Positions 1 to 64,000 of a stretch of 64,000 bases of DNA are shown in pieces. Where the stretch lies: the NCBI GenBank assembly GCA_950097015.1, contig CATNEN010000001.1, positions 22,382,001-22,446,000 on the forward strand, written 5' to 3'. The notes under the pieces are model-generated. The model worked only from the letters and a program-made list of their open reading frames with translations. It was not told where the DNA came from and did no database searches. Position 1 is the stretch's first letter. Every line of letters starts with the position of its first letter. The DNA comes from Macrostomum hystrix. Its lineage: Eukaryota > Animalia > Platyhelminthes. A program made the position numbers and the translations under genes.

Positions 1-2953
1 GATCATATAACTGCCGCTTCCCATGCACCCGTCGAAGCATTTTCTGCCCTAGCAACCAGCTAGTGTCACAGGAGTTCTAGGAACCCAGAACCGCGACCCA
101 GTTTTCTGACTTTACTGTGAAATATATCATTTGTTTAAGAAAATTCCCAGGTAAGAATTAAGACAATTCATAGGATTGATTTTGGCCTCAATACATCTCA
201 ATTAGGCTTGGTAACATAGGCCGGGTGATGGCAACACCTGTTCCTCTGCTGCACTGCAGGTGAAATGTTGCTTTTAGCAAGCCCGTATGGATAGAACTGT
301 TCGACTTGAACCGTTTGCGCAACGCCATCCGCAGGGCCGGAACTCGGTACAGAATCCCCCTTCACTGCTTTGCTTCTGATCTTTCACTCTGCAGCTCCTT
401 GACAGGAAGCAACACCCACCCCCAACCCCCTGTGACAGAGTCCAGAACTGCTGTCAGAAGCAGCCGCTGAACACTGCTGGGAGCTGTTGCTAACCGGAAT
501 AGCTTGGTCCATTCAGTAGAATATCATAATGCTTGGGCTTGTCTGCTATTCAGCCTGCTTAGAAAAACGATACACTATATGGGCCGCTGATGCTATAAGG
601 GAAGGGTCAGCAACAAGGGGCGAAATTCCCACGGCCTTAACTAATACAGATCCCTCCTGTATAAGAGTCCAGAGAAATGCCGCGAAATCACTGCCCCTCA
701 TTTGTCACAGTGCTAGTCAAGCTTCACTGCCTTCACTTCATAAGGAAACCGGTTTAATGAGCTCAATCATTGGATAAAGATTTTTAATGCCATGAAAATC
801 GTCTAAAATGCCATTTTGTAGTCAACAGAATGGAGGATGAAAATCACTGCCAATTGCTTTCCATGCTCCGACTTTTAATTCCTCTCTTGGTTGGAACGCC
901 CCCTCTGCAGAGCACACTTTGACAGTTGACAACGGGGGCCACTGTCATTATGGGGCTGGCAACCTTTTCAAGTTTTGCTTGGAGTCTTGGATGCTCACGT
1001 TTGTCAGTCATGCGCCACTGAATTAGGAATAAAAGATCTTGGTGTAGGCCTTTGATCGCATAATTCAAGACACGCTGAGTACATGCAGCCACGCCTACCA
1101 ACAAATATCTGCAGGGGGTGTGCAAGTCTCTCCTCTTGACTGGTAAACTGTTGATATTTGACAACACCGCGATGCTTTTTGAAGCTTTACCGATTCCTTA
1201 TGTCAATTATGTAATACTAAATATATCCCATGCCGTAGCTCTGGCAGGCCAGGATTTTGCCATATAGTTAAGTAACCACATAGGAAAATTTTCGCTATAT
1301 AAAAGGATATCATCATGTCATTTATGTAGTCATTGAATTATAAATTATCACGGTGAATCGTTGATATGGGCCCTGACAAGGTTTAGGCAAGCCATGAATT
1401 ACAGAAACTATTTTGTTAAGCAGCGCTTAATTTTTATATTTACTTAATAATGATTTATTTACCTAGATAAATGAAATATTATTCCATTCCACGTGTTCAC
1501 TAGTAGATACTACGTACAGTAGCGAGTATGTATGCAAGGACAACTTAAGTAGATATACGTTACATGAGTAGTCCTTGTATGTCGAAACCAAATATCTCTG
1601 GTATGAGCGATAAAATCTTAATGCGTACGAACTGATTTTCTTTTAACAAAGAAGTAGATTTATGCAGCTGTCGATCTAATAAAAAGTGTTTGATGATGCA
1701 TGGTGCATGATGCGTGAAGTAGCGTCTTCAACTAGCGATGTACACTACTGATTGAGGGCAAGGAGCGTACAGTACTATTCACAAGCAACCAACCGAAAAT
1801 AATTTCTTAGCGCAGTAACAATTTAATTGCAAGGACTACTACACGCAGACGTTACGTACACGTTGACTACTAAAGTACTAATATGACATTTTACTTTAGT
1901 AGTACTTGATTTCATGTAAAAGAATTTAGCATATGAAAAATAGTGATTTTATCCATCATTTTCTGGTTGCAAAAACTGCAGGCAAGTTAAATCACATGAA
2001 TCATACATACAAAGACGCGCAATTTATGTTCGCCTATTTATGTTTGCTACTGTATGTACGTACGCTTGAATGAAAATCTAACCCAAAAGGGCCACCAGGT
2101 AGTATACCATTGTCATATGTCATCAACGGCTTGCTAATAGAAAAGACACGCACGTTAAGACGATCTTTTGGCGCTTTTTAAAAAATCACTAAAATTTTTA
2201 GAAACGAAGTCCTTCTAAGAACTTATTAGCTTTTTCTTCTTTGGTATTCGTGTTCAAACAAAATAATAATTATGGCTGTCTTAGCGTTGTTTAGCAATAT
2301 CTGTCCTATTCCTGGGTATGAATAATTATAGAATTATTATTATCTCCTTAATTTCCTTAGAAATATAATTAGATTGCTAATAAAATAATTATTGCATTTT
2401 ATACTGTTATTATATTTAATAATATTTTAGCTTAATACTATTATCTACAAATGATTGTGAACAAAAAAGAAAGGTAGAAGTATATTAATTTAGTCATTGC
2501 TAGGAATTCCAGAATTCCGAATTTTAGGAATTCCAGTTCCAGGTGATTTTAAATGTCTGCTTTAAATTTAAATGAGTTGACCCTGAAGCATTTTAAATTT
2601 TATTTTTCAGTAAGCCTATTTTTTAAATCAACTTATTTTTAAATCCCATTATAGTCGCTAGGCCATACTGCCGATCATGTCAATTGACACAAGTATCAAC
2701 CAGCATTTTTTGCAAGCCAAATACTAGCCATGCAGATACATAAAATTAAATGCCACTTTTTTACTTTCTACACAATGAAAATCAATTATTAATCAATTAT
2801 TATCACTTAATTAGCCCTATGAGCCATAGCCCTCTTTATTTTGAGTCAGTTTGTCAGTTCAAAATTGATTTACAAAATATATTTTGTCCTTGGGCTTCTC
2901 TCTATTAATGATGTTAACCAAGATTAAGAATGTTTTTAATAGTTCCTAATAGT

Positions 2954-3253
2954 CATACATGTGCAACCTCCCAAATCTTAGCCGGCCGTGCGACTTAGTT
3001 TTTGCTCTATTTACGACTTAGTTTGCTCTCATTTGCGACTTAGTTCGTTTCATTGCTCTATTTATGACTTAGTTTGCTCTCATTTGCTCTCTTTTTCTCT
3101 CCCCTTTTCCTTTTCTTCACGCCTTCCTTTTTTGTCCCTTGGTCCCCCTTTGATTTTTTTGCACTTGGTCGATTGGTTTTTGCGACTTACCTTGCTTGAC
3201 CCTTGTTTCACCCAGCCGGTTCAGCCGGGTCGGCCGGGTGTTGCGCATGTATG
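2954..3253. mobile_element. hAT-like non-autonomous MITE (300 bp)
   Basis: Terminal inverted repeats CATACATGTGCAAC (from 2954) and GTTGCGCATGTATG (to 3253; 1 mismatch), flanked by a perfect 8-bp direct repeat CTAATAGT (2946-2953, 3254-3261). 8-bp TSDs are typical of hAT elements. Internal (C)GACTTAGT repeats. Confidence 0.85.
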
Positions 3254-3828
3254 CTAATAGTAATACAAAATCTTCATTATAGTGTTTTTCTTAAAATAAT
3301 TCTTGATTATTCTATGTATCTTTTATATTACTTTTGAGTTAGCAGTTAGAGGGTATTCTAGGTTTTTGTATAGGCCTACTGATTGGCCAAAAAGTTTTCT
3401 GGAATGCATGTAGCTGCTTATAACATTCTAAGCAATCCCTTCCTTTTATCTTTGTATTATTGTCTCACATTCTCTCCTCAAACAAATGAGTCTTTATTTA
3501 GTACTGAATTTATCATCTTAATAGAACTGATAAATTCTAAGTAGGCTCAAATGGCAACTGGTTCGTTTCTGTCTCTCTTTTTGCATCTGCTTGTGTATTT
3601 TTTGTCATTTTAACTGCCACCTCACTTTATTAAAAACTAAAATTTCTTGAATACAAATATTTGCACCTAAAAGTTAAATTACAACAAATTTAAATAAAAA
3701 AAACCAGCATGTAGGCTTTTAGAGGCTGAAAGAATTTCAAAGAACTTACTATCTGCATATAACAAGCCATTTAGCCTAAACACAAACAATTCCAGGGCTA
3801 GGTGCAGGGCTAGCCATCTAAACTCGCA

Positions 3829-4367
3829 ATGCGCACTCACAAGCTGGGCGCATTCACATTCTACTCGCGTCAGCATCAGGGCGACGAGTGCGGCAGCGAC
3901 GGCCTCCCATTGACGCCAAACTCTGTGAAGATTGTTGGCAGATTTCACGCTATGAAAGAGTCCCTCAGCCATCCCGGACTCTGTCGCTATCTGGACATTG
4001 TCCGGTGCAAGGACGAGCAGCTCATTGTGGTGTCCGAGCTGACTAAAAGGCCGCTGCTTGAGTGCCTGGACAGCTTGTCACTGGCTCAGAGAGTTCAGGT
4101 GTGCTTTGTGTCTGCTTTTCAGTTTGAGCATCTCGACTGTAGCATTGATGTGTGATTCTTTCATTTGATCCCATCATTGGAATTCATCATCCCCAACGCC
4201 ACCCCCTTAACCAGATCCTGCGCGAGGTAGCAGACGCCCTGGCCTACCTGCACAGTAGATCCATTGTGTGCGCTCGCGTATCGGCCGCCTGCATCTTCCT
4301 AGACGAATTGTCGGCTGACGAGCCGAAATTGTCCAACAGCAATCATCGCAGCAGATCTGGGGACGTC

Positions 4368-4399
<32 letters not shown>

Positions 4400-7300
4400 G
4401 CACAGCTACCGAGCCAAGCTATTCAACTACGCCATGTTCTATTTAACCGGCTGCGGCGAGGAGGTCGACTTTCCTATCCATCGTATCGACTGCGCTCCGC
4501 CCGAAGCTCTGTTGGACTCATCGCTGGCCGCAGCAGCCGCAGCATCTGCCGCCGTTAAAGCCGGTGTTGCCGACTCGGCCGGCTCGAAGCATCGTCGCCG
4601 AAGACCCAACCCAGAGTGTCCCCGGCTTGACTGCTCAAATGTGGACTCACGCATGGACAGCTTCGGCTTAGGCCTGCTCGCCCTGCACCTGCTAGTCGGC
4701 CTGCCGCCTTTGCCTTCTAATCAATCGGATACGGAATCCTCTGATACGGTTGCTATGCTGTTGCGATGCGGTCTGTCTGGCGACTGCCTGCTAGACAGCC
4801 TGCTGTCGCGGCATCAGCATGGCGGCTTTGCTGAGGCCTTCGCCGCTTGCGATTGGTCGGCGGTGGATGACGAGCTGGGCTGCCCAGAAGGCGCCGCCCT
4901 GAACATGATTCGAGCCTGCCTGGCTGGCTGGCCAAGCCGCCGGCCCTTCGTGTCCGACCTGGTGCTGCCACAGCCCAACGGTTGCGCCATTCTGGCCTCG
5001 AAGACCCCACAGAGAAGTCGCGACTGGTCCCAGCTAGACGCCAGGTGTCGAAAGCGTTTCGGTCCGATTCGCTGCGAGTCGGATCCGCCAGACGGCGACG
5101 ATGTCGAAGTTGGCGCAGACGAAAGTCGGCTGATCACTGGCGGCGAGTTTGCCAGCCTCCGCTCAGCCGAGGAGTTTTATCACTGGTGGACCCTGGCCGG
5201 CGGAGATCCCGTCCAGCCAATCAGAGAGGCCGGCCTAGTCCAACGGCATCGGCCAATCACGCAGCTGCCCTGCTATCTTGGCGGCAGCGGCGGCGGAGTG
5301 CTCTACCTTGAGCAGCCCAGGCCGCACCTGTTGCACGAGTTTGTTGTGCCATTGAATGACAGAGAGCTGCGTGATCGAGTTCGCCGACTAAATCCGCTGC
5401 TGTTCTTCCCGGTGCCCAGACAGCCTGACGACACGTCCGGTAACTCGTCGACCGCCAGCGTCTCGGCTTCGTCGGCGGCTCCCGGCAGGTTCGGCGCCTA
5501 TTCAGACACTTCCTCGCAGCCAAAGGCGGTGAAGGAGCGCGACTTGGCCTATCAGATTGAACGCTGCGTGCTGTTCCACCAGCTGCTGCTGTGCTGCCCC
5601 TACTCTCGCCATACTCTGCTCATGGAATCAGCCAGGGATATTCCGCCTCTCTATCGCGCCCTCACCTGGGCTCACCTGCTTGGCGTCTCCGGCGATGTAC
5701 AGAGTCGGTACGCCGCTTTGGACACCGTGACGCCTAGGGAGAGTAGGAGAGTCAGCGACAAACAACTCGCTAGCGACATCCCCAGGTGTCACCAGTACAA
5801 TCCGCTAATGGCTTCCCCTCATGGCCACGCCAAGCTGAGGCGGCTGATCAAAGCCTGGGTGCTGCGCAGGCCAGCGTGTGCCTACTACCAGGCAAGTGCT
5901 CTGCCAGCTTTTTAAATAAGGTGTCTAGAATTTCAGGATTTCAGCGACCTTGGGGTGTCTAGAATTTCGGGATTTCAGCGACCTTGGGGTGTCTAGAATT
6001 TCGGGATTTCAGCGACCTTGGGGTGTCTAGAATTTCGGGATTTAAGCGACCTTGGGGTGTCTAGAATTTTGGGATTTAAGCGACCTTGGGGTGTCTAGAA
6101 TTTCGGGATTCAAGCGAACTTGGGGTGTCTAGAATTTCAGGATTTCAGCGACCTTGGGGTGTCTAGAATTTCGGGATTTCAGCGACCTTGGGGTGTCTAG
6201 AATTTCGGGATTTAAGCGACCTTGGGGTGTCTAGAATTTCGGGATTTCAGCGACCTTGGGGTGTCTAGAATTTCGGGATTTAAGCGACCTTGGGGTGTCT
6301 AGAATTTTGGGATTTCAGCGACCTTGGGGTGTCTAGAATTTCGGGATTTAAGCGACCTTGGGGTGTCTAGAATTTTGGGATTTAAGCGACCTTGGGGTGT
6401 CTAGAATTTCGGGATTCAAGCGAACTTGGGGTGTCTAGAATTTCGGGATTTCAGCGACCTTGGGGTGTCTAGAATTTCGGCATTTCAGCGACCTTGGGGT
6501 GTCTAGAATTTCGGGATTTCAGCGACCTTGGGGTGTCTAGAATTTTGGGATTTAAGCGACCTTGGGGTGTCTAGAATTTCGGGATTTAAGCGACCTTTGT
6601 TGTGTCTAGAATTTTGGGATTTAAGTGACCTTGGGGTGTCTAGAATTTTGGGATTTAAGCGACCTTGGGGTGTCTAGAATTTCAGGATTTAAGCGACCTT
6701 TGTTGTGTCTAGAATTTTGGGATTTAAGCGACCTTGGGGTGTCTAGAATTTTGGGATTTAAGCGACCTTGGGGTGTCTAGAATTTTGGGATTTAAGCGAC
6801 CTTGGGGTGTCTAGAATTTCGGGATTTAAGCGACCTTGGGGTATCTAGAATTTCGGGATTTAAGCGACCTTGGGGTGTCTAGAATTTTGGGATTTAAGCG
6901 ACCTTGGTGTGTCTAGAATTTTGGGATTTCTCAGACTTTTGCAATCTTAGTTTATAGACGTCTAGAAACTTGTGATTTTTTGTGAAGTTGGGATTTATAA
7001 GAACTCAGGCTTTCTAATAATTTTGTATTTCAGAAATTTTAGGATTTTGCAACTTAGGGATTTCAAGGTATTATTTATTTCTGTGACAAAAAGTGTCAAA
7101 AAATGCGGATTTCTCAAACTCGTAGATGCTTGACAGTCTACTGTTAGTAGAAAAAAATAATTTAATTCCACGCACCCTCACTGTACAGGGCGTGGACTCC
7201 GTGGCAGCCGTCTTCCTTCACCTGAACTTCTCCGACGAGCCGCTGGCCCTGGCCTGCCTGGAACGCTTCATCGACAAATACCAGGCCAACTTCTTTGCCA

Positions 7301-8703
7301 ACGACAACAACAAGGAGGTTACTCAAGAGTACTTTGCCGTCTTTCAACAGCTACTGGCATTCCACTGTCCTACATTGGCTGTCTACCTTGAACAGATCGG
7401 CCTTTTACCTGACCACTACGCCTTTCCTTGGTTCCTAACCATGTTCGCTCATCACTTCTCACTGCCCAGCGTTGTGCACATCTGGGACGCCCTGTTGCTA
7501 GGCAACAGCAGCTTCCCGCTGTTCATTGGCCTGGCTGTTCTGCTGCAGCTTAAGCGACGGCTGGGACTGATGGAGCACGATTTTAATGAAGCCGTGCACG
7601 ACATACTGCCTCAGGTGAGTCATGTAGCTTATCGCGGAACAGAGGGATTTGGGATTGCAGCAGAAGGATTTGGGATTTAAGAGAAGGGTCAGAGATCGAG
7701 ATTGCAATTAGTTTAGATAATGAATGCCTACTTTTAAGTCTAAAATAAAAAAAATTAAATAAGTCTAGATGCTTAGTATTATAAACTACTGATCTGGGAT
7801 CACAATTTTCTTATCTGGGATTCCAACTTTCTGATCTGGGATTCCAACTTTCGATCTGGGATTCCAACTTTCGATCTGGGATTACAACTTTCGATCTGGG
7901 ATTACAACTTTCGATCTGGGATTCCAACTTTCGATCTGGGATTACAACTTTCGATCTGGGATTACAACTTTCGATCTGGGATTACAACTTTCGATCTGGG
8001 ATTAGAACTTTCGATCTGGGATTACAACTTTCCGATGTGCGAGTGCGATTACAACTTTCGATCTCAGATTACAACTTTCGATCTGGGGTTACAACTTTCC
8101 GATCTGAGATTACAACTTTCCGATCCGGGATTACAAATTCGGCTATTTTCTGACCAATTTTCAAAATGAATTCAGGTCGCCAACGTGGACATCGAGCTGT
8201 GCCTGTCCGATGCCACGCGCATGTACCGAGACACTCCGCACAGCTGCTCGTATCGCAGATTCGATGGCTCGGATCTGGAACTGTGCGGCCAGCTGTTCCC
8301 AATCGAGACCCTGGGCATCGAGGCGCTGCAGAGATGCCGAGCTCCCAGGATCAGCGTTGAAGAATTCCTCACCATCGCTGGTCACCTGGACGCCAAGACA
8401 TCCTGCATTGCTCGCTCCCGACTCAGCGTTGTCGACATTCGACCAGCTGAGGAGTACAACCGCGGCTGCCTGCCCTGCTCCATCCACCTGCCGGCTGAGC
8501 TTCTGCTGAACACCGCCGGAGAACTCACCAAACTTAGCGACCCCGCTGTGCAGGCCAGTGTCAAAGTTCTTGTCTACAGACTAGAAGATGAAGCTGTGAC
8601 CGCTGCCAACCACCTGGTCATGAAGGGCGTCACCAGGGTCTGCCTGCTGCAGGGTGGCATTGAAGCTCTGCGATCCACTGGACTGCTGGCACTGCCCTCT
8701 TGA
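3829..8703 (+). CDS. TBCK: TBC domain-containing protein kinase-like protein (pseudokinase + TBC Rab-GAP + rhodanese); exons 3829-4098, 4215-5891, 7189-7614, 8176-8703; ~966 aa
   Basis: N-terminus LGAFTF...CGSDGLPLTPNSVKIVGRF; VDFPI; KERDLAYQ; TBC motifs DIPRCHQY and YYQ|GVDS; YAFPWFLTMF; WDALLLGNSSFP; C-terminal rhodanese VVDIRPAEEYNRGCLPCSIHLP...LQGGIEAL. All junctions are phase 0 and keep the frame; intron 2 is GC-AG. Confidence 0.95.
5921..6930. repeat. 34-bp minisatellite (GTGTCTAGAATTTCGGGATTTCAGCGACCTTGGG)n, ~30 copies, TBCK intron 2
   Basis: Directly visible tandem array, period 34. Confidence 0.95.
7791..8137. repeat. 20-bp minisatellite (GATCTGGGATTACAACTTTC)n, TBCK intron 3
   Basis: Tandem array. 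Confidence 0.95.
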
Positions 8704-8714
8704 CTGCTAGCCTG

Positions 8715-9280
8715 TGCCAGCCCACCAACCCACAGACAGCTAGACAGCTCACCAACCCACGAACTCATAGCCAGCCCACCATCCCACAGACAGCTCACCA
8801 ACCCACAGCCAATCCACAGCCAACCCACAGCCAACCCACAGCCAGACCACAGCCAACCCACAGCCAGTCCACAGCCAGCCCACAGCCAACCCACAGCTAA
8901 TCCACAGCCAATCCACAGCCAACCCACAGCCAGTCCACAGCCAGTCCACAGCCAGTCCACAGCCAATCCACAGCCAACCCACAGCCAGTCCACAGCCAGT
9001 CCACAGCCAGTCCACAGCCAATCCATAGCCAATCCACAGCCAACCCACAGCAAATCCACAGCCAACCCACAGCCAGACCACAGCCAACCCACAGCCAGAC
9101 CACAGCCAGTCCACAGCCAGTCCACAGCCAGTCCACAGCCAGTCCACAGCCAGTCCACAGCCAATCCATAGCCAATCCACAGCCAACCCACAGCAAATCC
9201 ACAGCCAACCCACAGCCAGCCCACAGCCAACCCACAGCCAATCCACAGCCAGCCCACAGCCAACCCACAGCCAACCTTGG
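8715..9280. repeat. 11-bp minisatellite (CCACAGCCAAC/CCACAGCCAGT)n just after the TBCK stop
   Basis: Tandem array; explains the spurious WLWVGCGLAV ORFs. Confidence 0.95.
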
Positions 9281-9885
9281 CCACACCACTTCTAAAATCA
9301 AATCACTGAATATATAACTGACTGACTAGTATAATCCCAGCATTGAATCAGTCAGTCTTATTAATGAATCAGATTTCACCGTAATTCGTTGTTTTACACA
9401 GATTTTTATTAATTAACTTCATGGAACTTTTCAGTAAATTTCTTTCTTCCATAAATTTTCAAAAAGATGCGAATCTTTTGTGCAATAGCATGATTTGCTT
9501 GCTAAAATTTACTTAAAATAATTCGATTAATTAATGCGCTTTCCGCTGCAATACACGCTTATTAGTTTGCCAGCCTTCTCATATATATTCTTCTGTGATT
9601 GTTAAATTACACTAGACTGTTGTGCTAATTTTTTGCAAGCTAGTAATAAATAATCGTTTGTTATATGCCAGTATTTGAATAATGCTGATTTGTACTGAAC
9701 AAATATACCTAAATATAATGATTCTGCTTATTAATCCAGAACGAATTATTGTCGTAGTTTTATTTGTTAGCATGTTAGCATTTTAGACTTATTCATTATT
9801 AATATTTCTTTATAACCATTTTTGCCAGTTGTTTTACAATTAAAGAACAATTGAAGGCCTATCATAATATAATATAATATTTACC

Positions 9886-10253
9886 GGAGGGCGAGGGGGT
9901 CGGTGGCAGAGCGGTTAATCGCGCTTGCCTCTCGCACCAAGGTCCCTGAGTTCGATTCCCCGGCGAGGCCACATTCATTTGGGGCGCAGCCGCGGAGGGA
10001 AGGCTTGAGGGCTTGTCGTGCAATTTACGCCCTTGTGGGCCAACCTCCAAGGCACAGTTAAATGTACACTGCCTGACGGTGAGAAAGTCAGGGCAGATGT
10101 ACACACCTGTGTGAGCGTGTGCCTGCGTACAGTATCTGTGTGCGTGTGTGCTCAGGAGTCAGAGAAATGGGCAGAATTGCGCGCTGGCTCCGGGTCTAGT
10201 GTCACTAAATTATGTGCCACTGCCCGCAGCCCTCCTGCAATTATTATTATTAT
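9886..10253 (+). mobile_element. tRNA-derived SINE family 1, near full-length copy
   Basis: A-box TGGCAGAGCGGTTAA, B-box GTTCGATTCC, (ATT)n tail; body shared with copies at ~13440, 19190, 19820, 34910, 49320, 60520 and 62990. Confidence 0.85.
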
Positions 10254-10428
10254 TCATTGCCGGAGGGCTGCGGGCAATAGCCCATCATTTGGTGACACCA
10301 AATTGGTGTCCTTGTGCAAGACACTTGAGTGTCTATTTGGGGTCGGGGGAGCAGACACTTGGCTGAATGCTGCGGCTCCCCAGTCTAAATAGAAAATTCA
10401 CATTTTTGCAGAAAAATTCACGGCACAC

Positions 10429-10881
10429 ATGAGCGTCCACCGGTTGCTAGGCGGCAGTGTTGTCGCAGCTTTGAGCATGGCCGGACTCACCTACCTGGGC
10501 AGCCGCTACATGCAGAGCAGGACTCACTCTGCCGGCTATACCAAGCTAGCCATGGAGCTGCTCAATGAGTATCCGCACGCTGAGAAGTGCCTCGGCATTC
10601 CCATTGTGCCGGGTCACATTGTGTTCTTCGGTGACAAGGAACGATTCGCCTCCTGGTCGCCCAGATCCGGCATAAGAAGGCTGAAATTGCCGGTGCACGG
10701 CTTCCACAGCTCCGGCTATCTGTACGTCTGGGCCAAGAAGCTGGACATGACCGAACCTGACGATTCCATCGAGGACATCTGGCAGATTGAACGACTGGAC
10801 CTAGCCTTGCCGAAGCTCAATGGGAGTGGCTTCTGTCGGTGGACATTCTATGATAGGGGAGATGGGAAGCAACTGAACTAA
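10429..10881 (+). CDS. COA1: Cytochrome c oxidase assembly factor 1 (COA1/TIM21 fold), 150 aa
   Basis: Single N-terminal TM segment, then YTKLAMELLNEYPHAEKCLGIPI, LKLPVHG...GYLYVWA and WQIERLDL, matching the COA1 pattern (YYKLAVEQL...LGPPL, LKIPVSG..GLLYV, W.LDEVFL). Acceptor TTTTTGCAG ~18 nt upstream of the ATG. Confidence 0.85.
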   Translation: MSVHRLLGGSVVAALSMAGLTYLGSRYMQSRTHSAGYTKLAMELLNEYPHAEKCLGIPIVPGHIVFFGDKERFASWSPRSGIRRLKLPVHGFHSSGYLYVWAKKLDMTEPDDSIEDIWQIERLDLALPKLNGSGFCRWTFYDRGDGKQLN

Positions 10882-11109
10882 AAATGATTCCTGTGCTCAT
10901 TCACTTATTTAATCATTGCCTATGCTAGCCTAAGAAATATTGTTATACTTTTCTACTGGTTTTGAAGTACTGCATGTACCACAATTATACCATATTCGTT
11001 ATTATACGCTCGTAGTGTGCATTTGTCCAGATTGCAAAGATGCTATGCATTTCTAAATATGAGTCCTAAAAGTGTTTGCCATTTTAATGTCAATGCCTAT
11101 TTTTTTACA

Positions 11110-12320
11110 TCTCCCAGTCAATCTCCCAGATCCTCTGGTTGAGCAGCCACTCTCCCAGATCCTCAGGTTGAGCAGCCAATCTCTCAGATCCTCATGTTAA
11201 GCAGTTAATCTCCCAGATCCTCAGGTTGAGCAGTGACTCTCCTAGATCCTCAGATTGAGCAGCCACTCTCCCAGATCCTCATGTTAAGCAGTCACTCTCC
11301 CAGATCCTCAGATTGAGCAGCCACTCTCCCAGATCCTCATGTTAAGCAGTCACTCTCCCAGATCCTCAGGTTGAGCAGTCACTCTCCCAGATCCTCAGAT
11401 TGAGCAGCCACTCTCCCAGATCCTCAGGTTGAGCAGTCACTCTCCCAGATCCTCAGGTTGAGCAGTCACTCTCCCAGATCCTCAGGTTGAGCAGCCACTC
11501 TCCCAGATCCTCAGGTTGAGCAGCCAATCTCTCAGATCCTCATGTTAAGCAGTTAATCTCCCAGATCCTCAGGTTGAGCAGTCACTCTCCTAGATCCTCA
11601 GATTGAGCAGCCACTCTCCCAGATCCTCATGTTAAGCAGTTAATCTCCCAGATCCTCAGGTTGAGCAGTCACTCTCCCAGATCCTCAGATTGAGCAGTCA
11701 CTCTCCCAGATCCTCAGGTTGAGCAGCCACTCTCCCAGATCCTCAGGTTGAGCAGTCACTCTCCCAGATCCTCAGGTTGAGCAGTCACTCTCCCAGATCC
11801 TCAGGTTGAGCAGCCAATCTCTCAGATCCTCATGTTGAGCAGCCAATCTCCCAGATCCTCAGGTTGAGCAGCCACTCTCCCAGATCCTCAGGTTGAGCAG
11901 TCACTCTCCCAGATCCTCAGGTTGAGCAGTCACTCTCCCAGATCCTCAGGTTGAGCAGCCACTCTCCCAGATCCTCAGGTTGAGCAGTCACTCTCCCAGA
12001 TCCTCAGGTTGAGCAGTCACTCTCCCAGATCCTCAGGTTGAGCAGCCAATCTCTCAGATCCTCATGTTGAGCAGCCAATCTCCCAGATCCTCAGGTTGAG
12101 CAGCCACTCTCCCAGATCCTCAGGTTGAGCAGTCACTCTCCCAGATCCTCAGGTTGAGCAGTCACTCTCCCAGATCCTCAGGTTGAGCAGCCAATCTCTC
12201 AGATCCTCATGTTGAGCAGCCAATCTCCCAGATCCTCAGGTTGAGCAGCCAATCTCTCAGATCCTCATGTTAAGCAGTTAATCTCCCAGATCCTCAGTTT
12301 GAGCAGCCAAACTCCCAAAT
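11110..12320. repeat. 29-bp minisatellite (CTCCCAGATCCTCAGGTTGAGCAGTCACT)n, ~40 copies
   Basis: Tandem array between COA1 and its paralogue. Confidence 0.95.
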
Positions 12321-12446
12321 ATTTACATTTCTGCCATGCCAGAGACTTGGTGGCTAGAGTTTTATCCATACAGTCTTTAAAAATCCTTCATTACGAGAAA
12401 GTGGGTAGTAACAGATAAAATGTATCACATTTCTTTTGCTTTTCAG

Positions 12447-13368
12447 AGAGCCCCAAAGCGGATTCCAGCCTCACAGCAGCAGCGGTTGAGCGAGTTGCCC
12501 AAAAGCAGGCTGAGGCCGTTCGCAGCCATCTATGCCGGCGTGACAGTCGGCGCCATGGCCTATATGGCCTGGCGCAATAGGCAAAGAACCAAACAGCGGC
12601 TAGAACAGCGGGACAAACTGGCCGATATGGCTCTGGAGTTCGCCAATTCCAATGAGACGGTGAGTCACAATGTCCAATGTCCAGCTGTCACAATGTCCAG
12701 CTGTCACAATGTCCAGCTGTCACAATGTCCAGCTGTCACAATGTCCAGGTGTCACAATGTCCAGCTGTCACAATGTCCAGGTGTCACAATGTCCAGCTGT
12801 CACAATGTCCAGCTGTCACAATGTCCAGCTCTTTAATCTGTCCCAATTTCCAGCTGTTTAATCTGTCCCAATATCCAGCTCTTTGAAGCTCTTTAAAAAA
12901 GTACTAAGCCACCCGCGCTTGCAGGTGTCCGAGCTGTACACCCCGCCGCTGCGTCCACAGCTGTCAGACGAGACGCAGAGCTTTGCCAAACTGGGCCTGA
13001 TGGAACGCCTGTCCTCTCGCAGCTCCGACTGGAATCCGGCTCGCCAGATCGAGTTCCACCGCATCCTGTTCTCAGACGAGTTCGGCACCGCTGGCTGCCT
13101 GTTTGTCTATGGCAAACTGTTGAATAACAGCACGTCGAAGGTACCGGAATTGAACGATTCGTGGAAAATTGTTCGGATAGAAATCTGCGATCCCAGGAAG
13201 GCCCCTGACAGCGATCAGTCGGGATCGTTTCAGCAGGTGTGGGAGAGAGTGAGCCTGCCGGCCAGGACCTCCAACAGGCGCATTGTCCGACTATTTGATT
13301 ACGAGGAGGACGTGAGGGATTGCGATTCGTCGTTGGGCTTAAAAGATCCCGTTTGTGAATGCGTCTGA
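12447..13368 (+). CDS. Divergent COA1/TIM21-like single-TM protein; exons 12447-12659 and 12925-13368 (start uncertain: ATG at 12420 or spliced-in Met)
   Basis: GT-AG intron 12660-12924 (GTGAGT...TACTAAG...GCAG) joins two ORFs in frame. Basic N-terminus, TM FAAIYAGVTVGAMAYMAW, helix LADMALEFANSNETVSELYTPPL, GCLFVYG and WKIVRIEI parallel the neighbouring COA1. Confidence 0.65.
12664..12885. repeat. 16-bp minisatellite (GTCACAATGTCCAGCT)n in the intron of the COA1-like gene
   Basis: Tandem array starting at the splice donor. Confidence 0.9.
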
Positions 13369-13990
13369 AATTTCGCTCAGACTATTAATACGACCTGATA
13401 AAGCATTGTATATTGAGCTGCTAGCTCCTACACTGCGGGGTGTACGTCTGCTCTGACCTTGTCATCGTCAGGCAGTGTGTACACGCTGCCGCGCCTTCAA
13501 AGTTGCCCATCATTGGCTTTAACTGCAGCTCCGAGCCTTCTCTCTGTGTTTGCTGCTTGTCCGATAGTTTAGAATAAATCTTTAGATTTGTTGGCTATTG
13601 TTACTCGTAGTTGTTGGTTATCTTTCTACGAGTATTTATCACTAGCTAGCTGTCTAGTGCTGTGTAGTTTGAGGCTTCCTGGAAAAAAATGGAATCCTAA
13701 ATGCATCCTTAAAACGCGTTTGCTTGCTGAGCTGGGAATGACTTTGAGCATTTCCCTGCTTTACAACTTTCTTAGAAATAAATTGATGCCGCTTGGCGTC
13801 TCACACATTAAAGACGGTTCACAAAATCACATGTCTCATGACTTTTGGAATTGGTGTTCATTTTAATTATGCCCGATTAAGAACACGCTTGCAAGCTGTA
13901 GCTGTGTTTTGTTAGCCGTCTGCTCAGTAAGACGTCCGTAGCAAAGGAATCTTGATCGATATAAAAATAAACATTAACTACACTCCAGCC

Positions 13991-14782
13991 ATGCTCATCC
14001 GAAACTCTGTTGCCATAGTAACGGGCGGTGGCCGTGGCATCGGCCGGGCCATTGTGGAGACGCTGCTGGCCCGTCAGGCCCAGCGGGTGATCGTGGCCGA
14101 TCTGAACGAGTCGGTCGGAGGCCAGACGGTGCAGGAGCTGAACGAGGCCCACGGCAGCGGTCGGTGCCATTTCGTTCGCTGCAGCGTCACCGACAAGTCC
14201 GAGCTGAGGCGCGCCTTCCAGAAGGCGATGGAACTCGAGGGTCGCATCGACATTGTGGCTAACAACGCCGGAGTGCTCAATGAAGCTGAGCCAGACCTCA
14301 CCATCGACGTGAACGTGAAGGGTGTGATCTATGGCAGCCAGCTGGCCCTGGAGTTCATGTCCAAGAAAAACGGAGGTCGTGGTGGTGTTGTCATCAACAC
14401 CGCCAGCATTGCAGGCCTGTTCTCCACGGCTTTTGCTCCCGCTTACGCGGCCTCGAAGCACGCGGTGGTGGGCTGGACAGGCTCCATGGGCTCCGAGCCG
14501 AACCTGAGCCATCACGGCATCAGGTTCAACTGCCTCTGCCCGTCCATTATTGGCACGGACATGTTCACAGATTCGCTGGCGGTTGGGAGTGGGTCCACCC
14601 TCATGCCGGACAAGCTGAAGCAGAGGATCGTCGAGAACCAGGTGCTTATCCCGATGTCGGTGCTGACCGACCAGTTTGTGAGGCTCATTGAGGACCCGCA
14701 GCAGTTCAACGGCTACGCTGTAGGCATCCTGCCGCCTGATCGAGTGAAATTAATCGACAAGTCAATGAAGGCGATGATTTGA
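13991..14782 (+). CDS. Classical SDR, 15-hydroxyprostaglandin dehydrogenase-like, copy 1 (263 aa, intronless)
   Basis: TGGGRGIG Rossmann motif, NNAG, MSKKNGGRGGVVINTASIAGL, catalytic YAASK, RFNCLCP. Confidence 0.9.
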   Translation: MLIRNSVAIVTGGGRGIGRAIVETLLARQAQRVIVADLNESVGGQTVQELNEAHGSGRCHFVRCSVTDKSELRRAFQKAMELEGRIDIVANNAGVLNEAEPDLTIDVNVKGVIYGSQLALEFMSKKNGGRGGVVINTASIAGLFSTAFAPAYAASKHAVVGWTGSMGSEPNLSHHGIRFNCLCPSIIGTDMFTDSLAVGSGSTLMPDKLKQRIVENQVLIPMSVLTDQFVRLIEDPQQFNGYAVGILPPDRVKLIDKSMKAMI

Positions 14783-15257
14783 TTGGTCAGCTAGATTCAT
14801 TCGCCGGCCATTTCAATCTGGTCTACTTGTGCTAGAAATCTAATTTTGATTTTTACCCGATAATCATTTTTATATTGTTTTGTTTTTTTCCGTAAGACCA
14901 GAAATTTGTTCCTTCGTACGTCGTATCGCAAGTTTCTGGTGCCTTTTAAATTATTTTTTAAATCGTCTCTCGCTGCCTTTAGTCTGTAGGTATTTTTAAA
15001 ATATAGAATTGATTATTGATTTTTCAGCTTCAAAGAATTAATAAAGCTTTTTTAACAAATTTCGCGACACTCTGTGAATCACTGAAGATATAAGATAGGA
15101 TTAATTTCTCGTTTTCACAGGCTTACAGTGTGTTAGGTTAGAATGAAAATTAAATTAGATTAATTATTTATTGTCTTTGTAAGTCTTTAAGACACGGTGG
15201 ACCAAGGTCTTGGTTGTGCGTGTTGCATCTTTTGACTGCTCAAACTACACTCCAGCC

Positions 15258-16049
15258 ATGCTGATCCGCAACTCTGTTGCCATAGTAACGGGCGGTGGCC
15301 GCGGCATCGGCCGGGCCATTGTGGAGACGCTGCTGGCCCGTCAGGCCCAGCGGGTGATCGTGGCCGACCTGAACGAGTCGGTCGGAGGCCAGACGGTGCA
15401 GGAGCTGAACGAGGCCCACGGCAGCGGTCGGTGCCATTTCGTTCGCTGCAGCGTCACCGACAAGTCCGAACTGAGGCGCGCCTTCCAGAAGGCGATGGAG
15501 CTCGAGGGTCGCATCGACATTATGGCCAACAACGCCGGAGTGCTCAATGAAGCTGAGCCAGACCTCACCATCGACGTGAACGTGAAGGGTGTGATCTATG
15601 GCAGCCAGCTGGCCCTGGAGTTCATGTCAAAACAGAACGGAGGTCGCGGTGGTGTGGTCATTAACACCGCCAGTGCTGCAGGTCTGTTTGCATCGTCGTA
15701 CATTCCAGCGTACACCGCATCGAAGCACGCAGTCGTTGGCTGGACAGGCTCCATGGGCTCCGAGCCGAACCTGAGCCATCACGGCATCAGGTTCAACTGC
15801 CTCTGCCCGGCCTTCATCCGCACCGACATGGTGACGGACTTGTTGAATCCGAATAGCGAGTCCACCCTCTTGCCGGACAAGCTGAAGGACTTGATGTCTA
15901 AGGAGCAGGTGCTGATCCCGATGTCAGTTTTGACGGACCAGTTTGTGAGGCTCATAGAGGACCCGCAGCAGTACAATGGCTTCGCTGTGGGCATATTGCC
16001 TCCTGACAAAGTACGCTACTTTGACAAGTCTATGAAAGCCATGGTCTGA
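15258..16049 (+). CDS. 15-PGDH-like SDR, copy 2 (263 aa)
   Basis: Same motifs, YTASK; near-identical to copy 1. Confidence 0.9.
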   Translation: MLIRNSVAIVTGGGRGIGRAIVETLLARQAQRVIVADLNESVGGQTVQELNEAHGSGRCHFVRCSVTDKSELRRAFQKAMELEGRIDIMANNAGVLNEAEPDLTIDVNVKGVIYGSQLALEFMSKQNGGRGGVVINTASAAGLFASSYIPAYTASKHAVVGWTGSMGSEPNLSHHGIRFNCLCPAFIRTDMVTDLLNPNSESTLLPDKLKDLMSKEQVLIPMSVLTDQFVRLIEDPQQYNGFAVGILPPDKVRYFDKSMKAMV

Positions 16050-16858
16050 AATTAAATTCTGTGAGCTTTCCTGGTCAGTCTGTATTCATTGGCGTTCCAC
16101 GATTTCCTTATTGTAGAAACCAATTAAATTAGCTTCAGTGACGTTTTTTAATGATTAGGGTAATATCAAACGATTTCTTAATCTGACTAGGACGTTTAAT
16201 GACGTTTCCGATAAAAAATTAACATTTTTGACACTGTCCCGTTTCCTGCTATTTGAATTTTGCCAATTAACAAGACTGTAAAAGTCTGTGATTATCACTA
16301 ACAATTAGCAATTGGACTCGTTCATATTTATTGACAGATAACATTTATTTTTGAAATTTCTATTGTGCCATGTTCGTCGAATTAACGTTAAAGCATTAAA
16401 CAACGGTGATTTCCTAGTAACTTTTACTGTTGAGACTTCACCAGTAGACATTCGTACGATTTTTCGTATTAACTTGATTTTATATTTTTATTTCAGATAT
16501 ATTTTCTGACTGACTTGAAATAACATACAGATATATGCAATGACAGTTTATAGTTATTGAACTTCAGTTTTTCTGTCTTACGAGTAAGTCTTTGATGCTA
16601 GTGTCACCCAATGTCAACCAGTTTTCTTTTTGGGTATGTAGAATGCTGTCTTAAAGAAGCATATAGAGTCTAGTTTGAGTCATCACTGAGACGGTTCAAA
16701 ATTAGACCACTTACGGCGCTAGATTATGGTTCGTAATATTTAGATATGTTCTAAGTTTCTAAAATTGCAAAAAAATTAACAAAAACCACCGTACTGAATG
16801 ATACACGTTATCAAGATTAATAAAAACATTAAGTAGCTGCTCAAACTACACTCCAGCC

Positions 16859-17650
16859 ATGCTGATCCGCAACTCTGTTGCCATAGTAACGGGCGGTGGC
16901 CGTGGCATCGGCCGGGCCATTGTGGAGACGCTGCTGGCCCGTCAGGCCCAGCGGGTGATCGTGGCCGACCTGAACGAGTCGGTCGGAGGCCAGACGGTGC
17001 AGGAGCTGAACGAGGCCCACGGCAGCGGTCGGTGCCATTTCGTTCGCTGCAGCGTCACCGACAAGTCCGAGCTGAGGCGCGCCTTCCAGAAGGCGATGGA
17101 GCTCGACGGTCGCATCGACATTGTGGCCAACAACGCTGGAGTAGCTAATGAGGCGAACCCCGACCTCACAATCGACGTGAACGTGAAGGGTGTGATCTAT
17201 GGCAGCCAGCTGGCTCTGGAGTTCATGTCCAAGAAAAATGGAGGTCGCGGCGGAGTTGTCATCAACACCGCCAGTGCTGCAGGCCTGTTTACTTCTTCGT
17301 ACGTTCCAGCGTACACCGCATCGAAGCACGCAGTCGTTGGCTGGACAGGCTCCATGGGCTCCGAGCCGAACCTGAGCCATCACGGCATCAGGTTCAACTG
17401 CCTCTGCCCGGCCTTCATCCGCACCGACATGGTGACGGACTCGTTGAAGCCGGGCAGTGAGTCCACCCTCATGCCGGACAAGATGAAGCTGAAGATTGCC
17501 GAACGGCAGGTGCTGATCCCGATGTCGGTGCTGACGGATCAGTTTGTGAGGCTCATAGAGGACCCGCAGCAGTACAACGGCTTTGCTGTGTGCATTCTGC
17601 CACCGGACCAAGTGAAATTCATCGACAAGTCCATGAAGGCGCTGATGTGA
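16859..17650 (+). CDS. 15-PGDH-like SDR, copy 3 (263 aa)
   Basis: Same motifs, YTASK. Confidence 0.9.
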   Translation: MLIRNSVAIVTGGGRGIGRAIVETLLARQAQRVIVADLNESVGGQTVQELNEAHGSGRCHFVRCSVTDKSELRRAFQKAMELDGRIDIVANNAGVANEANPDLTIDVNVKGVIYGSQLALEFMSKKNGGRGGVVINTASAAGLFTSSYVPAYTASKHAVVGWTGSMGSEPNLSHHGIRFNCLCPAFIRTDMVTDSLKPGSESTLMPDKMKLKIAERQVLIPMSVLTDQFVRLIEDPQQYNGFAVCILPPDQVKFIDKSMKALM

Positions 17651-18510
17651 TGTCTCCATCGTAGAAGACAGCAACATTGGTTCTATTTCCGTAGATTATT
17701 CATTTTGCGATAGTTTTTTAGTGTTCCATTTTATTTACTTCTTAATTTTAAGTTTTAATTGGCTATTTAACTAACCGAGTGTATTTTTCACATTTGAACG
17801 GACTCAAAAGCGATATACCGGTTTCATAGTACATTTCCCGATGCTTGTATTGGGAGAATTGCGTCGTAACTTCCCTAATTTCCTTGAGTCAATTTTTTCT
17901 GCTAATTTTCATACCCTTTGCCAGATTGTGTTTATCATGTGCCATCGCAGAAATTGTCATTAACCAGCGTTGACTTCTATAAATTATAGGCGTATCTGTT
18001 TGCCAGTTTTGATTGTATTATATTATATTTTATTGATTTTTTGGCGCAGTAAACGGAATGATTCGAACACTACTTGTTGTAGTTTTCACACACCTTTGTG
18101 ATTGTTTTAAAGGAAAATTAAAAGTCAGGAGTCAGAGGAATGAGGAGAATTACGTTGGTTTTAGTGTCACCAAATGATTTTATTATAACATGATGTAGTT
18201 GTAGACTCTAAACTCTAGTAAACCCTAGTTGGGAACTAGACAGCCCGACGAGAATCATTGAATATCTCGACGATGTCGATGTTTTGTGATTCTGGAAGTT
18301 GTTTCGTCGGATAGAGCGGCAAATTTTTCCCATTTCCGGATTTTCATGACGATTGATTGAATATTTTTGGAGATGCATAAAATTTTTTTCGTAGTCTTTC
18401 TACTATTTATCGACCAGCCGTAGCAGTGACGAATGCCACACATCACACCTACACACACACCTGCGATTTTATTCCTTTCAGAGCTCCAGCGAGCAGTGAC
18501 GACCGCCATT

Positions 18511-21500
18511 ATGTCGATGGAACCAGCTAATCTCGCCGTTGAGGTAGACACCCTGTGCAAGTCCTACTACAAGGAGGCGCCAGTCCTCAAAGGCCTGTCC
18601 CTGCAAGTTCCCCTGGGTAAAATGTGAGTCGTTCTCAAAGATTCTCAAATTCTCAAATCTGTCAGTGACAGTTTTGTTCCTAATGAATGATAAAATATTA
18701 CCAAACTCTGGGACGCTCCTTCAGCTACGGTCTGCTGGGTCCTAGCGGCTGTGGCAAGACTACTCTGCTGAAGTGCGTCGTCGGTCGCCTGAAGCCTGAC
18801 GCCGGTGTTGTCCGAGTCATGGGCGGCCGACCCGGGAAACCGGGGCACCGGGTGCCCGGCAACCTCATCGGCTACATGCCGCAGGATCTGGCTCTTTATC
18901 AGGACTTTACCGTGTCCGAGACAATGTACTATTTTGGCAGGATATTCCACATGCCAGCTGACGATATCGACACGCAGACGGACTTTCTTGTAGCTTTGCT
19001 TGAGCTGCCGAGCAAACAGAGGCTTATCTGCCAGCTCAGGTGACTTGAGTGATAGCGGAAACATATCTTGAAACAGTGAACTCGCCCTTTTTGCCCTAAC
19101 TCTCTCATTATCCTACCGACCCTTCTCTGACCAATGACTTCAATGACTTCGAAAGACAAGACTTCTTGTCTTGTCTTTCGATTTACAACCTTGAGGACCA
19201 ACCTCAAAGGCACAGTGAGTGTGTACACTGCCTGACGATGAGAAAGTCAGGGCAGATATATACACTTGTGTGATTGTGTGCCTGCGTACGGTATCTGTGC
19301 GCGTGTCTTCTCAGGAGTCTCCGAATTGCCTCCTCGCTGGCTGCGGGTCTACTGTCACTAAATGACTCTCCATGAGTGACTCATGAATGACTCACCCATC
19401 CATGACCCTGCAGCGGCGGCCAACAGCGCCGAGTGTCATTCGCCTGCGCTCTGTTGCACCGGCCGCCTCTGCTAATTTTGGACGAGCCAACGGTCGGTGT
19501 GGACCCTCTGCTCAGGCAGTGGTAAGTTTGCAACAACCATTAACAACGGCTAATTGATCTACGCTCATATTATACCTTCAGTAACTTGACCTCTGCAGCA
19601 TCTGGAATCACATGCTGTCCATTGTGAACAACCCGGATCGTCCAACTTCCATTGTGATCACCACTCACTACATTGAGGAGGCGCGTCAAGGCCACATGGT
19701 CGCTCTCATGCGAGACGGCCGACTATTAGCCGAGGCGACACCGAACGAGCTCTTGGAGAGGCACAATGACACCGTGAGTGCCTGCCAATAAAAAAAATCA
19801 ATCACGTATCGTTAGAGTAAGTGGTTAGTGGCAGAGCAAGTCTAATGCTTTTACCTCAAGCACCAAGGTCCCTGAGCTCGATTCCGCGGCGAGGCCATAT
19901 ATTTACCTAGACATCTGGGCAGCAAGACGTGTCTTGTAAAGTAGCAAGCAGTACTATGTACTCCAGCTGTAATCAAATTCTTCCCCTCATCGCAGAGCCT
20001 GGAGTCAGTATTCCTCAAGCTCTGCCAGATGGACGCTGTTGAAGTCGACGACCAATCAACATCCGCGACAACGTCGGCCGCGACCGCAACTGAGACCTCC
20101 CCGTTGCTAGGCAGACCAGGCAGTCGATCCCTGAACTCTCGCGATGTCGTTCCTCCATCGTCATCATCTGCCAACGCCGATCCGCTACCGGACGTGCTCT
20201 ACAAGGAGTTCGTCCCGTTCAGCGAGTCCGTTCGCAGCCTGATCGGCTTGCCATCGCTCTGGCACGTGCTGGCGGTTGTCGGCAAGAACATCACCAACCT
20301 GCGTCGGCGTCTGACGTTCCTGAGCTTCCAGTTCGCTCTGCCGATCATTCAGATTGTCCTGTTCTGCGTCTGCGTTGGCGGCGATCCGTTCGGCCTTCGG
20401 TTGGCCGCGGTGAACTTAGACAGCTCTGGGGAGCTGGGAGCCAAGTTCATGACCTACCTGGACAATAAAACATTTCAGACGGTGCGACCTCGCGACTAAC
20501 CTATAAAAATGCTTAATTTTAAATGAGACATCGATACAGACCGCTCAATCATTCTGTCCTCACAGACAGCGTACCATGACCTGGCCGTAGCCCGCAACGA
20601 GGTGCTCAACGTTCGCGCCTGGGCGGTGGTCTCCGTCGGCGAGAACTTCACCGCCGACTTGATGTCGCGCCTGCTGAATCCGGTCTCGGCCACCAACGCC
20701 ACCCTGAGCGGCGGCAGCGTCCACTTGCAGCTGGACAACTCCAATTACCAGGTGGGCCTCATGGTGCAAAAGTCGGTCCTTGACTCCTTCCAAGCCTTCG
20801 CCGGAGACCTGCTAGCACAGTCGGGCCTGTCGCCCCAGCTCATCAGCCTGCCGGTGGTGATTGACCCACCCCTGCTGGGCAGCGACAATCCCAGCTTCAC
20901 CGAGTTCATGGCACCCGGCATGATTGTGACCATCGTGTTCTTCATGGCTACGGGCCTCACGGCTCTGAGCTTCGTCTTGGAGCGCAAGGAGGGCCTACTA
21001 GACCGCAGTCTGGTAGCCGGAGTGACCATCCTGGAGCTCATGTTGGGTCACATGCTCACCCAACTGCTGATCATGGCGGGCCAGACCGGCCTCCTGTTGT
21101 TCTTCTCTCTGGTTGTATTCCGAGTGCCCTGCCACGGCTCGGTGCTGTGGGTCATCCTGCTGGCACTACTGAACGGCTTCACCGGGATGTCTCTGGGTCT
21201 GTTGATCTCAGCCCTATGCACGGCTGAAAACTCAGCTATTCAAGCCGCCCTGGGCACAATGTACCCCAACCTGCTGCTCAGCGGCATCATCTGGCCCGCC
21301 GAGGCCATGCCGCAGTATCTGCGCTTCATCAGTCGCGGGCTGCCCATCAGCCAATCAGTGGAGGCCATGCGGTCTGTGCTAAGCAGAGGTGAATTTCAAG
21401 CATTGTTAAACTTGCTCTCCAATCAAAACTAATAGCCCAGGTGTTATTCTTACAGCTGTTAAGTCCGTGGTCGCTACGCCTACTCACATATTTACCCCAG

Positions 21501-22439
21501 CAACTGCTTGCTGGTTCCCAGGATGAGGCAAGCGCATTCTTAATGCACAAGTCTGACACAAGCGCATCCTAAATTAACGAGTCTGACACAAGCGCATCCT
21601 AAATTAACGAGTCTGACACAAGCGCATCCTAAATTAACGAGTCTGACACAAGCGTATCCTAAATACACGAGTCTGACACAAGCGCATCTTAAATGCTCAA
21701 GCCTGACACAAGCCCATCTTAAATGCTCGAGCCTGACACAAGCCCATCTTAAATGCTCGAGTCTGACACAAGCGCATCTTAAATGCTCGAGCCTGACACA
21801 AGCGCATCTTTAATGCTCGAGCCTGACACAAGCGCATCTTTAATGCTCGAGCCTGACACAAGCGCATCTTTAATGCTCAAGTCTGACACAAGCGCATCTT
21901 AAATGCTCGAGTCTGACACAAGCGCATCTTTAATGCTCGAGCCTGACACAAGCGCATCTTTAATGCTCAAGTCTGACACAAGCGCATCTTAAATGCTCAA
22001 GTCTGACACAAGCGCATCTTAAATGCTCGAGCCTGACACAAGCCCATCTTAAATGCTCGAGCCTGACACAAGCGCATCTTTAATGCTCGAGCCTGACACA
22101 AGCGCATCTTAAATGCTCGAGCCTGACACAAGCCCATCTTAAATGCTCGAGTCTGACACAAGCGCATCTTTAATGCTCAAGCCTGACACAAGCCCATCTT
22201 AAATGCTCGAGTCTGACACATTCTACAGTTTCGCCTTATATTTTTAAAGGCCAAACATAGAATGTGAGGACTTATATAATTAGTACTTACAGACCTTCAA
22301 GACCTACATAGCCAGTCTTATTTTGGCAGGCTTCGGTTTCACGGCTGCGCCGGTGTACCTCGGCTTCGTGTCCGCCATCGCCTGGGCTACCGGCCTGCTG
22401 CTGCTGGCGCTGCTGTTGCTGCGTCTGAGAGGAATTTGA
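18511..22439 (+). CDS. ABCH / ABCG20-23-like half transporter (NBD-TMD, ABC-2 type); exons 18511-18623, 18725-19039, 19414-19521, 19599-19773, 19996-20481, 20566-21388, 22330-22439; ~709 aa
   Basis: Walker [10 protein letters not shown]-loop GYMPQ, signature [10 protein letters not shown], Walker [14 protein letters not shown]-loop ITTHYIEEA, then FTEFMAPG and [15 protein letters not shown]. All GT-AG junctions keep the frame (2130 nt total). Confidence 0.92.
19187..19362 (+). mobile_element. SINE family 1 body fragment in ABC transporter intron 2
   Basis: Similar to 10040-10210 (ACTGCCTGACG..GAGAAAGTCAGGGCAGAT...CTCAGGAGTC). Confidence 0.8.
19815..19905 (+). mobile_element. SINE family 1 tRNA-like head fragment in ABC transporter intron 4
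   Basis: GTGGCAGAGC...GCACCAAGGTCCCTGAGCTCGATTCCGCGGCGAGGCCA matches 9903-9970. Confidence 0.8.
21548..22220. repeat. 30-bp minisatellite (GTCTGACACAAGCGCATCTTAAATGCTCGA)n in the last ABC transporter intron
   Basis: Tandem array. Confidence 0.95.
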
Positions 22440-23499
22440 TTGGTACCTGGAACACATTCAATAACACTTCTATCAATTTTTAGTCTTTCCTGATTTTCTG
22501 CTAAATGAAGCGTGCCTTTGACTGATTATTTTATTCTGCCCGTCACTGCCTAATGACGACCTACGGGTTTGATATCGCATATTCGAGAATTTCATGACAT
22601 TTTTATTCTTAATCAGAAAGTTAATAAGTCATAGATAATTAATGCAATGTTAAAGGTTTTTGTGAACTCTTTGTTACACTGACTGTTTTGTTTTACACAC
22701 TTTTCAGATTTAGCATTGTAGATTAAAAAACAAGATAACTTTTTATAATAATAAAATATGGATTGAAAAGTTTTAATCGCCAATATTTAAAGGCTTTGTT
22801 TCATGTTTTTACTTTGCTGAAAATGCATCACCTGCGTCACCATTAAACTATGATAGCACTCTATGATAGTACTTGATGTGATTTGGGGTGCCTGGCCTTG
22901 TGGTGTCCTGTCTTGCAGACTGAGAGTCTGTTTGTCGATGGGTTCGGCTGGGAGAAGGACTGAAGACTGCGTCGGCGACAAACGACATGCGTACAGTCGA
23001 AAGCGTACGAGGCACTCTTCGGCCTTATTTACCTATTCGCTTCGAATATTAGAATTTGGAGGACAAAAATTGCATCTCATTAACCGACTCATTTCATGGC
23101 TGGCAGGGCTGAGAGAGGAAGGGGGCACAGCGGGTGTAGTACAGGCACAGCTCACAGCACACTGTACTCAGTTAGTATTCAGTAACTGCGAAATAAAACC
23201 TACTGTTGAATCGTATCAGTTAGAGTTTAATTCTGGAGCGAGCAAAAGGTTGAGAAATGAGATTACCCGATGTATCGGCCCGTACAGACTGGGCGTGCAC
23301 AATTCTGAGTAGCTCGCATCTAGCGCTGCGATAACAGAGCGACTGCGATATCTCTGCACCTGTAAACGCTGGGGTAAATTGATTTTATCTGACAAACAGC
23401 GAACCTGAAGAAAGGTAGTTCATAGTAACTAGGCGCTGATATATTGGATTCACTATTCAAACTTGGCTGCAAGTGTCTATCAGCATTTAAAAGTGTGCC

Positions 23500-24954
23500 A
23501 TGAGCTGCTTATCTACCTGCTCCGTCAGGTTATGCCGTCAGCCCGCCGCCGGCAATTCACCGATCACCGACCAGCCCTACTGTGCCAAGCATCTGCTGGT
23601 CGATTTGAGCAGGTGTGAGAAGTTGGAAGCTGTCGTGACTGAGAGAATTTCTTACTTTAAGAAGTACCAGAAGCCTCTTGAGCTGATGCAGCAGAGATTG
23701 GCTTCCGACCTGCTGCTTCTAGGAAAAAACTTCAACAACTTGAGAGAAACTATCGACAAGTATCAAACTGAACTCACTGCTGCCATCACAAAGCATCATG
23801 ACAAGCTCAAGGAATCTCTTCAGATTCTCACCGATCTGGACAATTTTGAAATAGAACTGCGTACTGCCAAGGACGGCAAAAACAATCGACAGGCCTTTCT
23901 AATGACTGAGAACATGGAGAAATCTGCTCTGCAGCTTGACTCGGAGCTCGTGTCCATTAACGATGACGCAACAGCAGTTGAAATCACCGCATTTCCCGAT
24001 GTAAATTCTGTCGTTAAAGATCTGGAATCCTGTACAGAAATTTCACTCCGGCTCTTGCGAATACAAGTTCAATTTCTGAACAAAGGATCAGAGACGGTGT
24101 CCTTCACTGAAGAAGAAAAGCAAGTCGAGCTTGATGGCGTACCGGCATGCATGGCTTTATGCAACGACATCAGGGGCTCCGCTCTAGCGACGTGTGGCCT
24201 AAGATCGCAAATTCCCGAACAGCCTCAACCAACAGTTTTCGTTGCTGTTGAAAATGACACCGAGAGAAAAATTGTGCTGGTTTCAGATAGCGGCGAGGTG
24301 ACAGGCAGTCTTTCATGCACATTCGATCAGCCCATTCGAGGCCTTCACTGCGACAGTGACGAGCAGCTGCTGTTCATCGCTCAGGACGATGCTGTGATCG
24401 TCACTGATCTGTGCGGAGTCGAGCAGGCGACCATCGCGGCTTATGAGCTCCAACAGGACGTGCAGAAGGTGCGCTGCATCACCGGAGACTCCGACAAGCT
24501 GTTTGTCCTGGCCGAACTGGCTGACGGCAAGCCAGCGATATTCGGACTGTCCAAGAAGTCACGGGAAATTCAGCTGACGCACTCGCTTTCTGGCCTCGAA
24601 AATATCGCTGACTGCGCAGCGATTTCAGCCAGGGACGGAATGCTGTTCGTGAATGACGGCGTCCAGCTGCACACAGTGTGCTCCATCACTGGGGTACTGC
24701 TCGCCTCAAGCGACTGTAACAACAGCGACAACGGCAGCATCCTAGACCTTGATGCCCTAACCAGTGCTGAGGATGCTGTTTCAGTCACGTATCTGCTAGC
24801 CTGCCACCGACTCCGCTCTTCGTATCCGATCCTGGCCATTCGAGGTCCTTATTGCGGCGACGCCTCCACCGTTCGGCTTGTCAGAGAGGGCAAAGGAAAA
24901 GAATTCGAAATTAGCGACGGGCGCCTGGCTTTCACCGCCTTTGAAATACTTTAA
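23500..24954 (+). CDS. Uncharacterised family member 1 (Cys/His finger + coiled coil + beta-rich C-terminus), 484 aa, intronless
   Basis: Long ORF with four paralogues in the window sharing CSVRLC...PYCxxHL, MQQRLASDL and QPIRxLHCDSD. Confidence 0.85.
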   Translation: MSCLSTCSVRLCRQPAAGNSPITDQPYCAKHLLVDLSRCEKLEAVVTERISYFKKYQKPLELMQQRLASDLLLLGKNFNNLRETIDKYQTELTAAITKHHDKLKESLQILTDLDNFEIELRTAKDGKNNRQAFLMTENMEKSALQLDSELVSINDDATAVEITAFPDVNSVVKDLESCTEISLRLLRIQVQFLNKGSETVSFTEEEKQVELDGVPACMALCNDIRGSALATCGLRSQIPEQPQPTVFVAVENDTERKIVLVSDSGEVTGSLSCTFDQPIRGLHCDSDEQLLFIAQDDAVIVTDLCGVEQATIAAYELQQDVQKVRCITGDSDKLFVLAELADGKPAIFGLSKKSREIQLTHSLSGLENIADCAAISARDGMLFVNDGVQLHTVCSITGVLLASSDCNNSDNGSILDLDALTSAEDAVSVTYLLACHRLRSSYPILAIRGPYCGDASTVRLVREGKGKEFEISDGRLAFTAFEIL

Positions 24955-25621
24955 AACCGAAATTACTCCTGTTTACTAATGGTGCTCTGCGCGTCTCGTG
25001 TATATCAGAGTGTGTTTGGATTGAGAAAGACAGAAGTTACTTGCCTAAATATAAGATATGAATAGTTCTAATTTATTAGTACTACTAGCAACTTATTGAT
25101 TTGTAATCGATTGCTGAACTTTAAATGTATTTTGACTTTGCAAAGTCCTCTTTGAAAACATAATTTCTTTACATTTTGTGTTCATAACTTTTTGAAGTTA
25201 TTTGTGGACATTAAAACTCCAGAACTGATTTTAACATGAGAGCTGCAGTTCTAAATAGCAGAGCTACACTAAAGAAATGTACCAGTGTCGTCTAACGCTG
25301 TTTAACTCTAACTGGCGCTGTTTAATGTCTAGCGAAGTGAAACGACAGCAAGAGACCAGGTGCAAGAGTAAAACACATTCTTATGCTTAGTCACTAACTA
25401 AATTTGTGACCGATTGCTTAGCTGATAATGAAACTCTGCCCTGACGGCATATCAACTCACGCTGTTGGCTACAGCGAGCTCAACAAATTACTATTGGTGT
25501 GCAATTTTCTAATCAACAGGACACTTTTTTATCGAAACTCACCTGTAAGGTTCAGAAAATTGGAAAGCTGTTCTTGCGGAAAGCAGAGCAGAGAGTCAAA
25601 TTCAGCAGGTACAACTCTAAA

Positions 25622-27136
25622 ATGAGTAGTCCCACGAAGTGCAGTGTTCGATTCTGCCAATCGACTGCCGATGGCAAGTCGCCCATCACGGACCAGCCTT
25701 ACTGTACGCTGCATCTGCAAGTCGACGTGCGCAGGTGCGAGCAGTCTGAGGCCGATGTGGCTGACAAAATTACTAACTTCAAGAAGTACCAGACACCTCT
25801 GAGACTGATGCAGCAGCGCATGGCTTCTGACCTGCTACTGCTGGACGAAAGCTTCGATGCACTTCAAGAGACACTGAAGAAGCACAAGGCTGAGCTCACT
25901 GCTGCCATCACCCAGCATCATGAGAACTTGATGAGCTCGCTAAAGATCCTGGATGAGCTGGAGGACTTCCAGAAAGAATTGAGGGAGGCAAAGGATGCCA
26001 GAGACACGAGACTTGCGTTCCTTCTCACCGAGAACATGAATCAGTCGCTAGAGACTCTGCGCCTGGACTCGAAGCTTGTGTGCATGGATGAGGAAACTGG
26101 GGTGGTTCAGACGGCGGCGTTTCCCGATGTGAATTCCGCTGTTTTGGACGCGGATTCGTGCGCTGATGTCATCTTTGACGTGGCATCGCGCCAAATCGAA
26201 CGCTTGGATGTTCGGATCAGCGAGGGCGGACGAGCGGAACTCTTTGTTCCTGAGAAAATGGGAAAAGTCAACCTGGTGGGAACGCCTTCCTGCTTTGCTC
26301 TGTGCTCCAACACTAGTGGCTTCACTCTGGATGAATCTAATCGCATTGTTAGAGCTGAAAAAGGCTCTAATAGTGGTGAGCTGCCTCAGCCAACTGTCTT
26401 TGTGGCTGTCGAACTGCCCGATTCCCAAAGTGATTCAAGGTCTGAATGTAACGAAAAATACGTCATCCAGTTGGTTTGCCCAACGTCTGCAGCCACAGGT
26501 CGCCTCTCGTCCTGCTGGGAAGCGAGCCAACCAATCAGAGACCTTCACTGCGACAGTGACGAGCAGCTGCTGTTCATCGCTCAGGACGATGCTGTGATCG
26601 TCACTGATCTGTGCGGAGTCGAACAGGCGACCATCGCGACTTATGAGCTCCAACAGGACGTGCAAAAGGTGCGCTGCATCGCCGGAGACTCCGACAAGCT
26701 GTTTGTCCTGGCCGAACTGGCTGACGGCAAGCCAGCGGTATTCGGACTGTCCAAGAAGTCACGGGAAATTCAGCTGAAGCACACCATAATGGGCATGGAC
26801 CAAGTCGGTGACAAACCTCGAATGTTCCTTCGTGACCGCATGCTGTTCTTGAGTGACGGCGACCAGCTGCACGCCGTTTGCTCCATCACTGGGATGCTGA
26901 TCCTCTCTTTCTCGCTAAAGGAGGGCCTGGTGGCGGGCTTGAATTCAGGCGACATGAAGAATAACTCGGCCTCTTCCATTTTCTGTCAGTCTCGAAGTGC
27001 AGCCGTGGGCACTGTGCCGTTCATCTGCCTTCCGATCCGAGTTCCATCGCCAATGTCCGTGTCGGCGGCGCAGGCAGGTCGGCGCGTCTTTTTGCGGCTC
27101 GCCGGCGACAGCCTTCTATTTTCCGCAGCGGACTGA
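25622..27136 (+). CDS. Uncharacterised family member 2, 504 aa from MSSPTKCSVRFC
   Basis: Paralogue of 23500; ATG at 25622 aligns with the starts of the other copies. Confidence 0.85.
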   Translation: MSSPTKCSVRFCQSTADGKSPITDQPYCTLHLQVDVRRCEQSEADVADKITNFKKYQTPLRLMQQRMASDLLLLDESFDALQETLKKHKAELTAAITQHHENLMSSLKILDELEDFQKELREAKDARDTRLAFLLTENMNQSLETLRLDSKLVCMDEETGVVQTAAFPDVNSAVLDADSCADVIFDVASRQIERLDVRISEGGRAELFVPEKMGKVNLVGTPSCFALCSNTSGFTLDESNRIVRAEKGSNSGELPQPTVFVAVELPDSQSDSRSECNEKYVIQLVCPTSAATGRLSSCWEASQPIRDLHCDSDEQLLFIAQDDAVIVTDLCGVEQATIATYELQQDVQKVRCIAGDSDKLFVLAELADGKPAVFGLSKKSREIQLKHTIMGMDQVGDKPRMFLRDRMLFLSDGDQLHAVCSITGMLILSFSLKEGLVAGLNSGDMKNNSASSIFCQSRSAAVGTVPFICLPIRVPSPMSVSAAQAGRRVFLRLAGDSLLFSAAD

Positions 27137-27992
27137 GAAAGAGAAAGAAATGCAAACTCGCTAACTGCGTGCAAACTGTTTTCAATCGCTGCGAGTATTT
27201 TGAGAAGCTCTTTTTTCTAGGGAGCTTTGAATCCTAAATAATTTTTTTAGGATGCCAGTTTTTGCTTCTTGATTTCCCTGCGCCAATTTTGATGGAGAAC
27301 AGTAAAAATGGATCGAATATACGTTCATTGCAAATTATCTTAGATTTTATCGAAAAATTTGATGTCGATGTTACTTTACGCTTACTTTATTTTTTTCAAA
27401 TGACGTATCATTAACTACTAATATAACGAGGTTTATTGTTTTTCTGGTAGGTATAGATTCGTAAAAAGAAGCAAAAATAGAAGAATAAGCAACAAGACTT
27501 GAAATGTACTACTCATGAAAGTACTCAGTAGCGTATCACGTAGATAAATTACGGTAATGCAACTAAAATTAGTTCAAACCAGTTTTTAACTACTTGTCAA
27601 TCATCTGTCACATTGAAACTATTCACCTGTCAGTTGAAAGTAGAAGGACTCCACAGGGGTATTTCAAATACCCACTGCCTACTTCATGATGGCTCCCAAG
27701 CAGAATGACCGATTTTTGTGAAAGTCCACCATCAGAGTTTAAATTTTCCGCCCTTTACGATTAAATAACTTTCAAGGCCCGCAGAGGTCAGCATTGTCGA
27801 TATTTTCAGCGATTATTTTCGAAGACCCTGGGGACAAGGACAAGTAATATTGCTCTGTATAAACCTCTATGGCGCATCCATATCGATCAGTATTATATAA
27901 ATTAGCAACATAACAATATAAGTAACAATAATAGCCGACATAGTTACATGATGAAGTTTTATTAGCAGAAAAAAATGCTTAAATTATGCCGA

Positions 27993-28027
<35 letters not shown>

Positions 28028-28040
28028 GTGTCTGTCTGTC
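27993..28040. repeat. (GTCT)n microsatellite
   Basis: Direct. Confidence 0.9.
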
Positions 28041-28558
28041 TAATACATTTTCATTGTGTATTGCATAGTGTGCAGTAATGGCAAATCATTAACAGTCCGT
28101 CAATTCGTTTCACACCAAAACCAGCCAAGCAAAGACACGGCAGGCACGCACATGTGGATGTACATCATCTGCACGCAGTTTACCATAGTCAAACCAGTGT
28201 ACGATACTAGTAACTTCTATCAATTCCTTCATATTTCGCAACAGACGCACTCAAGTTCATTGGTGCGACGGTTGAATTTCGCTCAAACAAACATACGAGC
28301 CCGTACTTGCCCACCAAACAACCCCTGTCCACCGGTTTAAACCTTAACCGGATTATGTACGGTCAAATGAAGAGATTTTCTGACTAAAGGTACTATTTAC
28401 ATGCGAGCTGAGCGCCTGCAGATGCAAGCAGAAGACTTCATTTGCTAGATTCCTAATTGTGTTTTGTATAACGCCCAAGACCCTAGTGACTACCCTAGTG
28501 ACTGCTGGCCTACTATTTTTAAACGCCACTTAAACAATTATAAAAAGGCTTTGAAACC

Positions 28559-29609
28559 ATGGAGCAGGCAGCATGTTCCGTGCGGCTCTGTCGCGACGCT
28601 GCAGTGGGCGAGTCCCCACTCTCCTGCCAGCCGCTCTGCAGCTCGCACATGCAAAACGATCTCGCCGAGATGGAAGCCACAGAAGCCATCGTCGCTCACC
28701 GAATCCAGCACTTCAAGAAGTACCTCAGGAGCCCCTCAGGAGGATGCAGCAGCGACTGGCCTCCGACCTGCAGCTGCTCGATGACACTTTCAGCGACTTC
28801 AGAGCAACGCTGGACAAGTACCAGGGAGAGCTCATTGCTGCAATCACAGAACAGCACGACGTACTGATGGAATCAATCAAAACTGTCTCCGAGCTGGAAG
28901 ACTTTGAGGTCGAGCTGCGGCGAGCCAAGGATGAGCGCAACATGAGACAGGCCTTCCTCATCAATAGGAGCATGGAGAAGTCACTGAAGACTCTGAAGCT
29001 GGACTCACAGTTGGTGAGAATAGGAAAGTCAGGAGATCCAGCTGGCATCTTACCCAGACTTGAACTCGAGAGTGAGGAAGCTGCAGATTTGCATCGGCAC
29101 TGAGCTCATTACGATGGGACAGTTCATTAAGCGCTTTGGACGTTGCTAATAAAGAAAACTATAAGGATGCTAAACTGCAAGTAGAGTTGGAGAACCACCA
29201 GCTGGATTTGGATGCTTGTGGCATGCGCAATGCGCTTTGCATAGCTGTGTGCAGCAACACCAGCGGTTTCATTATAAACAGATCAAAAAAGATCGTCCGA
29301 GCTGCAGACGGTGCTGCAGATGGCACCTTACTTGACAAAAAATGTCTCCTGGTTGCCAGCCTTGAGTCAGTATACGGCTATGACACCTTATCGGATGACG
29401 CTGAAAACAGCATAATCAGCAAAAGCCGGAAGTTCAAAGTGTCGCTCCTTAAAATAGGGGAAGTCTTGTCTGGCGTGGACATTGAGTGCAGCTGGGATGC
29501 GAATGAGCCCAGCAGAGACATGCACTTCGACAACGAACGCCAGCTTCTGTTCCTCGCCCATGAGCAGACGGTGATCGTCACTGAACTTCACAGTAACTAT
29601 GAAACTTGA
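28559..29609 (+). pseudogene. Uncharacterised family member 3, frameshifted and 3'-truncated
   Basis: Homology switches frame at ~28724 (KKY/QEPLRRMQQRLASDL) and ~29053 (IL/PDLNSRVR). Stop at 29609 falls after only the first propeller-like motif. Confidence 0.75.
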
Positions 29610-29782
29610 AGAACCATGAAATGCGTAGCCTTTAGATGCCTCGCAGTAGCTGCGTCTGTGCCTTGGGCTGCAGATCTGGACTAAACAGGGCAGGTGTAAT
29701 CAATTTTTAACGCAAACAATATAACCAAAACGATTTAATAATTTTTTTTACAATTTTTTTATTACTTTAAGCTAAAGCGAGT

Positions 29783-29985
29783 GATGCTTACAGTAAGTGG
29801 GCAGAGGTCCATCTGATGAGCTCGATCACCTCCCAGGACACGATTCTTCGACTCCGTCGCACATTCGCACAGGAGGGAGTGCCGCCTGTCATTAATTGTC
29901 TCAGACAACGGACCTCAGCTCGTATCGAAAGAGATGGAAAAGTAGCTTCGAGCGATCGGCTGCAAACATCTCCTGACACCTCCAT
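29783..29985 (+). mobile_element. Gypsy/Ty3 integrase core remnant
   Basis: DAYSKWAEVHLMSSITSQDTILRLRRTFAQEGVP then (frameshift) IVSDNGPQLVSKEMEK*LRAIGCKHLLTP, i.e. DxxSKW and SDNGPQ integrase motifs. Confidence 0.8.
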
Positions 29986-30061
29986 CCCATCCTCGTCGCC
30001 ATTGTTAGACCTCTCGTCAGGTCTAATGAAGAAGACTTACTGCTCGGTAGTTGCTTAAACT

Positions 30062-30675
30062 ACACTATTATAGCATTTTGCGGTCTAGTTGGGACAGCGG
30101 GCTTTTAAATTGGACACTGAGTTGTCTGCTGCTCCAACCATGCAGCGACTGCTGTCTATGGCCAACTCTGAAAAACACACGGGCTTTCAATTTAGACATT
30201 CAAACACTTGTCTATGGCTACATCCAAGAAACACACCCTGCGCTACATCCCTCAGTGCCTGGCCAATGTGAACATATCAGGATGAGTGGATGACTGTAAA
30301 CAAAACTCTAAATAATCGTTGTGTTAGGTTGCTTTATGATTTGTAAAGACGTTTCTGTTGGCGTGAACTTCTTGAGAATGCACGAAAAATGTACTCCATT
30401 TTATTCCGAGCGTATCAACGAATTGCACTGAAATATATATGATAGTGGCTGCTTAATTGGCATTCTGTGGTTAGAAAGTCTGAGGCTGCGTTTAATGGTC
30501 CGAGGCGAGCGAAGCGAGCCGAGGTCTATTGAGCGTGGCCGAGGACTTTTTAACCATAGATTGATCAGTCTTTTAGAGTAGGCCATAGACAGCAGTCGCT
30601 GCTTGGAGCAGCAGACAACTCTGTGTCCAATTTAAAAGCCCGCTGTCCCAACTAGACCGCAAAATGCTATAGTGT
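30062..30675. mobile_element. Foldback/MITE-like element with ~100-bp terminal inverted repeats
   Basis: 30069-30163 is the near-perfect reverse complement of 30581-30671; internal palindrome CCGAGGCGAGCGAAGCGAGCCGAGG at ~30500. Confidence 0.75.
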
Positions 30676-31559
30676 TGGCTCTCTTTTAGCCGATCTGCAC
30701 CCTTATTTATTTTTTACGTTATGCTGCGGCTCTCGTTAGCTGCAGCCAAATCAATTACCGTACGGCCCCATAGACATATCTACTTGAGGCATAAGTGCTT
30801 CAAGCACTAATAAAAGCAAAACAAAGCACTACAAATAGCATTTTCTTTATTATTTACTTACCTTAACATCAATACTCAATGATGGATTAATTGCCTAATT
30901 TCCTGCCTGAATTTCGGTTTATTTTGCATGCAACTTCATGTTTTCTCGTAATAATCATATTTTAAGTAGGGCAGTGGGTTCAGGTAGATCGTTTGTGACA
31001 GTAGACTCGCGGCAGATCGTTGTCATTCAGTGTACACTCTCACTGTCTTGGGTGTCGGCCCCAATGGGCGTTAGCTCGTACATGCACTCTCCTCCAAGCC
31101 TTCTCACTCAAATCAGGTTGAATTATAAAGCTATCTTGAGTAACGCTTAATCAAATCAAATATTCTAACGAGGAACAGGATTAAGCTATGATTTTAGGGA
31201 ATTAAATTATTCTGTGGGAATAAAAAATCTACAGCATTTTATCTAGTACGAATAAATCAGTGCATGCTCGATTGAAAGTGTTATTATCAGTATTTAGCTG
31301 TGCCCGACAAGACTAGAGCGTGCAAGGAGTGATGGGTCGATAATTAGCACTGAAATTATTATTTTTTTTATTATTATTATGGTGCGCACGCCGATTGGGT
31401 GCTGATTTTTTTGTTTATTTTATGTTTGAGGTTGAATAAATCGATTAAAAAAAAAGAAGGCGATAGGAAAACAGTGGCATGCATAATATTAATTTTAGCC
31501 TTTAGGTGAATAAAATATTTGAAAAAAACAAATTTTTGAAATAAACAAAGGCATTAAAA

Positions 31560-32453
31560 CAAAAAATGAAATATTGAAATTTAAAGAGAAAATTAAAACT
31601 GACCTAACAAGGAATAGCTATTGTGTTTTCGCATTCTAACTATGGGCCTCAGGGCAGTGGCTTTTTTATCTAGCTTCAAGTATGCTTTCTATGAAGTCCA
31701 CAAAACTTTCTGTTAAGTCTGCGCTTTCCTGTGTCATTAAATACACAATTTTGTCATCAGCTGTTAGGCTTTCGAGATTACGAACAGTACCTGCCACTTT
31801 CTCTATGAATTTATTTCTAATTGGAACAAACGGGCCAATCGCATCTAAAGAGAATATGAGTTTCGTTCTCTACCTCGACTCTACATTTTGGACGTTCTGT
31901 TTTCATAGGCGATTTTCGGTCTTACAGTGCGCAATGTCTCACAGGCCAGTTTGTGGTTTCCTAGACGAAATCGGGACATTGTTCTGGGTTAGAGATTATT
32001 GTTAGGTACTTTTCTCGGGAGAAATCTTTCTTAAACGTGTAATAGAAGTGGCTGAGCTTGGCTGATTTTTCCATTCTCTGAGTCCAGTGCCTTCGAAACT
32101 CTGACTCAAAGTTCTCTCTGTGCGTTTTGATGGACTTTGTTTTTCTAGTCTGTTGACAATTCCGCATTACTTCACTATATATTTTCCCCAATGCCAACAT
32201 CGCTGTATTCTGTATCTGCCACTAATTTCGCGATGATAGAGTCTGCTCGGCTCCGAACTGAGGACCAGTATTGAAGGCTTCTTTTTTGAATACTATATAA
32301 TAGTGGTAGTCTTCCTAATTCGGACCGAGCACCATTGCTGTCAGTGTTTGGACTAACTTGCAGAATCGACTTGCAGATTCTAAAATTAATTCTCTCTATA
32401 AGGTTCCGATCCCAAGTACCCAGTTTCCAGGAGACAAAAGCTCCCCAGGCCAT
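31560..32453 (-). mobile_element. Degenerate 3' end of a non-LTR retrotransposon (CR1/L2-group-like)
   Basis: IERINFRICKSILQV...ARSELGRLPL and KLSHFYYTFK..F.REKYL resemble LINE ORF2 C-termini; frameshifted. Confidence 0.6.
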
Positions 32454-32632
32454 CAGTGCTGCTGCTATCGCTTCAAACTAAGTTAGTCTCTAGGAGTGCT
32501 ACTTCTAATTGTTGCCAAGTGTTTCTATGGCTGAAATCAGTATCACACACAGTCAGCAAAAGCCAAGCGTACAGCCAACGACAGTCAAGCGTACAGACAA
32601 AACGTTCAGTCAACGTCGAGAGTTATTTGAAG

Positions 32633-34141
32633 CTAGCCAATTATAGTTTTCAACTCTATTAGGTTTTCTTTTTCCTTCTCAAGCACAATGCAGACATTGT
32701 CGCCGATTCTGAATTTGAGATACTTGGAGGAATCCAGTAACCAACTGACCAGAGTTGACGCTCTCGGCAGTGGGTCTCGATGAGTCGCGCAGCGGTACAA
32801 GTCTTCTGGTTTGTCACATGACAGCTCCGGTACACCATTCAACTGCTTCACCGACTCCTTGCTTACAATGAGACCAGTGATGCTGCAGAGTGTGAACACG
32901 TCCTCATAGTCTGATAATAGAAGCATTCGGTTCTGAACGCCGATGCGTGTTGAAGAATCCAAAGCCAGGTTACAATCGTCAGGCAGTGGCAGTGTCAGCT
33001 GAATCTCGAGCGACTCTTTGCTCAGACCAAATACTGAAGGCCCTCCACTGTACATCTCGGTCAGCAGGAACAGCTTGTCGGAGTCACCCGTGATGCAGTG
33101 CACAGACGTAATTTGCGCACGTCTCCGCAGGTCCAAAACGGTCACTTTAGATTTCAATTCTCCACTGAGATCAGTCACAATAACTGCATTGTGCTGAGCT
33201 ATGTACAGCATCTGCCGGTCACTATCGCAATGCAAATCTCTGATAGGCTGATCTAAATCCCAGCTAAATTTCAAATATCCTGCTACTTTGTGCTCGATAG
33301 AGATCATTGATATTGTACTCGCCAATTCCTTACCATCACGGTGCTGCTTTAGCTTCCTTCTGATAGCAACAAAGACCATTGGATTTGGTAGCATTCCCGT
33401 CGCCGAAGAGGCGTCCTGGTTTTTGATAATTCGTTTCGGCCCACTGAGAGAGTAGCCGTTTGTGTTGGTGCACAAGGCCATGCACTGCGCCTCTCCGTTC
33501 AGAGGAAGTTGAGTATGGCTAGTCTTTAACTTGCATGCATGGTCTGCATCAAAGTTTTCAACTCGGGCCACCCTTTCAAACAGCATACTTTCTGTGCAAG
33601 CCTTCAAATCCCTGACGTCCGAGGTCACGTCAGGAAAGGCGGCCATTTTGACCTCTTTGGTTGACTCATCGAAGCGCACCAGCGTTGAATTGATTCCAAA
33701 GTTCTCGAGGGACTCGCGCATGCCTTCAGCCAGAGTGAAAGCCAATCTCAAGTCTTTGGCGTCCTTAGCCACCTCCAATTCATTCTCAAAGCTGTCCAGC
33801 TCAGAAAGAATATTCAACGAGTCCATGATCTGGTCATGGTGCTTGGTGACGGCGGCGGTGAGCTCAGCCTGGAACTTGTCGATGGTCTCTCTAAGCTCGT
33901 GAAAACTTTCATCCAGCAGCTGCAGATCAGAGGCCAGTCTCTGCTGCATCAGGCGCAATGGCTGCTGGAACTTCTTGAAGTGCGCGATCTTGGCGGTCAA
34001 TTTAGTCTCGGCTTCGGCGCACTTGCGCAGGTCGTTCTGCAGATGCTGTCTGCATAGCGGCAGGCATGTGCTGGGAGACGGGCCCTCCGATGGCTGAGTG
34101 CACAGCCTCACTGAGCAGACAGCGGCAGGTTTCTCACTCAT
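32633..34141 (-). CDS. Uncharacterised family member 4, ~502 aa from MSEKPAAVCSVRLC
   Basis: Intact ORF paralogous to 23500 and 25622; acceptor TTGCAG 23 nt upstream of the ATG. Confidence 0.85.
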   Translation of the reverse strand: MSEKPAAVCSVRLCTQPSEGPSPSTCLPLCRQHLQNDLRKCAEAETKLTAKIAHFKKFQQPLRLMQQRLASDLQLLDESFHELRETIDKFQAELTAAVTKHHDQIMDSLNILSELDSFENELEVAKDAKDLRLAFTLAEGMRESLENFGINSTLVRFDESTKEVKMAAFPDVTSDVRDLKACTESMLFERVARVENFDADHACKLKTSHTQLPLNGEAQCMALCTNTNGYSLSGPKRIIKNQDASSATGMLPNPMVFVAIRRKLKQHRDGKELASTISMISIEHKVAGYLKFSWDLDQPIRDLHCDSDRQMLYIAQHNAVIVTDLSGELKSKVTVLDLRRRAQITSVHCITGDSDKLFLLTEMYSGGPSVFGLSKESLEIQLTLPLPDDCNLALDSSTRIGVQNRMLLLSDYEDVFTLCSITGLIVSKESVKQLNGVPELSCDKPEDLYRCATHRDPLPRASTLVSWLLDSSKYLKFRIGDNVCIVLEKEKENLIELKTIIG

Positions 34142-34289
34142 TCCGCACGGCTTGTTGCAAGTTTCTGCAACATTAAAACAAAATAACATGGACTGTATTC
34201 GTGATTTTGCTGTGTAATTTTTCTATTTCTATTAAAAAATTGTTGCTATCTGAATCTGAATGGAAAAGGCCACAAAGAAAACTCTGGCA

Positions 34290-35972
34290 TCATTTTTGAC
34301 GAGCTACCTTTTACCGACCCTAAGCGTTTTACCAAGGCCTTCAACAAGCAGTTCTTTGATCTAACTCACCCGGCCACCTCGAAAGACAGAAGCCAGACAC
34401 AAAGGGAAATCAGACACTCCCCCACCAGCGGCTTTCTGCTCACGTCCAGGGACGTCACGTTGGCCTTCAAAAGCTCCTCGCCGTCCAAAGCCACAGGCCC
34501 GGATGGCTTCTTCCCTATCGTCCTGAAGCACCTCGGCCCTTGGGGAATTGTCTTCATTTGCTGCCTTTTAAAACTGAGTCTTACCACCAGCATCATTGAT
34601 AGTTTTCACCACCACTATGCACCTGGACCTCGGGCAAGGTTGTGCCTCTCCTCAAAGCGGGCAAAGACGCCAGTCTCAGCTCGTCCTACAGGCCCATTTC
34701 CATCTTCCTCTTGCAGCAGGAAAAGTGCCTGCTGTCCACCTTTCAGAGTGCGCTTCCACTTCCCAGCTGGCAGCATGGCTTCCGTGCTGGGCACTCCACC
34801 GCCTCTGCCCTCACCAGTCTTACTACAAGTAGCTTCATAAGTAATGGCTACCATCAACCTAAACCTGCTGAGAGGACAGTGCTCGACGCGCTTGATCTGC
34901 AAAAAGCGTATGTCTGCGTACAGTATCTGTGTGCTTGTGTGCTCAGGAGTCAGCAAAATGGGCAGAATTGCCTCCTCGCTGGCTGCGGTTCTAGTGTCAC
35001 TAAATTATGTGCCACTGCCCACAGCCCTCCTGCAATTATTATTATTATTAAGCTCCTCTGGATGCTCTTTAACTCCAGCCTGCCGAAATGTCTCACCAGG
35101 TGGCTCATCTCACCAGTGCGTAACTCTGCGGTCGGAACACGAGAGTCCTCTTTCGTGGCTCGCTCTCCCCGGCAAGGCGTCTCAGAGCGGGCGTGCCTCA
35201 AGAGGGGTTCTGTCCCCGCTCCTCTTCGCCTTCTACATGAGTGACATCCCGGCTCCTCCTGTCAAGATCCAGCTCACAGCTCACAAGTCCTCCGCTAGAG
35301 CGAGCTCACGAGCTCAAACCATAAGTTCAACGCAGCTCTGACGATCTTCCTTTATGGAACTGCTGTCCCTACGGTTCACAACCCAAAGCTGCTTGGAGTC
35401 CATTTCGACCCGCTCCTGAAATTTCACCTGCACGCCGGCCATCACCGGTAGCATCAAAAGGAACAATAACATCCTGAAAGCCCTGTCTGGAAGCACCTGG
35501 GGACAAGATAAGGAGACTTTGCTCGTCACCAACAAAGCTATCTCCAGGGCCCACGTCAACTACTGCGCCCCTGTCTGGGCGCCTTACCTCAGCCCCACTC
35601 GCACCACCAGACCGCGCAGAACGCAGCGTTATCATTACCGGATGCCACAGCTGCTCGGGCACAGACCATCTCCATGACGAATGAACCATCCTGCCGGTGT
35701 CCTTCACTCCGAACTCCTGTCAGTGCAGTTCTGGGTGCAAGCGCTTCACCCGTGCCATCCGTGTCATCACCTCTCGCTCGATCCCGCATTCCGGCGGCAG
35801 CTTCGCTCGCCACTTACGCCACTAACTTCCTCAACGCGCACCAGCCGCTCCTCTGCCCTTCAGTGGGTCCGCTGATATAGAACATAGCCCAAGAACGCAG
35901 ATATAGCCCAAGGCCCTATTCGCCGAGCTCTTCCCCGGAGAAGGTACTGGCCCTGGCCCGCCGAGTCAAGGT

Positions 35973-35975
<3 letters not shown>
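34290..35975 (+). mobile_element. Degenerate LINE reverse transcriptase fragment (Jockey/I-like) interrupted by a SINE
   Basis: KATGPDG, SYRPIS, QHGFRAGHST, LDLQKAY, GVLSPLLFAFYMSD in shifting frames; followed by (CA)n at 35976-36010. Confidence 0.8.
34910..35050 (+). mobile_element. SINE family 1 3' fragment inserted in the LINE RT
   Basis: Matches 10120-10253 including the (ATT)n tail. Confidence 0.85.
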
Positions 35976-36013
<38 letters not shown>

Positions 36014-36417
36014 TGATTGAATACTTTTAAAAATACAGAAAACAAGAAAAGATAAATTCAATATTCGTCATTTATTAGCCGTGCAAATAAAAACATAGCA
36101 ATGCGCTTTACAAAGACAAAGTGAACGATAAACTTTGAAAAATATCTTACAAACATAAAGCATGTTAACATATCTCTTTGAAATGCAAATACGAGTACAA
36201 GCAAATCTTAATTGCCTTAATCAAGTACTACAGAACCGGGGTCACAAAGAGAATGTACTTTAAGACCTGTGGTTACAAAGAGAATGTACTTTAAGACCCG
36301 GGGTTACAAATGAAATGTACTTCAGACCCGGGGTCACAAAGAGAATTTACTTTAAGACCTGGGGTCAAAATTCTTCGGTACATCACGACCCGTGAAAAAC
36401 AATCCTCATGTGATGCT

Positions 36418-37814
36418 TCAATGCCCAGAGTCTGGCTGAGCAGCAACCGAATCTGCCGGGTCGGCCCACAGGAAAATGGCGTCGCCCATGGCGGTGAGGA
36501 CGCGGCATCGACTGGGATGCGCCGAGATCGACTGCACAACGCCAGCTGACACGGACTTGGTCCTGGCTGTTGCATCAGGCGGCTGATGCCGCAGCCTGCA
36601 TCGCAGGTCGCCGGTGATCAGGTCCCAGCAAAGCAGCTCTCCAGATGCGCCAGCAGAGCCGGACAGAACCAGCGAGTCGCCGGCTGTGACATCACAGTCG
36701 ACGCACAGATCGGCCACGGAGTGCCCGGAGTAGCTGGCCAGGAGGTCGCCAGTGTCCCGATCGATCAGTCGAAGCCGGGCATCTGAACAGCTGGCTAATA
36801 GGCAGCGGCCGTCCCTGGTGGCAGCCAGGCCGACGAGCCCCAACCGGCCCAGGTGATCCTCGCTCAGCTGGCCCTTCCTGGCGTCGTAGCAGCGCAGGCA
36901 GCCGTCCAGACTGGCTGTGTAGATGCGCCAGGACTGCACAGTCACAGACGTGACGGAGTCTCTGGCGTCTGTCAGCAGCTGCACAGGAGCCGAGGCCCGA
37001 CTGCGCAGATCCCACAGGCGGACGGTGCAGTCCACAGAGCCGCTGGCAAGCAGGGTGGCGTCCGGACTGAAGGCTAGGGCGCTGACGCGAGCGAGGTGGC
37101 TGCGGTATCTGGGCGCCGGATTTTGGAGTTGAGAGTGAGCTCAATGGCAAGCTTAATTGGTAGATATCTTGATGTCTATCTCTAAGATTGTTTGAGTATG
37201 GGCGGCTTTCAATGGAATAACAAAGGATTGAAAAAATCTCACACAAAATCTCATTGAGATTTTTTAAAATCTCACTGATAATCTCATAGAGAATCGAAAA
37301 CAATCTGCATGATATTATCATAGAGAATCGCAGACAATCTCACCAAGAATCTCATAGAGAATCGCAGACAATCTCACTGAGAATCTGATAGAGAATCGAA
37401 GACAGTCTCACTGAGAATCTCATAGAGAATCGCAGACAGTCTCACCAAGAATCTCATAGAGAATCACAGACAATCTCATTGAGAATCTCCTTGAGAATCT
37501 TTTAATGAATCGCTGGCCAACAATCCCAATTCTCACTTTCTCACAGCGGTGCCGCTGGCCGTATCCCAGTAGGCCACCATCTTGTCCTCGCCACCGCTAG
37601 CCAGGTTGGCATTGTCGCAGGCGCAGGCCACAGTTAGCACATCTTGGCCGTGGCCCAGATAAGATCTGAGCAGCAGAGATTTAGCCGGATTCCACAGCTT
37701 CAAGGATTTGTCAGCGCCCCCAGTCAGGCAGTAGTTGCCATCGGCGTTGAATCGAACGCACCTGACCGCGCCCTGGCCGCAAACTGTGCGACACTGCAGC
37801 TGCTCAGGCGCGGC
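36418..37814 (-). CDS. WDR83: WD repeat protein 83 (MORG1); exons 37814-37537 and 37108-36418; no genomic ATG at the 5' end
   Basis: CGQGAVRCVRFNADGNYCLTGGADKSLKLWNP, PVQLLTDARDSVTSV, RLIDRDTGDLLASYSGH and GVVQSISAHP match WDR83. The phase-2 GT-AG intron gives AVRK|YRSH. Confidence 0.93.
37225..37510. repeat. Degenerate minisatellite (GAGAATCTCATAGAGAATCGCAGACAATCTCAC)-like in the WDR83 intron
   Basis: Imperfect tandem array. Confidence 0.8.
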
Positions 37815-38444
37815 CTGAATTAGTTTTGTAAAAATTGTAAATTAGAACATTCGTTTTCGTTAGTACGCTACTGACAGTAGGCTAACTGAACATGTATGTA
37901 TTTTTTCTTAAAAAGTAAAAAAATAATGAAGTCCTGATAAACGCTTTAGTCCTAGTTTTTCTTACAATTTTATTCGCAGCTAAGCAGTCACGATGATTAA
38001 AAAACGGGAATAATATAAAAACGGGGCTTATTTATTTCTGCTAACAATAGAAAATCATCGCTACAATAATTGCATGCAGAACATAGCGTTAATAATAATG
38101 TTAGCAAGCAAGATTATTGATCATAAAATAAGGTCATTTGCTCATCATCAGAACAGTAGGAATTTTCATCTCTGTACAATTAGAATACTTCAACAAGGCA
38201 TCCAGCCTTAACAAACTTGCTATTGGGGAAGAAATAAACACTATTAGAAAACTAGGATAATAGCAAGAAATATGAAACCATGCTTGATGTCCATCTTGTC
38301 ATTTTTAAGAAAAAAACATTTCGAAGGTATTTAAATTTGGTATATTAAAGGTATATTGAAATAAATCGCTGCAGGTAGAAATATATCAGAATTAAAGAAA
38401 TGTAACTAGGTATATCAGGTACAGCGGAACTTTGTGCTGAGCTT

Positions 38445-40115
38445 TGAATGGATTGGGATCATAGCCATAACCTTAGAATGGATTGGGATCATGGCCATAA
38501 CCTTAGAATGGATTGGGGTCATAGCCATAACCTTAGAATGGATTGGGATCATGGCCATAACCTTAGAATGGATTGGGGTCATAGCCATAACCTTAGAATG
38601 GATTGGGATCATAGCCATAACCTTAGAATGGATTGGGGTCATAGCCATAACCTTAGAATGGATTGGGATCATGGCCATAACCTTAGAATACATTGGGATC
38701 ATGGCCATAACCTTAGAATGGATTGGGATCATGGCCATAACCTTAGAATGGATTGGGATCATAGCCATAACCTTAGAATGGATTGGGATCATAGCCATAA
38801 CCTTAGAATGGATTGGGATCATAGCCATAACCTTAGAAGGGATTGGGATCATAGCCATAACCTTAGAAGGGATTGGGATCATAGTTATGACCTCTGGTGG
38901 GATTGGGATAATAGTTATAACATCTGAAGGGATTAGGATCACAGTCATGACCTCTAAAAGGGATTGGGATCACAGTCACGACCTATAAAAGGGATTGGGA
39001 TCACAGTCATGACCTCTAAAAGGGATTGGGATCACAGTCATGACCTCTAAAAGGGATTGGGATCACAGTCACGACCTCTGAAGGGATTGGGATCATAGTC
39101 ATGACCTCTGAAGGGATTGGGATCACAGTCATGACCTCTGACGGGATTGGGATCATAGTCACGACCTCTGAAGGGATTGGGATCATAGTCACGACCTCTG
39201 AAGGGATTGGGATCATAGTCACGACCTCTGAAGGGATTGGGATCACAGTCACGACCTCTGATGGGATTGGGATCATAGTCACGACCTCTGAAGGGATTGG
39301 GATCACAGTCACGACCTCTGAAGGGATTGGGATCATAGTCACGACCTCTGAAGGGATTGGGATCATAGTCACGACCTCTGAAGGGATTGGGATCATAGTC
39401 ACGACCTCTGAAGGGATTGGGATCACAGTCACGACCTCTGATGGGATTGGGATCATAGTCACGACCTCTGAAGGGATTGGGATCACAGTCACGACCTCTG
39501 AAGGGATTGGGATCACAGTCATGACCTCTGACGGGATTGGGTTCATAGTCACGACCTCTGACGGGATTGGGATCACAGTCACGACCTCTGACGGGATTGG
39601 GATCATAGTCACGACCTCTGAAGGTATTGGGATCATAGTCACGACCTCTGACGGGATTGGGAACATAGTCACGACCTCTGAAGGGATTGGGATCATAGTC
39701 ACGACCTCTGAAGGGATTGGGATCATAGTCACGACCTCTGAAGGTATTGGGATCATAGTCACGACCTCTGACGGGATTGGGATCATAGTCACGACCTCTG
39801 AAGGGATTGGGATCATAGTCACGATCTATAAAAAGGGATTGGGATCATAGTCACGACCTCTGAAGGGATTGGGATCACAGTCACGACCTCTGAGGGGATT
39901 GGGATCACAGTCACGACCTCTGAAGGGATTGGGATCACAGTCACGACCTCTGAAGGGATTGGGATCACAGTCACGACCTCTGAAGGGATTGGGATCACAG
40001 TCACGACCTCTGAAGGGATTGGGATCACAGTCACGACCTCTGAAGGGATTGGGATCACAGTCACGACCTCTGAAGGGATTGGGATCATAGTCAAGACCTC
40101 TGACGGGATTGGGAT
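38445..40115. repeat. 30-bp minisatellite with two successive sub-types, ~55 copies
   Basis: TTAGAATGGATTGGGATCATAGCCATAACC (38445-38880) changes to CTCTGAAGGGATTGGGATCATAGTCACGAC (38900-40115). Confidence 0.95.
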
Positions 40116-40301
40116 TGAAATTATTGATATTACGAGTACAACCACAATTATAGATAATAATTAGTGATTAAAAGTACCCAAATCAATGAAATCTAAATAA
40201 ACAAACACACACAGTACACAAAGCGGAGGTCAAGTTCGATGCAAATTTGTTAAAATCTCTAGCGACGAAACTCAATAGCAAACTGTCAGCAAAGTGCTCA
40301 G

Positions 40302-43300
40302 CTACTGAGCAGCCATGGGTGGAGAGATGCGCCTCACGCCACTGACAGACTCGCTGCTGTTGCTGCTGATGCCGCCAGCCGAGTTGTCCGCGCTGACAGC
40401 CGCTCGCTTGGCGGCAACGGTTGCCAGGGCGACGGAGTTCTGGCTAGCAACGGCCCGATGCTGCGCCTGCAGGTACTGCTGTTCCTCAATTAGCATTCGC
40501 TGATGCCGCTGCAGTAAGGGCTCCTGGAGTCGGCAGTGGGCGTGATGCCTCAGGTAGTAGCCGGACCAGAAGCGCAGGAACTGGGCGGAGTGCTGCGGCT
40601 TCAGCACCTGTGGCGAGAATAGCCGTCAGGTTCATGCTGGTTCTGATATTAACACGAAAATCAAACAGGTTCTCGCCAGTTTTTTCTTTGAACGAAGCAG
40701 CGCAGACATTTTAGATTCTTATAGAACAATAAAAAAGCTGCCAGCAATCTACAATAAAGGAGGATTCCCCCAAAGTCATGGGGGATTCCCTCAAAATTCT
40801 AAGAGTTTTCTCCTAAAATCAAGAGTGATTTCTTCTAAAGTCTTGAGGGATTTCGTTTTAAAATCATGAGGGATTTCCTTCTAAAATCATGAGGGATTCC
40901 TTTCTAAAATCATGAGGGATTTCCTTCTAAAATCATGAGGGAATCCCTTCTAAAATCATGAGGGATTTCCTTCTAAAATCATGAGGGATTCCCTTCTAAA
41001 ATCATGAGGGATTCCCTTCTAAAATCATGAGGGATTCCCTTCTAAAATCATGAGGGATTTCCTACTAAAATCATGAGGGAATCCCTTCTAAAATCATGAG
41101 GGATTTCCTTCTAAAATCATGAGGGATTTCCTTCTAAAATCATGAGGGATTCCCTTCTAAAATCATCAGGGATTTCCTATTAAAATCATGAGTGATTTCC
41201 TTCTAAAATCATGAGGGATTCCCTTCTAAAATCATGAGGGATTCCCTTCTAAAATCATGAGGGATTCCCTTCTAAAATCATCAGGGATTTCCTATTGAAA
41301 TCATGAGGGATTTCCTACTAAAATCATGAGGGATTCCCTTCTAAAATCATGAGGGATTCCCTTCTAAAATCATGAGGGATTCCCTTCTAAAATCATGAGG
41401 GATTCCCTTCTAAAATCATCAGGGATTTCCTATTAAATTCATGAGGGATTTCCTACTAAAATCATGAGGGATTCCCTTCTAAAATCATGAGGGAATCCCT
41501 TCTAAAATCATGAGGGATTCCCTACTAAAATCATGAGGGAATCCCTTATAAATTCATGAGGGATTCCCTTCTAAAACCATGAGGGATTTCCTACTAAAAT
41601 CATGAGGGATTGGCCCCAAAGTCAAGGTATTTTCCCGTAAAATAATGAGTAAAATAATAACTGCTCAGTTCATGGACTGTGGGAGGCCACCACGCCCGCC
41701 AAGATTTCTACCCCAGCTGATGCTGGCAATTTTTTTACTGCTGGGTAAAGAAGGATGTGAATCGTGAAATTGACTGTCTTGCCTAATAAAACCGATTGTT
41801 TGGACCTTGGACTTGAGATTCGAACTCACGACCTCTCATGATCATAAGTCTTAAGCCAACAACACTGGTCTACGAAGCTTTAGAGCATTTAATCAATTAA
41901 AATTACTTCTTATATTTAGAATGATTGAGAACCCGTACACACACACATTGGAATTACCTGATACCGACCAGCAGCATAATGCGGATTAGTGTAATTAGTA
42001 ACCATGGAATTGACCAGAGACCACAGCGAGTGAGTCTTGGTTCTGATCTTCACTCGCTCCTGATCGCAATTGCCCAAGAAGGTGCCAAATCGATTGCTGT
42101 ACAGGTGTTCCATGATGGTAATGAGCAGGTGTTCATTGAACTCAAATGCGTTCGGGAACTGATGAGTGAGCTGCCACACGCATTCGATGAACTGCAAGAA
42201 CACTGGAGACCGTTCGCTGTCCGACGGATTATCCTCAAGGAAGCCGATGCGCTTGGCAAACTGGTGACCCATCGAGCACCTGTGCGGTTTCGCATAATTA
42301 ACTTGTGTTAATTATAATGTCTAGTAGAGGATCTACAGTTGTGAAAGGCTAACATTGGTAGCTATAGACAACTGTGACAAAATGTCAGGTAACCAATTTC
42401 AGGTACTTCAGTTGACTAAATCTACCAATTTCAGGTACTTCAGTTGACTAAATCAACCAATTTCAGGTACTTCAGTTGACTAAATCTACAAACTTCAGGT
42501 ACTTCAGTTGACTAAATCTACAAACTTCAGGTACTTCAGTTGACTAAAGCTACCAATTTCAGGTACTTCAGTTGACTATAGCTACCAATTTCAGGTACTT
42601 CAGTTGACTAAATCTACCAATTTCAGGTACTTCAGTTGACTATAGCTACCAATTTCAGGTACTTCAGTTGACTAAATCTACCAATTTCAGGTACTTCAGT
42701 TGACTAAATCTACAAACTTCAGGTACTTCAGTTGACTAAATCTACAAACTTCAGGTACTTCAGTTGACTATAGCTACCAATTTCAGGTACTTCAGTTGAC
42801 TAAAGCTACCAATTTCAGGTACTTCAGTTGACTATAGCTACCAATTTCAGGTACTTCAGTTGACTAAATCTACAAACTTCAGGTACTTCAGTTGACTAAA
42901 TCAACCAATTTCAGGTACATCAGATGACTATAGCTACCAATTTCAGGTACTTCAGTTGAATATAGCTACCAATTTCAGGTACATCAGATGACTATAGCTA
43001 CCAATTTCAGGTACTTCAGTTGACTAAATCTACCAATTTCAGGTACATCAGATGACTACCAACTTCAATACACTCCAGTTGGCTATTAAAGCTAAAATGC
43101 TCTGTTTAAAATTTGCTATCAAACACAGTCTACATTGCCGTAGAGTCAAAAGTGAGCAGCTGTTCTCATAGCTCACCACTCTTTCTCAATGAGCGCTTCA
43201 AAGCCGCGTACAGTCCTGTAGTACGGATCAAGGCAGAGCATGGACAGCGAGGTGAGTTGAGCAGTTCGGTCCCAGCCATCTGAGCAGTGCACCAGCACTG

Positions 43301-44513
43301 AGTACTTCTCTGAGCCAACCTTGTGCACAATGTACACCACTCCAACTAGAATCTGGCGAATGTGGCCCAGCCATTGGGTGTTCTCAAGGCAGCTGAGAAA
43401 CTTCACCGACTCAAGCGCTGGCCAGCAGATTTCGCGCAGCTTGCGCAATGACTCGCGCATCACGTGAATGTTTTGAATGTCAACAAAGGCCACCTCGACT
43501 GTGTTGTTGTAGTCCGCCACCGCCTCGTAGCCGCCGCCTTTGCCTCGATTGGCCACAGCGTTGGTCTTCGGCCGGGCGTCGATAATGCACAGAGAAGTTG
43601 TCTGGCCATTGTTGTTGAGTATCTTGGCCAGAAAGCGCTCGTCCTCTTGACAGCGCTTCCCGGCTAGACCCACCATGGGCTGGGAGCATCGCGTGATGGA
43701 GGCCCGGGTGTCCCTGTCCAGCCAGCTCAGCACGGGCACGCGGCTGCGGCTCCTGTAGGCCGCGCACTTGCGCAGATCTTCATCAGTGATCTCGGTGGGA
43801 ATGGCGAACAGTTGGGGATAGGTGGAACAAAGACTATAGTCTCTGTTTAACTCGCACACCTTCCACACCGAACCAGCAGTCCGGATGCCCAATCGCTCGA
43901 ACTCCAGCATGGGATTGTAGACATCCCAGCCCTGCTCAGTCAGCTGGGGCATGGCTTTCCAATAGTCTATGGCAAACAGTATCAGGCTGGAACTGCCCAG
44001 ACTGGAGCCCGGGCGAAAGGTGAGCCGCTGCAGAGCCTCAAAGATATTGTGCCTGGAATTGTTCTGCGTAGGCGCCTTGCTCAGCTGCAGCCGCAGCGAG
44101 AAGAAATCCTTGCACGTCACCTCGATGCCGTACTTATCGCCTCGGCTATTAGCGCCGCCGAATTTCTCCAGCTTGCTGATGCTGCCCAGCGCAATGTCCA
44201 CCGTCTCCTGTGGAGAATTGGCCGAAGCGAAGTGCAAACGGTAGTTGGTGAGCAGCAGGCTGCCCTGGATGGCTCGCTCGTTCAACGGCTCCACCTTGGA
44301 CACGTACTGCTCACTCTCTTTGATTACGATATGCTCAGTCTCGCCTGGTAGCAGATCAACATCGGGAAACTGGCCGGCACCGCTGTTGGCTCCGCTGGCA
44401 CCGCCACCGCCTCTACCAGAGGGCCCTAAACTGGACAATGAGGATTCGGACCTAGCAGAAGGTGTGCCAGCCCTACCTGTGCCAGCCTGCTCAGCTGCAG
44501 CTTGGCTGGACAT
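40302..44513 (-). CDS. MTMR2: Myotubularin-related phosphoinositide 3-phosphatase (MTM1/MTMR1/2 clade); exons 44513-43177, 42279-41958, 40607-40302; ~654 aa
   Basis: PH-GRAM (LLPGE..., LTNYRLHF), [30 protein letters not shown], active site [34 protein letters not shown]. Junctions keep the frame (EKEW|CSMGHQF). Confidence 0.95.
40855..41610. repeat. 23-bp minisatellite (AAAATCATGAGGGATTCCCTTCT)n, myotubularin intron 2
   Basis: Tandem array. Confidence 0.95.
41660..41875 (-). mobile_element. tRNA-derived SINE family 2, degenerate copy
   Basis: Reverse strand reads GACTTATGATC..GAGGTCGTGAGTTCGAATCTC; plus strand CAGTTCATGGAC matches the family motif at 59260 and 60445. Confidence 0.6.
42390..43060. 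repeat. 32-bp minisatellite (AATTTCAGGTACTTCAGTTGACTAAATCTACC)n, myotubularin intron 1
   Basis: Tandem array. Confidence 0.95.
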
Positions 44514-46122
44514 TATGCAACTGCAATAGTGGGACAGAGTAACATCACTTAGCTTACATATAGAGGTATATTTGTATGCGTGAATTATTTGTAACTTAGA
44601 TTTTATCAACAGGTTCTTACAAAACTGAAGATATATTTTCTAGTGTATATTTCTAAGAAGACAATAATTATCCATAATAATTATTACAATTGATTTATGG
44701 TACAATTCCTATTAAATGGTTTTATAGTATTTTTTTATTTTAATGCATCTATTTTAATGCATTCTCAAAGGTCCAAAAAAGATATTGAAGTGATTTAAAC
44801 ACTATTTTTGTTTCTTAGTATTAACTGTACACTTCAGTGTTAAAATGGTTGGTATATATCTTTACCTTGTTTGAATAGGATATATCAGATTAAAAAATGG
44901 TAGAAAAGAGTTCACTACATATTCTAAATATCATAGTAAAATAGGCTTAAGACAAGGAGTGAACTAATTTACTGAAATGAAATGAAATTTGTCTGCCTTT
45001 ATTTTATAAGTTTTTTCATTCTTGTAACACACAAATGTAGGGTGCTGATCTATATTAGACAAAATACAGGTAAGCTTTGATCATAGGTGCCCAATGGCAA
45101 AAGACCTGTATAAATATATACTTTTAGAGTGTATAGCCAGTGTAGGATTCCCTTTGCAATGACCCTAAGTTTTCTAATTGGGTGTTGCCTTACCAAGAAA
45201 ATGGATTGGAACATCTGCTATAATAATGTAATCAGCATAGAAAAGAAAACACTTTTTCATTTTTAAATAGCTACAAATTCTTAACAAAGAAACATAATTT
45301 GATGCAGACTAGAATTTCAGTTTTTAAAGATCTTCTGGCACATGCACAGCATGGCACAGTATACTGTAGATAAAAAAATTGACCCACTATATCTAACTCA
45401 GTCACAGTGGGTAGGCCAATTAATGCATTTCTGAAGCACAAAATAATTTCTGGGGATGCTACTGGCACACAAAGCATGATCACAACTATGGGCTTACAGA
45501 CTTAAGTAAAAATTGCTTAGGCCTACAATTAATATAAATAGAATTAGAATAGTAACTGAGGCCACCTTGCTTAAGTGACGATATGAATATCAGCACTTTG
45601 TCTGATTCCAAGTTTACAGAGTTCTGTAAACATTCGATAACTTTTTACTCTTGACTGTTAAAATTCGAGGACTTTTATACCTTAAGCTTCAATATCTTAT
45701 GTCTATGCGGTTCTTCTTGTCAACTATTTAACGCATTAAGCATTCTTTTTTGGCAATGTGGTTTAAAGTCTTAAAATTAAATAAGCCTACACAAATCGAT
45801 TTTTACTTAATAATATTCGAGTGGGCCCTATTGAGATGGGAATAACAGACTAAAGTGAAAAACGAAGTTAAATAAAGGACGATTTATTTTAAAAAACTGT
45901 GTCAGTTTTTATATAAGGCAGGTATATTTTCGAGTTTAGAGCAATTAAATTTTTGAAGGAATCATTTTGATAGGAAATTAAGAAGAACAATCAAACAAAA
46001 AGCTTAAGTAAAACTCTTTAAAGGAAAACTCTTTTTGGTTTTCAACTTGATTTGGTATACTTTTACGAGAAACATACTAGTTCGATTAAACAAAATGTTT
46101 CTGTTATAATCTGTTTTATTGC

Positions 46123-47046
46123 CTAGTTTAAAAAACCGAAACCGAAGTCCAAACCGAACGGCAGAGACCCGATAACTCGGTTCTGCATATCAGTTAAAAC
46201 AATCATTACCTTGTACTCAGGAACCTTTTCAGCTGAGTCACTTTGTAAGTAACGCGCCACTGACACGAAGACAATTGGCTGAGGAAGCAAGCGGCCTGTC
46301 GGAGTTTGCTGCGATGTCACGATGCAATCGGAGTCGTCGAGGACAAAGCCGCACGTGTTGTTGCATACAACCAAGCATTTCGGCTCACCGTCCAACTCAA
46401 CATGCTGCTCAGTGCTCTGTACTCCGACACGTTCCTTATTGTCCTGTGTGACGTCAAGATTTTAAATCTGAACTCTAGCCAAGCACATCTCAGTCTCTAT
46501 GCACACCTTCAGGTCGCTGATCCTCAAGTTTACGTCCGGAAGGATGGCCATTTTCGAATCCGCAGCTTCCTCACCTTGGCAAACCAGTTTCGAGCTCAGC
46601 TTTAGCGTCTCGAGAGACCGTCTCATGTTTTCATTGACAGTGAAGGCCTCCCTGAGCTTACCTGTATCTTTTGCTGTCTTCAGCTCCTTCTCAAAGAGTT
46701 CTAGCTCGGAAAGCACTTGCAGCGAGTCCAACAGGTCGTCATTGTGCTTGCTGATGGCAGCGTTGAGTTCCGCCTGCACCTTGTCCAAGGTCTCTCTTAT
46801 CTTATCTCTTATCTCAAATGTGTCACCCAGCAGTTGCAGGTTCGATGCCAGTCTCTGCTGCATCAGCCGTAGCGGCTTCTGACATCGTTTAAGTCGGGCA
46901 ATCTTTTCAGCACCGAAAACTTGGGAATTTTCACACTGGAGAATTTCATGTTCAAGGTGGTGCCTGCAAAGTGGCTGGCAAGTGATAGCGGATACACCTT
47001 CAGCTGAGCCGCTGCAGAATCTCACAGAGCACTTGGTTGCTTCCAT
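46123..47046 (-). pseudogene. Uncharacterised family member 5, frameshifted (~46465) and truncated
   Basis: MEATKCSVRFC...CQPLCRHHL...MQQRLASNL, continuing in another frame as LDGEPKCLVVCNNTCGF...LPQPIVFVSV; lacks the C-terminal third. Confidence 0.75.
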
Positions 47047-48309
47047 TTTTGCCCGATTCCGTAGATCCGAAGTGCAGTGTACAATGGCAGCTCTTGGGCT
47101 GTTAGCTCTTAGCAGTAGGCTTGGAAGAGCATTGCAGTTCTAAATAAAGTTTTGGACGTGTGCGCAAATTGTTTGATACTAACCAGCAGAGAGGAAGCAT
47201 CACTGTTTACTTTGCTCGTACAGCTTGAGGCAAAGCATTAGCTACCTTAGCTAAGGTAAGGTCGGATGCAGTGAAGTGCCCTTTGGCTTGGCGTGTTTCA
47301 CGAAGAGGTGCAAATGGAGTACAATATATTCAAAATAGCTCTACTGCAAACCACTAGCACTGTTGTTTGCAGTTAAGGACCAACTGTTGCTATGCTAATC
47401 CAGAGTGTCCAATGTATTGAAAAGTTTGCTGAAAAAAGACAGATGCTAATTTTCTTTACTCGTCGAAATTCCAAGTGGATTTAATCAACAGTTTCACATT
47501 CGGCTGTTCATCATGCCAAACTGGCTTACTCAGTGAGACTGGCTTGCTCAGTCCGGCTCAAACCACAACTCAATCCCGAAGCTTAGCCATCTTCTCAGCT
47601 GGGCGTCCGCAAATTACTCTCCTGTTTTCGATTAGTTCTTCAACTCCCTAGCTTCCTTCACGCATTTCGCCTGGCCAGCCCAGAACCTGTCCGGCTTGCC
47701 GAAACAACTCAGAGGCGCCCAACACACGCTTCCAGCCCCAAATCAATAAGCCGTTTGTCGGCCTTCCCATCGCGGCGGCAACAGATCAATCACTCGCCCA
47801 GCCCAGAGTCTCCCAGCTACTCCGATGGGAGCAGTGGGATAACTGAGACGCGTGGGTGTCAGCTGGATTTGGCATATTTTTTACCTAGACTTTTGTCAGC
47901 TGATCACCACTCTCTGCCGTCTCTCTTTGGTCGATTTCTAGGCCGGATAGACGGAAGCTTGATACTAGGACTTTGGTTGCTGAAGAATTGCATTATTACT
48001 AATACTAATAAACACTACGACGCTGAAAAATAGTGACCAAGTATTTGGTACTCGGAAAGCAATTTAAAATAACTGTTTGAGAAATATCTGTTTACTTTCA
48101 CTTCACTGTGATCACTAGAACTAGGAATTAGTTCTAAATGGTTCGTTCTGAAATGAGTGCATGCGTACTTTACTTATGTTGACCAAATCCTGCAACAGCT
48201 ACAGTTAACATTTTGGCTAAAAGAGGAATAAACTCTGCAATTGTGAGTGAAAATAATGTGCCATTTTTTGCGAGTATAGAAGTCCCTTGCTTTTGCGGAA
48301 CGTACCGAA

Positions 48310-49140
48310 AACAACAACAAAAACAACAACAACAACAAAATACGCTGTCAGGTGGAAAAAAACAGCGTCACAGTGCACGCTTCAGAGCCTGGGCGCGAAC
48401 AAAGGCCGCACCGCCGGCAGTGTCCGGGGCGCCTGCATCGGCCAGCAGGCAGTCGACGAAACGCCGAGCTCGGGCCTGGCCACGCCGGTAGGGTGCCTGC
48501 AGGGTTAGCAGCAGTACCTCCTGCACCGGCTGCGGGCAGTAGGACTCGGCGCGGATGATATGGCCTGCCAGCTGGAGTCGCCGAAGTCGCAGCCGTTCAC
48601 TTGGACGGGCCAGGCCGGCGCGGCGATAGAGTGCCGCGTTAGTGATCCGCTCGTCGCTGATCTTAAAGGCGGCACGCAGCAGGCCAGCGTGCGCCGCGTT
48701 GACTTGTTGTTCGAGCGAATCCGTCAGCGTCCACGTCTCGGCGTTGTACAACAGGACGGTCTCGACAGCGCCGCCCTCTGGCGATCAGGTAGGGCCTCGG
48801 ACTGCAGGACCGCCCTCACAGAATGAAAGGCAGCGCAAGCGAACCCGCAGCGACGCCGCAGATCTTCGCGGACGTCAGGTACCAGACCGCCGAGGTAGAC
48901 GAACTGCTGACAGCGCGGAAGCTCCGTTACCTGCCCGTCAGCGCTTCGGCAGAAAATTGCGGCCTCGATGTCGCCCGGCACGCAGAGCACAACGATCTTC
49001 TACGTGTTGACCATCAGGCCGACGCTCGCTGCAGCGCTAACCAGCTTATCCAGCTGGCGCTGGGCGCCCTCTACGGTCGAGGACAGCAGGGCGAGGTCAT
49101 CGGCGTAGCCAAGCACGCTGAGCCGTTTCTCCGGTTGACG
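48310..49140 (-). mobile_element. 5'-truncated RTE-like LINE (RT C-terminal part + (TTG)n tail)
   Basis: Reverse strand SVLGYADDLALLS, FVYLG, YNAETWTLT, RLQLAGHIIR; stop at 48368 followed by a (TTG)n tail at 48310-48340. Confidence 0.85.
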
Positions 49141-49319
49141 TAAAAAAATAACTCATCATTCAGTTTACCCCTGAGCACACACATTAAAATACTTACACAA
49201 GTCTTTACATCGATTCTGGACAATTCTCTAAGGAATCTCCATACAAACCCAGGACCATGGGTGCACCAATCGAACTCGAATTATTTTTTAGAAAGAAAAC
49301 CCGCAGCAATTCTACCCAT

Positions 49320-49540
49320 TCCGCTGAGCACACATGCGCATGGATAGTTTAAGAAGGCACAAACTCATACAAGTGAGATGTCTGAAGGTCATACTGCCTG
49401 ATGACTCTATCATTTTCAGGCAATGTACACTCTTACTGTACCTTGGGGATCATTCTCTCCACGCTGTACCCAATTTTAGTGTGGCCCCACCGCGGATTCG
49501 AGCTCAGCAACTATGGCGCGCTACCGCCACTCACGCCCCT
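49320..49540 (-). mobile_element. SINE family 1, old degenerate copy
   Basis: Reverse strand CTGAGCTCGAATCCGCGGTGGGGCCAC B-box region and GTGTACATTGCCTGA body. Confidence 0.6.
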
Positions 49541-50577
49541 GTGTTCAGAGTGACAAAACGGAGAAGCTTTCAAAACCGCTTTTGATCGGGTCATCCCAGC
49601 GAAGCACTTTCCGCTTCACTTTCCTAATGCGAATTTTAAACGCCCGCTTGAGTCACCAGTCTCAATTCTCAAGATCTCTTCACTGGGCAAGTATTTTGTA
49701 TTTTTCTGCCTGAATTCCTCCAGCCTCCTTCTCTCTCTGTTTGAATTTCTCCATCTGATTCCTCGCTCACTTGTCCCACAGTACCACCCCCACCAACTGT
49801 GTCAGTTCCCGCCTAGCTCCGCCTAGAGCCCAGCTAGAAGAGGTCATGAGGAGAGGGAAGAAGCCTCCGCTCCCTCCCAATGGGCTCTCATCAGCTGCTT
49901 AACAGCAATGGCTTCCAGCAGTCCAGTTTAAATTGATGAGGCCGAGGTCTTTAGTGACTCCAATCCCCCGCTGAAAAGAACACTTTGCCCGACCGCCTCA
50001 TTCTTGACCAGCGGGTCGCTGACTGGAGCTCTACTGATAGAGTCCTAATAGTGTGCAGCCTCTCAAGTGGTGTCTGCGATTCAGCGCGCATTATTATCTG
50101 TCTCTTAGAGTTTCAGTCATCAATCAGAGAGAGAGAAGAAAAGGGAATGAGAGATGGAATCAAAGAAGTGCTGCTGACTCGCTCGTGCACTATTCGCCAA
50201 TATCTCGGCGTCTGATCTCGACAGACCCCAGTCCGAGAGGTCCTTGCACTGTCCCGGTCTTCAACTCCCCTCTGACCTCCCCCGGCTTTCTGCCTCTCCT
50301 TCTTTGGCTTCTAAGTGGGTCCGGGGCTATCAGTTCTCATCGCTGGCTGAGTCTGTTAAAGTAGACTGCGAACTTTCGCCCTTGAAGTGGAACGGAAATG
50401 AAGTCACGTGACTTCAAAAGTTGATGAAAGTTGATGAAAATAATCACAGAAATAACAGACAATTTTGTGTTTGATAGTCACTGAACTTTCAGCTCGAAGA
50501 CTCCGGTCAAGAATTCAATCCAGATTGCTCTGCTCGCTGAGATGATTATAGATTATCACCGGGAACTAAGAGCTGCA

Positions 50578-50770
50578 GAGCTGGTCCTGTGACATCTGGT
50601 CCTGTGAGACCTGGTCCTGTGACATCTGGTCCTGTGAAATCTGGTCCAGTGAACTCTGTTCCTGTGACATTTGGTCCTGTGAGATCTGGTCCTGTGACAT
50701 CTGGTCCTGTGACATTTGGTCCTGTGACATCTGGTCCTGTGACATCTGGTCCTGTGACAGCTGGTCCTGC
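50578..50770. repeat. 15-bp minisatellite (CTGGTCCTGTGACAT)n
   Basis: Tandem array. Confidence 0.9.
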
Positions 50771-53700
50771 TTATTTTCCTATCTCACTTGGTTAATCAAA
50801 AGATTCAAGAATGTGAAAGCCATCCAGTAATTCGTAATTAGGTTTTAGATTGGCTAACCAGGCACTGCTAGTCTGCCCAATGCCCGGGTTCTGTGTCAGT
50901 CTTTGATCTTTTCGTCTTGCAAAAAACTGCTTTTGCTAAGTCAAGATATGAAGCTTTCCCGACTCGCAACTCCTGTCTGTTAATCCGGGATCTTACAGCT
51001 TTGGGATTTAATAATTCACCGTGGTAAGCACTCCGTCAGCCTTGCTCAGTGGGGATTTCATATTTCCCTCCTCCCAGTGGAAAAGGGTTGGCGCATTTTT
51101 GAGTAGCTCGACCCGTCAGCACTGATTTTCTAGACTTTTTGTAAAGCAAAACGATTTGCTATTCCTGCTGTTGTTGATAGTAAAGCTATTTTCCTACTCC
51201 GACTTACTTTCCTAAATCGCGGTTTTAACTTTTCAGCAGTTTTTTGTCCTCGTGTGTGACTTTGACACTCTTCAGTACAGTGCCTCAAAGTCCTAATGTC
51301 ACGCACTACTAAAAATAATCGTACCACAGGAACGATATTTTTACGCATGCGAATGACTTCGAATGATGCAGAACTTTCAGTTTTTTTTAGTATACGCTCG
51401 GTAAATGTCATGAATGAGACACACAGCGATGGCATAAAGCGATCTTCTTGAAAAACTATTACGACGAATATCGTACAAGGAATGGGCATCGGTTAACGGC
51501 TATTGGGTGCCTGTTATCGTCTAAAAGGTGTCTTATCGTAAAATAGGTGTCTTATCGTAAAATAGGCTTCTTATCGTCTAATAGGTATATCTTATCGTCT
51601 AATGGGTATCTGTTCTCAAAGAAGCGGTTCGTACTCTCACACGAAGTACGAAGTTCGAGGTTCGTACTCACTCACAGTGTCGCCGACACCTAGCCCGGTT
51701 GGCCAGATGTACAGTGATCTATTGTTACAGTCACAGTCACAGTCACAGTCACAGCTATTGTTTGGCGCTTCCGAAGGCTGTGAAAAACTGTTCAGTCCAT
51801 GGACTGGCCACAACCCGAGTCAGAACTCCAAAGCTCCACTAACCACTGGAATAGAAGCTGCATTTTGTGCTCTTCATTAAAAAGGAAGCTAAAATTATTT
51901 ATGCTTCAGCTAAATTAAATTAGCAACAGCAGCTTGAGCGGCAAAGCAATCGATGTCGCTCATTCTTCATCATTTGGTGTGCTCAAATCGACTGGCTCTA
52001 AAAGAGGCCTGCTTCTGAAACTAGGACCTGATTAGCTGTCCAGTCCTTGCCCTGCCTTTGTCAGCTGAAGCCTCAACCCCGTGAAGATTTCCCGAGATAA
52101 AAAGCTGAAAAAGGCAGAGTCGTTGATTGCTTCGCAGTTGTGCTAGCAATTAGCTAACCGAATTAACAAGTCTGATTATTTCTGAGACTATCTACAAAAT
52201 GCTCTCTTCTTCTTATTTTTTCTAGAAGTGAGTTTTGCTTCCCTTCCTCCCAGCTCTCTTCCTGAGCGTCCGGAAGCCATTAGCGCAGACCTGGCTCAGG
52301 AAATTGTTCTCTGCTCAGGAGCTCTCGGCTCTGGGGAGCGTGGACCGCCCGAGGAAATTGCGCTCCACAAGAGGCGACTCAGTTGAGTAACAGCTGAACC
52401 TGTACTCATAATCAGATGGCACTGGCTAGTGTGATTCGTGCAGTCTGAGAGCACTAGAAATCAAACCAAATATGTTTTCAAGGTGCAGGCGTTGATACAA
52501 AAGTCCAAAAATGCGAGCAACTGATATCGGCTGAATAAAAATCGACTCGACTCACCCAGAGAGCGAATTCGGACAGGGCCAGAAGACCCGGAGCCCCGAG
52601 AACCACTCGCCCGCGTCCTCTTCCCGTTCGTCAATCTCGCCCCTCACCCTCTGATTAACTCAAGGTTTTCACCATTTTCCTCCTCCCCTTCCTGCGCCCT
52701 CCTATACACCGGGTCCTCCCGTCCCCGCCTCGGCCGTCACCGCCAAGGTCCGGCCTTATTCGCCTCGGAGCGGAAGTCAATCATGACCATGGTAATTTAC
52801 TGACTCGACCGCCGGGCCGAAAACGGGGAGGCGAGGCGCTAGGGGGGTCGGCCCGCTGGCGTGGCCACCCCCCGTAATCTCCTTATCTCTTGAGGGACTT
52901 TCCGCCCAGGGAGTCCCCGTCCCATAAGCCGAGGCGCGGACGGGGGTGAGGAAACCAAGTCCGAGAAAACCTAAAGGCTTCAGTCTGACGCCCTGGCGCT
53001 TTTCTTCTGTTGGGCCCGCATGACCTTCCTCCTGCTTTGGGCGGCGCGTGCAGAAAGAAAGAGAGAAAGAGAAAGAGGGAGAGGACTCACGGGAGAACAG
53101 ACCGAGCCTGTCTTGAGAGAGGGTGTGGATTGGTGAAGCGGAGATTCTTCTACTTTCTCCTCGTCTCTCGACCCTTCCTATCCTCCGCTCTATGCTCGAT
53201 GTTGAATCCCCAAGCACGCTCCGCTTATGCATGTTATTTGCCAGTCCATTCAGCCGAAGCAACCGCAGCAGTCGCCGACATTCACCCACTACTCTACACT
53301 CTTCCACTATCGGAGCTGTTGACGGGGCGGGGTACGCCTTAGTTCCATTCCACTGGTCCCACTCCACCGACGGTCGAGTTGCTCGCTAAAGAAAAGAATG
53401 CGGCTTCAGTACAAGAGTAGGTAGTTGAGTCTGAGGTGGGCTTCATTCAGCCATAAGAGAGAACAGAATGAGACGCCGGTGAGAGGTTGGGAACAGAGAC
53501 GTCACTCATAACGGTCGAGTGGATAGCGGAGCACGCGACTACATCCTTGTCTGGCGGCTCGCTACGCCTAATCTCTCCCCAACTCTCCGCAGTTTTTTCT
53601 CCTCTCCTCCTGAACGCCCTTCGGGCTGTCCGTCTTTCGCTCTTTCGTCTCGAGCGCGCTAAAACAGACTTCGCCCAGACCAAGCTAGTAGAACTTGCTG

Positions 53701-54605
53701 GCCTTAATAAGAACTATTATAGCATGTTTGAAATGCATTGCATTTGATGCAAGACATTGCCGCATTGTTTTTAATAAGTACGTAGCAACATGCCTTTTGA
53801 CGTAACAAATCAATTTTGTTAGACTCTAAATAGAGCAAGTTAAAATCCGAACCTCAAGCCAGCGAGGTTCGATCTATTGTCGCTTACAAAACAGATTTTC
53901 ACAGATGAATTCTCGCATTGAGTCAGTGGCGCGTGTTATTCTCGTATTTATTCCAAGTGTCGGCAATCAAACTATCAAGCAAATCGAACTTGTTAAATGC
54001 GATCGCGAGGGAATGAAGAGAAGCGTGCCGCAAGAAGCAATTGGCTTTCGTTAGACGAGGAGTGAACAGACAGGCGGGGGCTACGAAAAACTCTGTGCAT
54101 GCAAAATTATTGTCACGGGTGACAGTCGAGCGTACTGAAAACAATTGACATGACTGACCGCATTTGGATTGGTGCGCAAAGACTCAATATAAAACACGTG
54201 ACAAAGATCAAGGCGTGAAAAATATGAGGAGCAGTTGGGAAGGTGTAACAAGTGAAGCCTCGATGTCGGAAACAACCTTGTTCAAGCATGCGCTTCACTA
54301 GTGTTGCGGCGGAATTCAGCAGAGAACAAGGCACTTGAGTGCGATAGATTGGATGGCGCCCAGTTCCTCATCTGAGCGAACCTTGAGTCGATGGTGGGAG
54401 AAGTGCCTCGTTGAGAGACAGAAAAAGTAGGACGGCGCCATTAAGCTTCTGCAACTCCGAAAAAACCAGACGAGTGGAATTCAGACATTGTGCTTTGAGT
54501 ATCGCTAGTTGACAACTACTATAAAGAATGAATGCCGCGAGAGAACAGAGACGGAATTTCCGAAATTAGAGGGTTGTGAACGAAATTTGAAAAGTGCTTT
54601 CTGTG

Positions 54606-55469
54606 TCACATGATGCTGCACTGGTTGCGCCGCAGGGCCTCCTGAACCCTAGCGGAGGTTGGCTTGTGCCCGAAGTCTTTGTGATCAATGGCTTTGAGCA
54701 GTTCCCGGAACGCTGTACCAACGTGCCAGTTATACTTGGCTGAGCACTCGACGAACATGCACTTCCACTGCTTGCGCACAATGTTACTAGTCTCTCTGCG
54801 AGCCTCCTTGCCTTTGTCCTTGGCTGCGTCCTTGTTGCTGCTGTCCTTCTCCGATCGACCGTTGCTGACGAGATCCGCCTTGTTGGCTGCCACCAGAATA
54901 GGCGCGTCGATGCCCTGCTCCTGGATGCGCTCCCGGATGCGCCGAACGTATGCGAACGAGGAATCGTCGGTGATGTCGAAGACAAGGACGTAGCCTGAGG
55001 CGGAGCGCAAACCGAAGCCGCGGAAATCTGAGAACTCCTGGAGTGAGTCAGTCGGAAAGTAGCTTACAGTTGGGCAGTCAACTATCCGAGCGTCGTAGCA
55101 GTGCTCGTTGACTGTGATAGATGGATGGTAGATTGTCGGCTTTCTGGTCGGTGTGTAGACCTCTGGACAGCTGCAGTGAACAAATTGCTGCACTAGGCAG
55201 GTCTTGCCTACTTTTGATGCACCCAGGACCACGATGCGGATGTCCTGTACCTCAGGACCAGGTTTTTCGGGGGCATTGTGATTCGAAAAAGCTGCAGCCA
55301 TTGATCGGTCTTTAGTCTTTGAGTCCTTCGTCTGCACCGAGTGCCCGTTAGAGCTGCCGCCACCGCTTCCGCCAATGCCGCCGCTGCCACCAACGCCGCT
55401 GCCTCCTAGGCCGCCGCTGCCACCAACGCCGCCAATGCCGCCACTTCCGCCGCCTCCATTGCGGAACAT
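54606..55469 (-). CDS. RASL10: Ras-like protein family member 10, 287 aa, intronless, Gly-rich N-terminal extension
   Basis: G1 GASKVGKT, atypical G3 DCP, FPTDSLQEF, GLRSASGYVLVFDI, NKAD, IVRKQWKCMFVECSAKYNWHV and C-terminal ALRRNQCSIM CAAX, all characteristic of RASL10A/B. Confidence 0.92.
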   Translation of the reverse strand: MFRNGGGGSGGIGGVGGSGGLGGSGVGGSGGIGGSGGGSSNGHSVQTKDSKTKDRSMAAAFSNHNAPEKPGPEVQDIRIVVLGASKVGKTCLVQQFVHCSCPEVYTPTRKPTIYHPSITVNEHCYDARIVDCPTVSYFPTDSLQEFSDFRGFGLRSASGYVLVFDITDDSSFAYVRRIRERIQEQGIDAPILVAANKADLVSNGRSEKDSSNKDAAKDKGKEARRETSNIVRKQWKCMFVECSAKYNWHVGTAFRELLKAIDHKDFGHKPTSARVQEALRRNQCSIM

Positions 55470-57431
55470 TTAGGCTTTAAACAGTGAGACTAAAAACGAT
55501 TGCACTATCTTTCTGTTTAAGCTATAAAACTCTCTTCCGATCGCCGGCTCGACTCGATTGGGTTGAGTACGATAAAGCGGAGCGTTGCAACTCTTGTGTC
55601 TCGCGCCCTCTGCCAGCTGATTCTCAGTTCTGGCTGCTCGAAGATTCACTCGCCTGTTGAATTGAGTTGTGATTTTTGCGCGATAAAAAAGTGAAAGGAA
55701 TAAAAAAGATCGGCATTTTGCCGGGCAAGAGGAGTAAAGAGGTTCAGGATCGTGGTTTGAGAGGCCTGCCGCGAGCCCATTGGAAAGCGGCTCGACAGTG
55801 GGAACAGTGGTGAAGAGGTGGTCGAACAGGAAGATTCCCGTCCTTGCACAAGTCTCATTGGGCGAGCGACAGACAAGAGAGAAATCTGCACTATGAGTGC
55901 GACCAGGACAGCAGGAAACCTGGCGGTTAGTGGAACAGGGTGGCTTTGACGGGGACAGAGGGGAGAATTTGATAATGCCAGATACGAGACTGGGGGCGTG
56001 ATTTTTGAGAAGATTTTTATTTAAAAAATGCTTTTGGATGCTAATCCTCAGAGTGGGAGCAGGATTTTGAAAAGGCGCTCAAAAAGCGACCCGAATGATA
56101 AGTGCTGGGATAAAAATCCCCATGAATTTGCTCTCGGATGCGCGCGCGATTGTTCGTGGCGTGGACCAATCCATCACTGCCTGCTGGGTTTGTCTTTACT
56201 CTCCTATTTTGTTCCTCGTGTTTCTGCTGTCAGTCTGGGCGCAGGTAGAGTGTGAGTCGATGCTGGTTAAGAAGGCTGCACTTGGTGGAGGCTCGGACAA
56301 CAGGTTGTGGGGGAGAGAGGAAGATCCAGCGAAGGAGCAGAATTGGCGTGGGTAACAAGGGACAATTGAGTAAGAGGCGGTGGTTGAGGGCGGGCTGAGA
56401 TGGGGATGAGCAGTGTCGCGGGGGAGCAGTTCGCTCCAACTCCGAAGGGCGGAAGAGAGCGAAGGGGCGAAAGCGAGAGCCAAAGCAAAGAGAAAAGAAG
56501 AGGAAATTAGTCTTTGGACACGAAATTCCTGCTCAAGTACAGCGGCCACAAGCCCCCTTAAAACCTTGTAGGAATGGAAGACAGTTTGATGTCTTCAGCC
56601 TGTCTTCTACTTCCCGTCAAACTCCCCATTTCCCATTTTTCTCGTTTCCTCTGGCTCTGTTTGGGACTGTCGGGCTGCATGTCGGGACTATTCAAGTTCT
56701 ATCAACTGAGCGTCCCATTCAGCATGTCTAGCAAGGACTTGCACTGAATCCGAACATCAAAGACTAGATTCGCATCATACAGTCACAAAAGAATTTAAAA
56801 CTGAGACGGCGATTCGAAAATTATTTCCGTTCTGAAATTTCACCCCCTCATTTCCAATGGCTGAAATAGGACTCGAGCAGAGAGCTTGGCGATTCGGTAC
56901 AATCAAAGGACTAAAAGTGTTTCAAAATCCTTGGTGAAATTGAATTTCGTCAAGCTAATAAAGCAGCTAACCTCCGGCTAATAAGGCGATGTGAATTTCT
57001 GCTTAAAGTGCACTTTTCTGCCGGGCAATAAGTGTCGGTAAATGAGTTCGACAACATGTTTGAGCCTGTTTGAACATGTTTTACCGCCTTCGCCCTTCGT
57101 TTCATTGGTACAGATGTACTGGTACTCCGTTGTTAGTCCAATGTCCTCGTACTAAACCAGTGCTACCAACCCCAGAGGACTTGACAGTAGGACTCAGATC
57201 CAACATCTGCGAGCCTTAGTAGCCTTGTCCCTGATAAATATAGCTTTTTGCATTCCATTTAATCCCCAGCTTGGCCCGGCCTATTGGCTATTAATTCTAT
57301 GTATTTATTATTTAACTGGCCTAACCCAGTCATTTAACGGCCTAGGCCGATTAAACATATAGTCTATGGTCACAGTTGCTGTAAACAGTTTTAGTAGTGC
57401 AATATCATGAGCCGGGCCAAGCTTTAGGATT

Positions 57432-57581
57432 AAATACTATAATACCCCCTGAACTCGTTGTCTATGGCCTAGGAACGGCTTCGGACTGCGCTTCTGGGCC
57501 TCGGCTTCGCATCGGCCAAGAAACCCGTCCTCAGCCGTTCGTAGGCCAAAGAAACGAAATCAGGGGGGTATTATTCTATAC
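57432..57581. mobile_element. Palindromic (hairpin) non-autonomous element
   Basis: ATAATACCCCCTGA...TATGGCCTAGGAACGGCT pairs with AGCCGTTCGTAGGCC...TCAGGGGGGTATTAT around the central GGCCTCGGCTTCGCATCGGCC. Confidence 0.65.
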
Positions 57582-59117
57582 TTAAGAATAGCTGCGTTCA
57601 ATTTTGTAATATCATATATCAAAGGTTGTCTATGGTAAAAATGATCGGAACTGCGTTTAATTTAAGAATTATCATACATCAGAGACTGTCTATGGTAAAA
57701 ATGGTCGGAACTGCATTCAATTTGAGAAAGCCTGCGTTTTATTTAGGAGCCATAGACCATGGCTTATAAAAAATATTTCAAAGAATAAGTATGACGTAAT
57801 CGTCACAGCAATTGAGAGAGGTTCTTCAGTCGGAGAGATTGCCGAAATGCTTGAAGTGAATCCCAAAAACTGTTTACACCATTCAGCGGATACTCGAGGT
57901 GACAGGAAGATTAGAGCGGATGTCACGAGGTAGAAAGAAAAAAGTAAAAACATCACATGAAGCTAACTAACCAACTTTTGCCGTTTCTGGTCAGAAGTCA
58001 GACCAGATGTCAAAAAGCAGCAAGTTGATTGAAGATTTAGCCAACTAGAACGCGAAAAAGGTATATTTGCTCAGGCATCTTTTGCTCAGGCAAGTAATAT
58101 AGCAGATAACGAAGACTATTGTGACAGCGCAGTTGCTCTATTCTGATCCGAATTTACCCTCTCGTCACTCAATCATGCTAAAATAGTTCTGACAGATTTC
58201 AGAGATGGATGCAGTCAGAGGAGAGAGGTCAGTAGGAAGACGAGGGAAAAAATTATTTAGCGCGATCGTGGGAAGACCCATCGACAGGCCGGCGAGGGCG
58301 TTCGGCAGGGAAGATTAGAAATCTTGAAATTAACTTTTCTCGAGCCTTTTCTCGCCGCTTCGCCCTTCTCTCTCCCTCTCCCTCGCGCGCCAAACAGATT
58401 CTCACGACCAATAAACAAATTGTTGAAAAAGGTCGCATGGCAGGAGCTAAAGCACTGAGAAGCGGAGATGACCGCTCGGTTGTGGTCCCTCTGGGAGCGG
58501 GGCAGACTCAATAGGCCGGGATGCCTATTTTCAACTCAAATTGGACACGAAATCATTTTTTTAAAGCAGACTTAACTTAGCGCGCTAATGCAAAAGTGAA
58601 GGCTGTGGCAAAGTGGGAGGCTGGGGGGAGTCGATGAAGAGGACTTTGAGCTGGCCTGAGCAGAAGTCAAACGCTATATAAGAAGAGCTGAGAGATTGAA
58701 TAAATTCATGGCTAGAGAGATTTCGCGTGACAAAATCGACTGGAAGGGCTCGGGTGGGGGAACCGGCAAAGAGGGCCGACCCGAGTTAACTGCGGGGATA
58801 AAAATGTAGCGGATGCCTCCGACTGAGTAGAAGGTGGCCCAATTGAGAATAAAACTAGTCTTTTTTAAAGCGGCTTTGCAGAGGAGGGCTGATGACTGAA
58901 GGGCCTGGGCCAGCTGTCAGAGTTGCGTGTAAACACAGGTGCGCTCGGGATTCACCGGCAGCAATGGGAGGCTGACTTCGCAATTGCCACCTGCAGATCT
59001 TTTTAGATGAATGCGACACTGCCTGTTTGATTTTTGCCGCACTGGGGATAAGTGCGTTTCAGTGAGGCCGAGAATCATATGCGCTATCTATAAAAGTACA
59101 TTCGATGAGGAGGTTGA

Positions 59118-59385
59118 GGAGATTGTAGCCTAGTGGTTAGAGCGTCGGACTTATGACTTGAAAGTCGGGGGTTCGATTCCCGATTTTACTGGAACGATTT
59201 GTGTCCTTTAGTACCTTGCATTAGCTGGGGTTGATTGAGGGTGGGTGTGGCGTCGATCCTGTCCATGGACTGAACAGCCGTACGCAGCCTTCAGATGCGC
59301 CGCGCAATAGCTGTGGCTGTGCTGTCGGCTGCACATCTGGCCCAATTGGGGCAGCTGTGATCAAATATTATTATTATTATTATTA
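59118..59385 (+). mobile_element. tRNA-derived SINE family 2
   Basis: A-box TAGCCTAGTGGTTAGAGC, B-box GGTTCGATTCC, unpaired acceptor stem, body shared with 41660 and 60441, (TAT)n tail. Confidence 0.75.
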
Positions 59386-60009
59386 CTGACATTAAATATG
59401 ATGGCGCCTTTTAATGTAACTTTCCTTATCTCAAAAGCTAACTTTCCTGTTCGTATTCAGCCTTAACGTAAATTTCTAATTTAAGGATTGCAGCTAATCA
59501 GTTGTTTACCCGTTCGCGAAAAGCAGTTTTATTAAACAGAAATAATTTAATTAACTTTTGTTAGTCCTGATATTTTTTCCTAGAAGTCAGCCGTTTTTGC
59601 TGAAAAAATCATTAAAACACGGCAAAACGCAGTAATATTCTCTCGTTGTCTAAGACTTTCTACTGCAAGTAGAAATGCACGAAAATAACAGATTTCTTAG
59701 CATCAGCACTGTCATACCCTGCATTAAAATTCACAGCATTGCTCTCATTGGCCACAGCCACACCCAGCAATGAAGGCACGGTCGCCACTTACCAGTAATC
59801 CAGATGTTAAATTGTAGCTTTCCCAACAAAAATAGTCTTTGCCGGGCTGTGTTGACCCACCTGCGATTTTTATCCGTGTCTGTATTCTCAGCTGTTCTAG
59901 ATGGTCGATTCTTTAAGACCGAATGCACGCACGAGGCTACATAACAGCAGCAGAAATTGTTCAAAGCGCATCTGAAACGCGCTTTCACTTCTGAAGCCGC
60001 CACAGTACA

Positions 60010-63000
60010 ATGGGACAACACACGAGATTCCATCTGCTCTGTTTGATTCTCTGCCTTGGCAGTCGGATTTTCATTGCCGAATCTCTGACTCGAACCCAGA
60101 CTGTCACAGTGATGAAACCTGGCGGCAGCAACGAAGCGAACGTATCGCGCTGGGTCACGGACACCGGCGCCTTGTCCGAGACCGAATCCAACAACTTTGC
60201 CTACATTGTGGCCCTAGTGCCCGAGGACACCGGCGTGCTGACTGAGAAGCTGCAACTCGCTCTGAGGTCGGCCGTCGGGCTGGCTGGCGGAGTCCGCCTG
60301 CGGCTTGTGCTGGCAGCAACTGAGGTGAGCGGCTCTGCTTCAAGGTGACAGGTCAAATCTATAGAAGTAGAGAAAATTGGGTCATATGTGCAGCAAGTGT
60401 GCAGCTGCTATTACGCTTCTTAAGGCTACATGTACGAAAAGCTGTTCAGTCCATGGACTGGAGGGCCACGATGCCCACCAAAATTTCTAACTGCAGCTAG
60501 CTAATAGTTAATTAGAATTTGTAGGAGGGCTGTGGGCAATAACACATCATTTGGTGACTGCTCGTTCCGCTGACTCCTGAGCACACACGCACATTGATAC
60601 TGTGCATAGGCACTCACTTACACTCATTGTGCTTGGAGGTCGGCCGCCCCCAAGCCTTCTCTCCGCGGCTGTGCCCCAAATAAAATTGGCCTCGCCGCGG
60701 AATCGAGCTCAGGGACCTTGGTGCGAGAGAGGCAAACGCGTTGAATGCTCTGCCACTCAACCCTACGTAGTAGACAACTCTGGTACCAATTTTTAAAGCT
60801 GGTTAAAGCCAGCTTCTTAAAGACACCCATTGTTCCCCAATCGGCTGAAATTCGATCTCCCGACCTCTAGGTTAGAAGTCTGAGGCTCTGATGACTTGGC
60901 TACATGCTAGATACATAGTTTAACGCACAATGTTCTTATAAAATTTGCCACATTCGTTGAATTCGTCGAGCTGAACGAAAATCAAAGCTGGGCTAGTTAG
61001 CATTCCGAGCGAGTCACCGCAGCAGACGTCTCAACTGTACGCTGCTCTCCAAAGTGCGCATGTACGAGCGTAACTGCATGCGTTGACTGCTGTTTCTCGG
61101 TCACGAAATGTTAATTAAACTCGAATTTAAAAGATCTGCTTTTTACATTAGATTTTCCAAATATGGAGTGCATAGTTTGTTTAAACCATATTATTAGAAT
61201 TTTAATGTCAGTAAAGAGACAGGGCCCAGAAGGCTGTCGCGGATGAGAACCTCGGTGAGGAGGAATGTCTGTCTTATGTGGCTCTTATCTCGGGAAATTG
61301 GCACAAAAGCCTGCCTTCAGCTCCCAGACTCAGATAACCAATAACAAGCTGCTATTCGTCTTTTATGGCCCACATTTATTTGCTATCTTCCGCGGGGCTG
61401 GCTAAATCGACGACTCTATCAAGTCCAAGGTACGGACAGACATTGTGAGCTAAGGTTCGAATATGACCAGCGGTCTAGACCAAAGACTAATCCTATACCT
61501 GACACATTTTCACATGAGAACTGCTGAGCAAATGCATGAAATCCCACAAGACATCTGTGGCTGCTGTGCCAGCATAGATAGCTGAGCTGCATGGCCCATC
61601 TTCAAATACCTCCCTCCACCTGAAAAAATTATTATCCCTCGACTGGAGGGCTTCCACTCGGTTTAGAATTAAGTTCATTTCTTTAAAAATTGAAAAGCCT
61701 GATTTCTTTGTTAAAATCAAATCAGCGTCAGTGCACTTTAAAGCAGAAAAAAATGACGCACCTGAAACTTCAACTGTCAGTGCGAGGCGGGGCAAGCTAC
61801 ACGCTACCTGTTCAACCTGCTGCACCGGTTGCCCACGGCCATCGCCTTGCTGGGCTGCGGCTGTCCCGGGCTGACCGGGCCCATGTCTCAGGTGTCATAC
61901 TTCTGGAATATCACCATGGTGAGGCATGGAGCAGAGTGTCAGTGTGAGGCTGGGACGTGCTCAGGGCACGTCAGTGTCAGTGTGAGGCTGGGACGGACAT
62001 GGAGCAGAGTGTCAGTGTGAGGCTGTGACGGACATGAAGCAGAGTGACAGTGTGAGGCTGGGACAGGCATGGAGCAGAGTGTCAGTGTGAGTCTGGGACA
62101 GGCATGGAGCAGAGTGTCAGTGTGAGGCTGGGACAGGCATGGAGCAGAGTGTCATTGTGAGGCTGGGACGGACATGGAGCAGAGTGTCAGCGTGAGGCTG
62201 GGACAGGCATGGAGCAGAGTGTCAGTGTGAGGCTGGGACAGGCATGGAGCAGAGTGTCAGTGTGAGTCTGGGACAGGCATGGAGCAGAGTGTCAGTGTGA
62301 GGCTGGGACAGGCATGGAGCAGAGTGTCAGTGTGAGTCTGGGACAGGCATGGAGCAGAGTGTCAGTGTGAGTCTGGGACAGGCATGGAGCAGAGTGTCAG
62401 TGTGAGGCTGGGACAGGCATGGAGCAGAGTGTCAGTGTGAGTCTGGGACAGGCATGGAGCAGAGTGTCAGTGTGAGTCTGGGACAGGCATGGAGCAGAGT
62501 GTCAGTGTTGAACTAACTCAAGCGTCGCAACTCAAAGGTATCCTACGAGGACACGTCACCGGAGCTGGGCAATAGCCGTCGCTACAGAAACCTGGTTCGT
62601 CTGGCACCGAGCGAAGCTGACGCGAACCTGGCGAGGCTGCAGCTGCTGAGGCAGTTTAGCTGGACCAAGACAGGCTCGCTGTACTACCAGGAATCCGACG
62701 GGCACGGCAGCGTGGCTGCGAAAATGGCGGCTGTGCGTTATAAGATTGTTTTGTGCTTGAAATTTATCTTAGAAGATAACGAGAGAACTTTTTCATAATC
62801 TACCACGGCTGTTGACCAATTTGGCCAGGCCAGCGCTAACCTCAGCGATCTTCTGGAGTCGCAAGGATTCAACATGAATGACATTTTGTCGGCCAGGTTC
62901 ACATCTATGGAGACTGCTATGGAGGCCCTGAGCACGTTCAAGGCGAGTTGCTGACATGTGCGATGCTAAAGATCGCTTCTATAAACATAATAATTGCAGG

Positions 63001-63439
63001 AGGTCTGCGGGAAATGAAACATCATTTGGTGACACTAGACCCGCAGCCAGCGAGGAGTCCTGAACACACATGCACACAGATACCGTACGCAGGCACACAG
63101 TAATACACAGGTGTGTACACTGCCTGACTCACTCATCGTCAGGCAGTGTACAAACTGACTGTGCCTTGTACGAGGTTGGCTAGCCCTCGTAGGTTGGCCC
63201 TCAAGAGTGTAAATGGCACGACAAGCCCCAAAATATATGTGGCCTCGCCGCAGAATCGAGCCCGGGACCTTGGTGCCATAGGAGAATGCGTTAAACCGCT
63301 TTGCCACTCACCCCCTCACGATAGAAGAGATGGCTTCTAATATTCGTCCGATTTTCTGAAATTCTTCCAGAACAAACAGTACCGGATCATCTCCGCGTTT
63401 GTGTGCGATATGACTCATCTTGCTGTGCTATTCTGCGCT
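60010..63439 (+). CDS. GABA-B-receptor-like class C GPCR / ANF-receptor (Venus flytrap) domain protein, 5' part; exons 60010-60324, 61781-61918, 62538-62732, 62829-62942, 63371-63439, continuing beyond the window
   Basis: Signal peptide; E|CEAGQATRYLFNLL..LLGCGC..VSYFWNITM|VSYEDTSPELGNSRRYRNLVRLAPS..NLARLQLLRQFSW..|NKQYRIISAF..VLFCA parallels GABA-B1 (CDPGQATKYLYELL, WNLIVLSY..SPALSNRQRF, ARIIVG, VFC). All introns phase 0. Confidence 0.82.
60441..60905 (-). mobile_element. SINE family 2 copy interrupted by a SINE family 1 copy (60520-60765)
   Basis: Family 2 3' motif at 60441-60500 and head at 60830-60905 flank a family 1 copy. Confidence 0.7.
61919..62507. repeat. 34-bp minisatellite (GGCATGGAGCAGAGTGTCAGTGTGAGGCTGGGACA)-like filling intron 2 of the GABA-B-like gene
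   Basis: Tandem array beginning at the splice donor. Confidence 0.93.
62990..63320 (-). mobile_element. SINE family 1 near full-length copy in intron 4 of the GABA-B-like gene
   Basis: Reverse complement of 9890-10250. Confidence 0.85.
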
Positions 63440-64000
63440 GTAAGTGAGCCGACAACAGTCGCTTGTTACAAGCATAGACAGACCGACAAAGGAATACTGC
63501 AGACTAAAATTAAAAAAGGCTACAATAGGTTCATGGGAATACTAAGAAGAATACAATTCTACAGACATTTATTGAGCTTTGTGAGATAATATTTTTTAAA
63601 AGATTTTCTAAGAAACCATTTCTTTGTAGAGGCAGTCCTTCCAGGTCAATGCTGTTCCTTGGGGAAGGGGTTTCACAAACTCAAAATTTCACAACGTCGA
63701 AAGCACCTGTCTTCACAAGGCGGAAACTTCAAAGGTCGCAATTTCACAATTAAAAAACATTTTATGGTTTCCATTTCCAGCATGGGGCGATGGTTGTCAC
63801 AAAAGCTTTGAGTTGTGCTTCAATTTAGTAATATATAGATTTGGGAATGCATGCTTAATAAATTAATACAGATTGTCATAAGGAGGTACAAATATTTGCT
63901 TTAAGACGTCATTTGCTATGAAGTTTTCGACGTTCTGAAATTTCGACCTCGCGAAGTTTTAATCTCGTGAAATTTCGACTTCGCAAAGTATTGATCTCGT

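What the first reader, a model, noticed from the sequence alone, without database searches (positions are those of the whole stretch)
37537..37850. WDR83 has no genomic start codon: initiator Met probably supplied by an AUG-terminated spliced leader
Seen: on the minus strand the sequence reads ATG TTC TAA TTT ACA ATT TTT ACA AAA CTA ATT CAG | GCC GCG CCT GAG CAG. There is an in-frame stop upstream, a branch-point-like CTAAT and an AG acceptor, and the conserved protein begins in phase 0 right after the AG (AAPEQ..., compare human MAFPEP...). The first in-frame ATG is ~80 codons in, inside the WD repeats. Known: flatworm spliced leaders end in AUG, which has been shown to act as initiator Met in schistosomes. 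Inference: SL-AUG + GCC gives MAAPEQ, a full-length ~323 aa WDR83, so this gene would depend on trans-splicing to be translated.
Basis: partly seen in the sequence, partly recalled or inferred. Interest (0 to 1): 0.85.

Follow-up and report, generated by a model that had tools for sequence, protein, structure and literature searches.

The report
WDR83 start codon from spliced leader
In this flatworm (Macrostomum hystrix) the WDR83 gene has no start codon of its own, and assembled transcripts show the trans-spliced leader, which ends in AUG, joined in frame to its first codon; this is a clean new example of a mechanism known in flatworms since 2006.

Summary
A two-exon WDR83/MORG1 gene lies on the minus strand (37814..37537 and 37108..36418; 322 codons plus stop). 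It has no in-frame ATG before codon 79. An in-frame TAA lies 10 codons upstream of an AG acceptor.

Transcript contigs from three runs of one study cover exon 1 exactly. They then continue into 23 non-genomic letters...TGCGAAGACTCAATTTATTGCAT. The next letter, G, is shared with the acceptor, and GCC GCG follows. This gives ...AUG|GCC GCG.

That sequence is the 3' end of the genome's own 45-nt spliced leader. Its gene occurs in at least 20 exact copies as ...ATG|GTAAG, with an Sm-like site and three hairpins. The junction does not exist in the DNA, and the gene is single-copy. All retrieved full-length-type M. lignano orthologue models also lack a Met and begin at the same acceptor.

Translation from the leader's AUG is inferred, not shown. 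The gene also lies about 136 nt downstream of another transcript's probable poly(A) site, which looks operon-like.

The mechanism is published (Cheng 2006), and this scan has already followed up the same thing elsewhere in this genome (POP5). This is an ordinary, well-supported instance of low novelty. One contig from a second study reads AUU at the junction; that is unexplained.

The parts
37537..37814 (-). WDR83 coding exon 1: 278 nt, 92 codons plus 2 nt, beginning GCC GCG CCT, with two WD40 repeats and no start codon
   Evidence: RNA contigs of X5, X6 and X7 cover exactly 37537-37815.
37815..37816 (-). AG trans-splice acceptor. The G at 37815 is ambiguous with the last G of the leader's AUG.
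   Evidence: loose ends start at 37815 in three runs..
37816..37950 (-). Outron or intercistronic spacer: 28% GC, CTAAT at 37823-19, in-frame TAA at 37844-42, no contig coverage
   Evidence: (zero depth 37820-37947).
37109..37536 (-). Cis intron (GTGAGA...CAG) containing a 34-bp tandem repeat at 37268-37499
   Evidence: the loose end at 37537 equals the first 30 nt of exon 2..
36418..37108 (-). WDR83 coding exon 2: 691 nt including TGA at 36420-18
   Evidence: 79% identical to M. lignano WDR83. WD40.
36067..36417 (-). 3' UTR, with AATAAA at 36076-36071
   Evidence: Contig lengths place the 3' ends at about 36067-36128..
37578..37580 (-). First in-frame genomic ATG (codon 79), inside WD40 repeat 2
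37951..38444 (-). 3' end of an upstream transcript: AATAAA at 37974-69, contig ends at 37951/37952. Probably the 3' UTR of the myotubularin-related gene.
   Evidence: contigs in all four runs.. Strand is inferred from the poly(A) signal only.

Best explanation
WDR83 of Macrostomum hystrix is transcribed without a start codon. The spliceosome joins the 45-nt spliced leader (SL) to the AG acceptor at 37816-15. The leader's last three bases are AUG, which land directly in front of GCC GCG CCT in phase 0. The mature mRNA therefore reads ...UUGCAUG GCC GCG..., with G at -3 and G at +4, and encodes a 323-residue seven-bladed WD40 protein starting M-A-A-P-E-Q. Trans-splicing is thus required for translation of the protein as well as for capping. 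The gene is probably the downstream member of an operon-like pair, because the acceptor lies about 136 nt after the probable poly(A) site of the upstream myotubularin-related gene's transcript. Shown here: the SL-exon junction in RNA, the frame, the SL RNA genes, the absence of any other usable AUG, and the same Met-less arrangement in M. lignano models. Inferred: that ribosomes initiate at the SL AUG, and the operon.
For:: contigs of 1283-1344 nt in X5, X6 and X7 lie on 37537-37815. They carry 23 further letters that read, on the mRNA strand, TGCGAAGACTCAATTTATTGCAT before the shared G and GCC. The same contigs splice 37537 to exon 2.
20 genomic copies of that sequence are followed by GTAAG, in arrays of about 11.6 kb; three hairpins plus a single-stranded AUAUUUUUAG, z = -4.5.
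the junction is absent from the genome; exon 1 has one strong match only, so the contigs do not come from a retrocopy.
the CDS is 322 codons with no internal stop. The first in-frame Met is codon 79, after three out-of-frame ATGs.
orthologues with a Met start 1-5 residues before the conserved Pro. Exon 1 holds two WD40 repeats. In the model of M. lignano P0020, the first beta-strand corresponds to exon residues 7-12, so a start at Met79 would lose seven strands.
all retrieved full-length-type M. lignano WDR83 models begin without Met (PEQ..., TTPEQ..., FQTTPEQ..., where FQ is the TTT CAG acceptor read through), and NCBI labels two of them 'partial'.
Literature: all reported flatworm SLs end in ATG, which can act as initiator (Cheng 2006, via PMC9851317 and PMC12582326). 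The M. hystrix SL likely contains the final ATG start codon (PMC10468722).
Against: There is no protein-level or ribosome-profiling evidence.
All laid runs are assembled contigs. They drop rare isoforms and give neither strand nor abundance.
The three concordant runs come from one study.
The one contig from a second study (X1, 228 nt) reads ...AUUUAUUGCAU-U|GCC, that is AUU rather than AUG, at the junction. No such SL variant exists in this assembly.
No contig bridges 37820-37947, so a polycistronic precursor is not shown.
Confidence: 0.88

Rival explanations
1. A cis-spliced upstream exon, for example ATG|GT at 38281-38277, supplies the start codon. The SL-bearing form would then be a minor or alternative isoform.
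For: The ATG|GTTTCA site exists. The region 37951-38444 is transcribed. Contigs can miss rarer isoforms.
Against: All three exon-1 contigs of the main study carry the SL. Contigs run through 38281-38277 without a joint and stop at 37951/2, 17-18 nt after an AATAAA, as a 3' end would. The M. lignano annotators found no upstream exon either.
Confidence: 0.03
2. Translation starts inside the exon, either at a near-cognate codon (CUG at codon 6) or at Met79, and the SL AUG is skipped.
For: An in-frame CTG at codon 6 and an ATG at codon 79 exist. Non-AUG starts on SL mRNAs are reported in nematodes (PMC9851317).
Against: The SL AUG is the first AUG, is in frame, and has G at -3 and G at +4 (read). 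Three out-of-frame ATGs precede Met79. A Met79 start would delete about two propeller blades. Residues from Pro3 onward are identical to M. lignano.
Confidence: 0.06
3. The locus is a decaying or untranslated gene copy, so the missing ATG is simply a defect.
For: There is no genomic ATG. Tandem repeats lie in the intron and the 3' UTR.
Against: The gene is single-copy. The frame is intact over 322 codons. Exon 1 is 96-98% identical and exon 2 is 79% identical to M. lignano. The gene is expressed and correctly spliced in four runs.
Confidence: 0.02

Closest known systems
SL-AUG-initiated mRNAs of Schistosoma mansoni (Cheng, Cohen, Ndegwa & Davis 2006, J Biol Chem 281:733; summarised in PMC9851317)
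   Same: The spliced leader ends in AUG. That AUG is in frame with the ORF, and the recipient gene lacks its own start. In that study more than 40 schistosome cDNAs needed the SL AUG.
   Different: This is a free-living macrostomid, not a parasite, with a different 45-nt SL sequence. Initiation was tested experimentally in that study and is not tested here.
Macrostomum SL trans-splicing and operons (M. lignano: PMC8629364; M. hystrix genome: PMC10468722)
   Same: The SL 3' end is the same, as is the GTAAG donor and the Sm-like site between hairpins. The intergenic distance of about 100 bp typical of operons matches the 136 nt seen here.
   Different: Those papers do not list SL-AUG-dependent genes or WDR83. 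The M. hystrix paper only remarks that the SL likely contains the final ATG.
Earlier cases in this scan on the same genome (POP5, s1-316750; mitochondrial TyrRS and a peptidase, s1-316733)
   Same: The anatomy is identical: an ATG-less ORF starting at an acceptor, with SL-AUG seen in transcripts.
   Different: It is a different gene. Here there is added evidence that the M. lignano orthologue models are also Met-less and that the gene is operon-like.
Human WDR83/MORG1 (PDB 9s2f chain WD)
   Same: A full-length single-stretch match: P0020 residues 10-317 against chain residues 18-312, E = 1.7e-83. It is a seven-bladed WD40 propeller of about 315-323 aa.
   Different: The human gene has its own ATG and about 8 more N-terminal residues.

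Membership tests
Flatworm SL-AUG-initiated mRNA (slORF) | The organism has an SL RNA whose leader ends in AUG immediately before the GU donor | tested here: met
   20 exact copies of ...TTGCATG|GTAAG; canonical fold with an Sm-like site.
Flatworm SL-AUG-initiated mRNA (slORF) | The mature mRNA carries the SL joined at a 3' splice acceptor of the gene | tested here: met
   SL letters follow 37815 in the contigs of X5, X6 and X7, and also in X1; the junction is absent from the DNA.
Flatworm SL-AUG-initiated mRNA (slORF) | The SL AUG is in frame with the conserved ORF, with no intervening stop | tested here: met
   AUG|GCC GCG, phase 0, 322 open codons.
Flatworm SL-AUG-initiated mRNA (slORF) | No genomic AUG can give the full-length protein | tested here: met
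   TAA 10 codons upstream, and the first in-frame ATG at codon 79 after three out-of-frame ATGs.
Flatworm SL-AUG-initiated mRNA (slORF) | Initiation at the SL AUG is demonstrated by protein N-terminus, ribosome footprints or a reporter | not testable with these tools
   No proteomic or ribosome-profiling data are available here.
WDR83 / MORG1 orthologue | A seven-bladed WD40 propeller of about 315 aa whose best full-length match is WDR83 | tested here: met
   (source names WDR83 and MAPK organizer 1). (WD40 in both exons). (9s2f WDR83, E = 1.7e-83, via M. lignano P0020). (28 strands, pLDDT 87.6). The joined M. hystrix protein itself was not searched.
WDR83 / MORG1 orthologue | A single orthologous locus in the genome | tested here: met
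   one match at 1.5e-59, and the next best at 3e-10.
Downstream gene of an SL-resolved operon | A same-strand upstream gene ends within about 1 kb (typically about 100 bp) of the SL acceptor | tested here: inconclusive
   contigs end at 37951/2, 17-18 nt after a minus-strand AATAAA and 136 nt before the acceptor. Contigs give no strand, and continuity with the myotubularin exons was not shown.
Downstream gene of an SL-resolved operon | A polycistronic precursor spans the spacer | tested here: inconclusive
   zero contig depth at 37820-37947. However, contigs drop rare precursors.

The most novel reading that the evidence does not exclude
Dependence of WDR83 on the leader's AUG is old and obligatory across Macrostomum, being shared by M. 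hystrix and M. lignano. Synthesis of a spliceosome quality-control factor (the DHX35-GPATCH1-WDR83 module, PMC11958768) would then be hard-wired to trans-splicing capacity, forming a feedback loop. The AUU-ended junction seen in one run would reflect a real leader variant that yields untranslatable WDR83 mRNA.
Probability: 0.08. Interest if true: 0.45.

Novelty: new member of a known kind. Interest (0 to 1): 0.2.

Why it matters
The practical value lies in annotation. Gene finders that demand a genomic ATG will truncate such genes or label them 'partial', as happened to the M. lignano orthologues. Any transgene or knock-in design for WDR83 in Macrostomum must keep the acceptor and its phase. 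Biologically, it adds a well-documented free-living flatworm example to a phenomenon mainly described in parasites. It also shows the arrangement kept in two divergent Macrostomum species. It does not open a new question.

Tried and rejected
The M. lignano genomic acceptor and transcript contigs therefore could not be fetched, and the M. lignano evidence rests on protein models only.
- Rfam has no family that matches the flatworm SL RNA. The scan of two SL loci returned only a U1 snRNA.
- The bacterial promoter/terminator scan is irrelevant to this eukaryote and was ignored.
- A retrocopy origin of the SL-exon junction is rejected.
- The cis-donor idea at about 38279 is rejected, because contigs pass through it unspliced.
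- The joined two-exon protein was never sent to any search or fold. Exons were searched apart by reference, and the natural M. lignano protein P0020 stood in for the structure and PDB searches. A script joined the exons only to count codons, stops and ATGs, and printed no sequence.

Full report
**What is in the sequence**

ATG lies at 37850-48, followed by TTC and TAA (37844-42). Nine sense codons then end in CAG, with the AG at 37816-15. GCC GCG CCT GAG CAG begins at 37814.

The frame is open for 92 codons to a GTGAGA donor at 37536. After a 428-nt intron (37536-37109), which contains a 34-bp tandem repeat, the frame resumes in phase at 37108. It runs to TGA at 36420-18. A script that only counted gave these figures:
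- The exons are 278 + 691 = 969 nt, that is 322 codons plus stop, with no internal stop.
- The first in-frame ATG is codon 79 (37580-78).
- Three out-of-frame ATGs precede it, opening ORFs of 5, 2 and 23 aa.
- The nearest upstream in-frame stop is the TAA, 10 codons before the acceptor.
- GC content is 28% in the 135 nt upstream of the acceptor and 61% in exon 1.

**What the gene is**

- Both exons carry WD40 repeats.
- Exon 2, searched by reference, finds M. lignano proteins at 79% identity. Sources name these "WD repeat domain-containing protein 83", and they name more distant hits "mitogen-activated protein kinase organizer 1".
- The M. lignano orthologue P0020 aligns in one stretch (10-317) to human WDR83 in PDB 9s2f (18-312, E = 1.7e-83).
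- P0020 folds as a confident propeller of 28 strands (pLDDT 87.6, pTM 0.86).
- The genome holds one strong match to exon 1.

G000 has 220,453,370 bases in 42 contigs. This matches the published M. hystrix assembly of about 220 Mb in 42 contigs (PMC10468722).

**The decisive test**

I laid four public runs, all held as assembled contigs, on 37500-38444. In X5, X6 and X7 (one study) a contig of 1283-1344 nt lies on exactly 37537-37815.

- On one side the contig continues with the first 30 nt of exon 2, so the intron is removed as modelled.
- On the other side it continues with 23 letters that lie on nothing in the stretch.

On the mRNA strand those 23 letters read TGCGAAGACTCAATTTATTGCAT. The next letter is G at 37815, which fits both the acceptor's G and a leader ending in ATG, and then GCC GCG. 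The mRNA therefore reads ...UUGCAUG|GCC GCG CCU, in phase 0.

There is no contig depth at 37820-37947.

**The leader is the organism's own**

- The same 24 letters followed by GT occur 20 times exactly in the genome, in arrays of about 11.6 kb on three contigs.
- The gene reads as a 45-nt leader (L002:1503-1547, minus strand) ending ATG, followed by GTAAG.
- The 108-nt RNA folds into three hairpins with a single-stranded AUAUUUUUAG between the second and third (z = -4.5).
- The SL-WDR83 junction is absent from the genome at up to 2 mismatches. The contigs therefore reflect trans-splicing and not a retrocopy.

**Why the SL AUG is the likely start (inference)**

- It is the first AUG on the mRNA, it is in frame, and it has G at -3 and G at +4.
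- Orthologues that have an annotated Met begin 1-5 residues before the conserved Pro, which is residue 3 of exon 1.
- In the P0020 model the first strand corresponds to exon residues 7-12. A start at Met79 would remove seven strands, nearly two blades.
- From Pro3 onward, exon 1 is almost identical to M. lignano (96-98%).
- All retrieved full-length-type M. lignano models also lack a Met: PEQ... (two NCBI 'partial' entries), TTPEQ..., and FQTTPEQ.... In the last, FQ is what TTT CAG gives if the acceptor is read through. The Met-less arrangement is therefore shared by two Macrostomum species.

**Context**

In all four runs, contigs cover 37951/37952 (or 38005) upward to beyond 38444. The sharp end at 37951/2 lies 17-18 nt after a minus-strand AATAAA at 37974-69. 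Further upstream on the same strand lie a 30-bp x 55 minisatellite (38445-40115) and a myotubularin-related phosphatase gene (PF06602, E = 1e-100).

The WDR83 acceptor thus lies about 136 nt after a probable poly(A) site. This is the spacing typical of M. lignano operons, whose peak is about 100 bp (PMC8629364). The strand of the upstream transcript and a polycistronic precursor are not shown, so the operon remains an inference.

**Comparison with what is known**

- All reported flatworm leaders end in ATG.
- Cheng et al. (2006) showed that in S. mansoni this AUG is in frame in 28% of trans-spliced mRNAs and is required by more than 40 cDNAs (as summarised in PMC9851317, and PMC12582326).
- This scan has already followed up the same phenomenon on other pieces of this genome (POP5 and two neighbouring genes).

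WDR83 is therefore a new, well-documented member of a known kind.

**Loose end**

The single contig from a second study (X1, 228 nt, one mismatch in 216) ends at 37814. It continues with 12 letters that give ...AUUUAUUGCAU-U|GCC, that is AUU instead of AUG. No leader gene with that ending exists in this assembly. It may be a strain variant, a contig-tip artefact or something real.

**Limits**

- All RNA evidence comes from contigs, not raw reads.
- The three concordant runs come from one study.
- The joined protein was not searched or folded. The exons were handled apart, and P0020 stood in for it.

Noticed in passing
window 37814 (run X1): One contig from a second study joins the leader to exon 1 with AUU instead of AUG (...ATTTATTGCATT|GCC). 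No such SL gene variant exists in the assembly.
   Followed up: partly
window 38445-40115: A 30-bp minisatellite of 55.5 copies, 93% matching, lies between the myotubularin-related gene and WDR83. It is open in several frames (10-aa units such as IPIPSEVVTM). RNA contigs run into it from 38444, so it is transcribed, probably as 3' UTR.
   Followed up: partly
window 41919-44609 (-): A myotubularin-related phosphatase gene (GRAM and Myotub-related domains, PF06602 E = 1e-100, CSDGWDRT active-site motif) lies upstream on the same strand. It may form an operon with WDR83.
   Followed up: partly
L002:1840-2002 (-), G000 contig C15: A U1 snRNA gene (Rfam RF00003, 151.7 bits) sits about 300 nt upstream of the SL RNA gene, in the same orientation, inside the tandem unit of about 11.6 kb. 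An earlier scan note places 5S rDNA in the same array.
   Followed up: no
G000 C7:8556415, C7:8561403, C24:365104, C38:27887531 and others: Eleven genomic copies of the leader's 3' end are not followed by GT; the next bases are GGC, GCT, GAA and so on. They look like DNA copies of trans-spliced mRNAs (retrocopies or SL relics).
   Followed up: no
window 32633-34189 (-) and 46462-47046 (-): Two ORFs share a similar Cys-rich N-terminus and coiled-coil stretch (...QPLRLMQQRLAS.LQLL...). The 518-aa ORF has no Pfam match. The second ORF was not scanned. They appear to be lineage-specific paralogues flanking the locus.
   Followed up: no
window 34460-35341 (+): ORFs with reverse-transcriptase-like motifs (…HGFRAGHSTASAL…) lie downstream of WDR83 and look like a non-LTR retrotransposon fragment. 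This rests on reading the translation only.
   Followed up: no
window 36232-36367 and 35975-36010: A 31-bp tandem repeat of 4.4 copies lies inside the WDR83 3' UTR. An (AC)18 microsatellite lies just beyond its poly(A) signal.
   Followed up: no
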